DNA of 64,000 bases from a virus (IMGVR_UViG_3300024346_006511:1-64000), one strand, 5' to 3'; positions 1-64,000 are shown, counted from the first letter of the stretch. Notes: generated from the sequence alone by a model not told the origin. A program made the numbers and translations.

Positions 1-313
1 CATCGCCATACATAAAGTAAGCATCAGCTTGGTCTAACCATCTTAATGCCGTTTCTTTATCGCCAGCACCTACTGATACCACATCCTCTATAGCTTTATT
101 AACATACTCCTTCTCTTCCTCTACCTGCTTAGAGTTAATCTCCATTAGATCAGTAACGAATTGAGCTAAATCTAGGTAAGACCAGTTTTGAAAGTTATAC
201 CCTCTAGGTCTAAAACCATGAACATCTTTGAATAGATCCGAAACCCACATAAGGGTATCTTCGAATTCTTCGTTAGTGTTAATTGTGTGAATGTTTGAAT
301 TTGAATTTGCCAT
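1..313 (-). CDS. Hypothetical phage protein, partial (runs off window start)
   Basis: Not in ORF track; my translation MANSNSNIHTINTNEEFEDTLMWVSDLFKDVHGFRPRGY...; ATG directly follows the promoter/AAAGGTT cassette. Confidence 0.8.
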   Translation of the reverse strand, partial: MANSNSNIHTINTNEEFEDTLMWVSDLFKDVHGFRPRGYNFQNWSYLDLAQFVTDLMEINSKQVEEEKEYVNKAIEDVVSVGAGDKETALRWLDQADAYFMYGD

Positions 314-334
314 AACCTTTATTTTTTTATCTTA

Positions 335-370
335 TACTTAAAGATACGAATAAATAAGTTCCTAGGCAAC
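335..370 (-). promoter_or_regulatory. Class 1 (Bacteroidota sigma-A-like) promoter, representative copy
   Basis: Minus strand GTTG-cctaggaacttatttattcg-TATCTTTA resembles the -33 TTG / -7 TAnnTTTG consensus; other copies listed in findings. Confidence 0.8.
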
Positions 371-807
371 TATCTTAGTAACTCTTTTTCAATTATTTCA
401 TGAGAAAGTAAGTCTATATAAGTTTTTATTATAGCACACTTTTCATACATCTCCTTAGATTCGAAAAAGTATATAAGATCATTTAGTACGGTCATAACAG
501 TTTTGCTATCATAGGAATCTCCTATAGTATAAACAGTTTCAAATTTAGTAGCATCTATTCTATCTAGATACCCTACTAACTTAGACATATACTTAACTCT
601 GATAACGTCTCTTACTCTTTCATATTGTTCCTTATAAGACCTTTTGTACATTATGTCCATTAGATGCCAATTCTCCATTCCTCTTATTACCATTCCCATA
701 AGTACATACGGATTATTCATAACTCCCGTTATCTTATGTTCTTGGTAGATCTCTTCATCTCCTTGCTCGAAGATAGAGAATAAAGTTTCCTTATCTAGTG
801 GTTGCAT
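370..807 (-). CDS. Hypothetical protein with C-terminal UVR-like helix (EMYEKCAIIK)
   Basis: ORF track; TATTTATA motif just upstream. Confidence 0.65.
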   Translation of the reverse strand: MQPLDKETLFSIFEQGDEEIYQEHKITGVMNNPYVLMGMVIRGMENWHLMDIMYKRSYKEQYERVRDVIRVKYMSKLVGYLDRIDATKFETVYTIGDSYDSKTVMTVLNDLIYFFESKEMYEKCAIIKTYIDLLSHEIIEKELLR

Positions 808-813
808 ATGTTT

Positions 814-820
814 ATAAATA
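814..820 (-). promoter_or_regulatory. Class 2 (putative late) promoter motif TATTTAT, representative copy
   Basis: Recurs just upstream of about 13 minus-strand start codons (see findings). Confidence 0.6.
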
Positions 821-866
821 CAAGTTATAACCCGTAGAAAAATAAATAATAAATTTATGGTTTAAA

Positions 867-900
867 GTTGTTTCTTAATACTAAAGTTCTTATATTGATA
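867..900 (+). promoter_or_regulatory. Class 1 promoter driving the plus-strand block
   Basis: GTTG-N20-TATATTGA, ATG 3 nt downstream. Confidence 0.7.
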
Positions 901-901
901 T

Positions 902-1078
902 ATGAGTAGGTTAGAAGATCTTTTATTTGAAGCAGAAAAGTTGGGAGTTCGTAGGGAAGTTCTCGATAAAGTTGGTGAAATAAGGAGAATCAAACCGAAA
1001 ATGAAGATAAACGACGTATATGATAGGGCTTATGCGGAAGTAATGCTTGAAAAACAAAAAAACAGTGAAAAAATTTAA
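902..1078 (+). CDS. Hypothetical protein, 58 aa
   Basis: Not in ORF track; MSRLEDLLFEAEKLGVRREVLDKV...; follows promoter. Confidence 0.7.
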   Translation: MSRLEDLLFEAEKLGVRREVLDKVGEIRRIKPKMKINDVYDRAYAEVMLEKQKNSEKI

Positions 1079-1156
1079 CTGGACAGCGTTGATCTCTTAT
1101 ATAGTGATAGGAATAGTCACTTATTATATCTGGTCTGCGATATTTAACTGGTTATT

Positions 1157-1843
1157 GTGAATTTAGAAACATGGCAAAGGTATTGTATAGGGCAAAACCT
1201 TATGGATTGTGAATTTACTGTGTTATACAAGCAATATAACGACGGATGTGGTGCATTATTTTGGGATGCCGTGTATAATCACGAAGATTTCCTTGATCAA
1301 CACCGAGATTGTCGGAGTATTTTAGAGATTTGTTCGGGACCGGGCTTTATAGGTTGGGGAATCGCGCATGCTCTAGGAATAAAAGAGATACATTTTGGAG
1401 ATATCCATGAACCGGTCAATATAGACTTAGCTAAGACTGCTAAATTTAATAATGTTGACTATAATTTCCATCTAAGTGATGGATTTAAGAGTTATAATGG
1501 TCCAAAAGTGGATTTAATAATGGTAAGTCCGCCGTTTTTTACTAAGATTGAAGAGTTTGAACAGTTTCAATTGAATGAAGCAACCTTACTCACACAAGAT
1601 CAAGTAGAAAACCATAAGAGAAGATGGCTAGATTTAGATATGAACTTACATAAAAACGTTCTTAATAACTTTAGTAAGTATCTAACCGAGAAAGGACGTA
1701 TAGTAGTATTAGCTGATAAAAAGCATATAGATAAAGATATGTTAGATGCTGAAGCTAAGAATTATTCCTATTATACACATAAGGAGTTCGATGTTAAAGA
1801 GAAACCACATTGGCAAAGCTATATCAGAACATACTATATATGA
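1157..1843 (+). CDS. Class I SAM-dependent methyltransferase (PrmC/HemK-like)
   Basis: ILEICSGPGFIG SAM motif, GDI acidic residue, VSPPF (NPPF-like). Confidence 0.75.
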   Translation: MNLETWQRYCIGQNLMDCEFTVLYKQYNDGCGALFWDAVYNHEDFLDQHRDCRSILEICSGPGFIGWGIAHALGIKEIHFGDIHEPVNIDLAKTAKFNNVDYNFHLSDGFKSYNGPKVDLIMVSPPFFTKIEEFEQFQLNEATLLTQDQVENHKRRWLDLDMNLHKNVLNNFSKYLTEKGRIVVLADKKHIDKDMLDAEAKNYSYYTHKEFDVKEKPHWQSYIRTYYI

Positions 1844-1974
1844 AAGGTACAGAGATAATAGAGAGGTTAAAAGAGATAAGAGAAGAGACATCTAATGTAA
1901 ACTTACCTAATGCTATACAAAAGATAGATTACCTGATAGATGATATATACATGTACAAGCAACATTCATTATAA
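1840..1974 (+). CDS. Hypothetical protein, 44 aa
   Basis: Not in ORF track; ATGA and TAATG overlaps with both neighbours. Confidence 0.55.
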   Translation: MKGTEIIERLKEIREETSNVNLPNAIQKIDYLIDDIYMYKQHSL

Positions 1975-2441
1975 TGGAATATAAGGTATATAAGAATTTC
2001 GTACCAAATGATCTATGTGATGAGATTGTATCTAAATATAAGAACGAAGGATATGAAGATATTAGAGGGGAATGGGATACATATCCATATACCTTAAACA
2101 AAGGCCCCCTATATACGAAAATTTTGGAATTTTTTTCTCCCCTAGTTCCCTGGAAATTCAACGAAAGGTGGATGAATATAAATGAATACAATATTGGAGA
2201 AGGATTAGCCCACCATAGAGACGCTAAAGCTAGCAACTATACTATAATCTCAGCACTCAATGATGGTTATACAGGAGGAAGATTCGTTATAGAGAAGAAG
2301 ACATATATAGAGTTAGATAAAGGAGATACTATAGTGTTAAATGGCGGTAAGATATTACACGGTGTAGAGAAAGTCTCTAATGGCTCGCGAATAGCTTTAA
2401 ACCTATGGACAGTACCACAAGGTAATAACTCACTATTATAA
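1974..2441 (+). CDS. 2OG-Fe(II) oxygenase
   Basis: HRD...GGRF...HGV...RIAL motif set. Confidence 0.85.
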   Translation: MEYKVYKNFVPNDLCDEIVSKYKNEGYEDIRGEWDTYPYTLNKGPLYTKILEFFSPLVPWKFNERWMNINEYNIGEGLAHHRDAKASNYTIISALNDGYTGGRFVIEKKTYIELDKGDTIVLNGGKILHGVEKVSNGSRIALNLWTVPQGNNSLL

Positions 2442-2579
2442 CAATATATAAATATATATTACCTATACCCATAAAAATCATAAGAAATATGCAACTTAGT
2501 ATGGCGCAGCCATGCCTATAGCGTACCTATAAGGGAACTATACCGTCAGTGTTATGGCAAGGTTAGGGCACCATGCTAT

Positions 2580-2786
2580 CTATCTTCCGGAAGGTTTACC
2601 GTCCCAAGGTATAAACATAAGGAGAGTTAGGACCGAAGTCATAGCAAAGGCCTCTAGTGGGTAGTTGAGCATTAGACCTAAGCCTCTTACTCCTATCCAG
2701 ATAATGCCATGTATGGCTAGTACGCCTAGGCTAAGTACCAATAGGGTCAGTACTGTAGTGCCGGTATATCTAATTAACTTGTCCAT
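2580..2786 (-). CDS. Small membrane protein
   Basis: Two hydrophobic segments; class 1 promoter at ~2803-2838. Confidence 0.6.
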   Translation of the reverse strand: MDKLIRYTGTTVLTLLVLSLGVLAIHGIIWIGVRGLGLMLNYPLEAFAMTSVLTLLMFIPWDGKPSGR

Positions 2787-2838
2787 ATCTATCTCTCTTT
2801 ATATATACAATATACGAATAATACTTCAGGGTACCAAC

Positions 2839-3141
2839 TTATTCATTAACTATCTCCATCTTATATAATGGGAAGGTATAGGTAGTCTTCTGAGACATCA
2901 TGTCAAAGGTATAAGTCTTAACCGTAGTAGGGCCGATACTCTCTACATTCATACCACTAAAGCTACTCCAGATGCTATAGGACATCTCTCCTTCTTTACT
3001 GGCATAGGCATGTATTGTATATACATTAGCCTTACCCTGGTATCCTATACCGTAGGTAACCTTCATTCTCTCTTCATCCTTCATGGATGATATAGCCTTC
3101 AATACCTTCTTACTTGCTGATCTCTTCTCTGAATATGTCAT
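2839..3141 (-). CDS. Hypothetical protein
   Basis: Promoter plus AAAGGTT-ATG cassette upstream. Confidence 0.75.
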   Translation of the reverse strand: MTYSEKRSASKKVLKAISSMKDEERMKVTYGIGYQGKANVYTIHAYASKEGEMSYSIWSSFSGMNVESIGPTTVKTYTFDMMSQKTTYTFPLYKMEIVNE

Positions 3142-3527
3142 AACCTTTTTATCTTATACCTTAAGATACGAAATTATATGGTAGGATCCAACTAATCACC
3201 CAACTATCTCTTCATAAGTACAATATGGCAGAAAGGCAACTAATCTCCATATTATTTGTCTATATAGAGAAAAAAAGAATAGAGGGAGGTACGAGCCTGA
3301 TGTATCATATCTAATTTCCATACACCACCTATGTTTCTTTCTATACAACCTATATGTTTATATACCTATATCTCTATATGAATATATACACTAGCTATTA
3401 TTAATAGGCTTCATTGGATAATAGGTCATTCTACGTAGGATCTACATATCATAGCCTTAGTCTCTCCTTATATCTCTTGATTAGAATATCTATGTATAGC
3501 CTCAGCCGTACACTACCTTAGACACTA

Positions 3528-3797
3528 TTACTCCATATATGACGAGACACTTCTAAGACCGGAATAACTACAACGGTTGGTAGTTTGGATGGTGGTATCA
3601 TTTGAGACATTCGTCGAAAATGCGCGTGGCGACCTTCGGTCGAGAGAGAGACGACCCCCCTCACTCTCCCTCAAGCGTTCCATATCAAAGCCCCACCCCT
3701 CTAAATCCTCTACTATAGACGCTTCAATGTCTTTTTGTATTCTACAATCTTCTATATGTTCTTCTTCGAACTCATACATTATTCCACTTGTACACAT
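3528..3797 (-). CDS. Hypothetical protein (contains the GC-rich hairpin repeat)
   Basis: ORF track; coding status uncertain. Confidence 0.4.
   Translation of the reverse strand: MCTSGIMYEFEEEHIEDCRIQKDIEASIVEDLEGWGFDMERLRESEGGRLSLDRRSPRAFSTNVSNDTTIQTTNRCSYSGLRSVSSYME
3622..3660. repeat. GC-rich hairpin repeat, copy A
   Basis: GCGCGTGG-CGACC-TTC-GGTCG-AGAGAGAGACGACCCCCC; second copy at 54152-54187. Confidence 0.8.
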
Positions 3798-3959
3798 AAC
3801 TTATTTATTTTAATTTAGTATTATTTTATTAGTCTCTATTGATGTTCTTCTTATATAGTCCTCTACAAAGCCTTCTTCTACCTTATATGGTCTCCATAGT
3901 CCTATTGTTAAAGGCTTATACTCATATTCTTTAAACTTTGTAAACTCCATATTAATCCT

Positions 3960-4148
3960 CTACTTGATTAACTTGATTAAATCTTTAAACACATACTCTT
4001 CCTTTATTTCATCATATGCGAATACATTTGCTTTAAAGTCCTCATACGATAGTCCTCCATAGTCCTTCTGGAATACCTCCCATGCTTTACTATAGTCTAA
4101 CTCCTTAGGCTCATCCATCCAATCCCATTCTCTTCCGCTATTGATCAT
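3960..4148 (-). CDS. Hypothetical protein
   Basis: ORF track; ATGA overlap. Confidence 0.6.
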   Translation of the reverse strand: MINSGREWDWMDEPKELDYSKAWEVFQKDYGGLSYEDFKANVFAYDEIKEEYVFKDLIKLIK

Positions 4149-4348
4149 ATCTTATGCTTCCTCTTATACTTCTCTTCAAAGTCACTACCCTGTCCTATAT
4201 CTACTATCACAGCATTCTCTGGTAGTACTTTACTCTTAGGAGCTATTATCTGATCTACGACCTTAATGTTCTTAAATACCTTTATGTACTTCTTTATACC
4301 TGCTCCTTTAGTATACACTACTGCTATAGGAATTATATTCTGGCTCAT
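4145..4348 (-). CDS. Hypothetical protein
   Basis: ORF track; overlaps neighbours. Confidence 0.6.
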   Translation of the reverse strand: MSQNIIPIAVVYTKGAGIKKYIKVFKNIKVVDQIIAPKSKVLPENAVIVDIGQGSDFEEKYKRKHKI

Positions 4349-4859
4349 TTCTATAATGTTTATATGATTTATATTGATCGTAGTCTTCTTGATTGACCTT
4401 ATACCCCCAATGCAATAATGATTGTTGAATGCGCGGGCTTGCTTCCCAACTGCCTGTCTCTTCTATTCTAGTATAGATTCTATTACGCCATCTACCTTTC
4501 TCTCCACAGAAGTCCTGCCAGCGTCTTATCTGTCTGTTATCATCCTCACCTCTTATACCCATACTGAACTTACAATACCATTCAAACCATCCATAAGGAT
4601 CTCTCTCATGCATCCATTTCATACGCTTCCAGTACTCATAATCCATTCCAGATCTAATCTTAAACTTATTAAGCCTAGGTTTATATGTCTCTCCTAAGTA
4701 TAAGCTTGTATCTAAGCCATCGAAATGATGATCGAATAACTCTTGATACTCGAAGTTAGTATACTCTTCTATCGGTAGGCCGAAGTAACAGCCTCCAAAT
4801 GCTCCTGCTTCTACTATCTCTCTAGGAGTCAGTATAGGGTAAAATGCTAATGAACTCAT
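4308..4859 (-). CDS. Conserved hypothetical protein (TP..GAFGG.YF / DPYGWFEWY / RQI.RW / SPRI.Q.LLHW family)
   Basis: Motif pattern I recall from uncharacterised proteins of large DNA viruses. Confidence 0.65.
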   Translation of the reverse strand: MSSLAFYPILTPREIVEAGAFGGCYFGLPIEEYTNFEYQELFDHHFDGLDTSLYLGETYKPRLNKFKIRSGMDYEYWKRMKWMHERDPYGWFEWYCKFSMGIRGEDDNRQIRRWQDFCGEKGRWRNRIYTRIEETGSWEASPRIQQSLLHWGYKVNQEDYDQYKSYKHYRNEPEYNSYSSSVY

Positions 4860-5779
4860 ATTAATGTCTGATTATAGTTTAATGCCTTCTCAATATCGAA
4901 TGCTTCAACAACGTGACCTTCTTCATATTCATCATAAAGGTCTATAAACATTCTACTTACTCTCTTCATTATGCTTACTGGATAATGAGTTAAATCTCTT
5001 GCAGGTTGATCTCCATACTTAATAAAGTCTACTGCTTGCTTCATAGTCTCTGCTCCATTCCATAGATTATTATACTCCTTTAGAATATAATCAGTATCTG
5101 TCTCTTCTATATTTCTTATGTTAGAGTGGTAATAAGGAATGTTTAACTTACTACATTCATACCTGATAAGGTTTAGATATTTCATATAGTTATATTCTCT
5201 AGCACCTTCTGTGAGGTAGTTATTCCAAACGTAATCTTGACCATAGAAGTCTTTCATCTCTTTCTCAGCATTCCATACTAACCAGGTAGAATGAGTATTA
5301 TGCGTCCTATAGCCATACCTGTAATAAGGAGGTTGTAGATGGAATACGTTTACTACATTTAATCTTCTAACGTACTGAAGTAGTCTCACATATGAAGCTT
5401 CTATATCTCCTCCAGGTATTCCTAGATTAACTTCTATATTACCAGTGTACTTAGACATTTGGTAAGGCCAGGTATTCTCTTTATAATGTCCAGTACCGAA
5501 TGTATGTGAACATCCTAAGTATAGGTCAACAGGTTGATCTCCTATCTCTTCTATATCGTAGTCACATCTTAGCACCTGCTTATTAATCTTATACTCTATT
5601 GGCTTATCTATATACTGCTCAAGATACTTTCTCCTTACATCTGACATAAGGTTCTTCTCAAACGTTTCAGGATCATCTAATCCACACCATTCGTATACTC
5701 CAGGGCTTTTCTCTAAGCTTGGATTGACTGGAATGCCGATCTTTGTTCCGTATATAAATTTCTTTAACTCTTTAACCAA
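4856..5779 (-). CDS. SGNH/GDSL-like hydrolase-fold protein
   Basis: LGCSHTFG block I, NLGIPGG block II, D..H near C-terminus. Confidence 0.6.
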   Translation of the reverse strand: MVKELKKFIYGTKIGIPVNPSLEKSPGVYEWCGLDDPETFEKNLMSDVRRKYLEQYIDKPIEYKINKQVLRCDYDIEEIGDQPVDLYLGCSHTFGTGHYKENTWPYQMSKYTGNIEVNLGIPGGDIEASYVRLLQYVRRLNVVNVFHLQPPYYRYGYRTHNTHSTWLVWNAEKEMKDFYGQDYVWNNYLTEGAREYNYMKYLNLIRYECSKLNIPYYHSNIRNIEETDTDYILKEYNNLWNGAETMKQAVDFIKYGDQPARDLTHYPVSIMKRVSRMFIDLYDEYEEGHVVEAFDIEKALNYNQTLI

Positions 5780-5922
5780 TTGATTATAATATTTAATGCG
5801 ATTAATATATTCGTTATTACTGCTTGAGCAACTATAATGGTTCTAAACCTAGCTACTGCATCTGCCTCTCTCTTTGTAGAGCCTACCTTCTCTCCTAAAG
5901 CCCTTGCCCAAAGACGCCACAT
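5764..5922 (-). CDS. Small membrane protein (MWRLWARALGEK type)
   Basis: Not in ORF track; 52 aa with hydrophobic C-terminus; N-terminus resembles small proteins of marine myoviruses. Confidence 0.6.
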   Translation of the reverse strand: MWRLWARALGEKVGSTKREADAVARFRTIIVAQAVITNILIALNIIINWLKS

Positions 5923-6055
5923 ACAAGTGTAATTATAATTCCTACTACTAAAGCAACAAGTACTATACCCATTACTTTATAGTTACCTTCTGTTTGGCGT
6001 CTAGTCCGTCCTTGATTGATAATCTCCTTACCTTCGTTATACCAGTGATTGTTCA

Positions 6056-6286
6056 TTAGATTTTATCTTTTAGTTCATACTTCTTTAAATACTGTAGTGA
6101 TAATAGTTTAGCATATAACTCCTGCTGTAAACTATCTGCTGAGTAAGTATCTGTAAGTGGATGATACGTACTATTCTGCTTAAACCATAGCGCTGTATAC
6201 TTTTTAGCACTCCGGAATTGCAAGAAGGAATCACATGATGCAATTACCTTCTTTGCTTTCTTATACGTTTGAAATATATTATTCAT
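6056..6286 (-). CDS. Hypothetical protein
   Basis: ORF track. Confidence 0.6.
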   Translation of the reverse strand: MNNIFQTYKKAKKVIASCDSFLQFRSAKKYTALWFKQNSTYHPLTDTYSADSLQQELYAKLLSLQYLKKYELKDKI

Positions 6287-6287
6287 A

Positions 6288-6791
6288 TTAAAATAAGCTT
6301 AGTTGAGTTACAGCGTTCTTTTCGGTAAACTTATAAGCAGCCATTACCTTACGAGTAGGTTCGAACTTATTATTATTCCAATCGAATAACTCTCCGTCCT
6401 TAACACACAGTGCATGCTTAGCTACCATTACCATATAGGTACCTTTAGGATGAGACTTCATAAAGCTCTTAAGCGTCTTCTGTCTCCAGATCTCTTCTCC
6501 TTTAAGTTTATACAAGTTCTTTACTTCATGCTTCTTAAGTCCATAGACGTCAAAGTCTTTAGTACCTAATTTAAGACCATCGTCTTGAGCTTTTAAGAAT
6601 AAGTTAGTCATTAGAAGGTTATTAGTTCCCTTCTTATTTTCTCTACCCATCTCTTCTTTACAGAAAGTATGAGCAGTTCTATAACTAACACCAGTAGCAG
6701 AAGCTAATGATCGTACAACGCAGTCGTTCTTTTCTGCCTTAGCAAGTGAACAATCTGTCTTTGAATAATTTGAATTTACTGATAAATACAT
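6288..6791 (-). CDS. Hypothetical protein, possible Cys-His-Asp (C39-like) fold
   Basis: NDCVVRSLASATG ... KHALCVKDGELFD; promoter cassette upstream. Confidence 0.5.
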   Translation of the reverse strand: MYLSVNSNYSKTDCSLAKAEKNDCVVRSLASATGVSYRTAHTFCKEEMGRENKKGTNNLLMTNLFLKAQDDGLKLGTKDFDVYGLKKHEVKNLYKLKGEEIWRQKTLKSFMKSHPKGTYMVMVAKHALCVKDGELFDWNNNKFEPTRKVMAAYKFTEKNAVTQLSLF

Positions 6792-6839
6792 AACCTTTAT
6801 TGTTTTTAATTATACTTAAATATACGAATAATTAAGTTC

Positions 6840-7241
6840 CTAGGCAACTATTTGACTAGATACTTCCTTAATATGTTTACACCTTCCATGGCCGATATAC
6901 CCCATACAGTCACAGCTTAAATTACCTTTAGCATTATGTCGTACAGTATACTCCTTATCAGAAGAACCAGACTTGAAAGACCATCTCTTCTCTTCTACAA
7001 ATAACTCTTCGAAAGGATTCTTTTCTACCATAATATCGTTTACTGTTGTTTTAGGATGAACCTCTATCCATGATGGAGTATGATAGGTCTTACCATTAAT
7101 ATTCAAAATACCTCCTTTGCCTACATTGCTATAAGGTACTTTGTACGCATGTCTCTTAACCCATAGGTTACTTGGAGGATTGCTTACTGAAAGTGCTCCT
7201 TCAGAATATACAATCTCTCCGTTTACATTCCATAACGCCAT
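6840..7241 (-). CDS. SWIM zinc-finger protein
   Basis: CDC...CKH motif. Confidence 0.8.
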   Translation of the reverse strand: MALWNVNGEIVYSEGALSVSNPPSNLWVKRHAYKVPYSNVGKGGILNINGKTYHTPSWIEVHPKTTVNDIMVEKNPFEELFVEEKRWSFKSGSSDKEYTVRHNAKGNLSCDCMGYIGHGRCKHIKEVSSQIVA

Positions 7242-7242
7242 A

Positions 7243-7992
7243 TTATTCAGCTACGTAAGTACCCATCCAACCAATTCTATTAGGAGTACTAAGGTTAAAC
7301 ATTCTCATTGACATATCTCCTCCTCTTCGGTTCTTACTGAAGAAGAAAGTTCTATCACCTTCTTTAGTCCATTTCATATGAGCCATTCCAGTCATCATAT
7401 GCTTGAATCTATTACTACCAGCAAACTCTCCGCCTTTAGTAACTTGTTGAATAACTAAGAATGCAGTATTTACTTTATCCTTATTCTCTCCCATATTATG
7501 CTTTTCGAATAAGTTAAGCAATTCAGTCTCAGCTTTCTTAGAAGACATCCATCCTTTCGTAGTATCAACAACAGCATTTTGAATCTCTGCCATTGAATCG
7601 ATAAGTACTGAATCCCATCCTTCTGATAGAATAGACTTAACAACATCTAAAGCATTCTCCTCGCAGTAGTCTCCCATAAACAAAATAGGAAGCTGTCCAA
7701 ACTTAGGGTAACGTTTTACATATCCAACCATATCAATCTGATTCATCTCACCAGAGATAAACAAAACCTTTTGACCTTTAGCTTGTAAGTCAGCAAGCAT
7801 ATCAAGCATTACTGTAGTCTTACCAATACCAGGATCACCTACGATAGCATAGTTAGTACCTTTCATTAGTCCTCCTTCAGAAGAGAAATGAGAGTCAATA
7901 ACTCTACCAGACTTCATAGGACGGAACAATTGTGGATCAAAAGATAGATCCGACATTTTTACTGTTTGTAAATTCATAACCTTTGTATTCAT
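7243..7992 (-). CDS. RadA/Sms-like ATPase (core domain only)
   Basis: Walker A GDPGIGKTT, SGE, VLIDS, QVTKGGEFAG, KNRRG (RadA KNRFG); lacks Zn finger and Lon-like domains. Confidence 0.8.
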   Translation of the reverse strand: MNTKVMNLQTVKMSDLSFDPQLFRPMKSGRVIDSHFSSEGGLMKGTNYAIVGDPGIGKTTVMLDMLADLQAKGQKVLFISGEMNQIDMVGYVKRYPKFGQLPILFMGDYCEENALDVVKSILSEGWDSVLIDSMAEIQNAVVDTTKGWMSSKKAETELLNLFEKHNMGENKDKVNTAFLVIQQVTKGGEFAGSNRFKHMMTGMAHMKWTKEGDRTFFFSKNRRGGDMSMRMFNLSTPNRIGWMGTYVAE

Positions 7993-8060
7993 ATATATAA
8001 CCTTTTTATCTTATACCTTAAGATACGAATAATTAAGTTACTAGGCAAGCTTTTACCTAG

Positions 8061-8333
8061 TTATTTCCGGACCTTATGTAAATTACTTCCCCATCCAGTT
8101 CTTCTATCCATAGCTGATATCTCTTTAGCCACATTAGGATCTTTAATAACCTCTGTCTCACAGTAGGTAGTCTTTCCGGAAATAATATTCCTTACATACC
8201 AAGCACTAGTAGTTGAACACTTTACACACGTCTTAGTATCTGGTAATGCTTTTATCCTTAACGGATTTATCTCCTTGGTACATTTACAACAGTTCATATT
8301 AAAATGGTAAGGGTTCGTCTTTAACTTTAGCAA
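8061..8333 (-). CDS. TraR/DksA-type C4 zinc-finger protein (start probably MNCCKC, ~8297)
   Basis: CCKC..EI...R..ALP....CVKC. Confidence 0.7.
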   Translation of the reverse strand: MLKLKTNPYHFNMNCCKCTKEINPLRIKALPDTKTCVKCSTTSAWYVRNIISGKTTYCETEVIKDPNVAKEISAMDRRTGWGSNLHKVRK

Positions 8334-8529
8334 CAGGTTCTGAGATATCTTCTAGCTTTCTATAGCTCATAGAGGCAAAAGGCTGCTCTCCTATCTCAGT
8401 AACATTAGGTCTTCGATCATGTTTATCGAATGCACCTTTAAGTTTATGAGCTCTTTTACGAGCCATATAATCATTCTCTGCATAGACATACATGTCCATC
8501 GTAACTACATAACGTTTTTTATCTTTCAT
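8299..8529 (-). CDS. Hypothetical protein
   Basis: Promoter cassette upstream. Confidence 0.7.
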   Translation of the reverse strand: MKDKKRYVVTMDMYVYAENDYMARKRAHKLKGAFDKHDRRPNVTEIGEQPFASMSYRKLEDISEPVAKVKDEPLPF

Positions 8530-8604
8530 AACCTTTATTATTTATACGTAAATATAAGAAAAATAACGCAGGGAGGCAACTCCTCCCCAAGTTATTAATA
8601 GAAT

Positions 8605-8745
8605 TTATTCTTGGTCGGTTAGGTTTTTATTGTAGACCAAGTTAAAAATATCGTCGGCGAATTCGGGTGTAATCGAATTAGAATCTAATAGACCTTGAGT
8701 AATTTTTTTGATGTTGTCGTCGGTGTGGTAAATTGGTTGATTCAT
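8605..8745 (-). CDS. Hypothetical protein, 46 aa
   Basis: Not in ORF track; MNQPIYHTDDNIKKITQGLL...; promoter-like -7 element at ~8800. Confidence 0.5.
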   Translation of the reverse strand: MNQPIYHTDDNIKKITQGLLDSNSITPEFADDIFNLVYNKNLTDQE

Positions 8746-8844
8746 AGAAGAAATAAATTAAGTTAATTAATAAGAGAGCCTATCTCTCTTTCTTTAATAC
8801 TTAAAGATACGAAATTTATTTCAATATACCGGAGAGTAACTAAG

Positions 8845-9369
8845 TTATTTTACGTTAGGTTTCCCCATCATTACCTTACGGTGCTTCTGTCCTCCAATTA
8901 CTCTATCGTATGAACCATCTTCATGCCATACTATCTCTTTACCTTTTAGAGCATTTCTGACTGTTTCCTCATCGTTTACTATTGCTACTCCTTTTGCTTT
9001 TAGAATATCTAGTATCTTTCCGGAAACCTCTATGTAATAACCATTTTTATTTAAAGTGCTAACTGTCTTAGATACTGCTGCTGATCTAGCAGGCTTTGTA
9101 CCATCATGACCCATCCCTACTAACTTAGTTCCTCCTGATCTCTTCTTAGTCATTATAGCTGCATCATCTTCAGGATCGTCATCCAAGTCAATAACCTCAT
9201 ATCCATCTGCTGCGGTATCGATATCATTAGAGCTTTTGACATTTGGATGACCTCCCAAAGGAGCATAAGCATTATCGATCATTTTAAATAGTTCATCTGA
9301 ATTGTCTTGAACTTCAGCTGAGGATAATGGTCTCCAGTCGTTTTCTAATAGTATTCTAGTTAACTTCAT
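8845..9369 (-). CDS. Hypothetical protein
   Basis: ORF track; TATTTAT at 9386-9392. Confidence 0.7.
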   Translation of the reverse strand: MKLTRILLENDWRPLSSAEVQDNSDELFKMIDNAYAPLGGHPNVKSSNDIDTAADGYEVIDLDDDPEDDAAIMTKKRSGGTKLVGMGHDGTKPARSAAVSKTVSTLNKNGYYIEVSGKILDILKAKGVAIVNDEETVRNALKGKEIVWHEDGSYDRVIGGQKHRKVMMGKPNVK

Positions 9370-9829
9370 CTATTACTAATTTAGTATAAATAGCTTTAAA
9401 AGTATTAAGGTCTGTTCTATGCCCCATACCCTCTACTTCGGTCCAGCTCTTAGCTAGATCCTTGTACACTCTAGTTGCTTTAGGATCAACAACATCATCC
9501 TCAGTACCTACTACAAAGTTTCTTTCCCAATTAGTTTCACCATAAGTAACTCCTTCAGGTTCCATAGATCTACTATGAAGAGCAGGATTAAAGAGAAGTA
9601 CCTCTGTATCTATATGACTACCTAATGCATCGGCAAAATAACCACCCATAGAAGAACCTATAATTAAGTCAGGCTTATCTAACTTAGCTAACTTTAATAA
9701 CGATTCAAACAATGCAAGGTCATTGTAGTTCATATAAGGAGCAAATACTTTATCAGCATTTTCACATAGGAACTCTACCGTCGGACCTCCGACACTAGAC
9801 TCTAAACCGTGTAAATACCAAACATTCAT
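9356..9829 (-). CDS. YqiA/YcfP-family alpha/beta hydrolase (esterase)
   Basis: LHGLES, GSSMGG nucleophile, NPAL, DDVV, GMGH. Confidence 0.85.
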   Translation of the reverse strand: MNVWYLHGLESSVGGPTVEFLCENADKVFAPYMNYNDLALFESLLKLAKLDKPDLIIGSSMGGYFADALGSHIDTEVLLFNPALHSRSMEPEGVTYGETNWERNFVVGTEDDVVDPKATRVYKDLAKSWTEVEGMGHRTDLNTFKAIYTKLVIDEVN

Positions 9830-9880
9830 ATCGTAACCTTTTATACCTAAATATATGAAAAATAACGCAGGGAGGCAACT

Positions 9881-10117
9881 TTAGCTACACTTACTCTTAA
9901 TTTCTTTATACAACTCTTCTGCGTAACCCGCTGGGTCTTCGATGTGTGCTTTGGTAGATTCCATTTTACCTATAAGGCAATTTTTAAAATGCTTACCACT
10001 TTTACCTTTTAGTAAAGTTTCTATTGCACATGCTTTCATCCAAGTTCTTGGATCATTACCTTGAACTGAGGACTTTACGTCGTCAATTGCTATCATACAC
10101 TGTATTGCGTCTGCCAT
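9881..10117 (-). CDS. Hypothetical protein
   Basis: ORF track. Confidence 0.6.
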   Translation of the reverse strand: MADAIQCMIAIDDVKSSVQGNDPRTWMKACAIETLLKGKSGKHFKNCLIGKMESTKAHIEDPAGYAEELYKEIKSKCS

Positions 10118-10120
10118 AAT

Positions 10121-10318
10121 TTATTTGTTTTTGTTTTTCATTCCAAAGTAAGTTCCTAATATTCCTATTATACCTGTAATTGATATTTGTATCAAATGTA
10201 TAATTGATTCATCTACTGGTCTGTTTTCTTTAAGAGAAATAATAAAGTCTCCTATTATTAACATTCCAAGTAAAACGATTATACCTACCGATAAAAGAAA
10301 AACTATCTTATCTTTCAT
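10121..10318 (-). CDS. Small 2-TM membrane protein
   Basis: Two hydrophobic helices, basic tail. Confidence 0.65.
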   Translation of the reverse strand: MKDKIVFLLSVGIIVLLGMLIIGDFIISLKENRPVDESIIHLIQISITGIIGILGTYFGMKNKNK

Positions 10319-10347
10319 TATAATTAGATTGTATTATAATTAGTTTG

Positions 10348-10421
10348 TGAACCGAGCAGGATTCGAACCTGCGACCGTCTGCTTAGAAGGCAGATGCTCT
10401 ATCCAGCTGAGCTATCGGTCC
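10348..10421 (-). tRNA. tRNA-Arg(UCU)
   Basis: GGACCGA/TCGGTTC acceptor stem, AGCTCAGCTGGATAGAGC D-arm, CTGC-CTTCTAA-GCAG anticodon arm, GGTTCGAATCC T-arm; CCA not encoded. Confidence 0.95.
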
Positions 10422-10427
10422 TTACTC

Positions 10428-10700
10428 CTAGAAGTTCTCAGCCAAGATCTTATTAATATCTTCTCTCGACTGCCAACCTCTTACATCATCATCTCCATCA
10501 ACAAGGACCTCAAAGCTTGATGCATCTTCTACTCTTTGACATTCAGCTCTGTTACCAGCTCTAGATGAACTGTACATACCATCACCACATACGATTGATA
10601 TACTCTTACCGCCTTTCTTTTTCGACCCTTTTATTTGAGTCATAATAGCTCCTTTAATATGAGGGTGATCTAAGAATAATAAATTATCAAATGTTATCAT
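10428..10700 (-). CDS. Hypothetical protein
   Basis: ORF track. Confidence 0.65.
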   Translation of the reverse strand: MITFDNLLFLDHPHIKGAIMTQIKGSKKKGGKSISIVCGDGMYSSSRAGNRAECQRVEDASSFEVLVDGDDDVRGWQSREDINKILAENF

Positions 10701-10711
10701 AACTTTTATTT

Positions 10712-11491
10712 TTAAGCGTTAACTACGTTATCTCTATATTGCCATATTAATGAATCAACATTACTCATACGAACCTTTTCATATACTACAGGCTCTCTAT
10801 CGTATACTTTAAGCTCTATGTTACAAGACTTACCTGAAGCAGTCTTACTTACTATCCTAGCAGAGTCAATACCTCTTATAGTCCAGTCCCATTTAATATC
10901 CATAGAACCTTTCTTTCCTTCTTCGAATACTAATCCTTTACCTTCAAGCAATTCTGTAGCTTCATCAATTTCAATAGTATTAATCTCATTCTTTAAGTTA
11001 GTAATAGAAGACTCTACTTTATAAACTTCGGTTCTAGCATCGTCTATTTCTTCTTTATTAGTTAACCTAACAGTATTCATTTCAGCTAATAAATCATCTC
11101 CATGATCTAAAAGTACTTTAGCTACTTCTCCGTTAGTAAAGATTCGTTCTAACTCCCATTGAGAATTATCTGAAGTAGAGTAAAGACTAGTTTCAATACT
11201 ATCAAACTCGCTAGTTTTCCAATCTTCATGGAATCTAATAGTCATTAATTCTTTATCGTAATTGTAGTCTTTGTTAGGTCTCTTAATCTCATAAGAACCT
11301 CCTGAGTATCCATAAGTTGGTTTAGAGATATATACATCGTCTAAGGTAAACTCACCTCCGAAGTATTTCTGCATTACGTTAAACATAGCATCAACTCTGC
11401 TATCTTCTAACTTCTTTTTAGTAACGTTTAACTTTTCTAATAATTCTTGCTTCTTAACGATGATCTCGTTGATAATTTCAATTTTTGTCAT
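10712..11491 (-). CDS. Hypothetical coiled-coil protein
   Basis: Promoter cassette upstream. Confidence 0.75.
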   Translation of the reverse strand: MTKIEIINEIIVKKQELLEKLNVTKKKLEDSRVDAMFNVMQKYFGGEFTLDDVYISKPTYGYSGGSYEIKRPNKDYNYDKELMTIRFHEDWKTSEFDSIETSLYSTSDNSQWELERIFTNGEVAKVLLDHGDDLLAEMNTVRLTNKEEIDDARTEVYKVESSITNLKNEINTIEIDEATELLEGKGLVFEEGKKGSMDIKWDWTIRGIDSARIVSKTASGKSCNIELKVYDREPVVYEKVRMSNVDSLIWQYRDNVVNA

Positions 11492-11549
11492 AACCTTTAT
11501 TTGTCTTATTAATATACCTTAATATACGAAAATTTAAGTTCCTAGGCAA

Positions 11550-12068
11550 CTAAATCAATGTATTCTTTTCAATTAAGTTACCTTTTTTCGTCCACACAAC
11601 TAAGCAGTTTCTATAACCTTCTTCTACTAGAGTTAGCTCATGAGGAACATTAGAACCGAATATTACAGTTGTACCAACTTCTTTACTTACTACTTTATCT
11701 CTAACGATTAAATCACCTCCTTTATAAACTTCTTCAGGAGTTAATTGAATAATACAAGTCTTATGTCTTTCAGGACCATCTATATGTTTGGTAAAAAACC
11801 CTCCTTTGAAATACCTTACGTAGTTTAAGAATGCTCCATCTAAGTTTTGAAATCCTATAGGTTTTAATTTCTCTAATAGAAAGTCTTTTAATGGACCTTC
11901 TGGTTGACCTAGTTCACATTGCTCTGATATTCTCTCTTTATCGTTCTTTATCCTAGTCAGCTCAGGTGATCTATTCCAATCATAAGAAACAGTACTTTCG
12001 TGGTAATCAGTAGCATGATCTAATAACCAATTACATTCTTCTTCTGTAAATAATAATTGCTCTTCCAT
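11550..12068 (-). CDS. 2OG-Fe(II) oxygenase (prolyl-hydroxylase-like)
   Basis: FTEEEC, HID, GGDL, PHEL, RNCLVVW. Confidence 0.85.
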   Translation of the reverse strand: MEEQLLFTEEECNWLLDHATDYHESTVSYDWNRSPELTRIKNDKERISEQCELGQPEGPLKDFLLEKLKPIGFQNLDGAFLNYVRYFKGGFFTKHIDGPERHKTCIIQLTPEEVYKGGDLIVRDKVVSKEVGTTVIFGSNVPHELTLVEEGYRNCLVVWTKKGNLIEKNTLI

Positions 12069-12793
12069 TAACCGAATATTTCTACTCTAATATCTTTTTG
12101 CATTTTGAATCCCATTGCATCTAATTTTATCCTTCCCTCAGTAATCATTCGATCCCATCCACAGAAGTAGACTAATGGTTTATCATCAGTATTGATATCA
12201 TTTAGGTAATGTTCGTGAACGTGTCCTTTCCTAAAACCTAGTTTATCTTCTTGTGACAGAGTAGGTATATAGTTAAAGTTAGGTAACTCTTTAGCTATCT
12301 TTTCAAACTCTTGTCGATACAGTAAATCAGATTCTCTTCTAGTACCAAAATATAGATTAATTTTCTTAAAAGGTATCTTCTTATTGTAAATATTATTTAT
12401 CATTGAACGAAAAGGACTAACTCCTGAACCTGTTGATACAAAATAGATATCTCTCTCTAGTAGATTATCAGGAAGAGTAAATACTCCCATAGGACCTCTG
12501 TAGATAATTTCGTCTCCAATCTTTGCTTCATTAAATAAATAATCTGACATTTTACCTCCTGGAAGATATGTTACTATAAGTTCAAACTTATTAGTATTGT
12601 CTGGGTATGAAGCAACAGAATAGTTTCTAGTAAGCCAATCACCTCCAGAACCCCATTTGTCATTCCAGGGTATACCTATCTGTACTAGTTGACCAGGGAT
12701 GAAGGTAATATTATCGTATAGAGGAGATTCAAATATAAACCTCCAGTTCATTTTTGTCTCTTTAATTATGTCTACTAAAACTGCTACGTTCAT
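12068..12793 (-). CDS. FAD/NAD(P)-binding oxidoreductase (ferredoxin-NADP reductase family)
   Basis: PGQ, RNYS, GKMS, GPMG, STGSGVSPF, YFCG. Confidence 0.9.
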   Translation of the reverse strand: MNVAVLVDIIKETKMNWRFIFESPLYDNITFIPGQLVQIGIPWNDKWGSGGDWLTRNYSVASYPDNTNKFELIVTYLPGGKMSDYLFNEAKIGDEIIYRGPMGVFTLPDNLLERDIYFVSTGSGVSPFRSMINNIYNKKIPFKKINLYFGTRRESDLLYRQEFEKIAKELPNFNYIPTLSQEDKLGFRKGHVHEHYLNDINTDDKPLVYFCGWDRMITEGRIKLDAMGFKMQKDIRVEIFG

Positions 12794-12993
12794 TATAAAA
12801 TGTTTCTTATGAATTCTGTTATGAATATTAATACAAATACCGGCCAGAGTAAAACTTGTGATGCAGCTTCACGGAATGTAAACCTCTCACCCATCCTACC
12901 TTCAAAATGTTTAATGGTATAGTACTCTAACCAGTCTTTCCATACCATTCCAATCAGAATGTATATTAGTAATTTAGATATTATATAAATCAT
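12793..12993 (-). CDS. Small membrane protein
   Basis: Hydrophobic termini, LLWP. Confidence 0.55.
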   Translation of the reverse strand: MIYIISKLLIYILIGMVWKDWLEYYTIKHFEGRMGERFTFREAASQVLLWPVFVLIFITEFIRNIL

Positions 12994-13742
12994 AAGCTTT
13001 TTATTTTTTTAGTTAGGTAATTAGCAAATAAGTGATTTCCTTCCCAACTCCAATGAAAATCACCTATTTTACCTTTTGTTGCAGTATTAATTGTCTCAAA
13101 TTTGCCAGCGATATCGGGTAAGTCCCACAGATAACACTTCACTCCTTTTGTTGCTAGGTACTCCGTTACTAACTTAACTCTAAAAGTATGTTCACTTCTA
13201 ATATGAAGATTGTTAGGAGATTTATAATTAGCATTGTAGTTGTATACAGCACTCAACATATCCTCTGGTGTTCTTGTATGTATAGCAATTTCTTTACGGT
13301 ACTGTTCGAATTTTTGAGTACTAGGAAATATGTTGTAGTATCGCGGTGAGTAATGCCCACCAGCCGTTGGAATGCTAGTAGTAGTACAGTATGTAGGTTT
13401 ACCTTTGCAACCAGTTTCTTCTTCAGTTGAAGTTAAAGTTTTTCTAGAAGCGATGCCATGAACAAAGTCCGTACGTTCAATAAAGCCTATAGAGACAATA
13501 ACCATATCTCCTTTCTTAAACTTACCTAAATCTGCTAGAAGCTTATAAAAGACTGTATCATTAGATAATCCTCCGACTCCTTGATTAACTACTTTATCAG
13601 CTTTAAAATTATCTCCTAAAGTATCTAACCAGAACTTATATCCATTAGGGTTAGGTATGTTAACCTTCTTATCATCTCTTATTAAAGGTATTCTAGTTCC
13701 ATCTCCTGCTGTAAAGCTATCTCCGTATCCGTATAGAGTCAT
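12990..13742 (-). CDS. SGNH/GDSL-like hydrolase-fold protein
   Basis: GDSFTAG, NQGVGGLSN, DFHWS. Confidence 0.7.
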   Translation of the reverse strand: MTLYGYGDSFTAGDGTRIPLIRDDKKVNIPNPNGYKFWLDTLGDNFKADKVVNQGVGGLSNDTVFYKLLADLGKFKKGDMVIVSIGFIERTDFVHGIASRKTLTSTEEETGCKGKPTYCTTTSIPTAGGHYSPRYYNIFPSTQKFEQYRKEIAIHTRTPEDMLSAVYNYNANYKSPNNLHIRSEHTFRVKLVTEYLATKGVKCYLWDLPDIAGKFETINTATKGKIGDFHWSWEGNHLFANYLTKKIKSL

Positions 13743-13745
13743 ATA

Positions 13746-14111
13746 TTATGTTGTTGTAGTTTTCCAAAATACTTGTATGCAAATCAATACCATACATAGA
13801 GCTAAACTAACCCATGTCTTAGAGTTCATTCCTTCAGCAAAGTGATAATTAATCATTAATGCATATAGAAACATACCAATGCTAAATCCTATAAATCTAG
13901 CTGGCCATAGTAGACCATTCATTCCGGAAACTGTATACTTAGTTCCATAAATGTAGAAGTAAGATAGTATAATACCAGCTGCTGCTACCCAAAACTCGTT
14001 CTTTCTAAACCAATCAGTCTTAAGAAATTGACCATTTAGTTGATAGAAAGTTAGCAGGTGGGCACCTAAGAACGCTAGGCACCCAATAGCCAAATCAGTA
14101 AATTTAAGCAT
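13746..14111 (-). CDS. Multi-TM membrane protein
   Basis: About 4 hydrophobic helices. Confidence 0.7.
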   Translation of the reverse strand: MLKFTDLAIGCLAFLGAHLLTFYQLNGQFLKTDWFRKNEFWVAAAGIILSYFYIYGTKYTVSGMNGLLWPARFIGFSIGMFLYALMINYHFAEGMNSKTWVSLALCMVLICIQVFWKTTTT

Positions 14112-14292
14112 AGATTGTAAATCGTTCGGTGTTAGTCTTATTAATTAATTTTCTAAAGATCGTTCGGCCTTTTGGTTTCCGTGATAGTTGCTCGTAAGTA
14201 TATCCGTCGATGTTTATGTGTTCACCGGGGATTACTAATTCGGAAGTTTTTGCGTTGATCTTCAATCGGGATAAGAAATACTTTTCAATCAT
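14104..14292 (-). CDS. Hypothetical protein
   Basis: Class 1 promoter upstream. Confidence 0.55.
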   Translation of the reverse strand: MIEKYFLSRLKINAKTSELVIPGEHINIDGYTYEQLSRKPKGRTIFRKLINKTNTERFTIYA

Positions 14293-14336
14293 ATAACATT
14301 TGTTTAATTATTAATAATATGTAAAGATAAGAAATA

Positions 14337-14744
14337 TTAAGCAGGATTCAAACTGTCTGCTATTAATCTTTTAAATTTAGTTGTTGACCAACCATGGTCT
14401 CTATTCATATAGTGAATAGGTATTTTTAAATTGTCTCCAGTGAATGGTTTGTTAATATAATCATCACCTAAGAATCTTATATCAAACTCACCCATCTTAA
14501 GCAAATCTAATAACTGTTCTTCATATGTATACCTAATAACATCGTCTACATATTTAAGACTCTCTAACATTTCTTTTCTTTCGCTTGATGAAAGAATAGG
14601 TCTCAATTTATGAGGTCTTTCTATCGAAGGGTCAGTATGTAAGAGTACGATTAGACAATCACAATTCTCTTTCATCTCTTTAAACATCGCAATGTACCCT
14701 GGATGTAGAACGTCGAAGTTCCCTGCTATTACTCCCTTAGACAT
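14337..14744 (-). CDS. Cytidylyltransferase-like (TagD family)
   Basis: GNFDVLHPGY, ER..ML..LKYVD, GDDY, STT. Confidence 0.85.
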   Translation of the reverse strand: MSKGVIAGNFDVLHPGYIAMFKEMKENCDCLIVLLHTDPSIERPHKLRPILSSSERKEMLESLKYVDDVIRYTYEEQLLDLLKMGEFDIRFLGDDYINKPFTGDNLKIPIHYMNRDHGWSTTKFKRLIADSLNPA

Positions 14745-15045
14745 TAGAAAAGAAATGTATTGTCCATGCGATTAATCCGTTAAGCTGAAGAACTACTAAG
14801 TTCCATTGTCTTCTAACTGATACTTGAATAAGCACACAGCAGAAACCTAGCATATACATCATAGGCTCTAATGTCCATTGACCTGCTATTAAAAATCCTA
14901 CTCCCATATAACCAATTCGAGTACCTAACCTTTGGGTGGGTGATAACCTCTTATCCCTTACCATCTGGCGTAGTATTGATCTCCACCAGCTCTTAAAATT
15001 ATTCATGCTTACAGTTTTTATCATGCTTATTAAACCAGCCACCAC
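14737..15045 (-). CDS. Membrane protein (start probably ~15006)
   Basis: Hydrophobic helices. Confidence 0.6.
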   Translation of the reverse strand: MVAGLISMIKTVSMNNFKSWWRSILRQMVRDKRLSPTQRLGTRIGYMGVGFLIAGQWTLEPMMYMLGFCCVLIQVSVRRQWNLVVLQLNGLIAWTIHFFSNV

Positions 15046-15179
15046 ATTTACATTTAATCCAGTAGGCGGTTGTTGCTATAAATGGCGATCCTGCCATTGC
15101 TGTCCATATATTAGGATGCCAGTGTTCTCCACAGAATCCAAGTGTGTGTCTAATTACTTCAATCATAGAATAATAAATA

Positions 15180-15377
15180 TCATTCGATTATCTCAACATC
15201 AGTCCAAGCAGCTAAATGAACTACTTCTCCATTATCTCTAGTACAGTAACTATACATTCCGTCTATATTTCTAAAGTTAAGAATCTCTCCTCCCTCTACC
15301 ATAGGTGAAGCAGGAGGGATTTTTATATCCCCCACTACTTTAATCCTACTATTTCTAGGTACGTTATAAAGCTCCAT
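15180..15377 (-). CDS. Hypothetical protein
   Basis: ORF track. Confidence 0.65.
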   Translation of the reverse strand: MELYNVPRNSRIKVVGDIKIPPASPMVEGGEILNFRNIDGMYSYCTRDNGEVVHLAAWTDVEIIE

Positions 15378-16219
15378 TATACTAAAGCAGTTGCTAGTTT
15401 AAATAACTCTTTATTGACCTTAAGATCTTTTTCAAAAGACTTAATCTTTCTAACCTTTCTAACTTTAGCTCCAGTTAAAGCAGCATGAAAGTCTCCTTGA
15501 GTAATCTTCTCTTGGATAACGTTAAAGACTTTCCATAGATCACTTCCTTCATCTTCTTTCCTTTTAGGATCTAAGATGTCGATAATAGTCTCATCATCGT
15601 AGTTAAACTTCTTAGCTTTTTCTGAACCTGGAGTTATACCAGCTCTTACTAACATAGCATCTAAAGCTAACTTGTTCTTCTCTTCTTGAGTTAAGATTCT
15701 ATTCTTCATTTGATTAAGAACCTCTACTTTATTCGGAAGATCTTCAACAGCTTGATTAACAACTCCTCTAAGCTCTTCAAAAGTATAACCTTTATGTTTG
15801 ATCTTAAAATCAGAAAACTGTTCATCAGCAACTACAAGTCCATTAGAACAAACTAATCTAAAGATACCAACACTAAACTTAAATGCTTGCATACCGTCAT
15901 GAGAGTTAGTCATGATAATTCTAGGAAAAGAATCATCTCCATCTTTACCTTTAATCTTTAACTCAGGGTTCTGGAAAGCAATCATATGCTTACTAAAGAT
16001 AGTAGAGCCTCCTCTACCTTTTCTTTGAGCTGCTTGAACTGGTTTCCAACCTAATTTATCTAAATCATCTATAATCGTTTCTGTATTAACGAATAGATAT
16101 TTTTTACTAACCTCTGGGTTAGTAGGTGCTTGAGCGAATGCTAACGGACATGATTCCATTAGTTGCTCCTTAGTCATATAAGACTGCTTTTCATTGAAAC
16201 TTAACATTACATCTGCCAT
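15377..16219 (-). CDS. DUF932/DUF945-family protein
   Basis: NSHDG...GIFRLVCSNGL, DLW.VFN.IQE. Confidence 0.85.
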   Translation of the reverse strand: MADVMLSFNEKQSYMTKEQLMESCPLAFAQAPTNPEVSKKYLFVNTETIIDDLDKLGWKPVQAAQRKGRGGSTIFSKHMIAFQNPELKIKGKDGDDSFPRIIMTNSHDGMQAFKFSVGIFRLVCSNGLVVADEQFSDFKIKHKGYTFEELRGVVNQAVEDLPNKVEVLNQMKNRILTQEEKNKLALDAMLVRAGITPGSEKAKKFNYDDETIIDILDPKRKEDEGSDLWKVFNVIQEKITQGDFHAALTGAKVRKVRKIKSFEKDLKVNKELFKLATALV

Positions 16220-16293
16220 AATAATAACCTTTTTTAATTTATATTAGTAACTTATTTATACTTAAATATAAGAAAAATTAAGTTCCTAGGCAA

Positions 16294-17493
16294 CTAAAGT
16301 AACAGTTTTTTCCTAGTAAATCCATAATAATCTGTAAATAAGTAATCACCTGTTAGCCTCTCATATTCTGCTTCACCAAGTGTAAGTTTAGTTCTCTTAC
16401 TCTTACCTAAATAAGCTTTAGTAACATCCAAAACAGCATCTTCTCCAAAGTACTTCTTTAAAGTATAGATTGTCATTGCCTGATACATTAGTACGTCTTT
16501 GTTGAACCCTCCTATATGAGCTAATTTATGCTTAGTTAGGTCAAGTATGTTACATAAGTCTTCATCAGATGTAATATTGTACTTTCTCTTATGAAAGTCG
16601 TAACATTCATTACAGGAGTAATGATTAACAAAAGTAAAAGGATACTTCATAGGTTCCTCACAGTACACTTTCTCTTCGAAGTTTATTGTATCTATTTCAG
16701 GTACTTCGATTAGTTCATGCCTAGCTAATAGAAATGAATCTTTTCCGTTCTTATCCTTATGAGCTAATTGTGCTGCTCTATATTCAGGACTGTATTCAGA
16801 TAAGTACAAAGGAACTACTAGCTGCTCTATAAAGCATGCTGAGTTCCAATCAGTAAGTATCTCTCTATTGTTGTTAGCTATCCATATTGCTTTCTCTACA
16901 GCTAATTTAAATGTCTCTGTATCCTTTACTCCTACTATATTCATATTAGGAATCAGTTCTGGAAATATAAGGTCAGTAGGGAACCTTGTTGGAAGTTTTA
17001 ATGTGTATAAGTATTTTAAGTAGGTAGAAAATATATCGTGAAACCATCTATCTTGTAAGAACCTATGAAGAGCTTTATGCTTCTTTCCTCCTTTAATATA
17101 CCCATCCTTTCTAAATCCTATTCTATTTTTATCTGGATGAGAGAATAAGAAAGGAGATGTTTTATCATAAATGTCTAGCTTAGTACCGACTATCGTATCT
17201 AAATCAAAATGTATAAATGGATCGTCCTGAGCTAGAAATGCTTGAAGTTTTACCTCTGAAAATATTTGTGCTTTTTCCTCTGCTAATACCTCTACGTCAT
17301 ATTCATAAGGAAACTTCATAAGTTCAAAAGCTGCTTTATGATGCTTATTAGTATACAGAGTAACTTTACCGTAGTGTTTTTTTAAGAGGAGTGAACTAAG
17401 CTTAGCTATGTACGCGTAACTTTTATTTATAGGCATAGCTATTTTAGGATCTCTATAGTTAATAAAGCTCTGTATAATATTAACTTTCTTCAT
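16294..17493 (-). CDS. DUF6734-like protein (possible glycosyltransferase fold)
   Basis: IIQSF, LYT, KL.AF..QDDPFIHFDLD, IEQ. Confidence 0.6.
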   Translation of the reverse strand: MKKVNIIQSFINYRDPKIAMPINKSYAYIAKLSSLLLKKHYGKVTLYTNKHHKAAFELMKFPYEYDVEVLAEEKAQIFSEVKLQAFLAQDDPFIHFDLDTIVGTKLDIYDKTSPFLFSHPDKNRIGFRKDGYIKGGKKHKALHRFLQDRWFHDIFSTYLKYLYTLKLPTRFPTDLIFPELIPNMNIVGVKDTETFKLAVEKAIWIANNNREILTDWNSACFIEQLVVPLYLSEYSPEYRAAQLAHKDKNGKDSFLLARHELIEVPEIDTINFEEKVYCEEPMKYPFTFVNHYSCNECYDFHKRKYNITSDEDLCNILDLTKHKLAHIGGFNKDVLMYQAMTIYTLKKYFGEDAVLDVTKAYLGKSKRTKLTLGEAEYERLTGDYLFTDYYGFTRKKLLL

Positions 17494-17494
17494 C

Positions 17495-17794
17495 CTAGTA
17501 GAGTTTAACTGCTTCTAAAAGCTTCCAAGTATCAATAGCTTTATCTGGATCACTTGAGTTTTCATGGTAGTGCTGTAAGCAAGAGGTAAGAGCTGTTTCC
17601 CATTCTACACTATTCAGAGATATTACGTAAGCATTCTCAACATTAACAAAACTTACTTCAAATAGATCAGCTACCTTCTTACGTTTCATCATAGCATCTT
17701 GTATACATTCTACTATAACATCAGTAATTGCTTCTGTTTTAGTTCTAAATAGAGTATCAAATTCTTCCGGGTTTTCGAATTGTATTTTTTTCAT
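17495..17794 (-). CDS. Hypothetical protein
   Basis: ORF track. Confidence 0.65.
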   Translation of the reverse strand: MKKIQFENPEEFDTLFRTKTEAITDVIVECIQDAMMKRKKVADLFEVSFVNVENAYVISLNSVEWETALTSCLQHYHENSSDPDKAIDTWKLLEAVKLY

Positions 17795-18123
17795 TATCCT
17801 CTGCTTCCTGATACCTTATTAGCATTTTCGTAATAAGGACTATTAACTATCTTTTCATTCCATTCTCTTTCTACTTCGATATTAGTACCGAACATATACA
17901 AAGGTAAATGATTACAGTCTACAGTAATGAACTTGATATCTTTCATATCTTTCATACCTAAACCTGGTTGACGTTCTGGTTTAGAATAACGTCTATTACC
18001 GTCAAATGATCTAAACTCTCTAGAAGTAACTCTATACCAGTTCTCTTTTATCTTAACCTCCAGTACTGCTTCGGTAGGAAAGTCATATCTCATCTTCTCA
18101 AGATGACCTCTTTTTTCTGCCAT
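17794..18123 (-). CDS. Hypothetical protein
   Basis: Promoter cassette upstream. Confidence 0.7.
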   Translation of the reverse strand: MAEKRGHLEKMRYDFPTEAVLEVKIKENWYRVTSREFRSFDGNRRYSKPERQPGLGMKDMKDIKFITVDCNHLPLYMFGTNIEVEREWNEKIVNSPYYENANKVSGSRG

Positions 18124-18160
18124 AACCTTTATTTATTTATTATACCTTAAGATAAGAAAA

Positions 18161-18898
18161 TTAATGCATATCTGCAACTAAATTAAATATATTTTGCCCT
18201 AATACTTTTTGTACTCCTGCATCATAATGTCTTCCATCAAATCGTCTCCAATATAAAGAAGTACCTAGCATCGATTCAAAGTTACCTTCATGAAGTAATA
18301 GAGGTCTTAAATCTATCCAATAGGGGTTAAGCTCTGCATCATATAAACTTTCCGGAAACTCTTCAGGGTGAAGTATAACTAATCTACCTCCTCTATTTTC
18401 TACAAACTCTTTAATTAACATAATAGACTGAGCTATATGTGTTATGCTTATGTTTTTTAGTTTAGTGCCATTCTGTCTGAATGTTATATTAGCATTAGAA
18501 TTGCCAACGCCTAAAATAACTATAGAATCCCTTAGGTCCATATCCTCACAGTTACTAGCAAAGAAAGGAAGTACTCCTTCTATGTCAGAATCTTTAGTAC
18601 TGTAGTTTTCTAATGTACAATTAGGAATAAGTTTAACTAGATGTGCTCCCCAAGATTGTGTTTTACGTAATTTAATTACTTCCTCACTATTTTTTAATAG
18701 CTTTTCATACATTGCACCATAGAACTCTTGATGCAGCTTAGGAAACTCGTTTGGTTTAGCAGTCTTTATTTTTAATTTCCAATTGTTAGCTCTGTACTCA
18801 TTAGGAATAGGACCTAAATGACCGTAAATACCTGGCCATTCAGCTCCATCTCCTCTAGCGTGTGAGTCTCCAATAATTATTAATCTCTTATACTCCAT
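18161..18898 (-). CDS. SGNH/GDSL-like hydrolase-fold protein
   Basis: IIGDSHARG, DGRHY. Confidence 0.55.
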   Translation of the reverse strand: MEYKRLIIIGDSHARGDGAEWPGIYGHLGPIPNEYRANNWKLKIKTAKPNEFPKLHQEFYGAMYEKLLKNSEEVIKLRKTQSWGAHLVKLIPNCTLENYSTKDSDIEGVLPFFASNCEDMDLRDSIVILGVGNSNANITFRQNGTKLKNISITHIAQSIMLIKEFVENRGGRLVILHPEEFPESLYDAELNPYWIDLRPLLLHEGNFESMLGTSLYWRRFDGRHYDAGVQKVLGQNIFNLVADMH

Positions 18899-19484
18899 TT
18901 AAATTTAATTTATAACCGTTGAACTGAATCATATACGAAGTAATTTTAGTTCCGAATCCGTCTTTTCTTACCTTGCCAGTTCTAAACCATTTTCTAACAC
19001 TACCTGCTCCTCCTAAATGAGCTGCTGCAAGTAATCCTGATTCTGTAATATATACTCCATGTACTACAGTTCCACTGTGTTCTTCTATTAATTTACGAAG
19101 TCTTTTTTTATTATACAACAAAAGTTTTTGCATTGCCTTTTCCTGTATGTATGGGCTATTTAAGAATTCATCCTTCGTTACTTTGAATCCTAATCCTTTC
19201 AAAGTAGACTTACCAAATTGGTACCTACCCATGTAACCGTATTTGTTAACAATTTGATATCTGTTTCCAGACTCTCTATGTCCGATAGCATCTAAGAACT
19301 GTAAATGTCCTTTGATTACTACATTAACTTCTAACTCTGGGATTGTTTCTGCTTCAATTATTACAGCAGGTTTTGTTTCTATTTCTATTGGTGCTATTAT
19401 AGCATATCGCTTCTTTACTGTTGTGAATGCCATTACTGTAAACATAATAATAGCGCACAAAATAATTGTTCGAAATTTATTCAT
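18888..19484 (-). CDS. Lysozyme-like/transglycosylase protein with N-terminal anchor
   Basis: AIGHRESGNRY, GYMGRYQFG, LAAAHLGG. Confidence 0.75.
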   Translation of the reverse strand: MNKFRTIILCAIIMFTVMAFTTVKKRYAIIAPIEIETKPAVIIEAETIPELEVNVVIKGHLQFLDAIGHRESGNRYQIVNKYGYMGRYQFGKSTLKGLGFKVTKDEFLNSPYIQEKAMQKLLLYNKKRLRKLIEEHSGTVVHGVYITESGLLAAAHLGGAGSVRKWFRTGKVRKDGFGTKITSYMIQFNGYKLNLNGV

Positions 19485-19658
19485 AAAATAGTTTTAGTTA
19501 AACATATCAAGGAAGCCTGTTCCTATCCTTTTTTCTCGTAACTTTTCATTACGTTCATGTTGCTTTACTAGGTCGTCAGCAACTTTTCTCTCGAGTGGTT
19601 TCTTCTTCTTCCAAGTAGAAAATTTATTATTTTTCTTCTTTTCCATACTAATAAATAG

Positions 19659-20288
19659 TTAAAGCCTTGAGATATATTCACTTCCATCTTCTTCCTCATC
19701 ATATAACCCTAGTTCTCTTAAGTGTTCTATATGAGCTTGATTCATCTCCCAATCGGGCTCATCAACTTTAGTTTTGACGTAATCTTCCATTGCCTCTGCT
19801 TGTTTCTCTTCGATTGGTGACTCGCCATATAGAAAGGAGCAATTGTAACAGAGAAACTCAATGTTATCAAGGTTCCAATTTTTTTTATTTTTATCTTTAA
19901 AATTGAGAATAATAGGTACTTTTAGGTCTGTAACTCTTCTTTCTGAGAATCCACATCTATTACATTTCTCTTCTATCAGGCCTTCAAATAAAAGTCTCTG
20001 TTTTATCTTTCTAGCATCAAAATGTTCTATAGGTACTCTACCTTCCAATAAGTCCATAAGAGGAATTTTATCAGTACCAGCCAAAGCAAACTTAGGTATG
20101 CCTTCACCAGCTTGATTCTTATGAGCTTCCAGAAGAGTAACTCCTTCTTCATCTTTGTACATCTTAGCGTACTTCTTATAATGATTATAAGACACATGAA
20201 GGTACCTGGCTGCTGCCATATTAGATCGAGTCATCTTCTGGGCTCTAAGGATATCTTCCTTTGTAATTATCTTAGAAGGTCTAGCCAT
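19659..20288 (-). CDS. HTH plus HNH-like zinc-binding protein
   Basis: AAARYLHVS HTH; CNRCG...N..NW.LDN..FLCYNC. Confidence 0.65.
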   Translation of the reverse strand: MARPSKIITKEDILRAQKMTRSNMAAARYLHVSYNHYKKYAKMYKDEEGVTLLEAHKNQAGEGIPKFALAGTDKIPLMDLLEGRVPIEHFDARKIKQRLLFEGLIEEKCNRCGFSERRVTDLKVPIILNFKDKNKKNWNLDNIEFLCYNCSFLYGESPIEEKQAEAMEDYVKTKVDEPDWEMNQAHIEHLRELGLYDEEEDGSEYISRL

Positions 20289-20645
20289 TTAGTAGTTATC
20301 GCCTAGGTCAGGGTCTTGACTTGTGGCTACATTATCTTTTATGGATTGTGAAACTGCATTCTCATCTCTATCTACTTCATCATAGTCTAGGATTTCAAGC
20401 AAGCCTTTCTTATCACCTTTCATTTCTGCTTCTGCTGCAGCTATACTTCTAGCTCTAGATGCATCCATGATGATAATATCATTGTAAGTATGGTCTCCTG
20501 ATCCTTCTACTGTGGTAATACCTACAACAGATTCTACTGTCGAACAGTCAACACAGAAGTTGTATCCGTATTTAGTTTTTCTAAGTTCAGGGTAAGGTTC
20601 GCCGCATTTCGGGCAAGGGATCATAACTAGGTCTTTTACATTCAT
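20289..20645 (-). CDS. TraR/DksA-like C4 zinc-finger protein
   Basis: CPKCGE..PELR......FCVDC. Confidence 0.6.
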   Translation of the reverse strand: MNVKDLVMIPCPKCGEPYPELRKTKYGYNFCVDCSTVESVVGITTVEGSGDHTYNDIIIMDASRARSIAAAEAEMKGDKKGLLEILDYDEVDRDENAVSQSIKDNVATSQDPDLGDNY

Positions 20646-20701
20646 ATAACGATTATTTATTTATACTAAATATAAGAAAAAATACGCAGGGGAGCAACTT
20701 A

Positions 20702-21106
20702 TTAGTTAGTTATTTCACTAATTACGTTCCATACTTCTTCAGCTGTCTTAAACTTAACAACCTCTTCTTTTTTTCCTCTTTGTATAGTAATAGTACCGTC
20801 CCAGTCCTTATCAGGATGTAATTGGAATAGGTACATTTGAATTAAACCAAGTTGTTCTTTATTAAATACTAATTTTAAAAGGTCCTCTATGACTGCAAAG
20901 AACTTATCTTCGTAAGTAGTCATATCAACTCCTATCTCGCTACTCATGAAATCTCTTCTATCTTCGATTTCTTTCATATGCCTCATTATTCGTATAAATG
21001 CCAATTTCGTCATAGTCACTTTGTCTGGGGATATAGTTTTTATTCTGTATCCTAGTTTATGTACGGAGTATAAAGCTGCTCTTAATACCTTCTTAGGTTC
21101 TTTCAT
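20702..21106 (-). CDS. Hypothetical protein
   Basis: ORF track. Confidence 0.7.
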   Translation of the reverse strand: MKEPKKVLRAALYSVHKLGYRIKTISPDKVTMTKLAFIRIMRHMKEIEDRRDFMSSEIGVDMTTYEDKFFAVIEDLLKLVFNKEQLGLIQMYLFQLHPDKDWDGTITIQRGKKEEVVKFKTAEEVWNVISEITN

Positions 21107-21261
21107 ATCTTTTCGACTTCAAATATTTTCGTAAAACTTTCAACAGTCATATTTTTCATCCTAGCAAAATTAGATATTGCTGCATTTAAATTACTAGCAG
21201 GCCAAGTATTAATTGCCTCTTTCTTCTTATCGTTCTTGATGTAAAATTTATAACCTGCCAT
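21103..21261 (-). CDS. Hypothetical protein, 52 aa
   Basis: Not in ORF track; fills gap with ATGA overlap. Confidence 0.55.
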   Translation of the reverse strand: MAGYKFYIKNDKKKEAINTWPASNLNAAISNFARMKNMTVESFTKIFEVEKI

Positions 21262-21269
21262 AATGTTTT

Positions 21270-21641
21270 CTATATTTCTGTTCCTGGTTCTTCTTCTGAT
21301 CGTGGATTCTGTCCTGAGAGTGCTTTACGAATTATCTTATCAAAGTATTCAATGTAGATAAAAAAGCCTATAATAGTTTTGTCTTTTAAGTTTCTATCTC
21401 TTTCAACTCTTAGCTCATACTCAGCTAAACCTTGCTCTAATCTTTTTTCAAGTTCAATAGCAATATCATTCTGTTCAGTTGTAGTGATAGAACCAAACTT
21501 AGTAGGTAGGAATTGAACCTTAACTCCTTTCTTCTGAGGATCTTCGTTAGTATCAATTTTAAGAACAAAAGTATGTCCTGCAAAATTAATCTTTGCTGCT
21601 TCTGAGAGAACAGACTTAATATACGTTTCTAATTTTTTCAT
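21270..21641 (-). CDS. Hypothetical protein
   Basis: TATTTAT upstream at 21658-21664. Confidence 0.7.
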   Translation of the reverse strand: MKKLETYIKSVLSEAAKINFAGHTFVLKIDTNEDPQKKGVKVQFLPTKFGSITTTEQNDIAIELEKRLEQGLAEYELRVERDRNLKDKTIIGFFIYIEYFDKIIRKALSGQNPRSEEEPGTEI

Positions 21642-21664
21642 TGTTATAGTCTTTTATATAAATA

Positions 21665-21841
21665 TCAACCGAATAGCATTTGTTTACCATTACTAGCACC
21701 TTCATTAATAATTTTATGGCTGCTTACAGCTCTATTTCTACAGAATTGAGTAATTGACCACTCTATATTATCTGTTATTAGTTCTATTTTGTCCTTTTCG
21801 CCTGAAGCGTAAGTGAACTCAACTAAGTATTTCTTCTTCAT
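21665..21841 (-). CDS. Hypothetical protein, 58 aa
   Basis: Not in ORF track; MKKKYLVEFTYASGEKDKIEL... Confidence 0.55.
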   Translation of the reverse strand: MKKKYLVEFTYASGEKDKIELITDNIEWSITQFCRNRAVSSHKIINEGASNGKQMLFG

Positions 21842-22952
21842 ATTTGATAATGTTAATTGATAGATTGCCTAGAGGTACTCTACCAGGGTTAGGTTTATTT
21901 TGTTTCAGAATAGCACTCATCTGTCTTATATAAATATAATCTTGCTGTGTAAAGTTATTACCGTCTACTTCTATCAGTATATGGTTTTGCTTTTCATTGT
22001 CATAAGGTTTAATTCTATCGTATAAGTCTGTGACTGTGCGTGTTTGCTCTGTTTGTATGTAAGGTTTATAATCTATATCAACATATAAATTATCCGCCCA
22101 AGGTTCTAACTGACCTATCTGTTCTGGTTTACAGTTTTTTATAATAATACCTTTATCGTATTTAGGATAAATTATAGGGTATTGAAAGTTATCATTCTGT
22201 ATCCAATCACCCCATTTACGTTGGTACTCTCTTTCACAACGAGTCATTATCTCTCTATAGTCAGGATTCTCTATTCCTACTCCTGCGTTCCATTTATGTC
22301 CTCTACAGGTCATATGATAAACTAAAGAGTCTCTAGACTGAATCATTTCATATCCGTTATTAATCCACCTATTAAATATATCTGAGTCTTCATATCCAAA
22401 TGGAGCAAACCTTTGATCATGTCCTCCTATTGATAAATGATCTTCTTTATATAGCATCCAAGGAGCAAATATACCTTTAGTAGTATCATTAGTACTATCA
22501 GCTTTTTCCTGAGTGACAAACTTCTCAAAAGCATCCCACATAAAGTTATGAGCTTCATCACCAAAGTTCCTTACTATCTTTTCTCTTCCAGCAGGATGAA
22601 TAGGAGGTTCAATTCTAGTAGCACATACTACTTTTCCTCTCTCTAAATGCTTTAACATATTTTCAAAGTACCCAGGTCCTATAATCATATCTGAATGTAG
22701 AATAGAGACTATATCTGTCTCAGCTATTCTCATACCTTCGTCATACCAATACGTATGACCTTTACGTTCAGTAGCTAATACTCTGTTAAGTCTTTCATCA
22801 CTTAAACTAATTAACCATTCAGCTGTTCCATCTTCTGATGCATCATCTATGATGATAATATCTACATCGCCTCCGTACCTTTTAATACTTTCGTAAGTAT
22901 TTTTAAGATGAGGTAATGTATTGTATGTAGGTATAATTACTGTATGCCGCAT
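21819..22952 (-). CDS. Glycosyltransferase family 2
   Basis: IIPTYN, DDASEDGT, HSD, EDSD. Confidence 0.9.
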   Translation of the reverse strand: MRHTVIIPTYNTLPHLKNTYESIKRYGGDVDIIIIDDASEDGTAEWLISLSDERLNRVLATERKGHTYWYDEGMRIAETDIVSILHSDMIIGPGYFENMLKHLERGKVVCATRIEPPIHPAGREKIVRNFGDEAHNFMWDAFEKFVTQEKADSTNDTTKGIFAPWMLYKEDHLSIGGHDQRFAPFGYEDSDIFNRWINNGYEMIQSRDSLVYHMTCRGHKWNAGVGIENPDYREIMTRCEREYQRKWGDWIQNDNFQYPIIYPKYDKGIIIKNCKPEQIGQLEPWADNLYVDIDYKPYIQTEQTRTVTDLYDRIKPYDNEKQNHILIEVDGNNFTQQDYIYIRQMSAILKQNKPNPGRVPLGNLSINIIKYEEEILS

Positions 22953-23770
22953 ATCATTCCGTTTATATCTTTTTTAGGCATTCCACCCCACTTCTTGTAG
23001 AACTTATTAGCATTAGCTGCCTCAGCTTTCTGCTGCCTATCAGATGATTTATTATCATTCTCTTCTAACCTATGTGAACCTCTAGCACCGAAGTGCCATA
23101 CTATAGATTTGGTTGGCATTAAGAACTTTCCTCCTTCATTTAACATCCTGAGGAACAAATCATAGTCATCCCATGAAGTAGGAGCAAATAGAGGATCGTT
23201 GCCACCAATATAATCCCACCAAGACTTTCGAACAAGGCCGGAAACACCTTCGCCTTTAGGTATTTCAAAGTCATTAACATCTGCAATTTGTTTAGCATAC
23301 TCTATTAGTTCTTTATCTTTAAACTCATCATGGTAAGCTCCGAATGCTTCTTTAGGTACAAAATGCGTACCAGGTCTATCCGAGTCGTTAAACATATTAG
23401 GTTCTATTCTAAAAGAGTTTACCCAGAGCTTTTCATCATCATACTTTTCATGAACTTTCATTAGTTCTAAATCCCAATTAGGAGTAACATAGAAGTCTGA
23501 GTGTAAGAACATAATGTATTTTGTCTTTACTTTCTCAGCACAGAAGTTCATTCCTCCTCCTATACCTTTTGGCTTATCGTTTTGATCGACATAGTAAGTC
23601 ACATTATAACTTTCAGCAAATCCTTTCAACCATTCATTAGTACCGTCTGTACAATTCTCTGCATGTACTATAAACGGAGCATCTTTATAATATGAATGCT
23701 GTCTAACTGATCTAATTGCTAGTTTTAGATAAGGTAAATTATTATATGTACTAATACAAAATGTTATCAT
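22937..23770 (-). CDS. Glycosyltransferase family 2
   Basis: ISTYN, CTDGT, HSD, DDYDL. Confidence 0.85.
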   Translation of the reverse strand: MITFCISTYNNLPYLKLAIRSVRQHSYYKDAPFIVHAENCTDGTNEWLKGFAESYNVTYYVDQNDKPKGIGGGMNFCAEKVKTKYIMFLHSDFYVTPNWDLELMKVHEKYDDEKLWVNSFRIEPNMFNDSDRPGTHFVPKEAFGAYHDEFKDKELIEYAKQIADVNDFEIPKGEGVSGLVRKSWWDYIGGNDPLFAPTSWDDYDLFLRMLNEGGKFLMPTKSIVWHFGARGSHRLEENDNKSSDRQQKAEAANANKFYKKWGGMPKKDINGMICGIQ

Positions 23771-24651
23771 AGGTCTCTTAAAAATTTATTCATAGCATTA
23801 ACTGACTCCTGAGCATACTTTTTAAACACTTCATCATTTCTAGTAGCATTTGTACCTACTCTCTTATTTGGATGCTTGTAGTTATGCCCTTTTAACCTTG
23901 TTGTTATGCATACTTGAGGTATACCTTTAGCTCTTAAGAAATATTCTAAACAAGTATCTTCTCTAACAAAATGCATACCTGGAGCTATAAAAGGAGTTTC
24001 TATTCCTCCTGATAAGCATACAGTACTCCCGTCTAACTTATGAGGTACTTGTTCTATCTTTATATCACCAGATTCATCATTAAATTTATCTAGCTCTTTT
24101 TGAGTAATATAGTCTTTATACTTCCAAGGTGACTCTAGTAACTCTATACAGTCATCTTTATGTGGATTACATTTACAAGGCTTACTGTATCCTCTTAACT
24201 TTTCATGAGTAACTACATCCCAACTGTTATCCCACATTGGTCTTCCTGCAAATGTAAGTGCATGTGGTTGATCTATATTAACTGAGTTTAGTATAGCGAA
24301 AATGTCTCTAGGTAAAATCGTATCTGTTTCACCCCATACTGTATACTTTGCATCAGTATCGTAAATTTCTCTCCTCCAATCAGCTATATTATAAAATGGA
24401 TCATCATTAGTCTTTATAGTTACTTCCGGATTAAAGTCTCTAAATAGAGGATGAGTTGTATGTTTCTTAAGCATATACTCAAAGTTATCTATTTCTGGTT
24501 GTTCTATATATGTCTGAAAGTTAAAGCATATCTTTACTTTTACTTCTACATCAGGAGCAGCTCTCAATGCATTTAGTACTGAGTGCCAGCATTCATCTAT
24601 CATATTAGATTCATACCACATATGGTGTACTTGGTATACTATCATAGCCAA
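23767..24651 (-). CDS. Hypothetical protein, possible GT-A fold
   Basis: GETD (DxD-like), EDT; cluster context. Confidence 0.5.
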   Translation of the reverse strand: MAMIVYQVHHMWYESNMIDECWHSVLNALRAAPDVEVKVKICFNFQTYIEQPEIDNFEYMLKKHTTHPLFRDFNPEVTIKTNDDPFYNIADWRREIYDTDAKYTVWGETDTILPRDIFAILNSVNIDQPHALTFAGRPMWDNSWDVVTHEKLRGYSKPCKCNPHKDDCIELLESPWKYKDYITQKELDKFNDESGDIKIEQVPHKLDGSTVCLSGGIETPFIAPGMHFVREDTCLEYFLRAKGIPQVCITTRLKGHNYKHPNKRVGTNATRNDEVFKKYAQESVNAMNKFLRDL

Positions 24652-25457
24652 TTGCTTTGTAAGATTATTCCCATATAAGTATCTTTGATCTTATCTCTAA
24701 CTGCCCATCCATTCTTTATTTCAAAGTCATAAAGCTCTTTCCAATGGTAAACTTTAAATAAAGGTCCACATGGAACTATATCGATAGGTCTAGCCGCTAG
24801 TAAGTACTCTCCGTAAGTTAAAGTCTCTCTAAAATGGATTCCAAACTGTTGCTTCATTGCCATTTGAAAGTCTTCCATCCCAATCTTATGTTTAGCAAGA
24901 TAGTTCTCTTCAAAATGCTCCAATACTACCCTATTCCATAAATGAGGATTAGGTCCGTAATCGTAAATCCTATTAGACTTACCTCCAAATATTGATCTGT
25001 ATGCCTGAACAGCTTTAGCATATCCAGTCTCACTATACACTCCGTTCTTTAAATATGATTCATACTCTGACTGTTGTACATTCTCATGAATAATAGTATA
25101 GGGAATATTATCATAAGCTATAAAATCAGCTTTGTAAAAATCTCTGATAAAGAAACTATCTGAGTCTAGTATTAGTATGTTGTCTGCAGGTATTGCTTTG
25201 AATGCATGTAGCTTAATTAACATTTGATTCTCCCATCCTGCTAATACATTATAAGGAATATAAATCTCTTCATCAGTAATAACAGTACAATCAAAACCAT
25301 CTAATGTTTCCTTTAAAGCATCTACGTCAGATGCAGGGCAAGAAAAGTAAACAGGTAGTGAATCTTTATTATGTTCTGTTAACGAATCTACTAGCTTAAC
25401 AATTCTAGAGAAGTCATTTACATATGTCTTACAGTATAGTGCTAAATTATAATTCAT
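24642..25457 (-). CDS. DUF6492-like putative glycosyltransferase
   Basis: GWENQMLIKL, LDSD. Confidence 0.6.
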   Translation of the reverse strand: MNYNLALYCKTYVNDFSRIVKLVDSLTEHNKDSLPVYFSCPASDVDALKETLDGFDCTVITDEEIYIPYNVLAGWENQMLIKLHAFKAIPADNILILDSDSFFIRDFYKADFIAYDNIPYTIIHENVQQSEYESYLKNGVYSETGYAKAVQAYRSIFGGKSNRIYDYGPNPHLWNRVVLEHFEENYLAKHKIGMEDFQMAMKQQFGIHFRETLTYGEYLLAARPIDIVPCGPLFKVYHWKELYDFEIKNGWAVRDKIKDTYMGIILQSNWL

Positions 25458-26268
25458 CTAATGTTATTCGTTCAAATCGTTTATCTGCTGGGCTATTATT
25501 AGACAATATACGAACTTTAATGTTCTTATCCAAGAAATAATCATACATTTCTTTTGTAGAGTCGATTGTCTCTTTTAACTCTTCATAGTCAGGACCTGCT
25601 CCTGCATTTGTTTTATAGAGTGATTCAGCATGCTCCTTAACCCAATCCTCATCTCCTAACTTATACCCTTTTTGTTTCTCGAACTTAGACAGGTCTCCTA
25701 TATCCCATCCTATTGTAACGATCTCTTTTGCTCCTAAATGCATAGCTAAAGGAAATCCTGATTCATACATAATACCAGGTCCCCAAATAACTCTCCCTTC
25801 TCCATAGGTTTCAAATTGATTGAACCTTCTACTGTATGCAGTAGTGTTGTTCATATCGACCCAAGGTGTAGAGTAACAAGGTATCAGAATATCTGCTGGA
25901 GATTTCCATTCTTCTTTTATACGATTAATCTCATAAGGCATATTCATTGCTGTTAGTTGCCAATGAACTATTGTATCCTCAGAGTAATATTCGTACGGTT
26001 GATAAGAGTAAGCAGACATTAAATGAAATGTAGCTACTTCCTTAACATAGTCATAAGATTGCTTGCATGCTAGAACTGTTTTACCTTTTAGTTTACTTAA
26101 TAGTTTTTCTCTATTGTGCTCTGTTAAGGATGGTCCGCAACTGATTAAGTATATAGTCTCATCTTTACAAGCATCTTTAAGTAACTTAATTCGTTCGTAA
26201 CTATCGTTTGTTTTGCTTATTAGCTTTTTTAACTCCATATTTACTAAATCTATACCATGCTCTTTCAT
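25447..26268 (-). CDS. DUF115/Maf-like putative nonulosonate transferase
   Basis: YLISCGPSL, HLGAKEIVTIGWD. Confidence 0.65.
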   Translation of the reverse strand: MKEHGIDLVNMELKKLISKTNDSYERIKLLKDACKDETIYLISCGPSLTEHNREKLLSKLKGKTVLACKQSYDYVKEVATFHLMSAYSYQPYEYYSEDTIVHWQLTAMNMPYEINRIKEEWKSPADILIPCYSTPWVDMNNTTAYSRRFNQFETYGEGRVIWGPGIMYESGFPLAMHLGAKEIVTIGWDIGDLSKFEKQKGYKLGDEDWVKEHAESLYKTNAGAGPDYEELKETIDSTKEMYDYFLDKNIKVRILSNNSPADKRFERITLDEL

Positions 26269-26428
26269 GAAAATAATAAAGAACCATTTTTGTTATAACT
26301 TCTACTGCTCCTATAGTAAGGCCTGCTTGCCATGAGCCAGTAATAAGACCTGAAAGAATAATAGTATCTAATGTTCCTATTAATCTCCAGCTTATAGTTT
26401 TGAGTACGTGTCTTTTTCTGCTTACCAT
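26201..26428 (-). CDS. DUF2061 membrane protein
   Basis: KTISWR..GT.DT...K..LYY.HER.W. Confidence 0.85.
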   Translation of the reverse strand: MVSRKRHVLKTISWRLIGTLDTIILSGLITGSWQAGLTIGAVEVITKMVLYYFHERAWYRFSKYGVKKANKQNKR

Positions 26429-27028
26429 TTATAATATTCTATCTTCTTTATTTCTTCTGTACCTATCTTTGCCATTAGGGTTAAAGTAATCTTCGTAATA
26501 TGTCAACGGCACTGATAGTTGTTTTGATAACATCTGTAGCATAGTTTCGTAATGCATTAAATCTCTTACCGCTCTATGTGTACAATCTATTGGAATGTCA
26601 TCTGGATCGTAAATGTATTGTTTGGTCGAATTATATGCAGATCTATCTCCTTTAATTGCTTTACCCCATTGGTCTGGTGTGTTGTACAGAAGCATATGAG
26701 CATAGCTTTCTATATGTGCAATAGTATCTTTTCTAGATAGAAGTATAACCTCATCAAACTTTGCTGCTAAGTTCTTATGCCAATTTACCTGCTGTTGTTG
26801 AAAAAGATAATGTTGTACTTTATCTGGGTTATGAGCAGTAGGGGTATATAGTATGCCGTTTTTAACTACGAAAGATTTTAATGACCAAGCTATCTCACCT
26901 GGTGTTGGATTACTTGAATCACTACCATCCCATGGGTTAAAGTAACCTTTAACTTTTCTTTCTTTTACTAGCTTTTTAAATAGACTAGTAGATCCAGTTC
27001 TAGGAGAGTTAATAATTAATGTCTTCAT
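26429..27028 (-). CDS. Sulfotransferase-like protein (Stf0-like)
   Basis: PRTGSTSL PAPS loop, ILLSRKD...S, YYED. Confidence 0.65.
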   Translation of the reverse strand: MKTLIINSPRTGSTSLFKKLVKERKVKGYFNPWDGSDSSNPTPGEIAWSLKSFVVKNGILYTPTAHNPDKVQHYLFQQQQVNWHKNLAAKFDEVILLSRKDTIAHIESYAHMLLYNTPDQWGKAIKGDRSAYNSTKQYIYDPDDIPIDCTHRAVRDLMHYETMLQMLSKQLSVPLTYYEDYFNPNGKDRYRRNKEDRIL

Positions 27029-27426
27029 TATATCTTACCATCTTTTTTCATCTGTTCCCTTATCTTAGTTGCTGAGATATTCTTAACATCGTCCGGAGGG
27101 CAATGCTCTATTACATCGTAACCTACTCCTCTACCTATATTAATTGATTCAATATCAGGTACGATAGTGCATTTTACTCTACCCTGCTCTATCAGATCTT
27201 TTAACTCATGACCTAAATTAACTAATACCTCTTGGGCAGTCCAAGGGTTCTTTTCATCTGGTGGAATATCTCTAATTGCAATCCATACGTTCTTACCTTC
27301 CTCTAACCTTTGATCAATAAGCCATCTATGACCTGCATGCCAAGGTTGCCATCTTCCAATATACATTGAGTATTTATTCTCATTATATGAAGACTGAAAT
27401 GCTGCTTGTGCTAAATACTTTTTCAT
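27028..27426 (-). CDS. HIGH-superfamily nucleotidyltransferase
   Basis: GRWQPWHAGH, ISATKIR. Confidence 0.8.
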   Translation of the reverse strand: MKKYLAQAAFQSSYNENKYSMYIGRWQPWHAGHRWLIDQRLEEGKNVWIAIRDIPPDEKNPWTAQEVLVNLGHELKDLIEQGRVKCTIVPDIESINIGRGVGYDVIEHCPPDDVKNISATKIREQMKKDGKI

Positions 27427-27761
27427 ATTCCTTGATCTCTTACTAAGTTTATTGCTATAGCTCTATCACCTGGTTCTTTAGGAGATAAATCATTAATTAG
27501 GTATCTAGGTCCTCTCTCTATTCCCATTATAAGTCTATGGTAGGGAATATTATTCATCTCTAATTCTAATTCTGTATGTCTTCTCAGCTCTTCAGGTCTT
27601 GCTGTTGTTAATAGAATCATATGTCCATCGTTAAACTGATCTGTTATGTACTCTATTGTACTCTCTATAGGTAATGCAGGGTTAGTTTCGTAAGTTACAA
27701 ACTCACGGTACTTTATTAGCGTACCATCTATGTCACAAAAAAATGTTTTATTCTTTATCAT
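27423..27761 (-). CDS. HAD-family phosphatase
   Basis: DIDGTL, TTAR, IND. Confidence 0.8.
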   Translation of the reverse strand: MIKNKTFFCDIDGTLIKYREFVTYETNPALPIESTIEYITDQFNDGHMILLTTARPEELRRHTELELEMNNIPYHRLIMGIERGPRYLINDLSPKEPGDRAIAINLVRDQGI

Positions 27762-28195
27762 ATTCCAAATACTATGTGTTCAATTATATTATATGTCCCT
27801 GATGGACTTTCGTAAGTTGTATCGACATTGACGAAATTCTCTTTAGGAGCAACATATGCATCAGTTTTAAAATGATCTCTTTCTCTCTCTTGAGTAGTGT
27901 TAACATAAAACTCTGTAATGTTATCTCCTAATAGTTTTTTAAATTCCTCTCTTTGATCAATATAAGGAGCAACAACTGATACTATTACATCTCTACCTTG
28001 GTTGTGTAAGTAGTGAGCGATCTTCTGTGCTGTATTGACGTTATTAACTCTACCGTTAATAGAGTAATCTTTATTTGTAGTTAACTCTCTTAAGTCGTCT
28101 CCATCTATATGGTACGAATGAGGTAACGCATTCTTTAGCATTTTAGCTAATGTAGTTTTGCCTGCTCCTGGCTGACCTGTAAACCAATATATCAT
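27758..28195 (-). CDS. cysC: Adenylylsulfate (APS) kinase
   Basis: WFTGQPGAGKTT, IDGDDLR, R..N, APY..QR. Confidence 0.8.
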   Translation of the reverse strand: MIYWFTGQPGAGKTTLAKMLKNALPHSYHIDGDDLRELTTNKDYSINGRVNNVNTAQKIAHYLHNQGRDVIVSVVAPYIDQREEFKKLLGDNITEFYVNTTQERERDHFKTDAYVAPKENFVNVDTTYESPSGTYNIIEHIVFGI

Positions 28196-28878
28196 AATGT
28201 TTCGTATAATTTTTCACCAATATTAAATTGCCATTCGTAATCAATATCGAATGCTTCTAGCTCAGGCATTTGGAATAACTTTATTCCGCCTGGTGCTTCA
28301 AAGTCGCCCATAAACTTATCCTGTTTAATGAGGTCTAATCTTGAAGCATATAGCACATGAGCTGCTTCATAGGTAGGCTCAACTGCTTTAGTATTCATAA
28401 TAGTTTGACCATCAGGCCAAGGTGTTACTAAAGAACCTTCTTTGTTCCAATAGTACTGTTTCTTCTCCATAACCGCAAATAGGTTCTCTTCCTCTTGCAT
28501 GTTAAACTTATTATAAAAGTCTCTTATTGTTTTTACTTCCAGCAATGGATTACATCCAGAAACTAACATTACGTACTTATAATTCGAAGGCAACTTATCA
28601 TGCCATTCGTAGATAGCTTGTAAGGAATTATCATTATTAGCTGATACTCTGCTTCTATTAAATACGTTGATTGATTTACTCTTAGCTATATCAACAAGCT
28701 CAGGTTCATAGACTGAAGCCCATATGTTATCTTGTTTGCTAGGTAATGCTTCTTTGACTTTGTCTAATACTATATCAAAAAGCGTAGTACCAGCAAAAGG
28801 TCTTATCATCTTCTGTGGCACTCTTTGACTATTAAGTCTAGCTTGTACTATAATTGCTATACTATCTAATGGCTTCAT
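28192..28878 (-). CDS. neuA: CMP-nonulosonate synthetase (acylneuraminate cytidylyltransferase)
   Basis: IVQARLNSQRVPQKMIRPFAG, DID..WQF. Confidence 0.85.
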   Translation of the reverse strand: MKPLDSIAIIVQARLNSQRVPQKMIRPFAGTTLFDIVLDKVKEALPSKQDNIWASVYEPELVDIAKSKSINVFNRSRVSANNDNSLQAIYEWHDKLPSNYKYVMLVSGCNPLLEVKTIRDFYNKFNMQEEENLFAVMEKKQYYWNKEGSLVTPWPDGQTIMNTKAVEPTYEAAHVLYASRLDLIKQDKFMGDFEAPGGIKLFQMPELEAFDIDYEWQFNIGEKLYETL

Positions 28879-29608
28879 ATGTTTCTTCTGTTAGTTTAAA
28901 GTACTCTTTACTCAACCTAGTACCTAAGTTATATTCCTGTCCTTCTCCTAGATTTTGAAGCCGTTTATTATCTTCTCTACTTGCTAAAAGTCTATATGCA
29001 TCTTCAAATACACTTACATACGACATAGGAGTCTTATCCCAATCTCGTCTTTGATCTGTATCTTTTAATCCTGCATGACCAGTAAATGCATGTTTGTTAG
29101 AAAAGTCTTTATTGAATCCGTCAAACCCTACAAAGTACACTCTACGTGCTCTTGTAGATAAAGCAAGTATAATCAATCTAAGAATAGCTCCAGACTTTTG
29201 TGCTGGTCTATAATTATATTTGTATCCATCGATAGTGTACCTACTTTCTTTATCAAATAAATCACCATACTCAATATGCATATTAAAGACTTCATGCTCT
29301 ATATCTTTAACAAACTTTTTAAACTCTTGTGAATTCTCTTTACCTCTATAATGCTCAGGTTCAAAGTAAGCAAATGGTTTATTAGTTCTTAGTTTATCTT
29401 TTAATATTATATTAGATAGGTCAGTCTGAAAGCCTAATTGATATAGATCTATATTCTGTGACCTTACTCTTTCATTTTTATAAAAATCATTACAAGTCCA
29501 TATGTAAGTATCAGGTGTAATTATACCTTCCCATTTAACATCCAAGGTAGATGTTCCTCCTCCTATAATTAATATATCCTTATTGTTATACTTTTTCTGA
29601 AAGTCCAT
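28862..29608 (-). CDS. CstII/GT42-like putative sialyltransferase
   Basis: IIGGGTS, TCNDFY (CstII CNQFY), SG, VYFVGFD. Confidence 0.55.
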   Translation of the reverse strand: MDFQKKYNNKDILIIGGGTSTLDVKWEGIITPDTYIWTCNDFYKNERVRSQNIDLYQLGFQTDLSNIILKDKLRTNKPFAYFEPEHYRGKENSQEFKKFVKDIEHEVFNMHIEYGDLFDKESRYTIDGYKYNYRPAQKSGAILRLIILALSTRARRVYFVGFDGFNKDFSNKHAFTGHAGLKDTDQRRDWDKTPMSYVSVFEDAYRLLASREDNKRLQNLGEGQEYNLGTRLSKEYFKLTEETYEAIR

Positions 29609-30683
29609 ATTTGTTTAAGTCTATATAGCTTAACTCTTGTACACATCTACTGATATATTCAGGAGTAAGTATTCCTCTTTCTATTACGTCTTTTACATCT
29701 TCTTTAGTACATCTTATATGAGCATCAAACATTGGAGCTAGTTCCTCATATCTCTTTTCTAAAAAAGCTGCTTGTTTATTATAATTAATATAAGAACTTT
29801 TAAGGTAGTCGACAAGCTCTCCAGTGTTTAATTGTCTAAAATTAAAATAATCATAAGGACCATATAGTATCTGGTCTCCTTCTGTTTTCCACATATTAGC
29901 ATTGAAACTAAAAAATGGAGTCTTACCTAAGAATGACATTATAGCTCCATGGTGCCTACCTGTAAGATTAATTTTAGCTTTCTTAACTGAATGATAATAC
30001 TGTTCGAAGGTTCCTTCTTCAATTACTATATCATCTAGTCTTCCAGAAGCTAGTTCTCCATCGCTAAAAGGATTGCCAGGGAAGCCTAAATACTTTGCTG
30101 AGTAACCTTCTTCTTTTATTGTATTAATTGCTTTAAAGTAAGCATTTATTTGAGGACCTATTGTTTCATGTTCTTTAGCTAATGCTCCAAAGCCGAAACA
30201 GAAATCTAAATCCTTTTCTACTTTTTCATCTTCAAAGTAATTAGTACCTAAATCAGGATAAAGTTTAATATTAGTAAGTGAAGTATTCTTTAAGAGAAAC
30301 AAATATGATATCGGCTCTCGTAATGCTACTACCTTACATCTAGATAAAAACTCTTCATGAACTTTTAACATATCTAAGTTACATTGGATAGATAAGTTAA
30401 CTAAGTGTACATCTACTCCTCGATCCATATACCATCTCATTATTGGACCATTGTTTGCAAAACCGCCAGGCATTTGATAATGATGACCAAAGCTTCCTTC
30501 TCCATTTACAATTACCAAGTCATATACTAATTCAGGTCTGAATTCTTTATTGTTTACTCCAACGTAAGTTACATTACTATCCGGATAAACTTCATTTAAA
30601 GTCTTTCTAAGAGAATGGCTTACTAGTTGACAACCAAAGTTCTTACTGCTTATTGTATCATTTAGTACTAATATGTTTTTCAT
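29586..30683 (-). CDS. Polysaccharide pyruvyl transferase family
   Basis: NFGC, NGEGS, LREPIS, PD, TGRHHG. Confidence 0.75.
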   Translation of the reverse strand: MKNILVLNDTISSKNFGCQLVSHSLRKTLNEVYPDSNVTYVGVNNKEFRPELVYDLVIVNGEGSFGHHYQMPGGFANNGPIMRWYMDRGVDVHLVNLSIQCNLDMLKVHEEFLSRCKVVALREPISYLFLLKNTSLTNIKLYPDLGTNYFEDEKVEKDLDFCFGFGALAKEHETIGPQINAYFKAINTIKEEGYSAKYLGFPGNPFSDGELASGRLDDIVIEEGTFEQYYHSVKKAKINLTGRHHGAIMSFLGKTPFFSFNANMWKTEGDQILYGPYDYFNFRQLNTGELVDYLKSSYINYNKQAAFLEKRYEELAPMFDAHIRCTKEDVKDVIERGILTPEYISRCVQELSYIDLNKYGLSEKV

Positions 30684-31534
30684 TAACCTCTTAGCTTTTC
30701 TCTTACAGGTTTTTCTGATTCAGTTACTTGTATAATTCCATCTCCATATGCATCTTCTAATTCTCTAATACCTGAAACTAGTTTAAATAGTCCATGAGGT
30801 GTTACTGAAGCGCTATGATCAGAGCCTTCCATTGTTCTATCTAATGTAATATGTCTCTCTATAATAGAAGCTCCTAATAGTACTGAAGCTACTGTTGTTC
30901 CAAGAAGCATTTCATGACCTGAATATCCTATTTCGAAGTCAGGATATTTCTCAGTTAATGTCTTAATAGCAGACAAATTTAATTCCTTAACAGGTGCTGG
31001 GTATGTAGAATTACAGTGTAGTAATCCTATCTTATCTGTCTTATTATAGTATGCCTTAGCTATTCTCAGAGTGTCTACTGCATGATCTATCTCTTCTTCG
31101 GTCGACATACCAGTTGAAAATATAATCTTTGGAAATCTCTCTACACAAGCAGTAAGTAATTCATCATCAGTCAGTGAAGCAGAAGGTAACTTAATAAATG
31201 GTAAGTTATATTGCTCTAAAAACTTTACAGAATCCATATCCCAGGGAGAAGCTGACCAGGCAATTCCTTGCTGTTTACAGTAACGATCAATCTCATCATA
31301 CTCCTCTTTGCCAAACTCGACTTTATATTTGTATTCGAGATATGTCATATCTGTACCTTGCCAGCTTCTCGGCTTGTTCTTCTGTGCCTCAGGTACACAC
31401 ACGTCTGGGTTTCTTTTCTGGAACTTGACTGCATCACAACCTGCTGCGGCAGCAATATCAATTAATCTTTTAGCAATAGCTAAATCTCCTTGATGATTTA
31501 TTCCAATTTCTCCAATAATGTAAGTCTTCTTCAT
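30683..31534 (-). CDS. neuB: NeuB-family nonulosonate synthase (no SAF domain)
   Basis: EIGINHQG, AVKFQK, HCNSTYP, GYSGHE, IERHITLDR, GSDH. Confidence 0.92.
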   Translation of the reverse strand: MKKTYIIGEIGINHQGDLAIAKRLIDIAAAAGCDAVKFQKRNPDVCVPEAQKNKPRSWQGTDMTYLEYKYKVEFGKEEYDEIDRYCKQQGIAWSASPWDMDSVKFLEQYNLPFIKLPSASLTDDELLTACVERFPKIIFSTGMSTEEEIDHAVDTLRIAKAYYNKTDKIGLLHCNSTYPAPVKELNLSAIKTLTEKYPDFEIGYSGHEMLLGTTVASVLLGASIIERHITLDRTMEGSDHSASVTPHGLFKLVSGIRELEDAYGDGIIQVTESEKPVREKLRG

Positions 31535-31536
31535 AA

Positions 31537-31860
31537 CTATATTTCTTCTATTCGTTTAGTTTTATCGCATATCATTAGATCATAAGCTGGTTTATGTCCA
31601 CATATCAAATGATGATATCTAGCACCTGCACTATCTAATTGCGTTTGAGTTAATGGGAACCAGTCTATTTTAGATACTGAACCTCTGGCTGTATAATAAG
31701 TGATTGTATGTCCTTCGTCATATAACTTATTAATCTTCTCTATGTTAATATCAATAGGTGTTGCTAAGGTATAATCAGTTCTATCATCACTAGGTTGATA
31801 GTCCATAACAGTTTCATCAATATCAACATAAATATTTAATTTCTTTTCGCTTGTAACCAT
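31537..31860 (-). CDS. HAD-family phosphatase
   Basis: DIDET, YTARG, KP, CDK. Confidence 0.8.
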   Translation of the reverse strand: MVTSEKKLNIYVDIDETVMDYQPSDDRTDYTLATPIDINIEKINKLYDEGHTITYYTARGSVSKIDWFPLTQTQLDSAGARYHHLICGHKPAYDLMICDKTKRIEEI

Positions 31861-31885
31861 AATTTAATATAAGAAAAATAACTTA

Positions 31886-32356
31886 TTAAAGCAACTTATT
31901 TTCAGTTTTTAAAATCCTTTCTATAGACTTTCCTTTACCTAGTTCTATATTATTTTTTAAGAACCATTCACTCTCTATTCTCGCTATACCTTTTTTACTT
32001 TCTAAGGTATGATGAGTGATTACCATATCTTTATATCTAGTAGTCATAAACTCATGAGGGTATGTTGAACTCTCAATATAATGTATGTCTACATCTTTGA
32101 ACTTATACAAGTGAGAAACATCTCCTATGAGAGCTGCTCTCTTTTTATTCTTAACTACTTCTAATGGTTCTCCGTAATACTCCAAGAGTCTCTCAAGGTC
32201 TTTATGGTCATATGTAAATACATCTACATCGTTAATTACATTATCAGAGGAACCTAAAAGGAAATAATCTTCTATACTTCCTCCTATGTAAGCATCTTCC
32301 GTGTAATAAAGAATAGTCTTGAGATGATATTCTAAATGAGCTGGAATATTATGCAT
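31886..32356 (-). CDS. Nucleotidyltransferase-like protein
   Basis: IGGS...NDVD. Confidence 0.45.
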   Translation of the reverse strand: MHNIPAHLEYHLKTILYYTEDAYIGGSIEDYFLLGSSDNVINDVDVFTYDHKDLERLLEYYGEPLEVVKNKKRAALIGDVSHLYKFKDVDIHYIESSTYPHEFMTTRYKDMVITHHTLESKKGIARIESEWFLKNNIELGKGKSIERILKTENKLL

Positions 32357-32359
32357 TAA

Positions 32360-32947
32360 CTAAAATTCTGATCTACTTCTAGTAACTTTATTAGTAAGTG
32401 TTTGAACCTTTTGTGTTTGTATTACTATGAATGTATCGTTAACTTCTATTGTCTTATATTTAGGAGAGTGTTTAATTAGAAACTCGTCTACTGCCTGTTT
32501 AGTTCCATCGAATGTTTGATAGTCTGTAACTATAATTACGCTTCCTGGAGGCATATACTTTTCAAAGTTTTCTAATCCATGAAGTGTGCTTGAGTAACTA
32601 ATCAAATGTGAATGCACAATAGAGACAGGAGTCTTATCATACCTTGTAGGTAACGTCTCTTCTATATAACCTTTAACTAACTCAACTTTGGTATTGATAG
32701 TATTCTTAATATCATAAGCTGGTTGTGGAGGTCTTTTAAAGTCTCCTTTTTTAAACGCTTGATTATCTTCAGAGGTTGGTTCATTATATCCATCAAAGGA
32801 TTCATAAATCCAAATGTTCCTTTTATTTATTTCTATATTATTCATGTAGGAAATAAATTCTTTCAAACTATTACCTCTACCGAATCCTAATTCAATCAGA
32901 GACCCAGGTACTGCGTCTGCTAATTTAAGTGCGTCTTTATATTCCAT
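32360..32947 (-). CDS. TylF/MycF-family O-methyltransferase-like
   Basis: GSLIELGFGRGNS, ESFDG, LVKG..EETL; acidic metal ligands look degenerate. Confidence 0.7.
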   Translation of the reverse strand: MEYKDALKLADAVPGSLIELGFGRGNSLKEFISYMNNIEINKRNIWIYESFDGYNEPTSEDNQAFKKGDFKRPPQPAYDIKNTINTKVELVKGYIEETLPTRYDKTPVSIVHSHLISYSSTLHGLENFEKYMPPGSVIIVTDYQTFDGTKQAVDEFLIKHSPKYKTIEVNDTFIVIQTQKVQTLTNKVTRSRSEF

Positions 32948-32961
32948 ATTTATAAATAGGT

Positions 32962-33120
32962 TTATCTTGGATTAGGTACCAATCTAAAATTACAGCCAGG
33001 CTTTCCATTTATCATCGGCATTCCAAATTCATCATACTCTATAGTCTTAACCTTAACTCTTTTATTTTTAAATCTACCAACCATGATAGTATCTCCTACT
33101 TTGACATCTATCTTAATCAT
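32962..33120 (-). CDS. Hypothetical protein, 52 aa
   Basis: Not in ORF track; MIKIDVKVGDTIMVGRFKNK... Confidence 0.6.
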   Translation of the reverse strand: MIKIDVKVGDTIMVGRFKNKRVKVKTIEYDEFGMPMINGKPGCNFRLVPNPR

Positions 33121-33740
33121 AATGTATCGTAATATTCGTTTTGCTTTTCTTGCCTCTCTATGTCTTTAGGGTGGTAAAGTGCCATAGATTCTATTTGAGG
33201 CAATGGAGCATACGTCTTGAACCCTTCAAGCTTTTCATGCACCTTATTAACCCAGTTTATATCATCTGAGTTTTTATATATTCTCCATTGGTAATCAGGC
33301 CAGTTAACCCATCCTGAATCATTTACATTCCAACCCCATTTACTAATATGTTCATCTGTTAATCCATCAACAGTGTTAACTCTAGGAACTAAGTAAACTT
33401 CATTATCAGGATTAGATTCTAGTATGCCTGGAAGATTAGCTATCAAAGCTTCGTTAGGTATTTCATCTGCATCTATCTGAAAGATATAATCTCCACCGCA
33501 TAAGGAGGTAAGTTTATTTTTCCAATCAGCAAAGTGACCTTTAAACGTTTCTGGGAATGCTAGTACTAGTTGTTGGCTCTGTAGACCTACTAGGTAGTCC
33601 CATACTTCTGCTGTACCGTTACGCTTATCGAATAGAATTATAACTTCATCCTCTTCTCTAATATTAGACATTAGGGTAGATACGAGTTTTTGAATCTCTT
33701 TGTATTCGTTACAAACTGTTATGGCATAGCTTATTATCAT
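33117..33740 (-). CDS. Glycosyltransferase family 2
   Basis: AITVCNE, IDADE, PDYQ.R, VHE. Confidence 0.85.
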   Translation of the reverse strand: MIISYAITVCNEYKEIQKLVSTLMSNIREEDEVIILFDKRNGTAEVWDYLVGLQSQQLVLAFPETFKGHFADWKNKLTSLCGGDYIFQIDADEIPNEALIANLPGILESNPDNEVYLVPRVNTVDGLTDEHISKWGWNVNDSGWVNWPDYQWRIYKNSDDINWVNKVHEKLEGFKTYAPLPQIESMALYHPKDIERQEKQNEYYDTL

Positions 33741-34207
33741 GCTTGTGGTGCTAAAGCAAAGAACCCTATATGATCCATAGCGTCCATAAAGTCATCTTTA
33801 CCGAATACTTTCTTCGCTGACATTTCCATCTTATAATCATTTCCTTCCGGAAACTTACCAGATGCTCTATCCTCTTTGGTTAACTTAACAGCTTTTACAG
33901 CAGTCCAGCTCCAGTTGTCTTTATCTGAACCGTCTAAGAAAACCATTCCTTTAGCAGGTAATGTAATCGTAGCAGGAAGCCATACTTTTTTATCCTTATC
34001 TGTATGTAATAAATCCTTATACAGTGAAGGAGCTGTTTCTAGCAAATTATTGACTGTTGTTGATCCTTCAGTCATTATTGTTGAAGTAGTAAAGCCACTA
34101 CCGAAACATAGCCACGTTGTTATTGTTTTTCCTTCTTGTTCAAATGATGTTTCATAACATGCATCACTTCCGAAAGGACCTTCTACTAATGAATCTTTAT
34201 CTATCAT
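33737..34207 (-). CDS. Hypothetical protein
   Basis: ORF track. Confidence 0.7.
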   Translation of the reverse strand: MIDKDSLVEGPFGSDACYETSFEQEGKTITTWLCFGSGFTTSTIMTEGSTTVNNLLETAPSLYKDLLHTDKDKKVWLPATITLPAKGMVFLDGSDKDNWSWTAVKAVKLTKEDRASGKFPEGNDYKMEMSAKKVFGKDDFMDAMDHIGFFALAPQA

Positions 34208-34210
34208 AAC

Positions 34211-35491
34211 TTATAATTTTGGTAAATCTAATTTAGGTAATGTTAATTGTATTTGTTTAGGAAATTCTGGAAGATTACTATCTAATAGTTCGACTATCCT
34301 TTCACTCATTTTCTCAAATGTAAACTCTTCTAAGATTACTCTTCTTTGCTTTCTAGCTCCTACTATGCAATCTTTATAATGTTTAAATGTTTTCTTATAT
34401 GCCTTAGATACATCTGAATCGCTAGGTGTAAACCAAGCAGCTTCTGTAATAATCATATCCTTAAGCACAGAAGAAGGATGTACTTTCTCAATTGTACCTC
34501 CGATCAGTATTGATAAATCTTTATCTAAGAAATCTGTTTGACCTGACCATCCTGAGGCAATAATAGGTTTGCCTGTAGTAGCAAATTCAGCTAACGGTCT
34601 ACCGTATCCTTCCCCTTTAGTATGGCTAACCATGACTTTAACTTTAGGGTGATTATATAGATCGTTCATTTCACCATCTGTTAATTCTCCATGTAGTAAG
34701 TATATGTTAGCTAACCTTCCTCCTTTTACTGTTTTTCTAATAGAGTCTATCTTGCTAAGTATCTTTTCTCTGTCTATAATAGAGGTAGAAGAGGTACTAC
34801 ATTTTAATATTAAAGCAGGTTGCTTCTGTTTTGTTTTAAACGTTTCTAAGAACGTCTTTACAGTGTAGCCTATATTCTTTCTATCGTGTCCAAAGTCTCC
34901 TTGCATCCAATGTCCTACACTAAGATAACAAAATGATTCTGGTATAGTATTAATATCTGAGGTAAACTCTGTCTTTGCTGATGTTTTAGTTTGAAAGTAT
35001 TTAGTAGTATCTACTCCTTCAAATAGAACCTCAATAGGCTTTTCTAATTTTAGTTCCTTAATCTTCTGATTTGTATTTTTATCTATTGCATCTACTACTG
35101 TATTAACAAATACATTCTTCGAGTGCTCAGAAGATGTTAGTATAAGATCCATCTTATTACATCCCTCTAACCAACCTCCATGGCATTGGTCAGTCTCAAT
35201 ACCAGCAGTAACGCCAATACTATACTTACCAACGTTTTGAAATTCATTCGGTACAGTAATCTGAATCCATATGTCAGGTTGAGTTTGAAGACCAGGTATA
35301 ATTAGAGACGATAATTCATCTTCTTTATGATCTTCTAGGTAACCAAATTTAGTATTACCCCAGCGTTGACTTATTATATTAACGTTGTATGTACCTGTAT
35401 TGACTATAGCTTTAACAAAGTCTCTTGACCTAGCTCCATATCCAGAGTAAGTATCTATAGGGCAACTTATAACTAGTGTTGATTTACTCAT
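34211..35491 (-). CDS. Glycosyltransferase family 4 (GT-B)
   Basis: SGYG, RKN, GEGYGRPLAE. Confidence 0.85.
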   Translation of the reverse strand: MSKSTLVISCPIDTYSGYGARSRDFVKAIVNTGTYNVNIISQRWGNTKFGYLEDHKEDELSSLIIPGLQTQPDIWIQITVPNEFQNVGKYSIGVTAGIETDQCHGGWLEGCNKMDLILTSSEHSKNVFVNTVVDAIDKNTNQKIKELKLEKPIEVLFEGVDTTKYFQTKTSAKTEFTSDINTIPESFCYLSVGHWMQGDFGHDRKNIGYTVKTFLETFKTKQKQPALILKCSTSSTSIIDREKILSKIDSIRKTVKGGRLANIYLLHGELTDGEMNDLYNHPKVKVMVSHTKGEGYGRPLAEFATTGKPIIASGWSGQTDFLDKDLSILIGGTIEKVHPSSVLKDMIITEAAWFTPSDSDVSKAYKKTFKHYKDCIVGARKQRRVILEEFTFEKMSERIVELLDSNLPEFPKQIQLTLPKLDLPKL

Positions 35492-35492
35492 A

Positions 35493-36929
35493 TTAATAAC
35501 CTGTTAATTTATGTTTAATTAATTTACTTGGTTGATTTTCAACCTTAATAAGATCGTATCTAGGTCTAGGAACATAAGTCTCAAATGTTTCTTCTATAGC
35601 TTCTGCTATCCTATCACTCATTACTTTAGCTGTAAAGCCAGCTTCTTCTGACATAGCCCATTCTCTACCTTTAAGTCCTCTAGCATCTCTTTCTTCCTTA
35701 GGTAAGTTAAATACTTCTTCTAATCTATCTGCTACTGCTTCTGGAGAGCATCTATCGTCAAATATATACGGAGTAGGTACTGAACCTGCAAGAGAAATAT
35801 TATCTGGAAAGACTGGTAAGTTCCATTCTCCATGTTCTTTATACGTCCCTCTATGGTTAGAAGGTATATCAGCAGAAGGAGTATACCATTCTCCGTTCTC
35901 ATCTACGAATCTACTTTGATCTTGCATTCCACCGGTAACATTTGATATTGTCATCGTACCAGCAAGCATCGATTCAGTTAGAGATAATCCCCATCCTTCG
36001 TTTGATGATATCAACATTGTAACGTCTGCTAAGTTATACATACCGTTCATCTGGATAGGATTGATCTTAGTCGTAGAGAAGAATACATTAACGTACTCTG
36101 GATCACAGAGTGCATTCTTAACGGCGTTTAAGTCTGTACCGTGTTGGTCAACAGGAGCTGTATGCATTACTAACGCACACTTTTTAGCTTTTTCTTTTCC
36201 TATCTTATCACAGAATAGTTTAAAAGCTAGTATTACATCTGCTGGTCTCTTTCTCTGAATGTTTCTAGAGTTAAAGAAAGCAACAAATTCATACTCTTTA
36301 CCGTTGAATACGCCTTTTTTAAAGTTTAAAAACTCTTCATTCTCTTTTGCATTTTCAATAGGTCTAAAGATATCAGTATCTATTCCATGAGGAATATATT
36401 TTAATAGCTTATCATCTGCTTTGTTTCCTAATACTAATTGATTAATTAATTTAGTCTGCTTAGAAATACTAAGAAGAGTATCTACTGAATCGTAGTAGTT
36501 TTCATTGTACTTAGGTGCAGGAAACTCATCCCAGATGTTTAACCAGATGATAGGAATTTGGCTTCTAACTTCTCTTTCAATTTCAAATAACCAAATCCAA
36601 TATCTAGGATCAGTAAAGATAAAAATAGCATCAGGCTTTTCTCTCTTTAGAAGATCTCTAACTAATTGGGCATTACCGTATCCACTGTAAGGAAGTATCC
36701 TAACATCTGCATCCTCTATTTTAAGTTGCTTATTAATGTCAGCTGATAGGTCTAATACCTTTCCTTTATCAGCATGATCTACTGCTGCTCCTACGTTTAA
36801 CCAATTGTAACGGTGACCGTTATTGACTACAAACTCTCTAGCCATAGTAGCTATTCCTGAATGCATTCTGATATCATCACAGAGTAGTAGTATCTTCTTT
36901 CTATCTTCTTTTTTAATATAACCTTCCAT
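35493..36929 (-). CDS. Glycosyltransferase family 4 (GT-B)
   Basis: IPHGID, RK, NEGWGLSLTES. Confidence 0.88.
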   Translation of the reverse strand: MEGYIKKEDRKKILLLCDDIRMHSGIATMAREFVVNNGHRYNWLNVGAAVDHADKGKVLDLSADINKQLKIEDADVRILPYSGYGNAQLVRDLLKREKPDAIFIFTDPRYWIWLFEIEREVRSQIPIIWLNIWDEFPAPKYNENYYDSVDTLLSISKQTKLINQLVLGNKADDKLLKYIPHGIDTDIFRPIENAKENEEFLNFKKGVFNGKEYEFVAFFNSRNIQRKRPADVILAFKLFCDKIGKEKAKKCALVMHTAPVDQHGTDLNAVKNALCDPEYVNVFFSTTKINPIQMNGMYNLADVTMLISSNEGWGLSLTESMLAGTMTISNVTGGMQDQSRFVDENGEWYTPSADIPSNHRGTYKEHGEWNLPVFPDNISLAGSVPTPYIFDDRCSPEAVADRLEEVFNLPKEERDARGLKGREWAMSEEAGFTAKVMSDRIAEAIEETFETYVPRPRYDLIKVENQPSKLIKHKLTGY

Positions 36930-36934
36930 TAACC

Positions 36935-37120
36935 TTATTTTATTTTTATGTTGTTAATCTTATGTATTTTCTCTCGAAACTCATTATTAGTAAGATAGAG
37001 AAATATTGCCCGATCTGCAAGCTTTTTAAAAGAAAATTTATCTTCTAAACATGCATGCTTAAATTTATCGAATAAGGGTTTTGTAATTTTTACCGAAGTA
37101 AGGTGTTCATCGTGTTTCAT
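36935..37120 (-). CDS. Small ribbon-helix-helix-like protein
   Basis: TSVKI strand followed by two helices. Confidence 0.5.
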   Translation of the reverse strand: MKHDEHLTSVKITKPLFDKFKHACLEDKFSFKKLADRAIFLYLTNNEFREKIHKINNIKIK

Positions 37121-37154
37121 AACTTTAATATATCTTTATATAAATATATACTTT

Positions 37155-38066
37155 TTAGACAAAAGGCGAACAATGTTCACATTTTCCGAAAGGATTAGTA
37201 CATTTGTAGTCTTTATCTACATATTGACCTTTGTCATCTAGTACATCTTCTATAAACTTATCTACTGTTGCAATTACTTGTTTAGTTTTTCTAGGACCTG
37301 CATTAGGGCTAAACTCTTGAACTCGTCTTTGCATACTAGCAAACTCTGCTTCTGCTGGTACTCTACGTTTAACGATAAAGTACTGAACATCAATCTTTTC
37401 TTTAGGTATGTTAAACTGCTTAGAAAAGTATTCTTTATACATTACAACTTGAGCTGTAAGGTTAGGGTTCTTTTTTTGATAATCTCTCCAACCGGATGTA
37501 GAAGTTTTAATGTCCATAATCGTCCAAGTGTCTGAGTTAGGATGATAAAAGACTAAGTCTACTAACCCTTTAAACATTACTCCAGGTTTAATTTGTTGAT
37601 ATAGTAGAGTTTCTACTCCAGCTAACATCATAGTTTTGGTACTGAAGTAAGACGCTCTTTTCTTAGTAAGGTACTCTAATATATGTTTACCGTCAAGCCA
37701 GAACTCAGTCATTTGATCCATATTGGAATAATGCTCTCCGTTCATTTGTGCTCTACCTCTCTTATATGATTTCACCATATTAGCGTAAAGTAGCTTACCT
37801 AAGTCTATATCGTTAGCAGTCTTTACCTTATCGTGATACATAATTGTTAACCACTCTTGCATAGTTTCATGCATAGCAGTACCAAAGCATGTATAGATAT
37901 TTTGAACAAAAGGAATATCCTTTCTAAGGTATTGCATCTCCCATAACTTAGGGCACTTATTATAAGTACTTACTGAGCTATATGAGATATGCTTATTCTT
38001 AGAAGGGGACTGTTTAATCTTACTGTTCCAAACTTCTTTTACTAAACCTTTTAGCTTCTTAGCCAT
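37155..38066 (-). CDS. PD-(D/E)XK nuclease (Cas4/RecB-like)
   Basis: SYS....CP, GTAMH, E, GLVD, DIKT, Q..Y, C-terminal Cys cluster. Confidence 0.85.
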   Translation of the reverse strand: MAKKLKGLVKEVWNSKIKQSPSKNKHISYSSVSTYNKCPKLWEMQYLRKDIPFVQNIYTCFGTAMHETMQEWLTIMYHDKVKTANDIDLGKLLYANMVKSYKRGRAQMNGEHYSNMDQMTEFWLDGKHILEYLTKKRASYFSTKTMMLAGVETLLYQQIKPGVMFKGLVDLVFYHPNSDTWTIMDIKTSTSGWRDYQKKNPNLTAQVVMYKEYFSKQFNIPKEKIDVQYFIVKRRVPAEAEFASMQRRVQEFSPNAGPRKTKQVIATVDKFIEDVLDDKGQYVDKDYKCTNPFGKCEHCSPFV

Positions 38067-38477
38067 TTAATCATTTTTCCACATACCTCTAGATACTAAC
38101 TGAGCAATAATACCGTAGTTAGTTACATCTTGAAAAGTATCAATTAGTGTTTCGTTCTGTGCTTTACGACCTGATATAATCATATTCTTCCATCTATTAA
38201 TCTTATCTGAAAGTCTATACCATAATCCAGTCATAGCAAACTCTGTCTCATCTTGAGTATCAAGATTAGTACCTGCACTTACATTATGCATACCATAGTC
38301 TAAATGCTTCTTAGCAAATAGTTCGAACTGTTCGTCCATAATTTCTTGATATCCATTGTAGATAGTTGGGTACTCATCTTTCAAAATATCTCTTGCCGAA
38401 GGAGGTCTCTTAGCATTCATAATTTCTCTATCACTCATTGTCGCCAAAATATGTTTGAAGGGTTTGTAATACATCAT
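38067..38477 (-). CDS. DUF1599 (nucleotide modification-associated domain 1) protein; start probably ~38438 or later
   Basis: KK..DYG, R..DK..R, E...DT..D..NY. Confidence 0.8.
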   Translation of the reverse strand: MMYYKPFKHILATMSDREIMNAKRPPSARDILKDEYPTIYNGYQEIMDEQFELFAKKHLDYGMHNVSAGTNLDTQDETEFAMTGLWYRLSDKINRWKNMIISGRKAQNETLIDTFQDVTNYGIIAQLVSRGMWKND

Positions 38478-38649
38478 CAGCTTCAGCTAGTGCTTTAGCT
38501 GCATCTTCTGCATTGTTGTAAAAATCTGTGGTGGAATGATCTCCTATACCAACGGGGTGGTGCATTAGTAGATCGAATGTCATTAGTGCCTTTTCTTTCT
38601 GTGCTTCAAAGGTCTTTCGAAGCATCTTAATAACTCTGTATTGTGCCAT
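38431..38649 (-). CDS. Hypothetical protein (PVGIGDH motif)
   Basis: Motif seen in small marine phage proteins; promoter upstream. Confidence 0.7.
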   Translation of the reverse strand: MAQYRVIKMLRKTFEAQKEKALMTFDLLMHHPVGIGDHSTTDFYNNAEDAAKALAEADDVLQTLQTYFGDNE

Positions 38650-38704
38650 AACGTGATTTTAATAATAACTTATATATAAAGATACGATAATTTATTTAGA
38701 CTAC

Positions 38705-39811
38705 CTACATATATCTAATAATATTATCATCTTTACTCATTTTTTTTTCAGTACCATCACTGTAGAGAACTCTATGGATGGATGGTCCTTTTTGAAGTAT
38801 TTTAACCGGATAAGGTTCTTCATCGTAATGTTCTCCTTCATTGCCGTTCTGACCAATAATGTTCATTCTCCTTTCTTCATCTTCGTCGTAGTCGTCTAAA
38901 GGATCTTTATCCTCTTCTGTTGGCGGATAGTCCTCTTCTTCTAATTCATCCCAAGGATCATCTTCAAATAACTCATCTTCAAATTCATTATATAAGTTCT
39001 TTCTATTAGCTTGATCGAATGCAAAATTAGCTGCTACTACGAGTGAAATTGCTAATGGATCGAATACAAAGATGATTATAAGTAATAAAATGTTAATTAT
39101 CTTATCCATAGGAGTACCGGTAAGTCCGGAAAGGTACTGTAAGGGACCTAATTCTCCTGCTGTATCAGCATTGTTTTCTAATTGAAGTATTTCTAATTGA
39201 AACTTCTGTAGGCTATCAGCAGCCACCACTCTCTGTGTATTAACAGCTTTCCGATTATCTTCTTCGACTTTAATCCTAGTCTGTGCCAAGCGTAGTTCAG
39301 CAGTGGAAACTGTGGATCTAACACCGCCCACAGCCGATGTGTCCCGTACTTGGATTGAGGTTGCCTTAGCACCACTGAGAGTACTAATGTTGTTAGAAAT
39401 TCTTTGAAGTTCTTCATCATATCTTAAAACATCGTCTTTATAAAATTTAGCTTTACTTTCTAAGAAAGATATCTCATTTTCCTGTACTTTAAGTTTTTGA
39501 TAAGTTTCTTGGTATGCTGCACTTAAGAATCCATAAATACCCATACTAGTGATAATAACTAGAATTGTGGCAGCAATCGTTAGATAGGTTCTAAGGTACT
39601 TATTAATAGTAGACCAGTATTGATATAGAAGTGAAGCTATAACTAGCTTAGAGACTTCTAAAGAACCAGCCATAATAATCACTTCAAAGCTTGCCCCAGC
39701 AAATAACTTGCTTAACCCACTCACCGAATAAAATGCGGCAGATGCAGATACGGACAATGCTGAAAGAGCAATTATCGATGGAAAGAAATTACGTTTGATT
39801 CTGTTTATCAT
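38705..39811 (-). CDS. Membrane protein with coiled coil and acidic tail
   Basis: 3 N-terminal TMs, coiled coil, FVFDPLA TM. Confidence 0.75.
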   Translation of the reverse strand: MINRIKRNFFPSIIALSALSVSASAAFYSVSGLSKLFAGASFEVIIMAGSLEVSKLVIASLLYQYWSTINKYLRTYLTIAATILVIITSMGIYGFLSAAYQETYQKLKVQENEISFLESKAKFYKDDVLRYDEELQRISNNISTLSGAKATSIQVRDTSAVGGVRSTVSTAELRLAQTRIKVEEDNRKAVNTQRVVAADSLQKFQLEILQLENNADTAGELGPLQYLSGLTGTPMDKIINILLLIIIFVFDPLAISLVVAANFAFDQANRKNLYNEFEDELFEDDPWDELEEEDYPPTEEDKDPLDDYDEDEERRMNIIGQNGNEGEHYDEEPYPVKILQKGPSIHRVLYSDGTEKKMSKDDNIIRYM

Positions 39812-40236
39812 TGTACTAGCAATAAAAGAGTTGCTACTGCTCCCACAGTAGTTCCTATCTTATAAATAGTTGATTGTCTCTTTTGTCGTTTAAGAGCCAC
39901 TTCAAAATCTTTAGTTAATGAAGATTGAGTTTCGTATTTTTTATTTAATTCCCTAATTACAGACTCTAAATTAGTGTTTTGTAGTTTAATATTAGTAACT
40001 AATTGGTTCTGAATTAGAAGTTTACTATTAGTTTCTGATAGAATAGATTGCATGGTCTGCATTTCAGTAGATAGACCATCGAATTGTATTAAGTCTTTTA
40101 TAACTAACTTAGCTATAGGCTTAGTTAATTGAATCTTTGTACTGTCTATAGCGTTCTGTGAAAAAGTGTTGAAGCTCATCATCGACAAGATTGTCAACAG
40201 CATCAAGTTTTTGTTTAGTCTCTCTTTTAATAACAT
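39808..40236 (-). CDS. Spanin-like coiled-coil protein (start probably ~40203)
   Basis: Signal-like N-terminus, coiled coil, C-terminal hydrophobic helix; overlaps upstream gene. Confidence 0.45.
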   Translation of the reverse strand: MLLKERLNKNLMLLTILSMMSFNTFSQNAIDSTKIQLTKPIAKLVIKDLIQFDGLSTEMQTMQSILSETNSKLLIQNQLVTNIKLQNTNLESVIRELNKKYETQSSLTKDFEVALKRQKRQSTIYKIGTTVGAVATLLLLVQ

Positions 40237-40492
40237 AAATTCTTGAATTTAATTTTTTAATTTTACTATCGTATTCACCTATCTTAAGATTAAGAGAGTC
40301 AGCTTCTAATTTTAATCCTGAGTTCTCTACTCTGATAGAGTCTATTTTTCTCTCTAAGAGCTCAATTTTAAGCTCATAGGATTTAACGTCTACTTCTATT
40401 TTAGGTTGTCCCCATACCATCCATGCTACAAATCCTCCTAGGATAGCAAACAATAGGTAACCTTGTAAACCTTGTGGTCGTTGTACATTCAT
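40121..40492 (-). CDS. i-spanin-like protein
   Basis: N-terminal TM plus coiled coil, next to endolysin. Confidence 0.5.
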   Translation of the reverse strand: MNVQRPQGLQGYLLFAILGGFVAWMVWGQPKIEVDVKSYELKIELLERKIDSIRVENSGLKLEADSLNLKIGEYDSKIKKLNSRIYVIKRETKQKLDAVDNLVDDELQHFFTERYRQYKDSIN

Positions 40493-40530
40493 AACTACAA
40501 TATATGAAATTTAATTTAAACTAGCAACTA

Positions 40531-41139
40531 TTAGACGATATCTTTCGATTCTAATAAGGTATAAGTAAATGAGTTTCCCCATATGTTCTTAGCTTCATGA
40601 CAGATTTCCATAAATTCTTTGAAATCAGAATTAGCTGCGATTACTTGACACCCTGCAGACCATTTGTCTACTCTAATAGATTTACCGCCTTCTTTGGCAG
40701 TAGCTCTATGAATGTTAATTCCGTAGATACCTTCCTTAACATTCTCTTCAATTAGGTCGTACTCATTATCTTTGTCACCATCTCTATATACTTTCAATGG
40801 TTTCTTCTGACCTAATGCTTCATACTTACCTGCGTGTAATCTAATCTTATGTGAACCTCTATACTGTCCAGGTTTAAGAATAGCTACTCCATCAGGGTTA
40901 AGTAAGTTTTCTGCCCAATGTGTTCCTGGGTCAGTAGTTGCTTCGTAGCATTTAAATTGCCAGTTGCCGTCAAAATCAACAAACGATAAAGTTACATGAT
41001 CGTCAAATCTATTTGTAATTCTATTATTAGTTGAAGAGTTTCTTACTCCTACGATATTTACATCGTACCCTTTTGCAGATTCAAACCAAACGTATCCTTT
41101 TGATCTAACTGCGTGTTTTATTTGTTCTAATGTATACAT
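40531..41139 (-). CDS. Putative endolysin, YkuD/L,D-transpeptidase-like fold
   Basis: GINIH-x14-WSAGCQV; follows holin-like gene. Confidence 0.7.
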   Translation of the reverse strand: MYTLEQIKHAVRSKGYVWFESAKGYDVNIVGVRNSSTNNRITNRFDDHVTLSFVDFDGNWQFKCYEATTDPGTHWAENLLNPDGVAILKPGQYRGSHKIRLHAGKYEALGQKKPLKVYRDGDKDNEYDLIEENVKEGIYGINIHRATAKEGGKSIRVDKWSAGCQVIAANSDFKEFMEICHEAKNIWGNSFTYTLLESKDIV

Positions 41140-41141
41140 AC

Positions 41142-41465
41142 TTATTTGTTTCTTTGCCCGAATGCTTTACCAGCTTCAGCAATACCGAAAGCACCTAATA
41201 CTACCCATACAAAGGAGTTATAGATAAATTCGTTTATTACTAGGTCTTTGCCTAGGTAACCAGTTAATAAATCAGCACATGCGAATAATACCATTATTAC
41301 GAATGCTGCGAAACCAACTACTGATTTCTCGTTGATGTCATTTTCATCTTTGAATATGTCTTTAAAAGCCATCCATTTACGTTTTAAATTTTTAAACATA
41401 AAATAACAATTTAAGTGAAACGTTCTTTGATATAAATAGTAGTTAGAATTGGAATCGTGATCCAA
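41142..41465 (-). CDS. Holin-like 2-TM protein (start probably 41399 or later)
   Basis: Two TMs; TATTTAT at 41432-41438; upstream of endolysin. Confidence 0.6.
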   Translation of the reverse strand: MDHDSNSNYYLYQRTFHLNCYFMFKNLKRKWMAFKDIFKDENDINEKSVVGFAAFVIMVLFACADLLTGYLGKDLVINEFIYNSFVWVVLGAFGIAEAGKAFGQRNK

Positions 41466-42966
41466 CAGTTATAGCATAAGATAGCGGAATACCTGGTCTA
41501 GTGTTACCAATTACTGTTCCTCCTATGTTTGCATTAAATCTCTGAGATAGTTTGAAGTCAAAATTACTACCTATAATATATGTACCGTATTCGGTCCAAG
41601 TTACTGATTTAGCTTTAACAGAATAAGTCATTGGAGAATGAGAATAAGCTAACATAGGTGAGATTACTACTCTATTCTTTACATTGAATGGCTTAGTAGC
41701 AAATCCAGTAAGAGACATAGTAGCTATTTTTTCTCCTCCATCTAAAAATACTCCCATGCTAGTAAGAGCAAATCCTCCTACGAATCCTTTCCAACGGTTT
41801 TCTTTTTGTCCTAAATAGACATTACTTATACCTGCTGTAACGACATGAGTAGAGTACATTTTCATATATCCAGCTGAAATCGATTGGACCATCATTATAG
41901 ATCCTTTATCCATGTAGCTTCCTAGTTTGTCTTGACCTCCTGTAAAAGGATTATTTATCATAACATCTACTTCTTTATCATAATTGAAGTATACGGTGCT
42001 CTGTGATAAGTTTAAACTAAATTGTTTAAGGTTAGACCATACCATTGCGTTAGCTGAGTATGTTTCTACTCCAGTTAAAGAAGATTGTGAGTATCCAAAT
42101 GAAGCTGCTTGTTGTAGCACACCATCCATCATTTGCATAGTAACTAAATTAGCAGTAACGATTGGCGGAGCTAGAGTCTGTTCTTCTTCCTTCTCTTCTT
42201 CTTCCTCTTTTTCTTTTTTCTTTTCTTCTTCTACTTCTTCTTCTTCTTTATCTTTCTCTTCAGATTTTTCATCAGACTTTTCATCCTTGCTTTCTTCATT
42301 TTTTGAATCGTCTTTATTTTCTTCGCTTTCACCACCCGTATCACTTCCTTCTTCTCCTGACGAATCACCATCGCTGCTATCTCCATTCCCAGAAGAGCTA
42401 TCCGAATCTGATGAACCACTGTCATCACCCGAGCTACTAGACCCACCTGAATCGTCACTCCCTCCTGAGCCGCTATTGCCTGAAGAGTCTCCTCCTCCAG
42501 AGTTATTTCCGCTGGAATTGCTTCCACTACTTCCTGAATTGCTTGATCCAGAAGAACTTCCTGTTCCTCCAGTTGATCCTGTATTTCCTGTGCTTCCATT
42601 TCCTGTGTTAGTATTATTAGTTGCTCCAGATGTGGCATTGTTAGCTGCATTTGTAGCATTACTGGTTGCCTGATTTGTTGTTTGTTGAGTTGTTTGAGAA
42701 TTAGCATTTCCAGAGGAACATGGTGACAATGCTTGATACCATGAATATGTTTCTTCTAGCCATGCTTGTAAAGTACCGTTAGTAAATTCAGTAGAAGTAA
42801 ATACTCTAGATTTATTATAATAAGCTACTACTGTTTGTCCTCCTATTTGAACAGAAAACACTTTTACCTCTCCGGTACATCTATCAGTATAGGTTTGAAC
42901 GAGGGCCTGACTATGACCCTCGAACATTCCCATCGCAGCAATTACTATGAATAGTAACCTTCTCAT
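41443..42966 (-). CDS. Secreted protein with S/G/N/E-rich linker and C-terminal outer-membrane beta-barrel-like domain
   Basis: Signal peptide, low-complexity stalk, amphipathic strands ending YAITVGSRFQF (terminal Phe). Confidence 0.65.
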   Translation of the reverse strand: MRRLLFIVIAAMGMFEGHSQALVQTYTDRCTGEVKVFSVQIGGQTVVAYYNKSRVFTSTEFTNGTLQAWLEETYSWYQALSPCSSGNANSQTTQQTTNQATSNATNAANNATSGATNNTNTGNGSTGNTGSTGGTGSSSGSSNSGSSGSNSSGNNSGGGDSSGNSGSGGSDDSGGSSSSGDDSGSSDSDSSSGNGDSSDGDSSGEEGSDTGGESEENKDDSKNEESKDEKSDEKSEEKDKEEEEVEEEKKKEKEEEEEKEEEQTLAPPIVTANLVTMQMMDGVLQQAASFGYSQSSLTGVETYSANAMVWSNLKQFSLNLSQSTVYFNYDKEVDVMINNPFTGGQDKLGSYMDKGSIMMVQSISAGYMKMYSTHVVTAGISNVYLGQKENRWKGFVGGFALTSMGVFLDGGEKIATMSLTGFATKPFNVKNRVVISPMLAYSHSPMTYSVKAKSVTWTEYGTYIIGSNFDFKLSQRFNANIGGTVIGNTRPGIPLSYAITVGSRFQF

Positions 42967-42971
42967 AACCC

Positions 42972-43688
42972 TTAGTGATCAAATATTTTCTTGCGTATCA
43001 TACGCTTCACTATTTTAGCAACTGCGGTCTCTAATGCTTTTCGAGTACTAATTCCAATTGATGAGGAATTAAACTGAACTTCATCTAAGTTTTGATCATT
43101 AAGGAGAGTTACCTCTCTAGTAGTTGTTGCGATTCCTAATCCGGAGCCTGTCATATATAGTCCGGTTTGTGCATCGACCATTTTGACTTGAAGTCCAAGT
43201 CTGGTCACAAGAGTATTTTTTACTCCATCTTTGAGATTAATAGTTTCATCTTCAGATATAGAAAAATCATATACCTCTACATAAGCAAAATATGCTGCAA
43301 GAGTTATCTTTCCTCTAATCTCAATCTCATTAGCAGTAAACCCTTTCTGGGAAGCTTTGAATTGTACTATCATTCTTTCTTTGATAGCATCTTTAGTTTC
43401 AACAAATTCAAATCTGAATGTTTCATCTAAGAAAGCAACAGTTATATTTGTTAAACCTAGTCCAACTCTATAGTCTCCTAGTTCAGGATACTGTATTAAT
43501 ATGTCATCTGTAATACCTACGTTGAGTAGAGCTACTGGTACTGGATCACCAAAGTATTCTGGTATCGAAAATAACGAGGCTTGTCTTTCGAATTCCGCCT
43601 GATAATCCTCAGTAGTTGTCTTTCCTACGACTTGTCCATTTATAAATCCTGTACTTAGTAATAGTACAAGAAATATCTTTTTAACCAA
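42972..43688 (-). CDS. CsgG/HfaB-like protein
   Basis: Signal peptide; GLGL.NI....L..T.RF.FVE; GLQVKMVDAQTG...GSG.G; ALE.A. Confidence 0.7.
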   Translation of the reverse strand: MVKKIFLVLLLSTGFINGQVVGKTTTEDYQAEFERQASLFSIPEYFGDPVPVALLNVGITDDILIQYPELGDYRVGLGLTNITVAFLDETFRFEFVETKDAIKERMIVQFKASQKGFTANEIEIRGKITLAAYFAYVEVYDFSISEDETINLKDGVKNTLVTRLGLQVKMVDAQTGLYMTGSGLGIATTTREVTLLNDQNLDEVQFNSSSIGISTRKALETAVAKIVKRMIRKKIFDH

Positions 43689-43905
43689 GTGTATCGAAGA
43701 CCCCGAACGTAGCGTTTTCGAATGAACTAGGATTGGTTATTAAGTTAAATACCAAAAAAGTCCATCCTACAACGAATAGTAGAAATAAGCTACTTACCCA
43801 TAGTAGCAAAAAAGTTTGCCAAATTTTCCATAATAAAGTTGGCTGCTCAAAGATTTCTTCATATATTGTAATGAAGGGATGTGCGAAAAAGTTAATTACA
43901 TTCAT
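43681..43905 (-). CDS. Small membrane protein
   Basis: Long TM segment. Confidence 0.6.
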   Translation of the reverse strand: MNVINFFAHPFITIYEEIFEQPTLLWKIWQTFLLLWVSSLFLLFVVGWTFLVFNLITNPSSFENATFGVFDTLG

Positions 43906-43924
43906 AGTTTTTAATTTTTAAAGG

Positions 43925-44185
43925 TTACCACTCGTACTTTTCTTGTTTTACGGGAGCCTGAGGTTTTGCGACAATCTCAGGTTCCTTTTTTTGTATAACT
44001 ACGATAGTATCTTTGCTGCTTAATTTTATTGGTTCAGATACTACCTCTTGTTTTACATCGTCGTCTCCTCCGATGAATTTTTCCATATTAGCAATAAAAA
44101 GTCCACCTGCAGTAGTAATAGCTAAGGTTACGACCCCTATTATTGCTTTTTTTATTTCTCCAAATGTGCTGCTTTTATCTGCCAT
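43925..44185 (-). CDS. Single-TM protein
   Basis: N-terminal TM. Confidence 0.65.
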   Translation of the reverse strand: MADKSSTFGEIKKAIIGVVTLAITTAGGLFIANMEKFIGGDDDVKQEVVSEPIKLSSKDTIVVIQKKEPEIVAKPQAPVKQEKYEW

Positions 44186-44187
44186 AG

Positions 44188-44562
44188 TTAGTTTATCATT
44201 GAAAAGGATTCTATTCCTAATACATTATTATATTCATCTGTAATATGAACTTGATATGAACTTGTTTCAAGTGCTGTAGTATAGATGTTAAGTAAGTTAT
44301 CACCAGCTTCAGCAGTAATCTTATCTTGAGATACTACTCTTCCTGCTATATTGATAATCTTTATTTTATAGGTTCCGTCTACATCAAACTTAGCATTGAT
44401 TGCAACTTTGTTAGTTACAATAGCGCTTTCTAGTTTTAGTCCAATTGGATCTAATATTTGTAATGCTTCCGGAATTTCAGCAAATGGTGCTTCAAATTCT
44501 AATTCGTCTTTAGCACATCCTAATAGGACAAGTAATGCTAGTAATGTTGTTATTTTTTTCAT
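44188..44562 (-). CDS. Lipoprotein with T9SS C-terminal-domain-like Ig fold
   Basis: Lipobox LLGC; IKIINIAGRVV...GDN.L....L....Y.V.I. Confidence 0.6.
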   Translation of the reverse strand: MKKITTLLALLVLLGCAKDELEFEAPFAEIPEALQILDPIGLKLESAIVTNKVAINAKFDVDGTYKIKIINIAGRVVSQDKITAEAGDNLLNIYTTALETSSYQVHITDEYNNVLGIESFSMIN

Positions 44563-44567
44563 ATTAT

Positions 44568-46253
44568 TTAGTATTGGAATTTAACTTTAGTTCCGTCTGC
44601 TTTAACTCCTTCTATGATTTTAAAGCTTATCAGTCCTGCTGTGTTTGTTATATTTTCGTTTGGTGTAAAGACTAACCTATAAGGTCTTCCTGTATTTACA
44701 GATATACCACCTGCATAATCTAATGAACCAAATGATACTACGTTACCTTTTACTGTACCGAAATTAGTCATATTAGATCCTGTATCAAATACTATATCAT
44801 CTAATGTTAGAATATTATTGTCGAATACAATTTTAAACTGAGATCCTACTAATCCAGCAGTATCTAAATTTACATCTACAATTACTTTACCGTCTACTAA
44901 AGATGAAGATAAATCGATAGTTTCTGTTTCTACTGATCTATTAGCAATAATAGAATAAGCTTGTGCATTTCTAGCTGAAGATGATTGAGCGTCAGATGAG
45001 TTAAAAGTAGGAACTGTTGAGTGAGAGAAATCTAAATCTCCTCGTAATCCATGTCCTATAGTAAATGTCTTATTATTATCTGTAGCAGTAAAAGTACGAG
45101 CACTCATAAATTCAGATATATCTCCGTACTTATCCATCAGTGATGAAAAGTTAAATGCTCCATTAGCTTTAGAACTAACATTAGCACTAGTTTCTACTCC
45201 ATTTACATGAGCAAGTAATTCATAAGAATCATCAAAGTTTACTACATTATCGTTAGTTACTTCTCCTAATATACCTTGTACTTCATGCTCCCAGTTAGCA
45301 GCTCCTCCTCCAGGTCCGTCAGTAGAACCTAATGAGAATTGAAATGCTTTATAAACATCTGTTACTGTCACTACATCATCTAACCAATCTGGTGTTCCGT
45401 TTACATAAGTATGTACCCATACTTCCTCGTCTAATGTTAATGTAGCAAGAGAAGTAGTTCCATTGGCATTGAAGTTACCTACAGCAAAAGGCTGCTCTCC
45501 TTCTTTAGGCTCTAATCCATCGTTAGTTCCATCACCATCATAATCTGCTTCCTCTACTTGACTTGCAAGATATATATTGTATGTGTAATCTGCCTTATAC
45601 TCTGTAGGTATATTTAGATTTAAAGTAATATCTCCTGCTCCAACTCCTCCAGGATCTAATCCTATTTGAGCGTTACTAGATTGTACTTCGTATGTTGTAT
45701 CTGTTCTATTATCTTTAAATTGAGTCCAGTTAATCTGAAAAGCTCCGCTATAATTCTGATAGTTAGTTCCTTGTCTATCTAGTATTTTAAACTTCATATG
45801 TAATACAGCATCATATAAATTGATATCTTCTGATGCTTGAATAGTATATCTATCAACTGAGAAGTCAGTATTTGAAGGGTACGAAGATGAACCAGCAGCT
45901 TCTGCTCCTCCGTTCCACCAAAGGAACTGCTCATATAGTTTAGATTGACTGTAGTCCATATCCTGGTTAAATTTATATCCATCCCAGTGAATTCTTGCTG
46001 ATTGTTCGTTTGTTAGCTTATTTAAAGGGTCTAATGTATGGCTAACATATTCAATTAGCTTATTGTTCCATTGAACATCAAACTGTAAAAATGTACCAGT
46101 TACTGATTGATCAGCAGCAGGAAATATTTCAAATTTAAGTTCAATTTCTTCACCGACATTTGCGTCAGCTCCGGAGTTCATACCAACTTTAAAGTCCTGT
46201 GCAAAGGAAATCATTGGTATTGTTAATAATAAAAATAATAGTTTTTTCATCAT
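44568..46253 (-). CDS. Secreted cohesin/dockerin-like domain protein
   Basis: Signal peptide; QFDVQWNNKLIEY and QFKIVFDNNILTL cohesin-like strands; GEVTNDNVVNFDDSYELL dockerin-like loop. Confidence 0.6.
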   Translation of the reverse strand: MMKKLLFLLLTIPMISFAQDFKVGMNSGADANVGEEIELKFEIFPAADQSVTGTFLQFDVQWNNKLIEYVSHTLDPLNKLTNEQSARIHWDGYKFNQDMDYSQSKLYEQFLWWNGGAEAAGSSSYPSNTDFSVDRYTIQASEDINLYDAVLHMKFKILDRQGTNYQNYSGAFQINWTQFKDNRTDTTYEVQSSNAQIGLDPGGVGAGDITLNLNIPTEYKADYTYNIYLASQVEEADYDGDGTNDGLEPKEGEQPFAVGNFNANGTTSLATLTLDEEVWVHTYVNGTPDWLDDVVTVTDVYKAFQFSLGSTDGPGGGAANWEHEVQGILGEVTNDNVVNFDDSYELLAHVNGVETSANVSSKANGAFNFSSLMDKYGDISEFMSARTFTATDNNKTFTIGHGLRGDLDFSHSTVPTFNSSDAQSSSARNAQAYSIIANRSVETETIDLSSSLVDGKVIVDVNLDTAGLVGSQFKIVFDNNILTLDDIVFDTGSNMTNFGTVKGNVVSFGSLDYAGGISVNTGRPYRLVFTPNENITNTAGLISFKIIEGVKADGTKVKFQY

Positions 46254-46720
46254 AATTTTAGTTTACGTATTAAATCTTCACAGAGTTTTTTTATTGCTGT
46301 CGAGACGTTAGCCTGTGAAAACTTACCTCCCTTATCAATTATTAATGTAGCTGTAGAAATAGATTTCGCTGTTCCTTTAGCCACTGCTTTTTTCTTCTTT
46401 TTACCGTCTATATAATATACGCCTCTGGCGATTATCTGATAGACATCGATATTTTTTCCGTAGGCTCCTAATTGTAAGCTGCTCTGCTGAACATCAAAGT
46501 ATAGTAGCTCTACTTCCAGTAAATTATTTGAGTTTGGGTTTAGGTCATACCCGTAGTCTTGGATGACTTCTTCTAGTACATTCTTGACACCAAATGCCAA
46601 GTCTCTGTTACCAGATAGGTTACCTAATTGGATATTATTACGTACATCACCTATTTTTATCTCTTGTCCAAAGATGGAGAAACTGAATAGGAGACCTAAT
46701 AAAAATAATAGTAGTCTCAT
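46250..46720 (-). CDS. Secreted protein, possible CsgG/TolB-N-like fold
   Basis: Start moved to MRLLLF (signal peptide); LAFGVKNVLEEVIQD. Confidence 0.55.
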   Translation of the reverse strand: MRLLLFLLGLLFSFSIFGQEIKIGDVRNNIQLGNLSGNRDLAFGVKNVLEEVIQDYGYDLNPNSNNLLEVELLYFDVQQSSLQLGAYGKNIDVYQIIARGVYYIDGKKKKKAVAKGTAKSISTATLIIDKGGKFSQANVSTAIKKLCEDLIRKLKL

Positions 46721-46906
46721 ATAATTACTGCTTTGCGACTGCAACAATTATAAAACGATTAACGCTAGAAAATTTGTGTAGAACGGTTACTATAACGATG
46801 AAATGGATACGTCGACTTATTAGTCACCTTAATCGAGTATTCTGCACTTCTAATAATAAATATACAACTTTGACTAAAAGCTATATAAAAGTGGTGAGAA
46901 AAGAAC

Positions 46907-46935
46907 AAAAAAAAAGGACCCTTATTTGGGCCCTT
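46907..46935 (-). terminator. Intrinsic terminator
   Basis: AAGGGCCC-aaataa-GGGTCCTT followed by a T tract. Confidence 0.75.
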
Positions 46936-46973
46936 CTGTATCATAGATCTCTTCTTGTAATCCTGAGTATTGT

Positions 46974-47195
46974 CTACTCCAAACGTTTTTCTTCTTTAGG
47001 TTTAAAGGCTTCGTTGACGTGTCCACACTTTGTGCAGGCGAAGACGGGTATCGGGATATATGAGGCTTCTCGCTGTCCAGTGAGTAATCCGGGGACTTTT
47101 CTGATAACGAGGTTCTGGACGAAGTGAGGGTTCCCACACTCATCACAAGTGACTGGAGTAGTTTGATTAAAGTCGACATTCGGTTGATGCTGCAT
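46974..47195 (-). CDS. Zinc-ribbon protein
   Basis: CDEC...CTKC. Confidence 0.7.
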   Translation of the reverse strand: MQHQPNVDFNQTTPVTCDECGNPHFVQNLVIRKVPGLLTGQREASYIPIPVFACTKCGHVNEAFKPKEEKRLE

Positions 47196-47198
47196 AGC

Positions 47199-47480
47199 TT
47201 ATTTTTTAGCTTTAGGCTTTCTACCTCTACGAGGCTTACCTTTGATAGCTCCTTTAACATCCTTAACTTGTTCCACTACATCTGCAGCCGCTTCTTTAAC
47301 GTCTTTAAGCTCTTCCTTAACTCTCTTAGCTCTACGTTTTACGACTTTTACAGTATCCTCTACTTTGTCAGGAATACCGTCTTTGTCTTCATCTTTGGTG
47401 AGTCCGAAATATTTCGTTCCTACCCATACTACTGCTCCAGCAACTGCTAAAACTAGTACGATAATTAAAATTGTTTTCAT
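47199..47480 (-). CDS. Membrane-anchored protein with DxDxDG motif and basic tail
   Basis: N-terminal TM, DEDKDGIPD; TATTTAT upstream. Confidence 0.7.
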   Translation of the reverse strand: MKTILIIVLVLAVAGAVVWVGTKYFGLTKDEDKDGIPDKVEDTVKVVKRRAKRVKEELKDVKEAAADVVEQVKDVKGAIKGKPRRGRKPKAKK

Positions 47481-47521
47481 TTGTTTTTAGATTTGATTAA
47501 CACTCTGTTTATATAAATATA

Positions 47522-48037
47522 CTAGGATTTCTTCTTCGGGTACTTAAGAGGTTTCCAATACGTACCGTACTTTGCTTCCATCTTATCATAGAAACTAAGA
47601 AGGTTAACAGCCCTAGTGTTTACTACTTCTTTTTCGTATTGCTCTTTAGTCATTTTTAGCTTGAGTATGAAAGCTTTTTTGAGTTCTGTTAAACGTCTAG
47701 CCTCTTCTTTCTCATAGTCTTCTAATAGTCTTTTACGTCTAGCTTTATCTACTTGAGTCTTTTCTCTGTAAGTATCTTCATATCCTCTACACTCTACAAA
47801 TACTTCGTTCATTCTATGCTCTACTAACTGTGCTTCAAATGCATAAGGAGCAACATCGAAGTCCCCATTGAGAATACGTTCTCTTAGGTCATGACGATTA
47901 GTTAAAGGTTTCTGTTTAGGTGTATAGCTTCTCCACCACATGAATCTATCATAAGGTTTCTTGTAGTAGTCTTTCTTAAAGAAGTTAATTAACCACTTTT
48001 GCTCGAGGCTTGGATTGTAGGGTAATGATGTAACCAT
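47522..48037 (-). CDS. Hypothetical protein
   Basis: Class 1 promoter directly upstream. Confidence 0.75.
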   Translation of the reverse strand: MVTSLPYNPSLEQKWLINFFKKDYYKKPYDRFMWWRSYTPKQKPLTNRHDLRERILNGDFDVAPYAFEAQLVEHRMNEVFVECRGYEDTYREKTQVDKARRKRLLEDYEKEEARRLTELKKAFILKLKMTKEQYEKEVVNTRAVNLLSFYDKMEAKYGTYWKPLKYPKKKS

Positions 48038-48088
48038 ATCTTAATATAAGAAAATAATCTTATATACGCAACTAATTAGTAATATATT

Positions 48089-48256
48089 TTAAGAATGTTT
48101 TGCAACAATCAACTCTAGTATCTTAGATGATATTGCATTCATTTCTTGAGTTTGTTCAAAAGTGACAACAGAGTGTCCAGTTTCCTGAGCACCTGTTGAT
48201 TCAGTTTGTGTTTGTTTACTTCTATAAATTAATGAAGCATCTAATGGCTTATTCAT
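48089..48256 (-). CDS. Hypothetical protein, 55 aa, T/Q/E/S-rich
   Basis: Not in ORF track; 9 nt downstream of the Hint-fusion gene. Confidence 0.6.
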   Translation of the reverse strand: MNKPLDASLIYRSKQTQTESTGAQETGHSVVTFEQTQEMNAISSKILELIVAKHS

Positions 48257-48265
48257 AATCTTCTA

Positions 48266-49675
48266 TTATTTAGGTGGTTCAAGTTTTTGTGGTGGGTTGT
48301 GAAATGAAATTACTACTTCATTATTAGCATCTTCCGTATCAACAACAAGGTTATCATTTGTTTCAATATCCACTGTAAAGAAACTTCCTGTTGGTGAATG
48401 TAAAATTATATGTCTTGAATCTAGTATTGGTACTAATTCATTATCAGTATTGAATACGTAATCTAGATCTTTGTTGATTTGATGTGGCTGCCTGTAAGCC
48501 CATGTATTAGACCCTGAGTTATAAGTAATAACAGCAGAATCTACGCCCAAGTAAACTGGTGTGGTAGACCCTGAAGGGTGAATCATAAATACATCGTTAT
48601 GTAAATTGTTATGTACTGCTGCATTTGATACGGCAATAGAAGAAGTTACTCCAGAATTAGCAGGTAATGCCTTTCCTACATGTCTCCATGCTGAATAGTC
48701 AGCTATGTTTTCTGTATCTGGTGCTCCTTCTATATGGAAACCTTTCATTGCTTGTCCAGTGTTTATTTCACTAGCCTGTAAAGCTCCGTTATCTGCGGCT
48801 AAAAGTCTTTCTGTTACAAATACACCATTGTAGGTCATCTTACTCTTTATAGTACTAGTTGAATACTCATAGTAGTGTTTGTTATCTAGTACTTTATTCA
48901 TTCCATCATCAGCAAGATCAAGAACCTCTGGAATAGAGAATTGACTATATTGCTGGAAAGAACCTACGTTACACATATTTAGTCCACCACCATAAGCAAT
49001 TGCATATTGTCTAAATGAACTAACAGCTTGTTGTGTATCTTCACTTGAAGAGTGAATCAGGTAATTAGTAAGGTAGTAATCTCCTTTTAATTCACCTTTT
49101 ACTGTACTCCAGTCTCTTACTTTAACAAACTTTAATGCATCCCAAGTATCTCTTTTAGTTTTAGCTGCAAGGTCGGGGATGTTAGAGCTGTTTGAACTAG
49201 ATGTTAAATTGTCTATTTCTCCTTCACTACCACTGTAGTAAAAAGGAACTGCTAAGCTAGAGGAATTATACTCGTTTAATAATCTTAACGGTGAGTGTCC
49301 AGTAGCACAGTATGTATTGTCTAATATAGCGTTATCATCATAAGCTAACCTTAGTATAAATTTATCTGCTTCGTCTGTTACTGCTGCAGGAAATATACTG
49401 TGGTAATCTTCTTTATGATGAGTGAAATCTGTAATAAAAGATTCTCCTTGTGCAGATGCAGATAATGCATTTACAATCTCTTGGTGAATCTGTGGTTTAT
49501 AGATAACGTCAAGTTTAGTTGCGTTTACTTCTTGCATAACTGTGAACAGTGAAGACCATTCCAGGGCAGTGTTTACCTCTGAGGCAGGGATCGTAGTGTC
49601 GGTGTTCATTTCAACAAACTTTAAATCTCCTTCTGGGGACTTAACGTAATCGAATGATAGTAGTGTTCCTTTCAT
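48266..49675 (-). CDS. ATP-grasp-like (GSP-synthase/circularly permuted type) domain fused to a Hint-like domain
   Basis: SFDY......LKFVEMNTDT at N-terminus; GVFVTERLLAADNG...EINTG and FFTVDIETNDNLVV...FHN at C-terminus. Confidence 0.55.
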   Translation of the reverse strand: MKGTLLSFDYVKSPEGDLKFVEMNTDTTIPASEVNTALEWSSLFTVMQEVNATKLDVIYKPQIHQEIVNALSASAQGESFITDFTHHKEDYHSIFPAAVTDEADKFILRLAYDDNAILDNTYCATGHSPLRLLNEYNSSSLAVPFYYSGSEGEIDNLTSSSNSSNIPDLAAKTKRDTWDALKFVKVRDWSTVKGELKGDYYLTNYLIHSSSEDTQQAVSSFRQYAIAYGGGLNMCNVGSFQQYSQFSIPEVLDLADDGMNKVLDNKHYYEYSTSTIKSKMTYNGVFVTERLLAADNGALQASEINTGQAMKGFHIEGAPDTENIADYSAWRHVGKALPANSGVTSSIAVSNAAVHNNLHNDVFMIHPSGSTTPVYLGVDSAVITYNSGSNTWAYRQPHQINKDLDYVFNTDNELVPILDSRHIILHSPTGSFFTVDIETNDNLVVDTEDANNEVVISFHNPPQKLEPPK

Positions 49676-49728
49676 AATGTTAGATAATTATTCTCTTATG
49701 TTTATAAATATCGGTGATTTAGCATTTA

Positions 49729-50460
49729 CTAGATTAAGGTCCTATTTCCTTTTCTAGAAAGCCATCCTTTATTTGAATAGTGTTTTATTAATTTATTTCT
49801 GATGTTCTTATGTTGTGATTGTCTCCATTGGGCTTGATCGTCAGCGCCTCTTTCTCCTAGAGTAAGATCTTGCCATGTCTGTGGGTCTTCCTTATCCTTG
49901 TCTATAATATAAATAGGTATATTGTTCTTGAATAAACAGTAAGAAAAATGTAAATCTTCTCCTGAGCCTTCTTCTTTTAATTTATCGTAGAGAAAATGTT
50001 GTAAAAGTTCAGTTTTCATAAACCATCCTTGACCGCCCATATCTACTTTTGTTGGTTCTGTTAGAAAATGTTTTGGACCAATTCTCTCTTTTACATCATA
50101 CAGAGTAGAGTTTGATTTAAAATTAACTCCGTATGTAGCTACTACAACTTTATCATTGTGCTCCTTACTAAAGTTAATACATCTCTCTATGTACTTCTCA
50201 CCAGGTAGTATATCATCATCTACTATAAAAGTATATGGTGTCTTTATATGTAAGGAATTATAGAATCTACCGTAGAGAGAATTAAAATGTTCTGAGTCAT
50301 TTTGATAAATTATTGCTGGGTAATTTAAATTGTATCTCCAATTAGATCTCCATATAATCATAATGTCAGAATCTACGGTTTGGTTTTCAATAGATTCTAT
50401 CTGTGAAGGTAGGTAGTCTAGTCTATTTACAACTGATAATACTGTTGTTACTTCTTTCAT
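49729..50460 (-). CDS. Glycosyltransferase family 2-like
   Basis: VDDDILPG, GED. Confidence 0.7.
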   Translation of the reverse strand: MKEVTTVLSVVNRLDYLPSQIESIENQTVDSDIMIIWRSNWRYNLNYPAIIYQNDSEHFNSLYGRFYNSLHIKTPYTFIVDDDILPGEKYIERCINFSKEHNDKVVVATYGVNFKSNSTLYDVKERIGPKHFLTEPTKVDMGGQGWFMKTELLQHFLYDKLKEEGSGEDLHFSYCLFKNNIPIYIIDKDKEDPQTWQDLTLGERGADDQAQWRQSQHKNIRNKLIKHYSNKGWLSRKGNRTLI

Positions 50461-51185
50461 ATTAGTTTACCTGGTTTGTACATTCTTAATATATAGTCTC
50501 CTTCCCAATTTGGTATCGTATCCCAAGGTGAGTCTTCTAAATGGTAACCTGTTTTATTAAGTTCAGTATAATGCTCTTTTCTCTCTTTTGTTTTTTCTAA
50601 CCTACCTTTTATCCATCTATAGTGATCAATCTCTATTATATCTTTTTTATTATTAGTATTAACTTTTAAATGGTGAGGACTAGTCAATCTATCATGAGAA
50701 GGGAATATACATGGTTTATATAAATCGGTCCAAACTGTCCTGTTAGTAACTAAAGGAAATTGTTCCAAGAGTGGCTTGTCAGTTATTTCAATAAGCTCTT
50801 TCTTAGCAGATTCTCTATCTTGAAGTTTACCCCATCTGAAGTTATTATCTTTTAGGTACTCTCTAATTGGACTGTCCCATACCTGATGTTCATCTACATC
50901 AGCCATCATAATGTAATCCTCTAGTGAGCTTTCTATAATTTTATTAAGTTTATGAGTTTTAGTTACACCGTCAAATAATCCAACCCATTTTACCAAAGTG
51001 AGATTTGTATCTCCTATTATCTCTTTAATCTCATTATAAACCTCTTTACATTTAAAGTCTGTTTTCTTGTGTATAATAAGGTGTATATGATCTATATGTA
51101 ATGCTCTATAATGCTTAAGAAAGTGGGACAGTAACGGTCTATCGTAGTCTAACCCAATGCAACTAATCAGTTTAATACTTATCAT
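50457..51185 (-). CDS. Glycosyltransferase family 2-like
   Basis: HFLKHY..L.ID, ADVDE, HYRW. Confidence 0.7.
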   Translation of the reverse strand: MISIKLISCIGLDYDRPLLSHFLKHYRALHIDHIHLIIHKKTDFKCKEVYNEIKEIIGDTNLTLVKWVGLFDGVTKTHKLNKIIESSLEDYIMMADVDEHQVWDSPIREYLKDNNFRWGKLQDRESAKKELIEITDKPLLEQFPLVTNRTVWTDLYKPCIFPSHDRLTSPHHLKVNTNNKKDIIEIDHYRWIKGRLEKTKERKEHYTELNKTGYHLEDSPWDTIPNWEGDYILRMYKPGKLI

Positions 51186-51673
51186 TTTTTATCTGCGTAC
51201 CATACTACCAGTACTTTTCTTGAACCTTTCAAAATCTTAGTGACTCTATGTGGAGCATCCATTCCCATATAGTATGCAACTTGACCTCTCTTCTTAAAAT
51301 TGGTAAGTTCTCCTCTAAGGTAAAAATCTCCGCCTTCGAAATCATCCTCTAACATAATAACATAAGTATGAAGAGAATTTTCATCTTTATGCTCTAATGC
51401 CTGTCCTCCTATATTGTAATTTACTCTATGAATAGTAATAGGGTCGTGCCTGTTTATTTGTAATGCTGCTGATAATGCTACATTTAATGATTCATTCTCT
51501 ACTGAGTAGAAATCTATATTGGTTTCATTAGATGCTTCTGTAAACCTATCAAAATGTACTAAGCCAGGAGCTAATCTCTCTAGTCTTTCCATCTGTTTTG
51601 GTTCAGCTTTAGGAACTATATCTAGAAACTCTTCTAATAAGGTTACAATGTCTTGTTCTATCTCAAATATCAT
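51182..51673 (-). CDS. 2OG-Fe(II) oxygenase
   Basis: HKD, GGDF, HRV, RKVLVVW. Confidence 0.85.
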   Translation of the reverse strand: MIFEIEQDIVTLLEEFLDIVPKAEPKQMERLERLAPGLVHFDRFTEASNETNIDFYSVENESLNVALSAALQINRHDPITIHRVNYNIGGQALEHKDENSLHTYVIMLEDDFEGGDFYLRGELTNFKKRGQVAYYMGMDAPHRVTKILKGSRKVLVVWYADKK

Positions 51674-52188
51674 TTTATAAACTTAAATTCACGTCCTCCT
51701 ATTTTGTGACATATTTTTATAGGTGCTTTATTCCATCCGTCCATGTACCCGTACATATAGTCACTATAACTTAGAAATAACTTAAACCCATGGTTGTACA
51801 TCTGTAAGCCTGTATTCTTAGGAATATCCAGGTCCTTACGTATATATGTACCTCCCCAGTATGTTGAGTTTTCAGTTGGTAGTGGATGTACTTCATTTAT
51901 CCAGTCATATGTAAAGACGTTAGAGAACCATCCCCAACCTATAGCCTCTTTTACGTCCTCGTGGAAAAACAAAGTACATTTAGACACTCCTTGTAATCTT
52001 AATTCGACATTAGTTATTGTTGGTCTTCCATCCCAATCACTTAAGTTAGTATCTATCGAACTAACAAATGCTTTAAAATGTTCTTCACCATCTTCAAACT
52101 TATCGATGACTTTGATAGAAAATGAATTATCGATTCTTAGAGGTTTAAACTCACTCTTATGAATCTGCATTTCATACCTACTACTCAT
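51670..52188 (-). CDS. GNAT-like protein
   Basis: IGWGW, WNKAPIK...KIG pattern. Confidence 0.45.
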   Translation of the reverse strand: MSSRYEMQIHKSEFKPLRIDNSFSIKVIDKFEDGEEHFKAFVSSIDTNLSDWDGRPTITNVELRLQGVSKCTLFFHEDVKEAIGWGWFSNVFTYDWINEVHPLPTENSTYWGGTYIRKDLDIPKNTGLQMYNHGFKLFLSYSDYMYGYMDGWNKAPIKICHKIGGREFKFIK

Positions 52189-52420
52189 CTTTAACTAACT
52201 CATCAACTGCTATCTCTAATCCGAGTAACAGACTTGTTGTACCAAACTCTTTTCTAACTTCTTCCGCTCGCATCTCTACCTGTGCTAATACATTTGCTTT
52301 AGTAGCCTTAGCAAGTAAAGCCATAATTTTATATTCTCTAGATTGCTCTGGAGACATATAGTCTGTTTGGATTATTCCATCCTCTACTAACTCGTTGTAT
52401 TTTTTAATTGAATCGCTCAT
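52181..52420 (-). CDS. Hypothetical protein
   Basis: ORF track. Confidence 0.6.
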   Translation of the reverse strand: MSDSIKKYNELVEDGIIQTDYMSPEQSREYKIMALLAKATKANVLAQVEMRAEEVRKEFGTTSLLLGLEIAVDELVKDE

Positions 52421-52937
52421 TGAAAACCTTTTTAAAGTTATTATATCCTATTGAAGCATTAGCTCTCCAATCTGTACTGTCTCCAGAGTCGCTAATCCAT
52501 TTAAATAAAGATAAGGAAATATTTTCAGACAAGCAAACTTTTGCTATAGAATATCCCTCCATATCTACTAAATCACATTTTCGAAGATTCTCAACATACG
52601 AATTACTATAAGTTGCTGTAGAGTCATAAAATGTATCTGTGGTAAATAATTTAACTTTAGTATCACTTACTTTAATACTCGAATGTTCTGGAACTACACA
52701 TCCATAAAAGTCGTCGTATACTTCTCCTACTTCAATAACATCTCCTATTCTAGCAGAACAAAGACTGCCACATGAACCAAAATTTACTACATGGTCAGGT
52801 TTATACTTCTGTATAAGTTTATAAGTATTAAGAGCTGCTTCTACTTTTCCTATACCAATTATATGTATAGGTACTCCATTTATTTCTGTATCGTGATGTT
52901 CAAGCTTTGTAGCTGATACTAATAAGATATTAGGCAT
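52404..52937 (-). CDS. MTA/SAH nucleosidase-like (PNP_UDP_1 family)
   Basis: GIGKVEAA, NFGSCGSL, TTDTF, VDMEG, KWISD. Confidence 0.85.
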   Translation of the reverse strand: MPNILLVSATKLEHHDTEINGVPIHIIGIGKVEAALNTYKLIQKYKPDHVVNFGSCGSLCSARIGDVIEVGEVYDDFYGCVVPEHSSIKVSDTKVKLFTTDTFYDSTATYSNSYVENLRKCDLVDMEGYSIAKVCLSENISLSLFKWISDSGDSTDWRANASIGYNNFKKVFNERFN

Positions 52938-53407
52938 TTTGTATTATGTGTTTTGTTAATTCCTATATCGAGTAAGCAAACAGTATCTGCTACTTCATAA
53001 CCCGCAAGTTCACAAAGTAGTTTTGCTGCTGCCATTGTTCCACCGGTCGCGAATACATCATCAACAATTATAACCGTACCAGAACCTTTTTGCATTTCTA
53101 CCGTATCTCTTCCATACTCCAATCCATACTCTAATGATACTAAGTCATTATTAGGTAGCTTGCCAGCTTTTCTAATCAACTTAAGACCAGCATGACAGTG
53201 ATCTGCCATAGCGGCCGCGAATATAAATCCTCTTGATTCTATACCTACCCAGTAATCAACACCTACTACATCAAAATTAGTAATGCGCTTCATCTCTGCT
53301 ACTGCTTGATGGAACGCGAATGGATCTGCAAGCAACGGTTGAATGTCTTTGTAATTTATCCCTTTTTTTGGAAAGTCGGGCACTTCAGTTATATAGTCTT
53401 TTAACAT
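52919..53407 (-). CDS. apt: Adenine phosphoribosyltransferase
   Basis: PDFPKKGI.YKDI, GIESRGF, RKAGKLP, LEYG, VDDVFATGGT. Confidence 0.93.
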   Translation of the reverse strand: MLKDYITEVPDFPKKGINYKDIQPLLADPFAFHQAVAEMKRITNFDVVGVDYWVGIESRGFIFAAAMADHCHAGLKLIRKAGKLPNNDLVSLEYGLEYGRDTVEMQKGSGTVIIVDDVFATGGTMAAAKLLCELAGYEVADTVCLLDIGINKTHNTKCLISY

Positions 53408-53703
53408 AATTCACATTCAGGCATAAACCACCATATTACCAATATCACTATTACAGCAACTACTGTCACTATGAGTTGAATTGGTTTATTTTGTTTTTCT
53501 TTCCAAGCTTTGAGTTTTAATCCCCATCTATATCCAATTCCTGCAGACCAGTCCATTGCTCTACCTATCCAATCAAATGGCGGCACCTTTAACAACGTTA
53601 CTAATCCTATAAGAAATCCTGTAAAGTATTCTCCTCCAAGCATAAGAATAATCGATGCTGCGATGAAGTAATACCCTATATACTTTTTAAGGTGTTCTCT
53701 CAT
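53401..53703 (-). CDS. Membrane protein
   Basis: Hydrophobic helices. Confidence 0.65.
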   Translation of the reverse strand: MREHLKKYIGYYFIAASIILMLGGEYFTGFLIGLVTLLKVPPFDWIGRAMDWSAGIGYRWGLKLKAWKEKQNKPIQLIVTVVAVIVILVIWWFMPECELC

Positions 53704-53864
53704 TTCTGTGTTTTGTTTTTCTGGTATATTTCTTCTTGTTCTTCACTGGCGATGGCATGCGCAGAGCATGGACCCACTCTTGGTAGGTCAACACCACTTC
53801 CTCCAACTTTACCTCTTTTTTCTCTCTTTTCGTTCCACTCATCACTAAAGTAAATAAATTCCAT
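53700..53864 (-). CDS. Hypothetical protein (start moved to MEFIYF)
   Basis: ORF-track start lies inside a terminator; TATTTAT at 53887-53893. Confidence 0.5.
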   Translation of the reverse strand: MEFIYFSDEWNEKREKRGKVGGSGVDLPRVGPCSAHAIASEEQEEIYQKNKTQK

Positions 53865-53910
53865 ACTACAATATACGATTTTTATTATAAATATCCAAAG
53901 AATAAACAAT

Positions 53911-53935
53911 AAAAAACCCGGCACGTCTGCCGGGC
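53911..53935 (-). terminator. Intrinsic terminator
   Basis: CCCGGCA-gacg-TGCCGGG-TTTTTT. Confidence 0.85.
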
Positions 53936-53942
53936 TATTGAT

Positions 53943-54050
53943 GTTAAGAAGTGTACTGCAACCGGATGCAATTAAGATTACCGGAAATTTCTTTTACGCT
54001 CACGGGGTACTTGACGCCGGACTACTCCATACCGACTTTCTTACCTTAAC
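53943..54050 (-). ncRNA. Candidate ~110-nt structured ncRNA
   Basis: Own promoter (54056-54091) and terminator; ends GTTAAG/CTTAAC pair; no sense ORF. Confidence 0.6.
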
Positions 54051-54111
54051 TAACTTACTACAATATATGAATAATAAAGTTCATATGCAACTATATCACC
54101 ATATATTTCCC

Positions 54112-54140
54112 AAAAAAAACCCCTCCGTTTCCGGAAGGGC
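54112..54140 (-). terminator. Intrinsic terminator
   Basis: CCCTTCCG-gaaa-CGGAGGGG-TTTTTTTT. Confidence 0.85.
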
Positions 54141-54151
54141 TTGTCAAATTC

Positions 54152-54187
54152 GCGCGTGGCGACTTCGTCGGAGAGAGAAACGCCCCC
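54152..54187. repeat. GC-rich hairpin repeat, copy B
   Basis: GCGCGTGG-CGAC-TTC-GTCG-GAGAGAGAAACGCCCCC. Confidence 0.8.
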
Positions 54188-54357
54188 TACCCCTTCGTTG
54201 CCTCCATATTCGCTTTCTTGTAAGGTGTAATTAATTTTTTAATCTCACCTGCTGCTTTACGAGCTCTTGCTTGTGAAGTCTTTGTACTTCCGCTATTATT
54301 TTCAGCTAGTACATTAAATTGCTCTGCAATTTGTTCGAATAATTCTTCTTTGTTCAT
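54187..54357 (-). CDS. Histone H1-like (Hc1 family) protein, 56 aa
   Basis: Not in ORF track; MNKEELFEQIAEQF...TKTSQARARKAAGEIKKLITPYKK matches the Bacteroidota Hc1 RARK pattern. Confidence 0.75.
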   Translation of the reverse strand: MNKEELFEQIAEQFNVLAENNSGSTKTSQARARKAAGEIKKLITPYKKANMEATKG

Positions 54358-54839
54358 AATTGTTTAATTAATTTATATTTAGTGAATGAATAACTATACT
54401 TTAAGATATAGCTGAAAAATAAATCTCCTGCTATTGCATTAATAAAGAAAGGAATTGCTAAAGTATAACAAAGTACAAATCCTTCTATAGTTTTTGGATA
54501 ACCAGTCAACCATACTCCAAAGTTAGTAACAATGAAGAATATTAAACTGCTCATCAGTATATTTTTAGTTTTAACGGTCTTCCAATAGTGACCAAGTAAA
54601 CTGATAGCTAAGAAGGAACCGTAAACCCAAATCGATATTGAGTAAAACCCTAAGTAGATATCTGATATCGCCATAGCTATTAATGGAAGAAGAGTTCCTA
54701 ACACTCTATTACTAAAAGTAGTTGCTCCAAATAATGCTAAGGCAACTATAGGAGTAAAGTTAGGAGGATGAGGTGCTAATCTTACAAAGACAGCCAACAC
54801 TACAAACATTAACGTTATAAGTTCTTTATGTTTAAGCAT
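54354..54839 (-). CDS. DUF6580-like putative transporter membrane protein
   Basis: RLAPHPPNFTP..A.ALF, FF.VTNFGVW, CY..AIPFF. Confidence 0.8.
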   Translation of the reverse strand: MLKHKELITLMFVVLAVFVRLAPHPPNFTPIVALALFGATTFSNRVLGTLLPLIAMAISDIYLGFYSISIWVYGSFLAISLLGHYWKTVKTKNILMSSLIFFIVTNFGVWLTGYPKTIEGFVLCYTLAIPFFINAIAGDLFFSYILKYSYSFTKYKLIKQL

Positions 54840-55581
54840 CTTTAGTATTTGGACAAATTGGTATAGGTACCATCTTATGATTATTTCTATACTGGAAGCT
54901 ATAAAAGATTTTTAGTACTTCTTTTTGCCTTTTAGTAAGTTTTCTCTTATCACCTCCAAAAGTCATAGCCCATTCGAGTTCATCGTATGTACATCCTATT
55001 TGATCTTCATCTGTGCGATCGTCTCCCCAAAGTCCATCTGTTGGGGCAGCGTCAATAATCTCTAAGAGAATTCCTAATTCACAAGCAGCTTCTTTTACTT
55101 CAGATTTCATTAAATCTGCTATTGGACTAATATCAACTCCTCCGTCTCCATATTTAGTATAGAACCCAATTCCGAAGTCTTCTACTTTATTACCAGTTCC
55201 TACTACTAATCCGTTGACCATTGCAGCAGCGTGATATAAAGTAGTCATTCTTAGTCTTGATCTAGAATTAGCTAATGCTAACTTATCCTCTTTCTCAAAT
55301 ACGTTCTTGAAAGCCCAAAAAACCTCGTCTAAATTAAACTGTAAAGGAATTACATTCTCATACTTATTACAAAGCCATTCAATGTGAGATTCTGCTCTGC
55401 TGAGCTCTTCTTTGTTTTGTTCAATTGGAAGAGAGACTACATAAGTCAGTGCCCCAGTTTCTGCACATAAGGTAGAAGTAACGGCGGAGTCTATTCCGCC
55501 GCTTACTCCAATAACAAAGGTTTTATCATTTGCCTCCTTACTGTAATCACGTAACCAATTTGTAATAAAAGTATATTTCAT
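54832..55581 (-). CDS. nadE: NH3-dependent NAD+ synthetase
   Basis: GVSGGIDSAV, N..SRLRM, GTGNKVE, GFYTKYGDG, PTDGL. Confidence 0.93.
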   Translation of the reverse strand: MKYTFITNWLRDYSKEANDKTFVIGVSGGIDSAVTSTLCAETGALTYVVSLPIEQNKEELSRAESHIEWLCNKYENVIPLQFNLDEVFWAFKNVFEKEDKLALANSRSRLRMTTLYHAAAMVNGLVVGTGNKVEDFGIGFYTKYGDGGVDISPIADLMKSEVKEAACELGILLEIIDAAPTDGLWGDDRTDEDQIGCTYDELEWAMTFGGDKRKLTKRQKEVLKIFYSFQYRNNHKMVPIPICPNTKDA

Positions 55582-57236
55582 TATCCTAATAACATTTGTT
55601 GAGCTGGATCTACTGGTGTTTTAGAATCTACAGTCTTATCTATCGATACTACTGCTTCAGTAATTAACATCGTTCCGGCTACAGATACTGCATTCTCTAA
55701 TGCTAGTCTAGTAACTTTAGTTGGATCGATAATACCTTCTTTAAACATATTAGCAAAGTCCTCTGCTCTTGAATTATAACCGTACCATTGATCTTTCTTT
55801 TTAAGGTCAATTTTCGTTTTGATATCCTCTATTTCTTTTTCTGAATAACCAGCATTGTAGAGTATCTGATAGAAAGGTCTTTCAATTGATTCAAGTAATA
55901 TTTGAATACCTACTTGTTCACTTGAAGATAGCTTTTTAAACTTACCTTTATCTTTATATTCTCTAAGTAGAGTTGCTGCATTAAGTAGTGCTACTCCTCC
56001 TCCAGGTAGAATTCCTTCCTCTAGAGCTGCCTTAGTGGCGTGAAGAGCATCATCTACTCGATCTTTCTTCTCTTTCATTTCTATTTCTGTATGTCCACCT
56101 ACATGAACTATAGCAACTCCTCCTATAAGTTTACCTAATCTATCTTGAAGGTTTTCTTTCTCAAAAGGTGAATTCGATTCATCGATTTGAGTTCTAATCT
56201 CTTGAACTCTCTCTTCGATTCTATCTTCAGCTCCTTTCGCATCAATAATAGTACAAGTATCTTTAGATACAGTAGCCTTAACTGCTTTACCTAGCCATTC
56301 AGGTTTAAATTTATCTAATCTCATACCTTTCTCTGATGAAATTACTGTACCTCCGGTTAAGATAGCGATATCTTCTAGAGTTGCTTTTTTCCTATCTCCA
56401 AAGTCTGGTGCTTTTACAGCTGCTACGGGAAGGATACCTCTCATCTTATTAACTACCATAGTAGATAACGCCTCTCCATCGATATCGTCAGCTATTACTA
56501 ATAGCGACTTATTTTGTTGAGAGACTGCTTCTAAGACAGGAAGTAACTCCTTGACTTGATTTAGTCTTTTATCGGTAATAAGTATAAACGGATCACGAAG
56601 GACAGCAGTCATGGTATTGTTGTCTGTAACGAAGTATGGAGACTTATAACCTCTGTTGAATTGCATTCCTTCAACTGTTTCTAAATATGTTTCCCCAGTC
56701 TTTGACTCTTCGATTGCAACTACACCATCCTGTCCTACTTTTTCCATAGCAGTAGAAATTAATTCACCAACTTCTGTATCGTTATTGGCAGAGATAGTAG
56801 CGACTTGCTTTAGCTGTCCTTCGTCCGTTATATCTTTACTTACTGATTCTAAATACTCTACAGCTACTTTAGTAGCTTGTTCAATTCCTTTCTTTACCTG
56901 CACTGCAGTATGATCACCAATGGTACCTAAACCTTTTTGGAATATTTCTCTTGCTAGTAACGTAGACGTAGTAGTTCCATCACCAGCTTCTTCTGCTGTT
57001 TTAATTGATGCTTGTTTAACTAACTGTGCACCTACATTTTGTAACGGGTCTTTAAGTTCAATAGACTTAGCTACTGTTACACCGTCTTTGGTTGATATAG
57101 GGTTACCCTGTTGTTGTTCTATAATAACATTTCTACCTGCTGGTCCTAATGTACACACAACGGTCTTTGCTAATTTTTCGATACCTTCTGAAAGTCCTAC
57201 TCTAGCTTTGTGGTTAAATTCTAATTCTTTGCTCAT
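55581..57236 (-). CDS. groL: Chaperonin GroEL
   Basis: [29 protein letters not shown]; no GGM tail. Confidence 0.97.
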
Positions 57237-57238
57237 GC

Positions 57239-57547
57239 TTATGCTTCTTTAATAACTGCTAAAATTTCTCTATCTTGCGCTACGTAGTACTCATCTCCTT
57301 CGAAATCAATACGTAATGTACCGATTTTAGGAACTAGTACAACATCTCCTACTTTGCAGGATCTAACACTAATAATTTTACTTGGATCTAATTCGGACTG
57401 TCTTCCAGGACCGACGGCAAGTACTTCACCCATTTCAGGCTTCTCTTTACCCATATCGGGGATAACTATATTTCCGTAAGTTTGTTCTCCTTCGTCTATT
57501 GGTTTGAGGAGAATCCTATCATTTGTTGGTAATAACTGTTTTGACAT
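57239..57547 (-). CDS. groS: Co-chaperonin GroES
   Basis: P.NDRILLK, IVIPD..KEKP..GEVLAVGPG. Confidence 0.95.
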   Translation of the reverse strand: MSKQLLPTNDRILLKPIDEGEQTYGNIVIPDMGKEKPEMGEVLAVGPGRQSELDPSKIISVRSCKVGDVVLVPKIGTLRIDFEGDEYYVAQDREILAVIKEA

Positions 57548-57615
57548 ATGTAACTTTGTTTATTTATATTAATATAAGAATAAAAATTGGAAGAACAAAC
57601 CCAGAGCTGGTTTAT

Positions 57616-58035
57616 TTAGCTAATTTTCAAAGTTCTTGGCTCTGATCCTTTAGCAAAAGGGATAATAACTTGCAATAGTCCATTTTTAAACTCAGCTGTT
57701 GCTTTGCCTAAATTAAACTGACTATCTATTTTCCAACCTAAGTTAAATGATCTTTTAGCAATACCTCTATGGATATATTCGCCTAAGTCATCTTCTTTTG
57801 GTTTATCGTAATTTACTCTGATTATATTACCCTCAACGAGAATTTGGATATCATCCTTAGAAATTCCGGTACAAGCAATGTCTAGTCCTAGACCGTTGTC
57901 TCTTTCGTAAATATCTACTGGGTGGGGTAATTTGGAATCTGCTAAAGGTTGATACCTGTTAGCTGTTTGCAGGAAGTTCCTGACTAAGATGTCGAACGGA
58001 TTACGCTCATATATTACATTTCTTAATGTACTCAT
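57616..58035 (-). CDS. Small heat-shock protein Hsp20
   Basis: PVDIY, YIHRGIAKRSF, FKNGLL. Confidence 0.92.
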   Translation of the reverse strand: MSTLRNVIYERNPFDILVRNFLQTANRYQPLADSKLPHPVDIYERDNGLGLDIACTGISKDDIQILVEGNIIRVNYDKPKEDDLGEYIHRGIAKRSFNLGWKIDSQFNLGKATAEFKNGLLQVIIPFAKGSEPRTLKIS

Positions 58036-58109
58036 ATCATTTGTATTTGTGATGCCCTAAGGTCATCGGTTAATTAAAATTTAAAGCGCTCTGGGCTGCC
58101 TTCCATTTG

Positions 58110-58640
58110 TTATAAATATCGTTGTTTTTTCTTTTTCTGTTCTTGTCTAAGTCTCTTGCTTAGATCTGGTTTAAAAATTAAATCGTAAGGTACTTTACCT
58201 TCATAGTATATATCCTCATAAAATGAGATTGGTATATTTAATTTTTTTGATAGCCATTCTATTTTTTCATCTAAGTACTTTATTTTATCAACATAAAACT
58301 CTAAAGGGTATTTAGGTTCTATAGTTCCTGCTTGCCATTTCAAATGATCTCCTTGTTTTAGGTATTTCATTCCGTGTAGCGCTTGCCAAGATTCTGCTTG
58401 AGCAATTTTATCTTTACGTTGTAGTAAAATAATATTACTAAACCGCTTACTAAAATCTACTATATCATCTAACGTATAATCAACAGTTTTGAAAGGTATT
58501 AATTTAATACATTTAGCCTTCTTTAAATGTTTTATCTCTCTTGGTTCACTAATGAACTTAAAGTCATAATTTTTACTTAATTCGTTACCGAGATAAGTAC
58601 TGCCAGTTCTAGGACCTGATATGATAAGTATACCTTCCAT
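58110..58640 (-). CDS. Sulfotransferase-like protein (Stf0-like)
   Basis: GPRTGSTYL, EP, LLQRKD..AQAES, FYED. Confidence 0.7.
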   Translation of the reverse strand: MEGILIISGPRTGSTYLGNELSKNYDFKFISEPREIKHLKKAKCIKLIPFKTVDYTLDDIVDFSKRFSNIILLQRKDKIAQAESWQALHGMKYLKQGDHLKWQAGTIEPKYPLEFYVDKIKYLDEKIEWLSKKLNIPISFYEDIYYEGKVPYDLIFKPDLSKRLRQEQKKKKQRYL

Positions 58641-61027
58641 TAATGTCCTTCTGACCAGTTATTAGCTATCTCTGGAGGTGCTTTTAAAGTTACTCCAGGT
58701 AGTTTAGTCGTATTCTCCATAATCTCTTGAACGTAAGGAGCAAACATTGCAGCATCTTTCTCAGCTACGTTAATTATCAATTGATCATGAACCTGTGCTT
58801 GACATACAGCATCGATACCTAGCTCTTTAGCTTTACGGTTGATAACAAGAGCAGCTCTATTTACTACTGCTGCTGCTAATGACTGCAATTGAAAGTTTAA
58901 ACAGTTGTTAAGTCCGTTACGGTAATCTCTATAGGCTTGAGTAACTTGATCTCTAGCAGATATCATTTTACCAGTCTTTGGATTAGTCTTAGTAGGTATC
59001 TGAGTTTCTAGTTGCTTTCTATATCTCCAGTCCATCATACGGTCCCCAACTTGCTCATAGATACGTTTAACTTTAGGTAAGTGACGTACACGTCCTACAT
59101 AGTTTTCTATCTTACCGTAAGCCTTAACCATTTCTCTTGATCTTTCTCTCCATGCTGCTAGTTCAGGAAAACCATCTAAGTAACCTTTTATAAGTCCTTC
59201 AGCAGTCTTTTGATCTACATCTAAAGTCATCTTAAGAGCATATGCTTCCATACCGTATGCAATACCTAATGAGTATGCTTTAGCTTTATTACGAGCAACT
59301 GGTTCTAACTTCTTAAGGTAGTTATCAGCTTTTTTATCAGCTGAGACTCCGTTAGGGAATCTATCTCTTTGATCGTTTAGCTTCTCAGTTTTTATAGCTA
59401 CAGTAGAATAGAAGTCCCATCCTTTATTAAAGATCTCTTGAAGAGCTTTATCTCCTGTAACACTAGCAAAGCAGTGAGGTTCTAGAGATTCGTAATCCGC
59501 ATCAATAACCTTTCTACCAGGTCCGGCAATTAAGAACTCTCTAACTATATTTACATACTTCATGATTACAGGAGCATCTTCTCCTTCTTCTAGGGGCTTC
59601 GGTAACTGTTGAGCATCAGAACCATATCGACCAGATACAGTACCATTTTGTTTAAAGTAGAAATAATATCTACCGTCTTCCTGACGGTCTCTAAACCTGT
59701 CTACGTAAGTAGATTTGATCTTAAGTAACTTATTATATATACGTAAATTCTCAGCCCAAGGGTACGTCTTTGCTAGCTCTTCTACCATAGACATATCAAA
59801 TTTATCTCTACCAGATTTAGTATTCGCTCCTGATACTTTAGGTTTAATACCCATGTATTTAAACACAATCTCACCTAAGTGTTTCTTAGACTGTATATTA
59901 AGGTATTCACCATCATTAGACTCTTTCCATAGCGACATAGATATTCTAGCTCTTTCTACTTCGTCGATTAACTCTAGATCACCGGTAAGTAAGAACTCCT
60001 TAATCTTAGAGTCTTCTAGTTCCTCTATATTCTTTTGAGTAAGAGAGTATTTACCAGTTTTCTCGCTTTTAGGTAAAGGAAGAGAGTAACGTTGTACTAG
60101 TCTCTGAGCGAAGTTACCTTTATGAGAAGGAGGGTAAGCATCTGTAGCAGTATCTACTATCCATGCTTTTACTTCTGATACTTCTAATAAAGATTTCATA
60201 ACAATCTCTTTATTCTTTGCTTGATCTTCTGTAATCTCTTTATGAATTCTATCAATCAGTTCTACATCTAAGTCTACTCCTTTCGCTTCCATAGGAACTG
60301 TTACCTCCCTATAGATTGGCATTACTTCGTCTTCGAAGAAGAACTTCTCCAAGCCTTCCTTTCGTAACTTATCCAAATATAAATTGCAAATACGAAGGGT
60401 GAGATCAGTATCAGCACTAGCATATCTGCTAAGAATGTCAAGATCTGCTTTATATATTTCGTATAACTCTTTTGTAACTGATCCTCCATTTTTTTTAATG
60501 CTTTCTTTTAGTATTACTTGTTCTTCGTTAGCAGCTTTTTCTACATCAAGCCCTAACTCCTTTTGGTTCATAATTGCAATAGACTTAAGCCCAAAGGGAT
60601 TACCAAAACCAAATGCACCTTCTTCGTACACAGTATGTACTAGAAGTCCTGTATCGACCCAAACATCGGGAAGTAAATCTACACCAAAGTAGTTCTTTAT
60701 AAACTGAACATCAAAGGAAGCATTGTGAAATACTAGTTTCTTACCTTTAAGAAGTTTAAGTAAATTTTTACTAATAACTTCAGTAGATTGATCGTTAATA
60801 GTCTGAAGTACTAATTCGTTTTTCTCATAGTCAAATACTAATGTAGGTAAGTAGAAACCTATACCTTCGTCACCAGATACTGACCAACCAATAATCTTAT
60901 TCTTACGAGGATTAAGACCGGTAGTTTCCGTATCGACTGCGATAACGTCTGAGTCTATAATATGTTGATGTAATAGTTTAAGAGTCTTTTCATCTTGGAC
61001 CGTGTAATACTTTTTTTCTAATTGCAT
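58640..61027 (-). CDS. polA: DNA polymerase family A (3'-5' exonuclease plus polymerase)
   Basis: DTETTG, HNASFD, YASAD; DYESLE, RNKAKAYSLGIAYG, QVHDQ. Confidence 0.95.
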   Translation of the reverse strand: MQLEKKYYTVQDEKTLKLLHQHIIDSDVIAVDTETTGLNPRKNKIIGWSVSGDEGIGFYLPTLVFDYEKNELVLQTINDQSTEVISKNLLKLLKGKKLVFHNASFDVQFIKNYFGVDLLPDVWVDTGLLVHTVYEEGAFGFGNPFGLKSIAIMNQKELGLDVEKAANEEQVILKESIKKNGGSVTKELYEIYKADLDILSRYASADTDLTLRICNLYLDKLRKEGLEKFFFEDEVMPIYREVTVPMEAKGVDLDVELIDRIHKEITEDQAKNKEIVMKSLLEVSEVKAWIVDTATDAYPPSHKGNFAQRLVQRYSLPLPKSEKTGKYSLTQKNIEELEDSKIKEFLLTGDLELIDEVERARISMSLWKESNDGEYLNIQSKKHLGEIVFKYMGIKPKVSGANTKSGRDKFDMSMVEELAKTYPWAENLRIYNKLLKIKSTYVDRFRDRQEDGRYYFYFKQNGTVSGRYGSDAQQLPKPLEEGEDAPVIMKYVNIVREFLIAGPGRKVIDADYESLEPHCFASVTGDKALQEIFNKGWDFYSTVAIKTEKLNDQRDRFPNGVSADKKADNYLKKLEPVARNKAKAYSLGIAYGMEAYALKMTLDVDQKTAEGLIKGYLDGFPELAAWRERSREMVKAYGKIENYVGRVRHLPKVKRIYEQVGDRMMDWRYRKQLETQIPTKTNPKTGKMISARDQVTQAYRDYRNGLNNCLNFQLQSLAAAVVNRAALVINRKAKELGIDAVCQAQVHDQLIINVAEKDAAMFAPYVQEIMENTTKLPGVTLKAPPEIANNWSEGH

Positions 61028-61040
61028 ATATAACCTTTTA

Positions 61041-61475
61041 TTAATTTCGTTGTAAGTTAAGAACAGGAGTATCTCCTATCTGTTTATAGTAATCTTGAAG
61101 CATAGCTTCTTCTAAGCCTTTCTGATAATTAATATAGAAAGAATAATCCAATAAAGTATACTGTTGCTTAGGAGTTTTTAAAACATAGAAGAAGACCTTC
61201 TTATATTTCCTTTTAATCTCATCTCTAATTCTATCATTCCCTGAATTAGATATACATTTATACTGTGTATTGATTCGATGAAAAACATTAGCTGATTGAC
61301 CAATTTTAAGAATCTCACCTTCTTCAGAGACTACTAAATATACACCAGGTTGTTTTTTATAATCGTCTTTATCTAAATTAAAGCTGACATCTACACCCTG
61401 CTTTAATCTATCGCTAACAAATAAGTCAGCAACTTTAACAAATCCTTTTTTACCCCAATATTTAATATTGTTCAT
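61041..61475 (-). CDS. GIY-YIG-like nuclease
   Basis: PGVYLV...ILKIGQS...RI...LE...P.LN. Confidence 0.6.
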   Translation of the reverse strand: MNNIKYWGKKGFVKVADLFVSDRLKQGVDVSFNLDKDDYKKQPGVYLVVSEEGEILKIGQSANVFHRINTQYKCISNSGNDRIRDEIKRKYKKVFFYVLKTPKQQYTLLDYSFYINYQKGLEEAMLQDYYKQIGDTPVLNLQRN

Positions 61476-61535
61476 AACCTTTATTTTACTAATTATTTAT
61501 ACATAAATATAAGAAAAATTATACAGGGAGGCAAC

Positions 61536-62114
61536 TTATTTACTAGAAAGTTCCTTAAGAATTTTTTCTGAATCTATCTTGATTTTATGTTCTATTTCTA
61601 ATTGAGCTATTACTCTAGTTTTCATTTGAACATCACCATTGAAGAAATTCCAAATTAAAGAAGTACGAAGTTTTCTTATATCTCCTTGAACTGATTTACA
61701 GCTCAATTCAAACAATTGCTCATCTTCTTCTTCTACCTCGAAAGGAATATCTTTTTCAGAAGCATAAGAAATAAGTCCTATTAAGTCATTACTTTCATAG
61801 CAACTTTTTAAATTATTAAACTCCTCTTCAGTTCCACCTCTATCTGGATGAGCAATTTTAGAAGCCGAACGATATAGTTTCTTTACTTTAGATGCTTTCT
61901 CTTTCGACTTCTTTTTTTCTTCTTCACCGGGAGGTTTATCTCGCATCTCTCCAGTTTCTTGATTAACCCACATTTCAGTTTTAATGTTATTGAAGTACTT
62001 TCCGAATATCTCTTTCCACTCTACTTCTTGTGAGTCATACTCTTCTTGAGTATCCTCTAATTCAAGTTGTAAGTATTGGTATTTAAGTGAGTACTTCTTT
62101 AACAGTCTGGACAT
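61536..62114 (-). CDS. J-domain protein
   Basis: KKLYR...IAHPDRGG..EEF. Confidence 0.75.
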   Translation of the reverse strand: MSRLLKKYSLKYQYLQLELEDTQEEYDSQEVEWKEIFGKYFNNIKTEMWVNQETGEMRDKPPGEEEKKKSKEKASKVKKLYRSASKIAHPDRGGTEEEFNNLKSCYESNDLIGLISYASEKDIPFEVEEEDEQLFELSCKSVQGDIRKLRTSLIWNFFNGDVQMKTRVIAQLEIEHKIKIDSEKILKELSSK

Positions 62115-62374
62115 TAGTATTCCCCGTATAGGTCAAATTTCATTGGTTCTTTTTCTTCGATCTCAACTTCATGTGTTTTGATAGCATAGAGTTTACCCTC
62201 TAATGGAGCTAATCTATACTCACCTTTGAACTTAGTTGCTCTCATATACATCGTCAGTGCCATAACCAATCCTTCAACAACAGTTGATTGATCTCTTTCC
62301 AGAATCCAATTATCTCCGGGAGCTTTTCTCTTAGCAATTAGCTCTCTTTCTTCTTCGATTATAATATCAGCCAT
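62114..62374 (-). CDS. Hypothetical protein
   Basis: ORF track. Confidence 0.65.
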   Translation of the reverse strand: MADIIIEEERELIAKRKAPGDNWILERDQSTVVEGLVMALTMYMRATKFKGEYRLAPLEGKLYAIKTHEVEIEEKEPMKFDLYGEY

Positions 62375-62375
62375 A

Positions 62376-63287
62376 TTACTGTCTTAAAGTTTTTTCTATT
62401 CTGTAATCAGTATTAGTGAAAAAATCAGGAATAAACCTTGAATGAGTAGCTCTAATAGGGTTAATATCTAATCCTCCTCTTCTAGTATATAAACAAGATA
62501 CCATTAAATCTTCTGGTTGATATGCATCTGTTAAATGTTTAAATACCATTTCACAAATCTCTTCATGGAAGTGACTTACAGTTCTATGAGATACAATATA
62601 CTTCGCTACTGATTCAGGAGAAGGAATATTCTTTCCTTTCATTCTAATAAAGACATCTCCCCAGTCTGGTTGATTAGTTACTCTACAATTAGATCTTAAT
62701 AGGTTAGATCTTAACTTTACTTCTTTAGCCTCTTCTGATACAGTTTCTATTTCTAATTGAGAAGCATCTGAAGAGAAAGCAGTGAAGTCTATTTGATCTA
62801 AATCTGCAATCTCAGCTAAATCTTGATAACCTTCAAAAGATAATGCTTTACCGTCTTCTGAATCTGTGTAAAAACTTACTGTTGTATCTGTTTCAAGTAA
62901 CTTATCTAAATCACTTTTTACCTTCTCTTCAATCTGTATAATACAATCCACAGAAGTAGCTCCTAATCTAGTCATATTAAAAGAATTTAAGTATAACTTA
63001 ATAGATTTAGATTCTACGTGATATTGAGAGTTTGAAGGACATACAATTTTTAACATTCCTGCAACAGGTAAGCCTTTATCTGTAATTGCTGATACTTCAT
63101 AACAGTTCCAAGTATCTACTCCTACAAAGTCCTTATCAGTTAATCCATAGCCTTCTCTATTCAAATAGCGAGGTACTTTAACTAATAGCTCTGGTGCGTA
63201 GGTATCTTTATACCCGTCTCCACCTACTTTTCCTAAATGTTTAGACGCAATGTCTACTACTTCTTGATAATTTTTAACTTCTGCCAT
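62376..63287 (-). CDS. queF: 7-cyano-7-deazaguanine reductase (bimodular QueF)
   Basis: D.W..YE.S, VESKSIKLYLNSFN, SNC.VT.QPDWG, FHEE, YTRRGGLDINP; start moved to MAEVKNY. Confidence 0.92.
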   Translation of the reverse strand: MAEVKNYQEVVDIASKHLGKVGGDGYKDTYAPELLVKVPRYLNREGYGLTDKDFVGVDTWNCYEVSAITDKGLPVAGMLKIVCPSNSQYHVESKSIKLYLNSFNMTRLGATSVDCIIQIEEKVKSDLDKLLETDTTVSFYTDSEDGKALSFEGYQDLAEIADLDQIDFTAFSSDASQLEIETVSEEAKEVKLRSNLLRSNCRVTNQPDWGDVFIRMKGKNIPSPESVAKYIVSHRTVSHFHEEICEMVFKHLTDAYQPEDLMVSCLYTRRGGLDINPIRATHSRFIPDFFTNTDYRIEKTLRQ

Positions 63288-63288
63288 A

Positions 63289-63654
63289 TTAACCTTTAAA
63301 TAATTGTTTTTTACCACCCTCATAAACATAAGCGTGTCCGTTTTCTATTAATAAATCATTAAGAGATTTTTCTTCTCCTTTGATGAATATTTCTGCAAGT
63401 ACTCTACCGTACTTACCTTTACCGTAAGATTGTATTTCAAACTTACCATCATTCATCTCTAAATATTTTTTCGTAAAATCAGAAGCAAGAAGACCTTTAG
63501 CTTTTTCTTCTAAGTTTCTTGTTCTCTTTTCCCAGGTATCTACACCTTTAAATCTAAGTCTTGCTTTAACCCAAGTACTGAATCCTAAGTCGATCATAAC
63601 ATCTGCTGTGTCACCATCAACTACTCTTAATAATTTTGCTCCGTATCTAAACAT
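63289..63654 (-). CDS. Thermonuclease (SNase-like)
   Basis: VVDGDT, RLR..GVDT.E, GKYGRVLA, G.A..Y. Confidence 0.9.
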   Translation of the reverse strand: MFRYGAKLLRVVDGDTADVMIDLGFSTWVKARLRFKGVDTWEKRTRNLEEKAKGLLASDFTKKYLEMNDGKFEIQSYGKGKYGRVLAEIFIKGEEKSLNDLLIENGHAYVYEGGKKQLFKG

Positions 63655-64000
63655 TTATAAAATCTAAAATTTGTTCTACCCTTTGCATAGGGGAACCAGT
63701 TATCGTCAAATAAGGTTGACGTACACCTTCAAGAACAGCTTTAAACTCACTATCTATTTCCTTTCTCCATTGTTCATCTACACTTCTAACTCCATCGTCT
63801 ACTGAATCGAATTCAATAGGGAAATAAACATAATGAGTATATTCGCTCTTTATTCTATTCCAAGTATCTTCTATATAATCGTTCGTATATGTAGTTACTC
63901 CTTTCATAAATCTAGAGTAAACTAAAACATCCATATAACATCTATCTAATACTAAGTTATAAGGTTGAAGTAAAGCTTCCAAATGAAAACTACTAATAGC
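63647..64000 (-). CDS. P-loop kinase (AAA_28/NadR-like), partial
   Basis: DRCYMDVLVYS, DDGVR, G....RV; N-terminus outside window. Confidence 0.65.
   Translation of the reverse strand, partial: AISSFHLEALLQPYNLVLDRCYMDVLVYSRFMKGVTTYTNDYIEDTWNRIKSEYTHYVYFPIEFDSVDDGVRSVDEQWRKEIDSEFKAVLEGVRQPYLTITGSPMQRVEQILDFINV

What the first reader, a model, noticed from the sequence alone, without database searches (positions are those of the whole stretch)
53911..54091. Stand-alone ~110-nt structured ncRNA with its own promoter and terminator (6S-like decoy?)
Seen (minus strand): a terminator ends the upstream unit, then a class 1 promoter (GTTG-N20-TATATTG), then 108 nt starting GTTAAG and ending CTTAAC, then a strong terminator. 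The only ATG is followed by GAG TAG. By-eye folding gives a rod: AAGAAAGU/ACUUCUU, GUAU/GUAC, GUAG/UUGC, CCGG/CCGG, then an internal bubble and a weak apical stem. The downstream gene has its own TATTTAT motif, which argues against a riboswitch. Known: 6S RNAs are rods with a central bubble, and Flavobacteria have a short 6S-Flavo motif. Inference: a phage sRNA, possibly an RNA polymerase decoy or anti-defence sponge. I could not match it to a known family.
Basis: partly seen in the sequence, partly recalled or inferred. Interest (0 to 1): 0.72.

Follow-up and report, generated by a model that had tools for sequence, protein, structure and literature searches.

The report
Mobile small RNA gene of flavobacterial phages
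Between two protein genes, this marine phage carries a roughly 145-base RNA gene that codes for no protein, has its own promoter and terminator, and recurs almost letter for letter in unrelated phages of Flavobacteriaceae but in no bacterium searched, so it is probably a functional, horizontally traded phage RNA whose job is unknown.

Summary
On the minus strand an upstream terminator is followed by a TTG-N20-TATATTGT promoter, a 108-nt GUUAAG...CUUAAC core (54050-53943), and a strong terminator.

It matches no Rfam family. That includes 6S, 6S-Flavo, SRP and every riboswitch, even at E<=10.

I found 19 distinct homologues in marine viral and metagenome contigs. They lie in at least four genomic contexts, in immuto-like myoviruses and in Nonlabens-phage-like siphoviruses that share no detectable protein with this phage.
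- 77 of the 114 aligned positions (core plus 3 flanking bases on each side) are invariant, and the core is at least 86% identical in every pair.
- One hairpin (P4) changes freely in length and sequence, with compensatory base changes at its base.
- The promoters and terminators differ between lineages.
- Most close relatives lack the cassette.
- No ORF is conserved on either strand.
- The downstream genes vary, so this is not an apt riboswitch.

No homologue turned up in about 700 sampled Flavobacteriales genomes or in GenBank phages. Metatranscriptome contigs cover the neighbouring genes but not the RNA.

Verdict: a real, new, mobile phage non-coding RNA family, an "RNA moron". It most likely acts in trans on a conserved host component, but the mechanism is unproven.

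The parts
54117..54142 (-). Intrinsic terminator of the upstream 56-aa gene. It isolates the RNA unit from upstream transcription.
   Evidence: 11-bp stem plus T-run. The same terminator precedes the cassette in most immuto-like homologues.
54060..54090 (-). Promoter: -33 TTG (54090-54088), a 20-nt spacer, and a -7 box TATATTGT (54067-54060). The predicted start is near 54055.
   Evidence: Sequence. TATATTGT fits the TAnnTTGY box (motif SM5) described for Flavobacterium psychrophilum beside the sigma-A box TAnnTTTG (PMC9723704). The Nonlabens-phage-like homologues carry a perfect TTG-N20-TATATTTG instead. The start site is inferred and was not measured.
53943..54050 (-). Conserved RNA core, 108 nt from GUUAAG to CUUAAC.
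   Evidence: 19 distinct homologues; 77 of the 114 aligned positions (this core plus 3 flanking bases on each side) are invariant. At least 86.5% identity in all pairs outside the P4 apex. CM R1 scores 137 bits here.
54045..54050 (-). P1, 5' strand (GUUAAG). It pairs with 53948-53943 (CUUAAC).
   Evidence: The closing pair changes from G-C to A-U in the L130 group, where P1 extends to about 14 bp.
54016..54036 (-). P2 hairpin: GUCGG / CCGGC with the 11-nt loop UAUGGAGUAGU (UAAGGAGUAGU in the other immuto-like homologues; one A shorter, UAGGAGUAGU, in the L130 group).
   Evidence: Predicted in every fold. There is one U.G to C-G change, and the rest is invariant.
54000..54015 (-). J2/3 joining strand GUCAAGUACCCCGUGA. 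UACCCC could form a pseudoknot with the loop GGAGUA.
   Evidence: Mostly invariant; only positions 51-53 vary freely. The pseudoknot is compatible (97.9% of cells pair) but shows no compensatory change, so it is inference only.
53955..53999 (-). P3 (GCGUAA / UUGC-A-GU), an invariant 9-nt bulge AAGAAAUUU, and the P4 hairpin (CCGG 53984-53981 / CCGG 53965-53962, apex 53980-53966).
   Evidence: The P4 base pair covaries: G-C 13, A-U 4, C-G 1. The apex ranges from a 3-nt loop to an 8-bp stem with a 28-nt apex, and the added pairs continue the helix. P3 is weaker: 6 sequences carry G58U, which shifts a bulge.
53909..53936 (-). Intrinsic terminator of the RNA, with its U-tract.
   Evidence: Every homologue ends in a terminator, but with a different sequence in each lineage. 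A G-C to G-U change in L053 and the U-tract fix the transcribed strand.
53864..53875 (-). Second copy of TATATTGTAGTA: the promoter box of the downstream small ORFs, directly repeated on either side of the cassette.
   Evidence: only two exact copies in 64 kb. Relative L003 keeps this promoter and the downstream genes but lacks the cassette. L315 likewise has promoter repeats on both sides.

Best explanation
This is a self-contained gene for a small non-coding RNA of about 145 nt: promoter, 108-nt conserved core, intrinsic terminator. It behaves as an accessory, horizontally exchanged cassette, an RNA-only "moron", among phages of marine Flavobacteriaceae.

The RNA most likely folds into a closing helix P1, an invariant hairpin P2 with a GGAG-containing loop, and a P3-P4 arm whose tip is free to vary. 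These are joined by long, invariant single-stranded segments.

Nearly every core nucleotile is held constant in phages that share nothing else. The cassette has no fixed neighbour gene, and no bacterial homologue was found. From this I infer that it works in trans. Its conserved surface would bind a component common to the hosts: a host protein or RNA machine, possibly a defence component. It would do so as a decoy or modulator during infection.

Shown:
- it is non-coding;
- conservation far exceeds that of the flanks;
- there is hairpin covariation;
- promoters and terminators are lineage-specific;
- distribution is patchy.

Inferred: transcription itself, the detailed fold, action in trans, and the target.

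My confidence that it is a genuine functional RNA gene is about 0.8. My confidence in the trans-acting structured binder or decoy mechanism is about 0.45, which is the figure given.
For: - No Rfam family matches in three family members.
- There are 19 distinct homologues, and 77 of 114 aligned positions are invariant.
- Core identity is at least 86.5% in all pairs. The adjacent conserved 56-aa gene is only 71-90% identical at the DNA level.
- The P4 apex is completely replaced between copies, while its base covaries as G-C, A-U and C-G. P1 changes from G-C to A-U.
- The cassette occurs in at least four contexts:
  - after the GroEL/56-aa gene;
  - after a 275-aa lipoprotein gene;
  - after a primase and PD-(D/E)XK nuclease gene pair (L315);
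  - after terL in Nonlabens-phage-like contigs.
- The two main phage lineages share no protein by tblastx. Their nearest cultured relatives infect Flavobacterium and Nonlabens.
- Promoters and terminators differ between lineages but are always present.
- The cassette is absent from 76 other immuto-like loci and from the syntenic regions examined in cultured phages immuto (around GroEL) and P12024L (around terL); a blastn search of GenBank phages also found nothing.
- No ORF is conserved on either strand.
- No homologue was found in 151 Flavobacteriaceae or 151 Flavobacteriales genomes with the CM, or in 401 genomes by BLAST. A pattern scan of 185,579 species genomes also found none.
Against: - There is no expression evidence. 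Contigs from four marine metatranscriptome runs cover the 56-aa gene and the downstream small ORF but not the RNA. Contigs are poor at capturing small RNAs.
- The core is not thermodynamically more stable than shuffled sequence: z = -0.06, -0.24, -0.58 and +1.46. The whole unit with its terminator gives z = -1.85.
- Covariation is thin, with 3 compensatory pairs, because the sequence barely varies.
- No partner, target or ligand has been identified.
- The high identity could partly reflect recent horizontal transfer rather than selection.
Confidence: 0.45

Rival explanations
1. A base-pairing regulatory sRNA. One of the invariant single-stranded segments, such as GUAAGAAAG, AAGAAAUUU or ACACUUCUU, would be a seed that pairs with host or phage mRNAs. 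The hairpins and terminator would provide stability.
For: The layout of own promoter plus intrinsic terminator is typical of trans-encoded sRNAs. Secondary structure is weak and single strands are long and conserved. In Flavobacterium psychrophilum, 85 new independent sRNA-like transcripts of median length 176 bp were reported (PMC9723704).
Against: Conservation covers about 90 nt, not a short seed. No recurrent complementary site turned up in 401 Flavobacteriaceae genomes, though BLAST cannot see 8-12-nt seeds. Unrelated phages would have to share the same target.
Confidence: 0.2
2. A riboswitch or attenuator acting in cis. A ligand-binding aptamer would control read-through of its own terminator into whatever genes lie downstream.
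For: The order promoter, conserved junction RNA, terminator, genes resembles a transcriptional riboswitch. A variable peripheral hairpin around an invariant core is aptamer-like. In L199, L206 and L164 I saw no consensus -7 box between the terminator and the next gene, by eye.
Against: Downstream genes are unrelated across contexts: small basic ORFs/apt, a 60-aa gene, a lipoprotein, structural genes. Relatives express the same downstream genes from their own promoter without the RNA. The terminator does not overlap P1. I could find no alternative antiterminator pairing conserved across lineages whose terminators differ (inspection). No riboswitch family matches.
Confidence: 0.1
3. A 6S-like RNA polymerase decoy.
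For: It is a stand-alone, abundant-looking small RNA in a Flavobacteria-type phage. A rod pairing of the 5' and 3' halves is 93% compatible with the alignment.
Against: 6S (RF00013) and 6S-Flavo (RF01685) do not appear among the hits even at E<=10 in three family members. The rod explains only one covarying pair. It leaves unexplained the covariation between columns 74 and 120 and the helix-extending insertions of P4. No central open-promoter-like bubble is conserved.
Confidence: 0.04
4. Not a functional RNA. It could instead be a DNA-level element such as a protein-binding or recombination site, or a recently spread selfish cassette with no function of its own. A rarer alternative is a small self-cleaving ribozyme.
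For: There is no transcript evidence. Folding energy is weak. The cassette is flanked by repeated promoter sequences that could drive recombinational spread. A possibly decayed remnant lies in L003, though 30 of 1000 shuffles score as high.
Against: The P4 apex has been wholly replaced and the promoters and terminators exchanged, yet the core stays at least 86% identical. This argues for purifying selection on the core. G.U pairs and one-directional terminators point to a transcribed strand. No ribozyme family matches.
Confidence: 0.12

Closest known systems
Phage 'morons': independent promoter-gene-terminator units inserted between conserved genes, as first described for lambdoid phages HK97/HK022 (my own knowledge)
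   Same: It has its own promoter and its own intrinsic terminator. It sits between the genes of a conserved block and is present in some relatives and absent from others at the same site. It lies in a hypervariable spot where other small genes come and go.
   Different: The cargo is an RNA, not a protein gene. The same cargo is also found in unrelated phage lineages, each with its own promoter and terminator.
RNA anti-CRISPRs (Racrs): phage-encoded solitary CRISPR-repeat mimics (PMC10651486, abstract seen)
   Same: Both are small non-coding RNAs encoded in viral genomes as accessory units. Racrs are known to act as decoys for a host machine, which provides a precedent for RNA-based counter-defence.
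   Different: Racrs are defined by mimicking host CRISPR repeats. I found no repeat-like or multi-copy match to this RNA in 401 Flavobacteriaceae genomes. This RNA is also longer, with a junction-type fold.
6S RNA and 6S-Flavo (Rfam RF00013, RF01685)
   Same: A small stand-alone RNA in the Flavobacteria world. The 5' and 3' ends pair with each other.
   Different: There is no covariance-model match. Comparative data favour a three-way junction with a variable hairpin rather than a rod with a central bubble. No host counterpart was found.
Transcription-terminating riboswitches
   Same: An invariant junction core with one variable peripheral stem, followed directly by an intrinsic terminator.
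   Different: No consistent regulated gene class, no aptamer-terminator overlap or conserved antiterminator, and no Rfam riboswitch match.
phi29 packaging RNA (pRNA) (my own knowledge)
   Same: A phage RNA of about 120 nt with a three-way junction. In one lineage this RNA lies next to the terminase gene.
   Different: pRNA co-evolves with its own packaging motor. This RNA is nearly identical in phages with unrelated terminases, lies far from packaging genes in the window phage, and is missing from close relatives.

Membership tests
6S RNA / 6S-Flavo | Match to the Rfam covariance model at or above the gathering score | tested here: not met
   Neither family is listed at gathering threshold, nor at E<=10 for the window, L130 or L315 copies.
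6S RNA / 6S-Flavo | Extended rod with a conserved central bubble that mimics an open promoter | tested here: not met
   The rod model gives 93% compatible cells and 1 compensatory pair. The three-way-junction model gives 97.6% and 3 pairs, plus helix-extending insertions in P4.
6S RNA / 6S-Flavo | Binds RNA polymerase holoenzyme and templates product RNAs | not testable with these tools
   Needs pull-down or in vitro transcription.
Riboswitch (transcriptional) | Conserved aptamer upstream of a functionally coherent set of genes | tested here: not met
   Downstream genes differ in each context. Relatives keep those genes without the RNA.
Riboswitch (transcriptional) | Expression platform: the terminator competes with an alternative pairing that involves the aptamer | tested here: not met
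   The terminator starts 6-17 nt after P1. Terminator sequences differ between lineages, and by inspection no matching complementary change occurs in the core.
Riboswitch (transcriptional) | Specific ligand binding | not testable with these tools
   Needs in-line probing or ITC.
Phage moron (accessory transcription unit) | Own promoter and own terminator flanking the cargo | tested here: met
   TTG-N20-TATATTGT and a 9-bp terminator in the window. TTG-N20-TATATTTG and a different terminator in the L130 group. The promoters are consensus matches only and their activity has not been measured.
Phage moron (accessory transcription unit) | Present or absent between otherwise syntenic relatives | tested here: met
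   L003, 89% identical in the flanks, has 46 nt in place of the 199-nt cassette. 76 of the related loci lack it.
RNA anti-CRISPR (Racr) | Sequence and structure mimic a CRISPR repeat of the host | tested here: inconclusive
   No repeat-array-like match in 401 Flavobacteriaceae genomes; the best hits are single 18-25-nt matches inside coding genes. The true host is unknown, and only two candidates per genome were scored.
Protein-coding small gene | An open frame conserved among homologues | tested here: not met
   Sense frames hold 1-8 stops. The antisense frame that is open in the window has a stop in 5 homologues and is frame-shifted in 4 others.

The most novel reading that the evidence does not exclude
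A horizontally traded RNA counter-defence or take-over factor. This would be a compact, pseudoknotted phage RNA that unrelated Flavobacteriaceae phages exchange as a promoter-terminator cassette. It would neutralise or hijack a conserved host machine by direct binding. Candidate targets are an RNA-guided or RNA-sensing defence system, or the Bacteroidota ribosome, whose anti-Shine-Dalgarno tail is normally sequestered; the invariant P2 loop carries UAAGGAG. That would be a class of RNA-based anti-host weapon distinct from CRISPR-repeat mimics.
Probability: 0.2. Interest if true: 0.85.

Novelty: new variant of a known kind. Interest (0 to 1): 0.6.

Why it matters
Very few phage-encoded structured RNAs are known, and almost nothing is known about RNA biology in phages of Bacteroidota, whose hosts lack Hfq and ProQ and largely ignore Shine-Dalgarno sequences. 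This RNA has a nearly frozen core, moves between unrelated marine phages, and has no bacterial counterpart. That makes it a well-defined candidate for a new RNA-based way of manipulating the host. The family is small, clean and ready for experiment, with one variable hairpin that can take a tag. If it proves to be a decoy for a defence system or for a core machine, it would widen the short list of RNA-only phage weapons. If it proves to bind a ligand, it would be a new aptamer class.

Tried and rejected
1. Rfam at gathering score over the whole window, and at E<=10 on three family members. The only hits were sub-threshold and terminator-driven: Phe/Trp leaders and various sRNAs.

2. blastn against GenBank phages. 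The only match was a terminator look-alike in an Erwinia phage.

3. The exact 17-mer with the window-specific U found nothing. The 14-mer GGAGTAGTCCGGCG was too unspecific, returning 119 or more mostly chance loci, though it did reveal the L130 group. L203, L328-L330 and all 85 genome contigs pattern hits were chance matches.

4. CM search of Flavobacteriaceae and Flavobacteriales genomes. The one weak hit (28 bits) turned out to be an ordinary terminator hairpin.

5. BLAST against 401 Flavobacteriaceae genomes gave scattered 18-25-nt matches inside coding genes.

6. Metatranscriptome contigs from four marine runs lay on the 56-aa gene, DUF6580 and the small downstream ORF, but none lay on the RNA. 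Because these are contigs, that neither proves nor disproves expression.

7. An alternative "register B" helix (AAG[A/U]A with U[U/A]CUU). The A-U/U-A switch holds in 15 of 19 distinct sequences, but four sequences from three lineages break it. I kept it only as a possible 2-bp extension of P1.

8. tRNA association: none.

9. pRNA-like, Y-RNA-like, tracrRNA-like, K-turn, THF and yybP resemblances, considered from memory. None has tool support.

10. A remnant of the cassette in L003 is only weakly supported: 30 of 1000 shuffles score as high.

11. I suspected that the 175-aa gene after the RNA in L304 was a GIY-YIG endonuclease. Pfam did not confirm it.

Full report
**What is there**

Read on the minus strand, the 56-aa gene (54357-54187) ends in an intrinsic terminator at 54142-54117. 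Then come, in order:
- TTG at 54090-54088;
- a 20-nt spacer;
- the box TATATTGT at 54067-54060;
- a 108-nt stretch from GUUAAG (54050) to CUUAAC (53943);
- a 9-bp GC-rich terminator with a U-tract at 53936-53915.

The exact 12-mer TATATTGTAGTA occurs only twice in the 64-kb window: here and again at 53875-53864, in front of the downstream small ORFs. TATATTGT fits the TAnnTTGY box (motif SM5) that a transcriptome study of Flavobacterium psychrophilum describes beside the sigma-A box TAnnTTTG. Both occupy -12 to -5 (PMC9723704). That places the start near 54055 and gives an RNA of about 145 nt.

**It matches nothing known**

Rfam 15 at gathering score finds only a tRNA elsewhere in the window. 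Permissive scans at E<=10 were run on the window copy and on two divergent homologues. They list only sub-threshold hits driven by the terminator hairpin. No 6S, 6S-Flavo, SRP, riboswitch or ribozyme family appears.

**Genomic setting**

The record is a 156-kb IMG/VR virus. Its GroEL is 64% identical to that of Flavobacterium phage vB_FspM_immuto.

Around the RNA, the minus strand reads: GroES, GroEL, NAD synthase, DUF6580 membrane protein, the 56-aa protein, the RNA, two overlapping small ORFs, a 100-aa membrane protein, a phosphoribosyltransferase (apt-like), and a PNP/MTAN-like enzyme.

**Homologues**

Neighbouring proteins were used as anchors, followed by DNA patterns taken from the conserved blocks. 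This recovered the cassette in IMG/VR and metagenome contigs, giving 19 distinct RNA sequences. They fall into several contexts:
- (a) directly after the 56-aa gene of immuto-like phages, sometimes with a 275-aa lipoprotein gene inserted in between;
- (b) in other places of more distant relatives (L304, L307);
- (c) in L315, after a tryptophan-halogenase-like gene, a DnaG-type primase and a PD-(D/E)XK nuclease;
- (d) in a quite different, smaller phage type (L130, L164, L199, L206, L311), between the large terminase gene and structural genes.

The terminase of group (d) is 54% identical to that of Nonlabens (Persicivirga) phage P12024L. tblastx finds no protein shared between group (d) contigs and the window's genome. 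So the RNA is the only thing these two phage lineages have in common. The closest cultured relatives of both infect Flavobacteriaceae.

**Conservation pattern**

- Of the window's 114 aligned positions, 77 are invariant in all 21 sequences. None of positions 73-89, which cover the fourth pair and the apex of hairpin P4, is invariant.
- Outside that apex every pair of sequences is at least 86.5% identical. The window copy is 91-97% identical to the other immuto-like and L315 copies (92% to L315), and 86.5-87.5% identical to the L130 group.
- By contrast, the neighbouring and itself well-conserved 56-aa gene is only 71-90% identical at the DNA level to three of the same relatives.
- The P4 apex has been replaced outright. 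It ranges from a 3-nt loop (L315), through a 7-bp helix (L300), to an 8-bp helix with a 28-nt apex (group d).
- Promoters and terminators are lineage-specific. Group (d) has a perfect Bacteroidota TTG-N20-TATATTTG and an unrelated terminator. L307 and L315 have terminators of their own.
- In L164 and L311 the promoter region has been replaced by another gene. Homology starts almost exactly where the transcript is predicted to begin.

So the unconstrained parts have diverged or been swapped while the core has stood still. That is the signature of purifying selection on the RNA, not merely of recent transfer.

**It is not coding**

All three sense frames carry stops. The antisense frame that is open in the window (the mechanical 98-aa ORF) has a stop in five homologues. 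In four others it is shifted by indels of -4, -11, +11 and +3 nt.

**It is an accessory cassette**

- Relative L003 is 89% identical on both sides. It has 46 unrelated or decayed bases in place of the 199-nt cassette, and it keeps the downstream promoter and genes. The resemblance of those 46 bases to the cassette is weak, since 30 of 1000 shuffles score as high.
- A covariance model built from the family (R1) finds exactly one copy in the window's genome.
- R1 finds none in 76 other immuto-like loci, and none in the syntenic regions of phages immuto and P12024L.
- Promoter sequences are directly repeated on both sides of the cassette in the window and in L315. This suggests the unit moves by recombination between shared promoter sequences.
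- This layout is what phage biologists call a moron, here with an RNA as cargo.

**Fold**

RNAalifold and single-sequence folds agree on P1 (GUUAAG/CUUAAC), on P2 (GUCGG/CCGGC with an 11-nt loop), and on the terminator.

The variable region shows that CCG[G/A/C] and [C/U/G]CGG form the base of a hairpin, P4. That pair occurs as G-C (13), A-U (4) and C-G (1), and all insertions extend this helix. The closing pair of P1 changes from G-C to A-U in group (d), where P1 is lengthened to about 14 bp.

A third covarying pair (A-U or U-A at alignment columns 15 and 136) could extend P1 across a GUAAG bulge. Four sequences from three lineages break it.

My working model is a three-way junction made of P1, P2 and P3-P4. 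P3-P4 carries an invariant 9-nt bulge, AAGAAAUUU. A possible H-type pseudoknot would pair GGAGUA in the P2 loop with UACCCC downstream. This model gives 97.6% paired cells and three compensatory pairs.

It leaves unexplained the covariation of column 74 with column 120 and the helix-extending insertions.

Two cautions apply:
- Most columns never vary, so most pairs are untested.
- The core is not more stable than shuffled sequence: z = -0.06, -0.24, -0.58 and +1.46. With the terminator, z = -1.85 for the window and -2.45 for L130.

The RNA is therefore defined more by conserved sequence, much of it apparently single-stranded, than by strong helices.

**Is it a riboswitch for apt?**

No. In L014, L015 and L292 the next gene is a 60-aa protein and there is no apt gene. 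In L297 and L300 the next gene encodes a small lipoprotein, and in group (d) an 83-91-aa protein or a structural protein.

The terminator begins 6-17 nt after P1 and does not overlap it. I could find no antiterminator pairing that is conserved across lineages whose terminators differ (inspection).

**Is there a host counterpart?**

None was found in any of these searches:
- a pattern scan of one genome per species for 185,579 species, which gave only chance hits;
- the CM over 151 Flavobacteriaceae and 151 Flavobacteriales genomes, where the single weak hit was an ordinary terminator;
- BLAST over 401 Flavobacteriaceae genomes, which gave only scattered 18-25-nt matches inside coding genes and nothing resembling a CRISPR repeat array.

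These genomes are samples, so the correct statement is "not found in those searched".

**Expression**

The phage's DNA recurs in many marine and seawater runs dated 2016 to 2024. Assembled contigs from four metatranscriptome runs lie on the 56-aa gene, DUF6580 and the downstream small ORF, but none lies on the RNA. Contigs rarely capture a 145-nt RNA, so this is an absence of evidence, and transcription remains inferred.

**Mechanism**

Shown:
- a non-coding unit bounded by a promoter and a terminator;
- strong purifying selection on about 90 nt;
- one free hairpin;
- horizontal exchange among unrelated Flavobacteriaceae phages;
- accessory status;
- no fixed neighbour gene.

Inferred: the RNA acts in trans on something common to the hosts. 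Whole-core conservation fits a three-dimensional binding surface, for a protein or RNA machine or less likely a small molecule, better than it fits a short antisense seed. Patchy, moron-like distribution is typical of host-manipulation and counter-defence cargo.

RNA anti-CRISPRs set a precedent for RNA decoys in phages (PMC10651486), but this RNA shows no repeat mimicry.

The invariant P2 loop UAAGGAGUAGU contains an extended Shine-Dalgarno-like sequence. That is notable in hosts whose ribosomes sequester the anti-SD tail (PMC9976891, abstract). It is a lead only.

My probabilities:

| Reading | Probability |
|---|---|
| Trans-acting structured binder or decoy | about 0.45 |
| Base-pairing sRNA | 0.2 |
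| Cis riboswitch or attenuator | 0.1 |
| 6S-like RNA polymerase decoy, specifically | 0.04 |
| Non-RNA element, functionless cassette or ribozyme | about 0.12 |

Unlisted mechanisms make up the remainder.

**Novelty and verdict**

The kind of thing, a phage-encoded small RNA or moron, is known. This family has no described relative, is shared across unrelated phages, and has no host homologue in what was searched.

It is a real and well-delimited new RNA family with a clear experimental path. Its function is open. The same stretch was also flagged in an overlapping window of this scan (note e1-5787754), but nothing similar was on record from other DNA.

Noticed in passing
window 53687-53863 (minus strand); also L004, L053, L295, L296, L297, L307: Just downstream of the RNA, two overlapping small ORFs in different frames are both kept open in many relatives. 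One begins MEFIYFSDEWNEK.... The other is very basic and begins MSGTKREKK...KKKYTRKTKHKN. This may be a genuine pair of overlapping genes or a frameshift site. A metatranscriptome contig covers 53693-53832.
   Followed up: partly
window 54187-54357 (minus strand): The 56-aa lysine-rich protein after GroEL or DUF6580 has no Pfam family, yet 143 relatives were found in IMG/VR. Contigs from all four metatranscriptome runs that were laid cover it. It appears to be a highly conserved, expressed small phage protein of unknown role.
   Followed up: partly
window 53864-53875 and 54056-54067; L315 on both sides of the RNA: Near-identical promoter sequences directly flank the RNA cassette: TATATTGTAGTA in the window and TTGGCTACCACAGA..GTCGTATATT in L315. 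This suggests cassette exchange by recombination between shared phage promoters.
   Followed up: partly
L002 800-2150; L004 2746-3573: The site after the 56-aa gene's terminator is a hot spot for variable cargo in relatives. L002 carries an 80-aa and a 335-aa gene there. L004, L294 and L302 carry a 275-aa coiled-coil lipoprotein gene.
   Followed up: no
window 53745-54146: One metatranscriptome contig (run X23, 1036 nt, 88-95% alike) joins 53745 to 54146 with 12 other letters in between. It is a transcribed relative that lacks the cassette and part of the small-ORF region.
   Followed up: no
L315 8535-11330: In L315 the RNA follows a tryptophan-halogenase-like FAD enzyme, a DnaG-type primase and a PD-(D/E)XK nuclease. 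A halogenase-like gene is an unusual item in a phage replication module.
   Followed up: no
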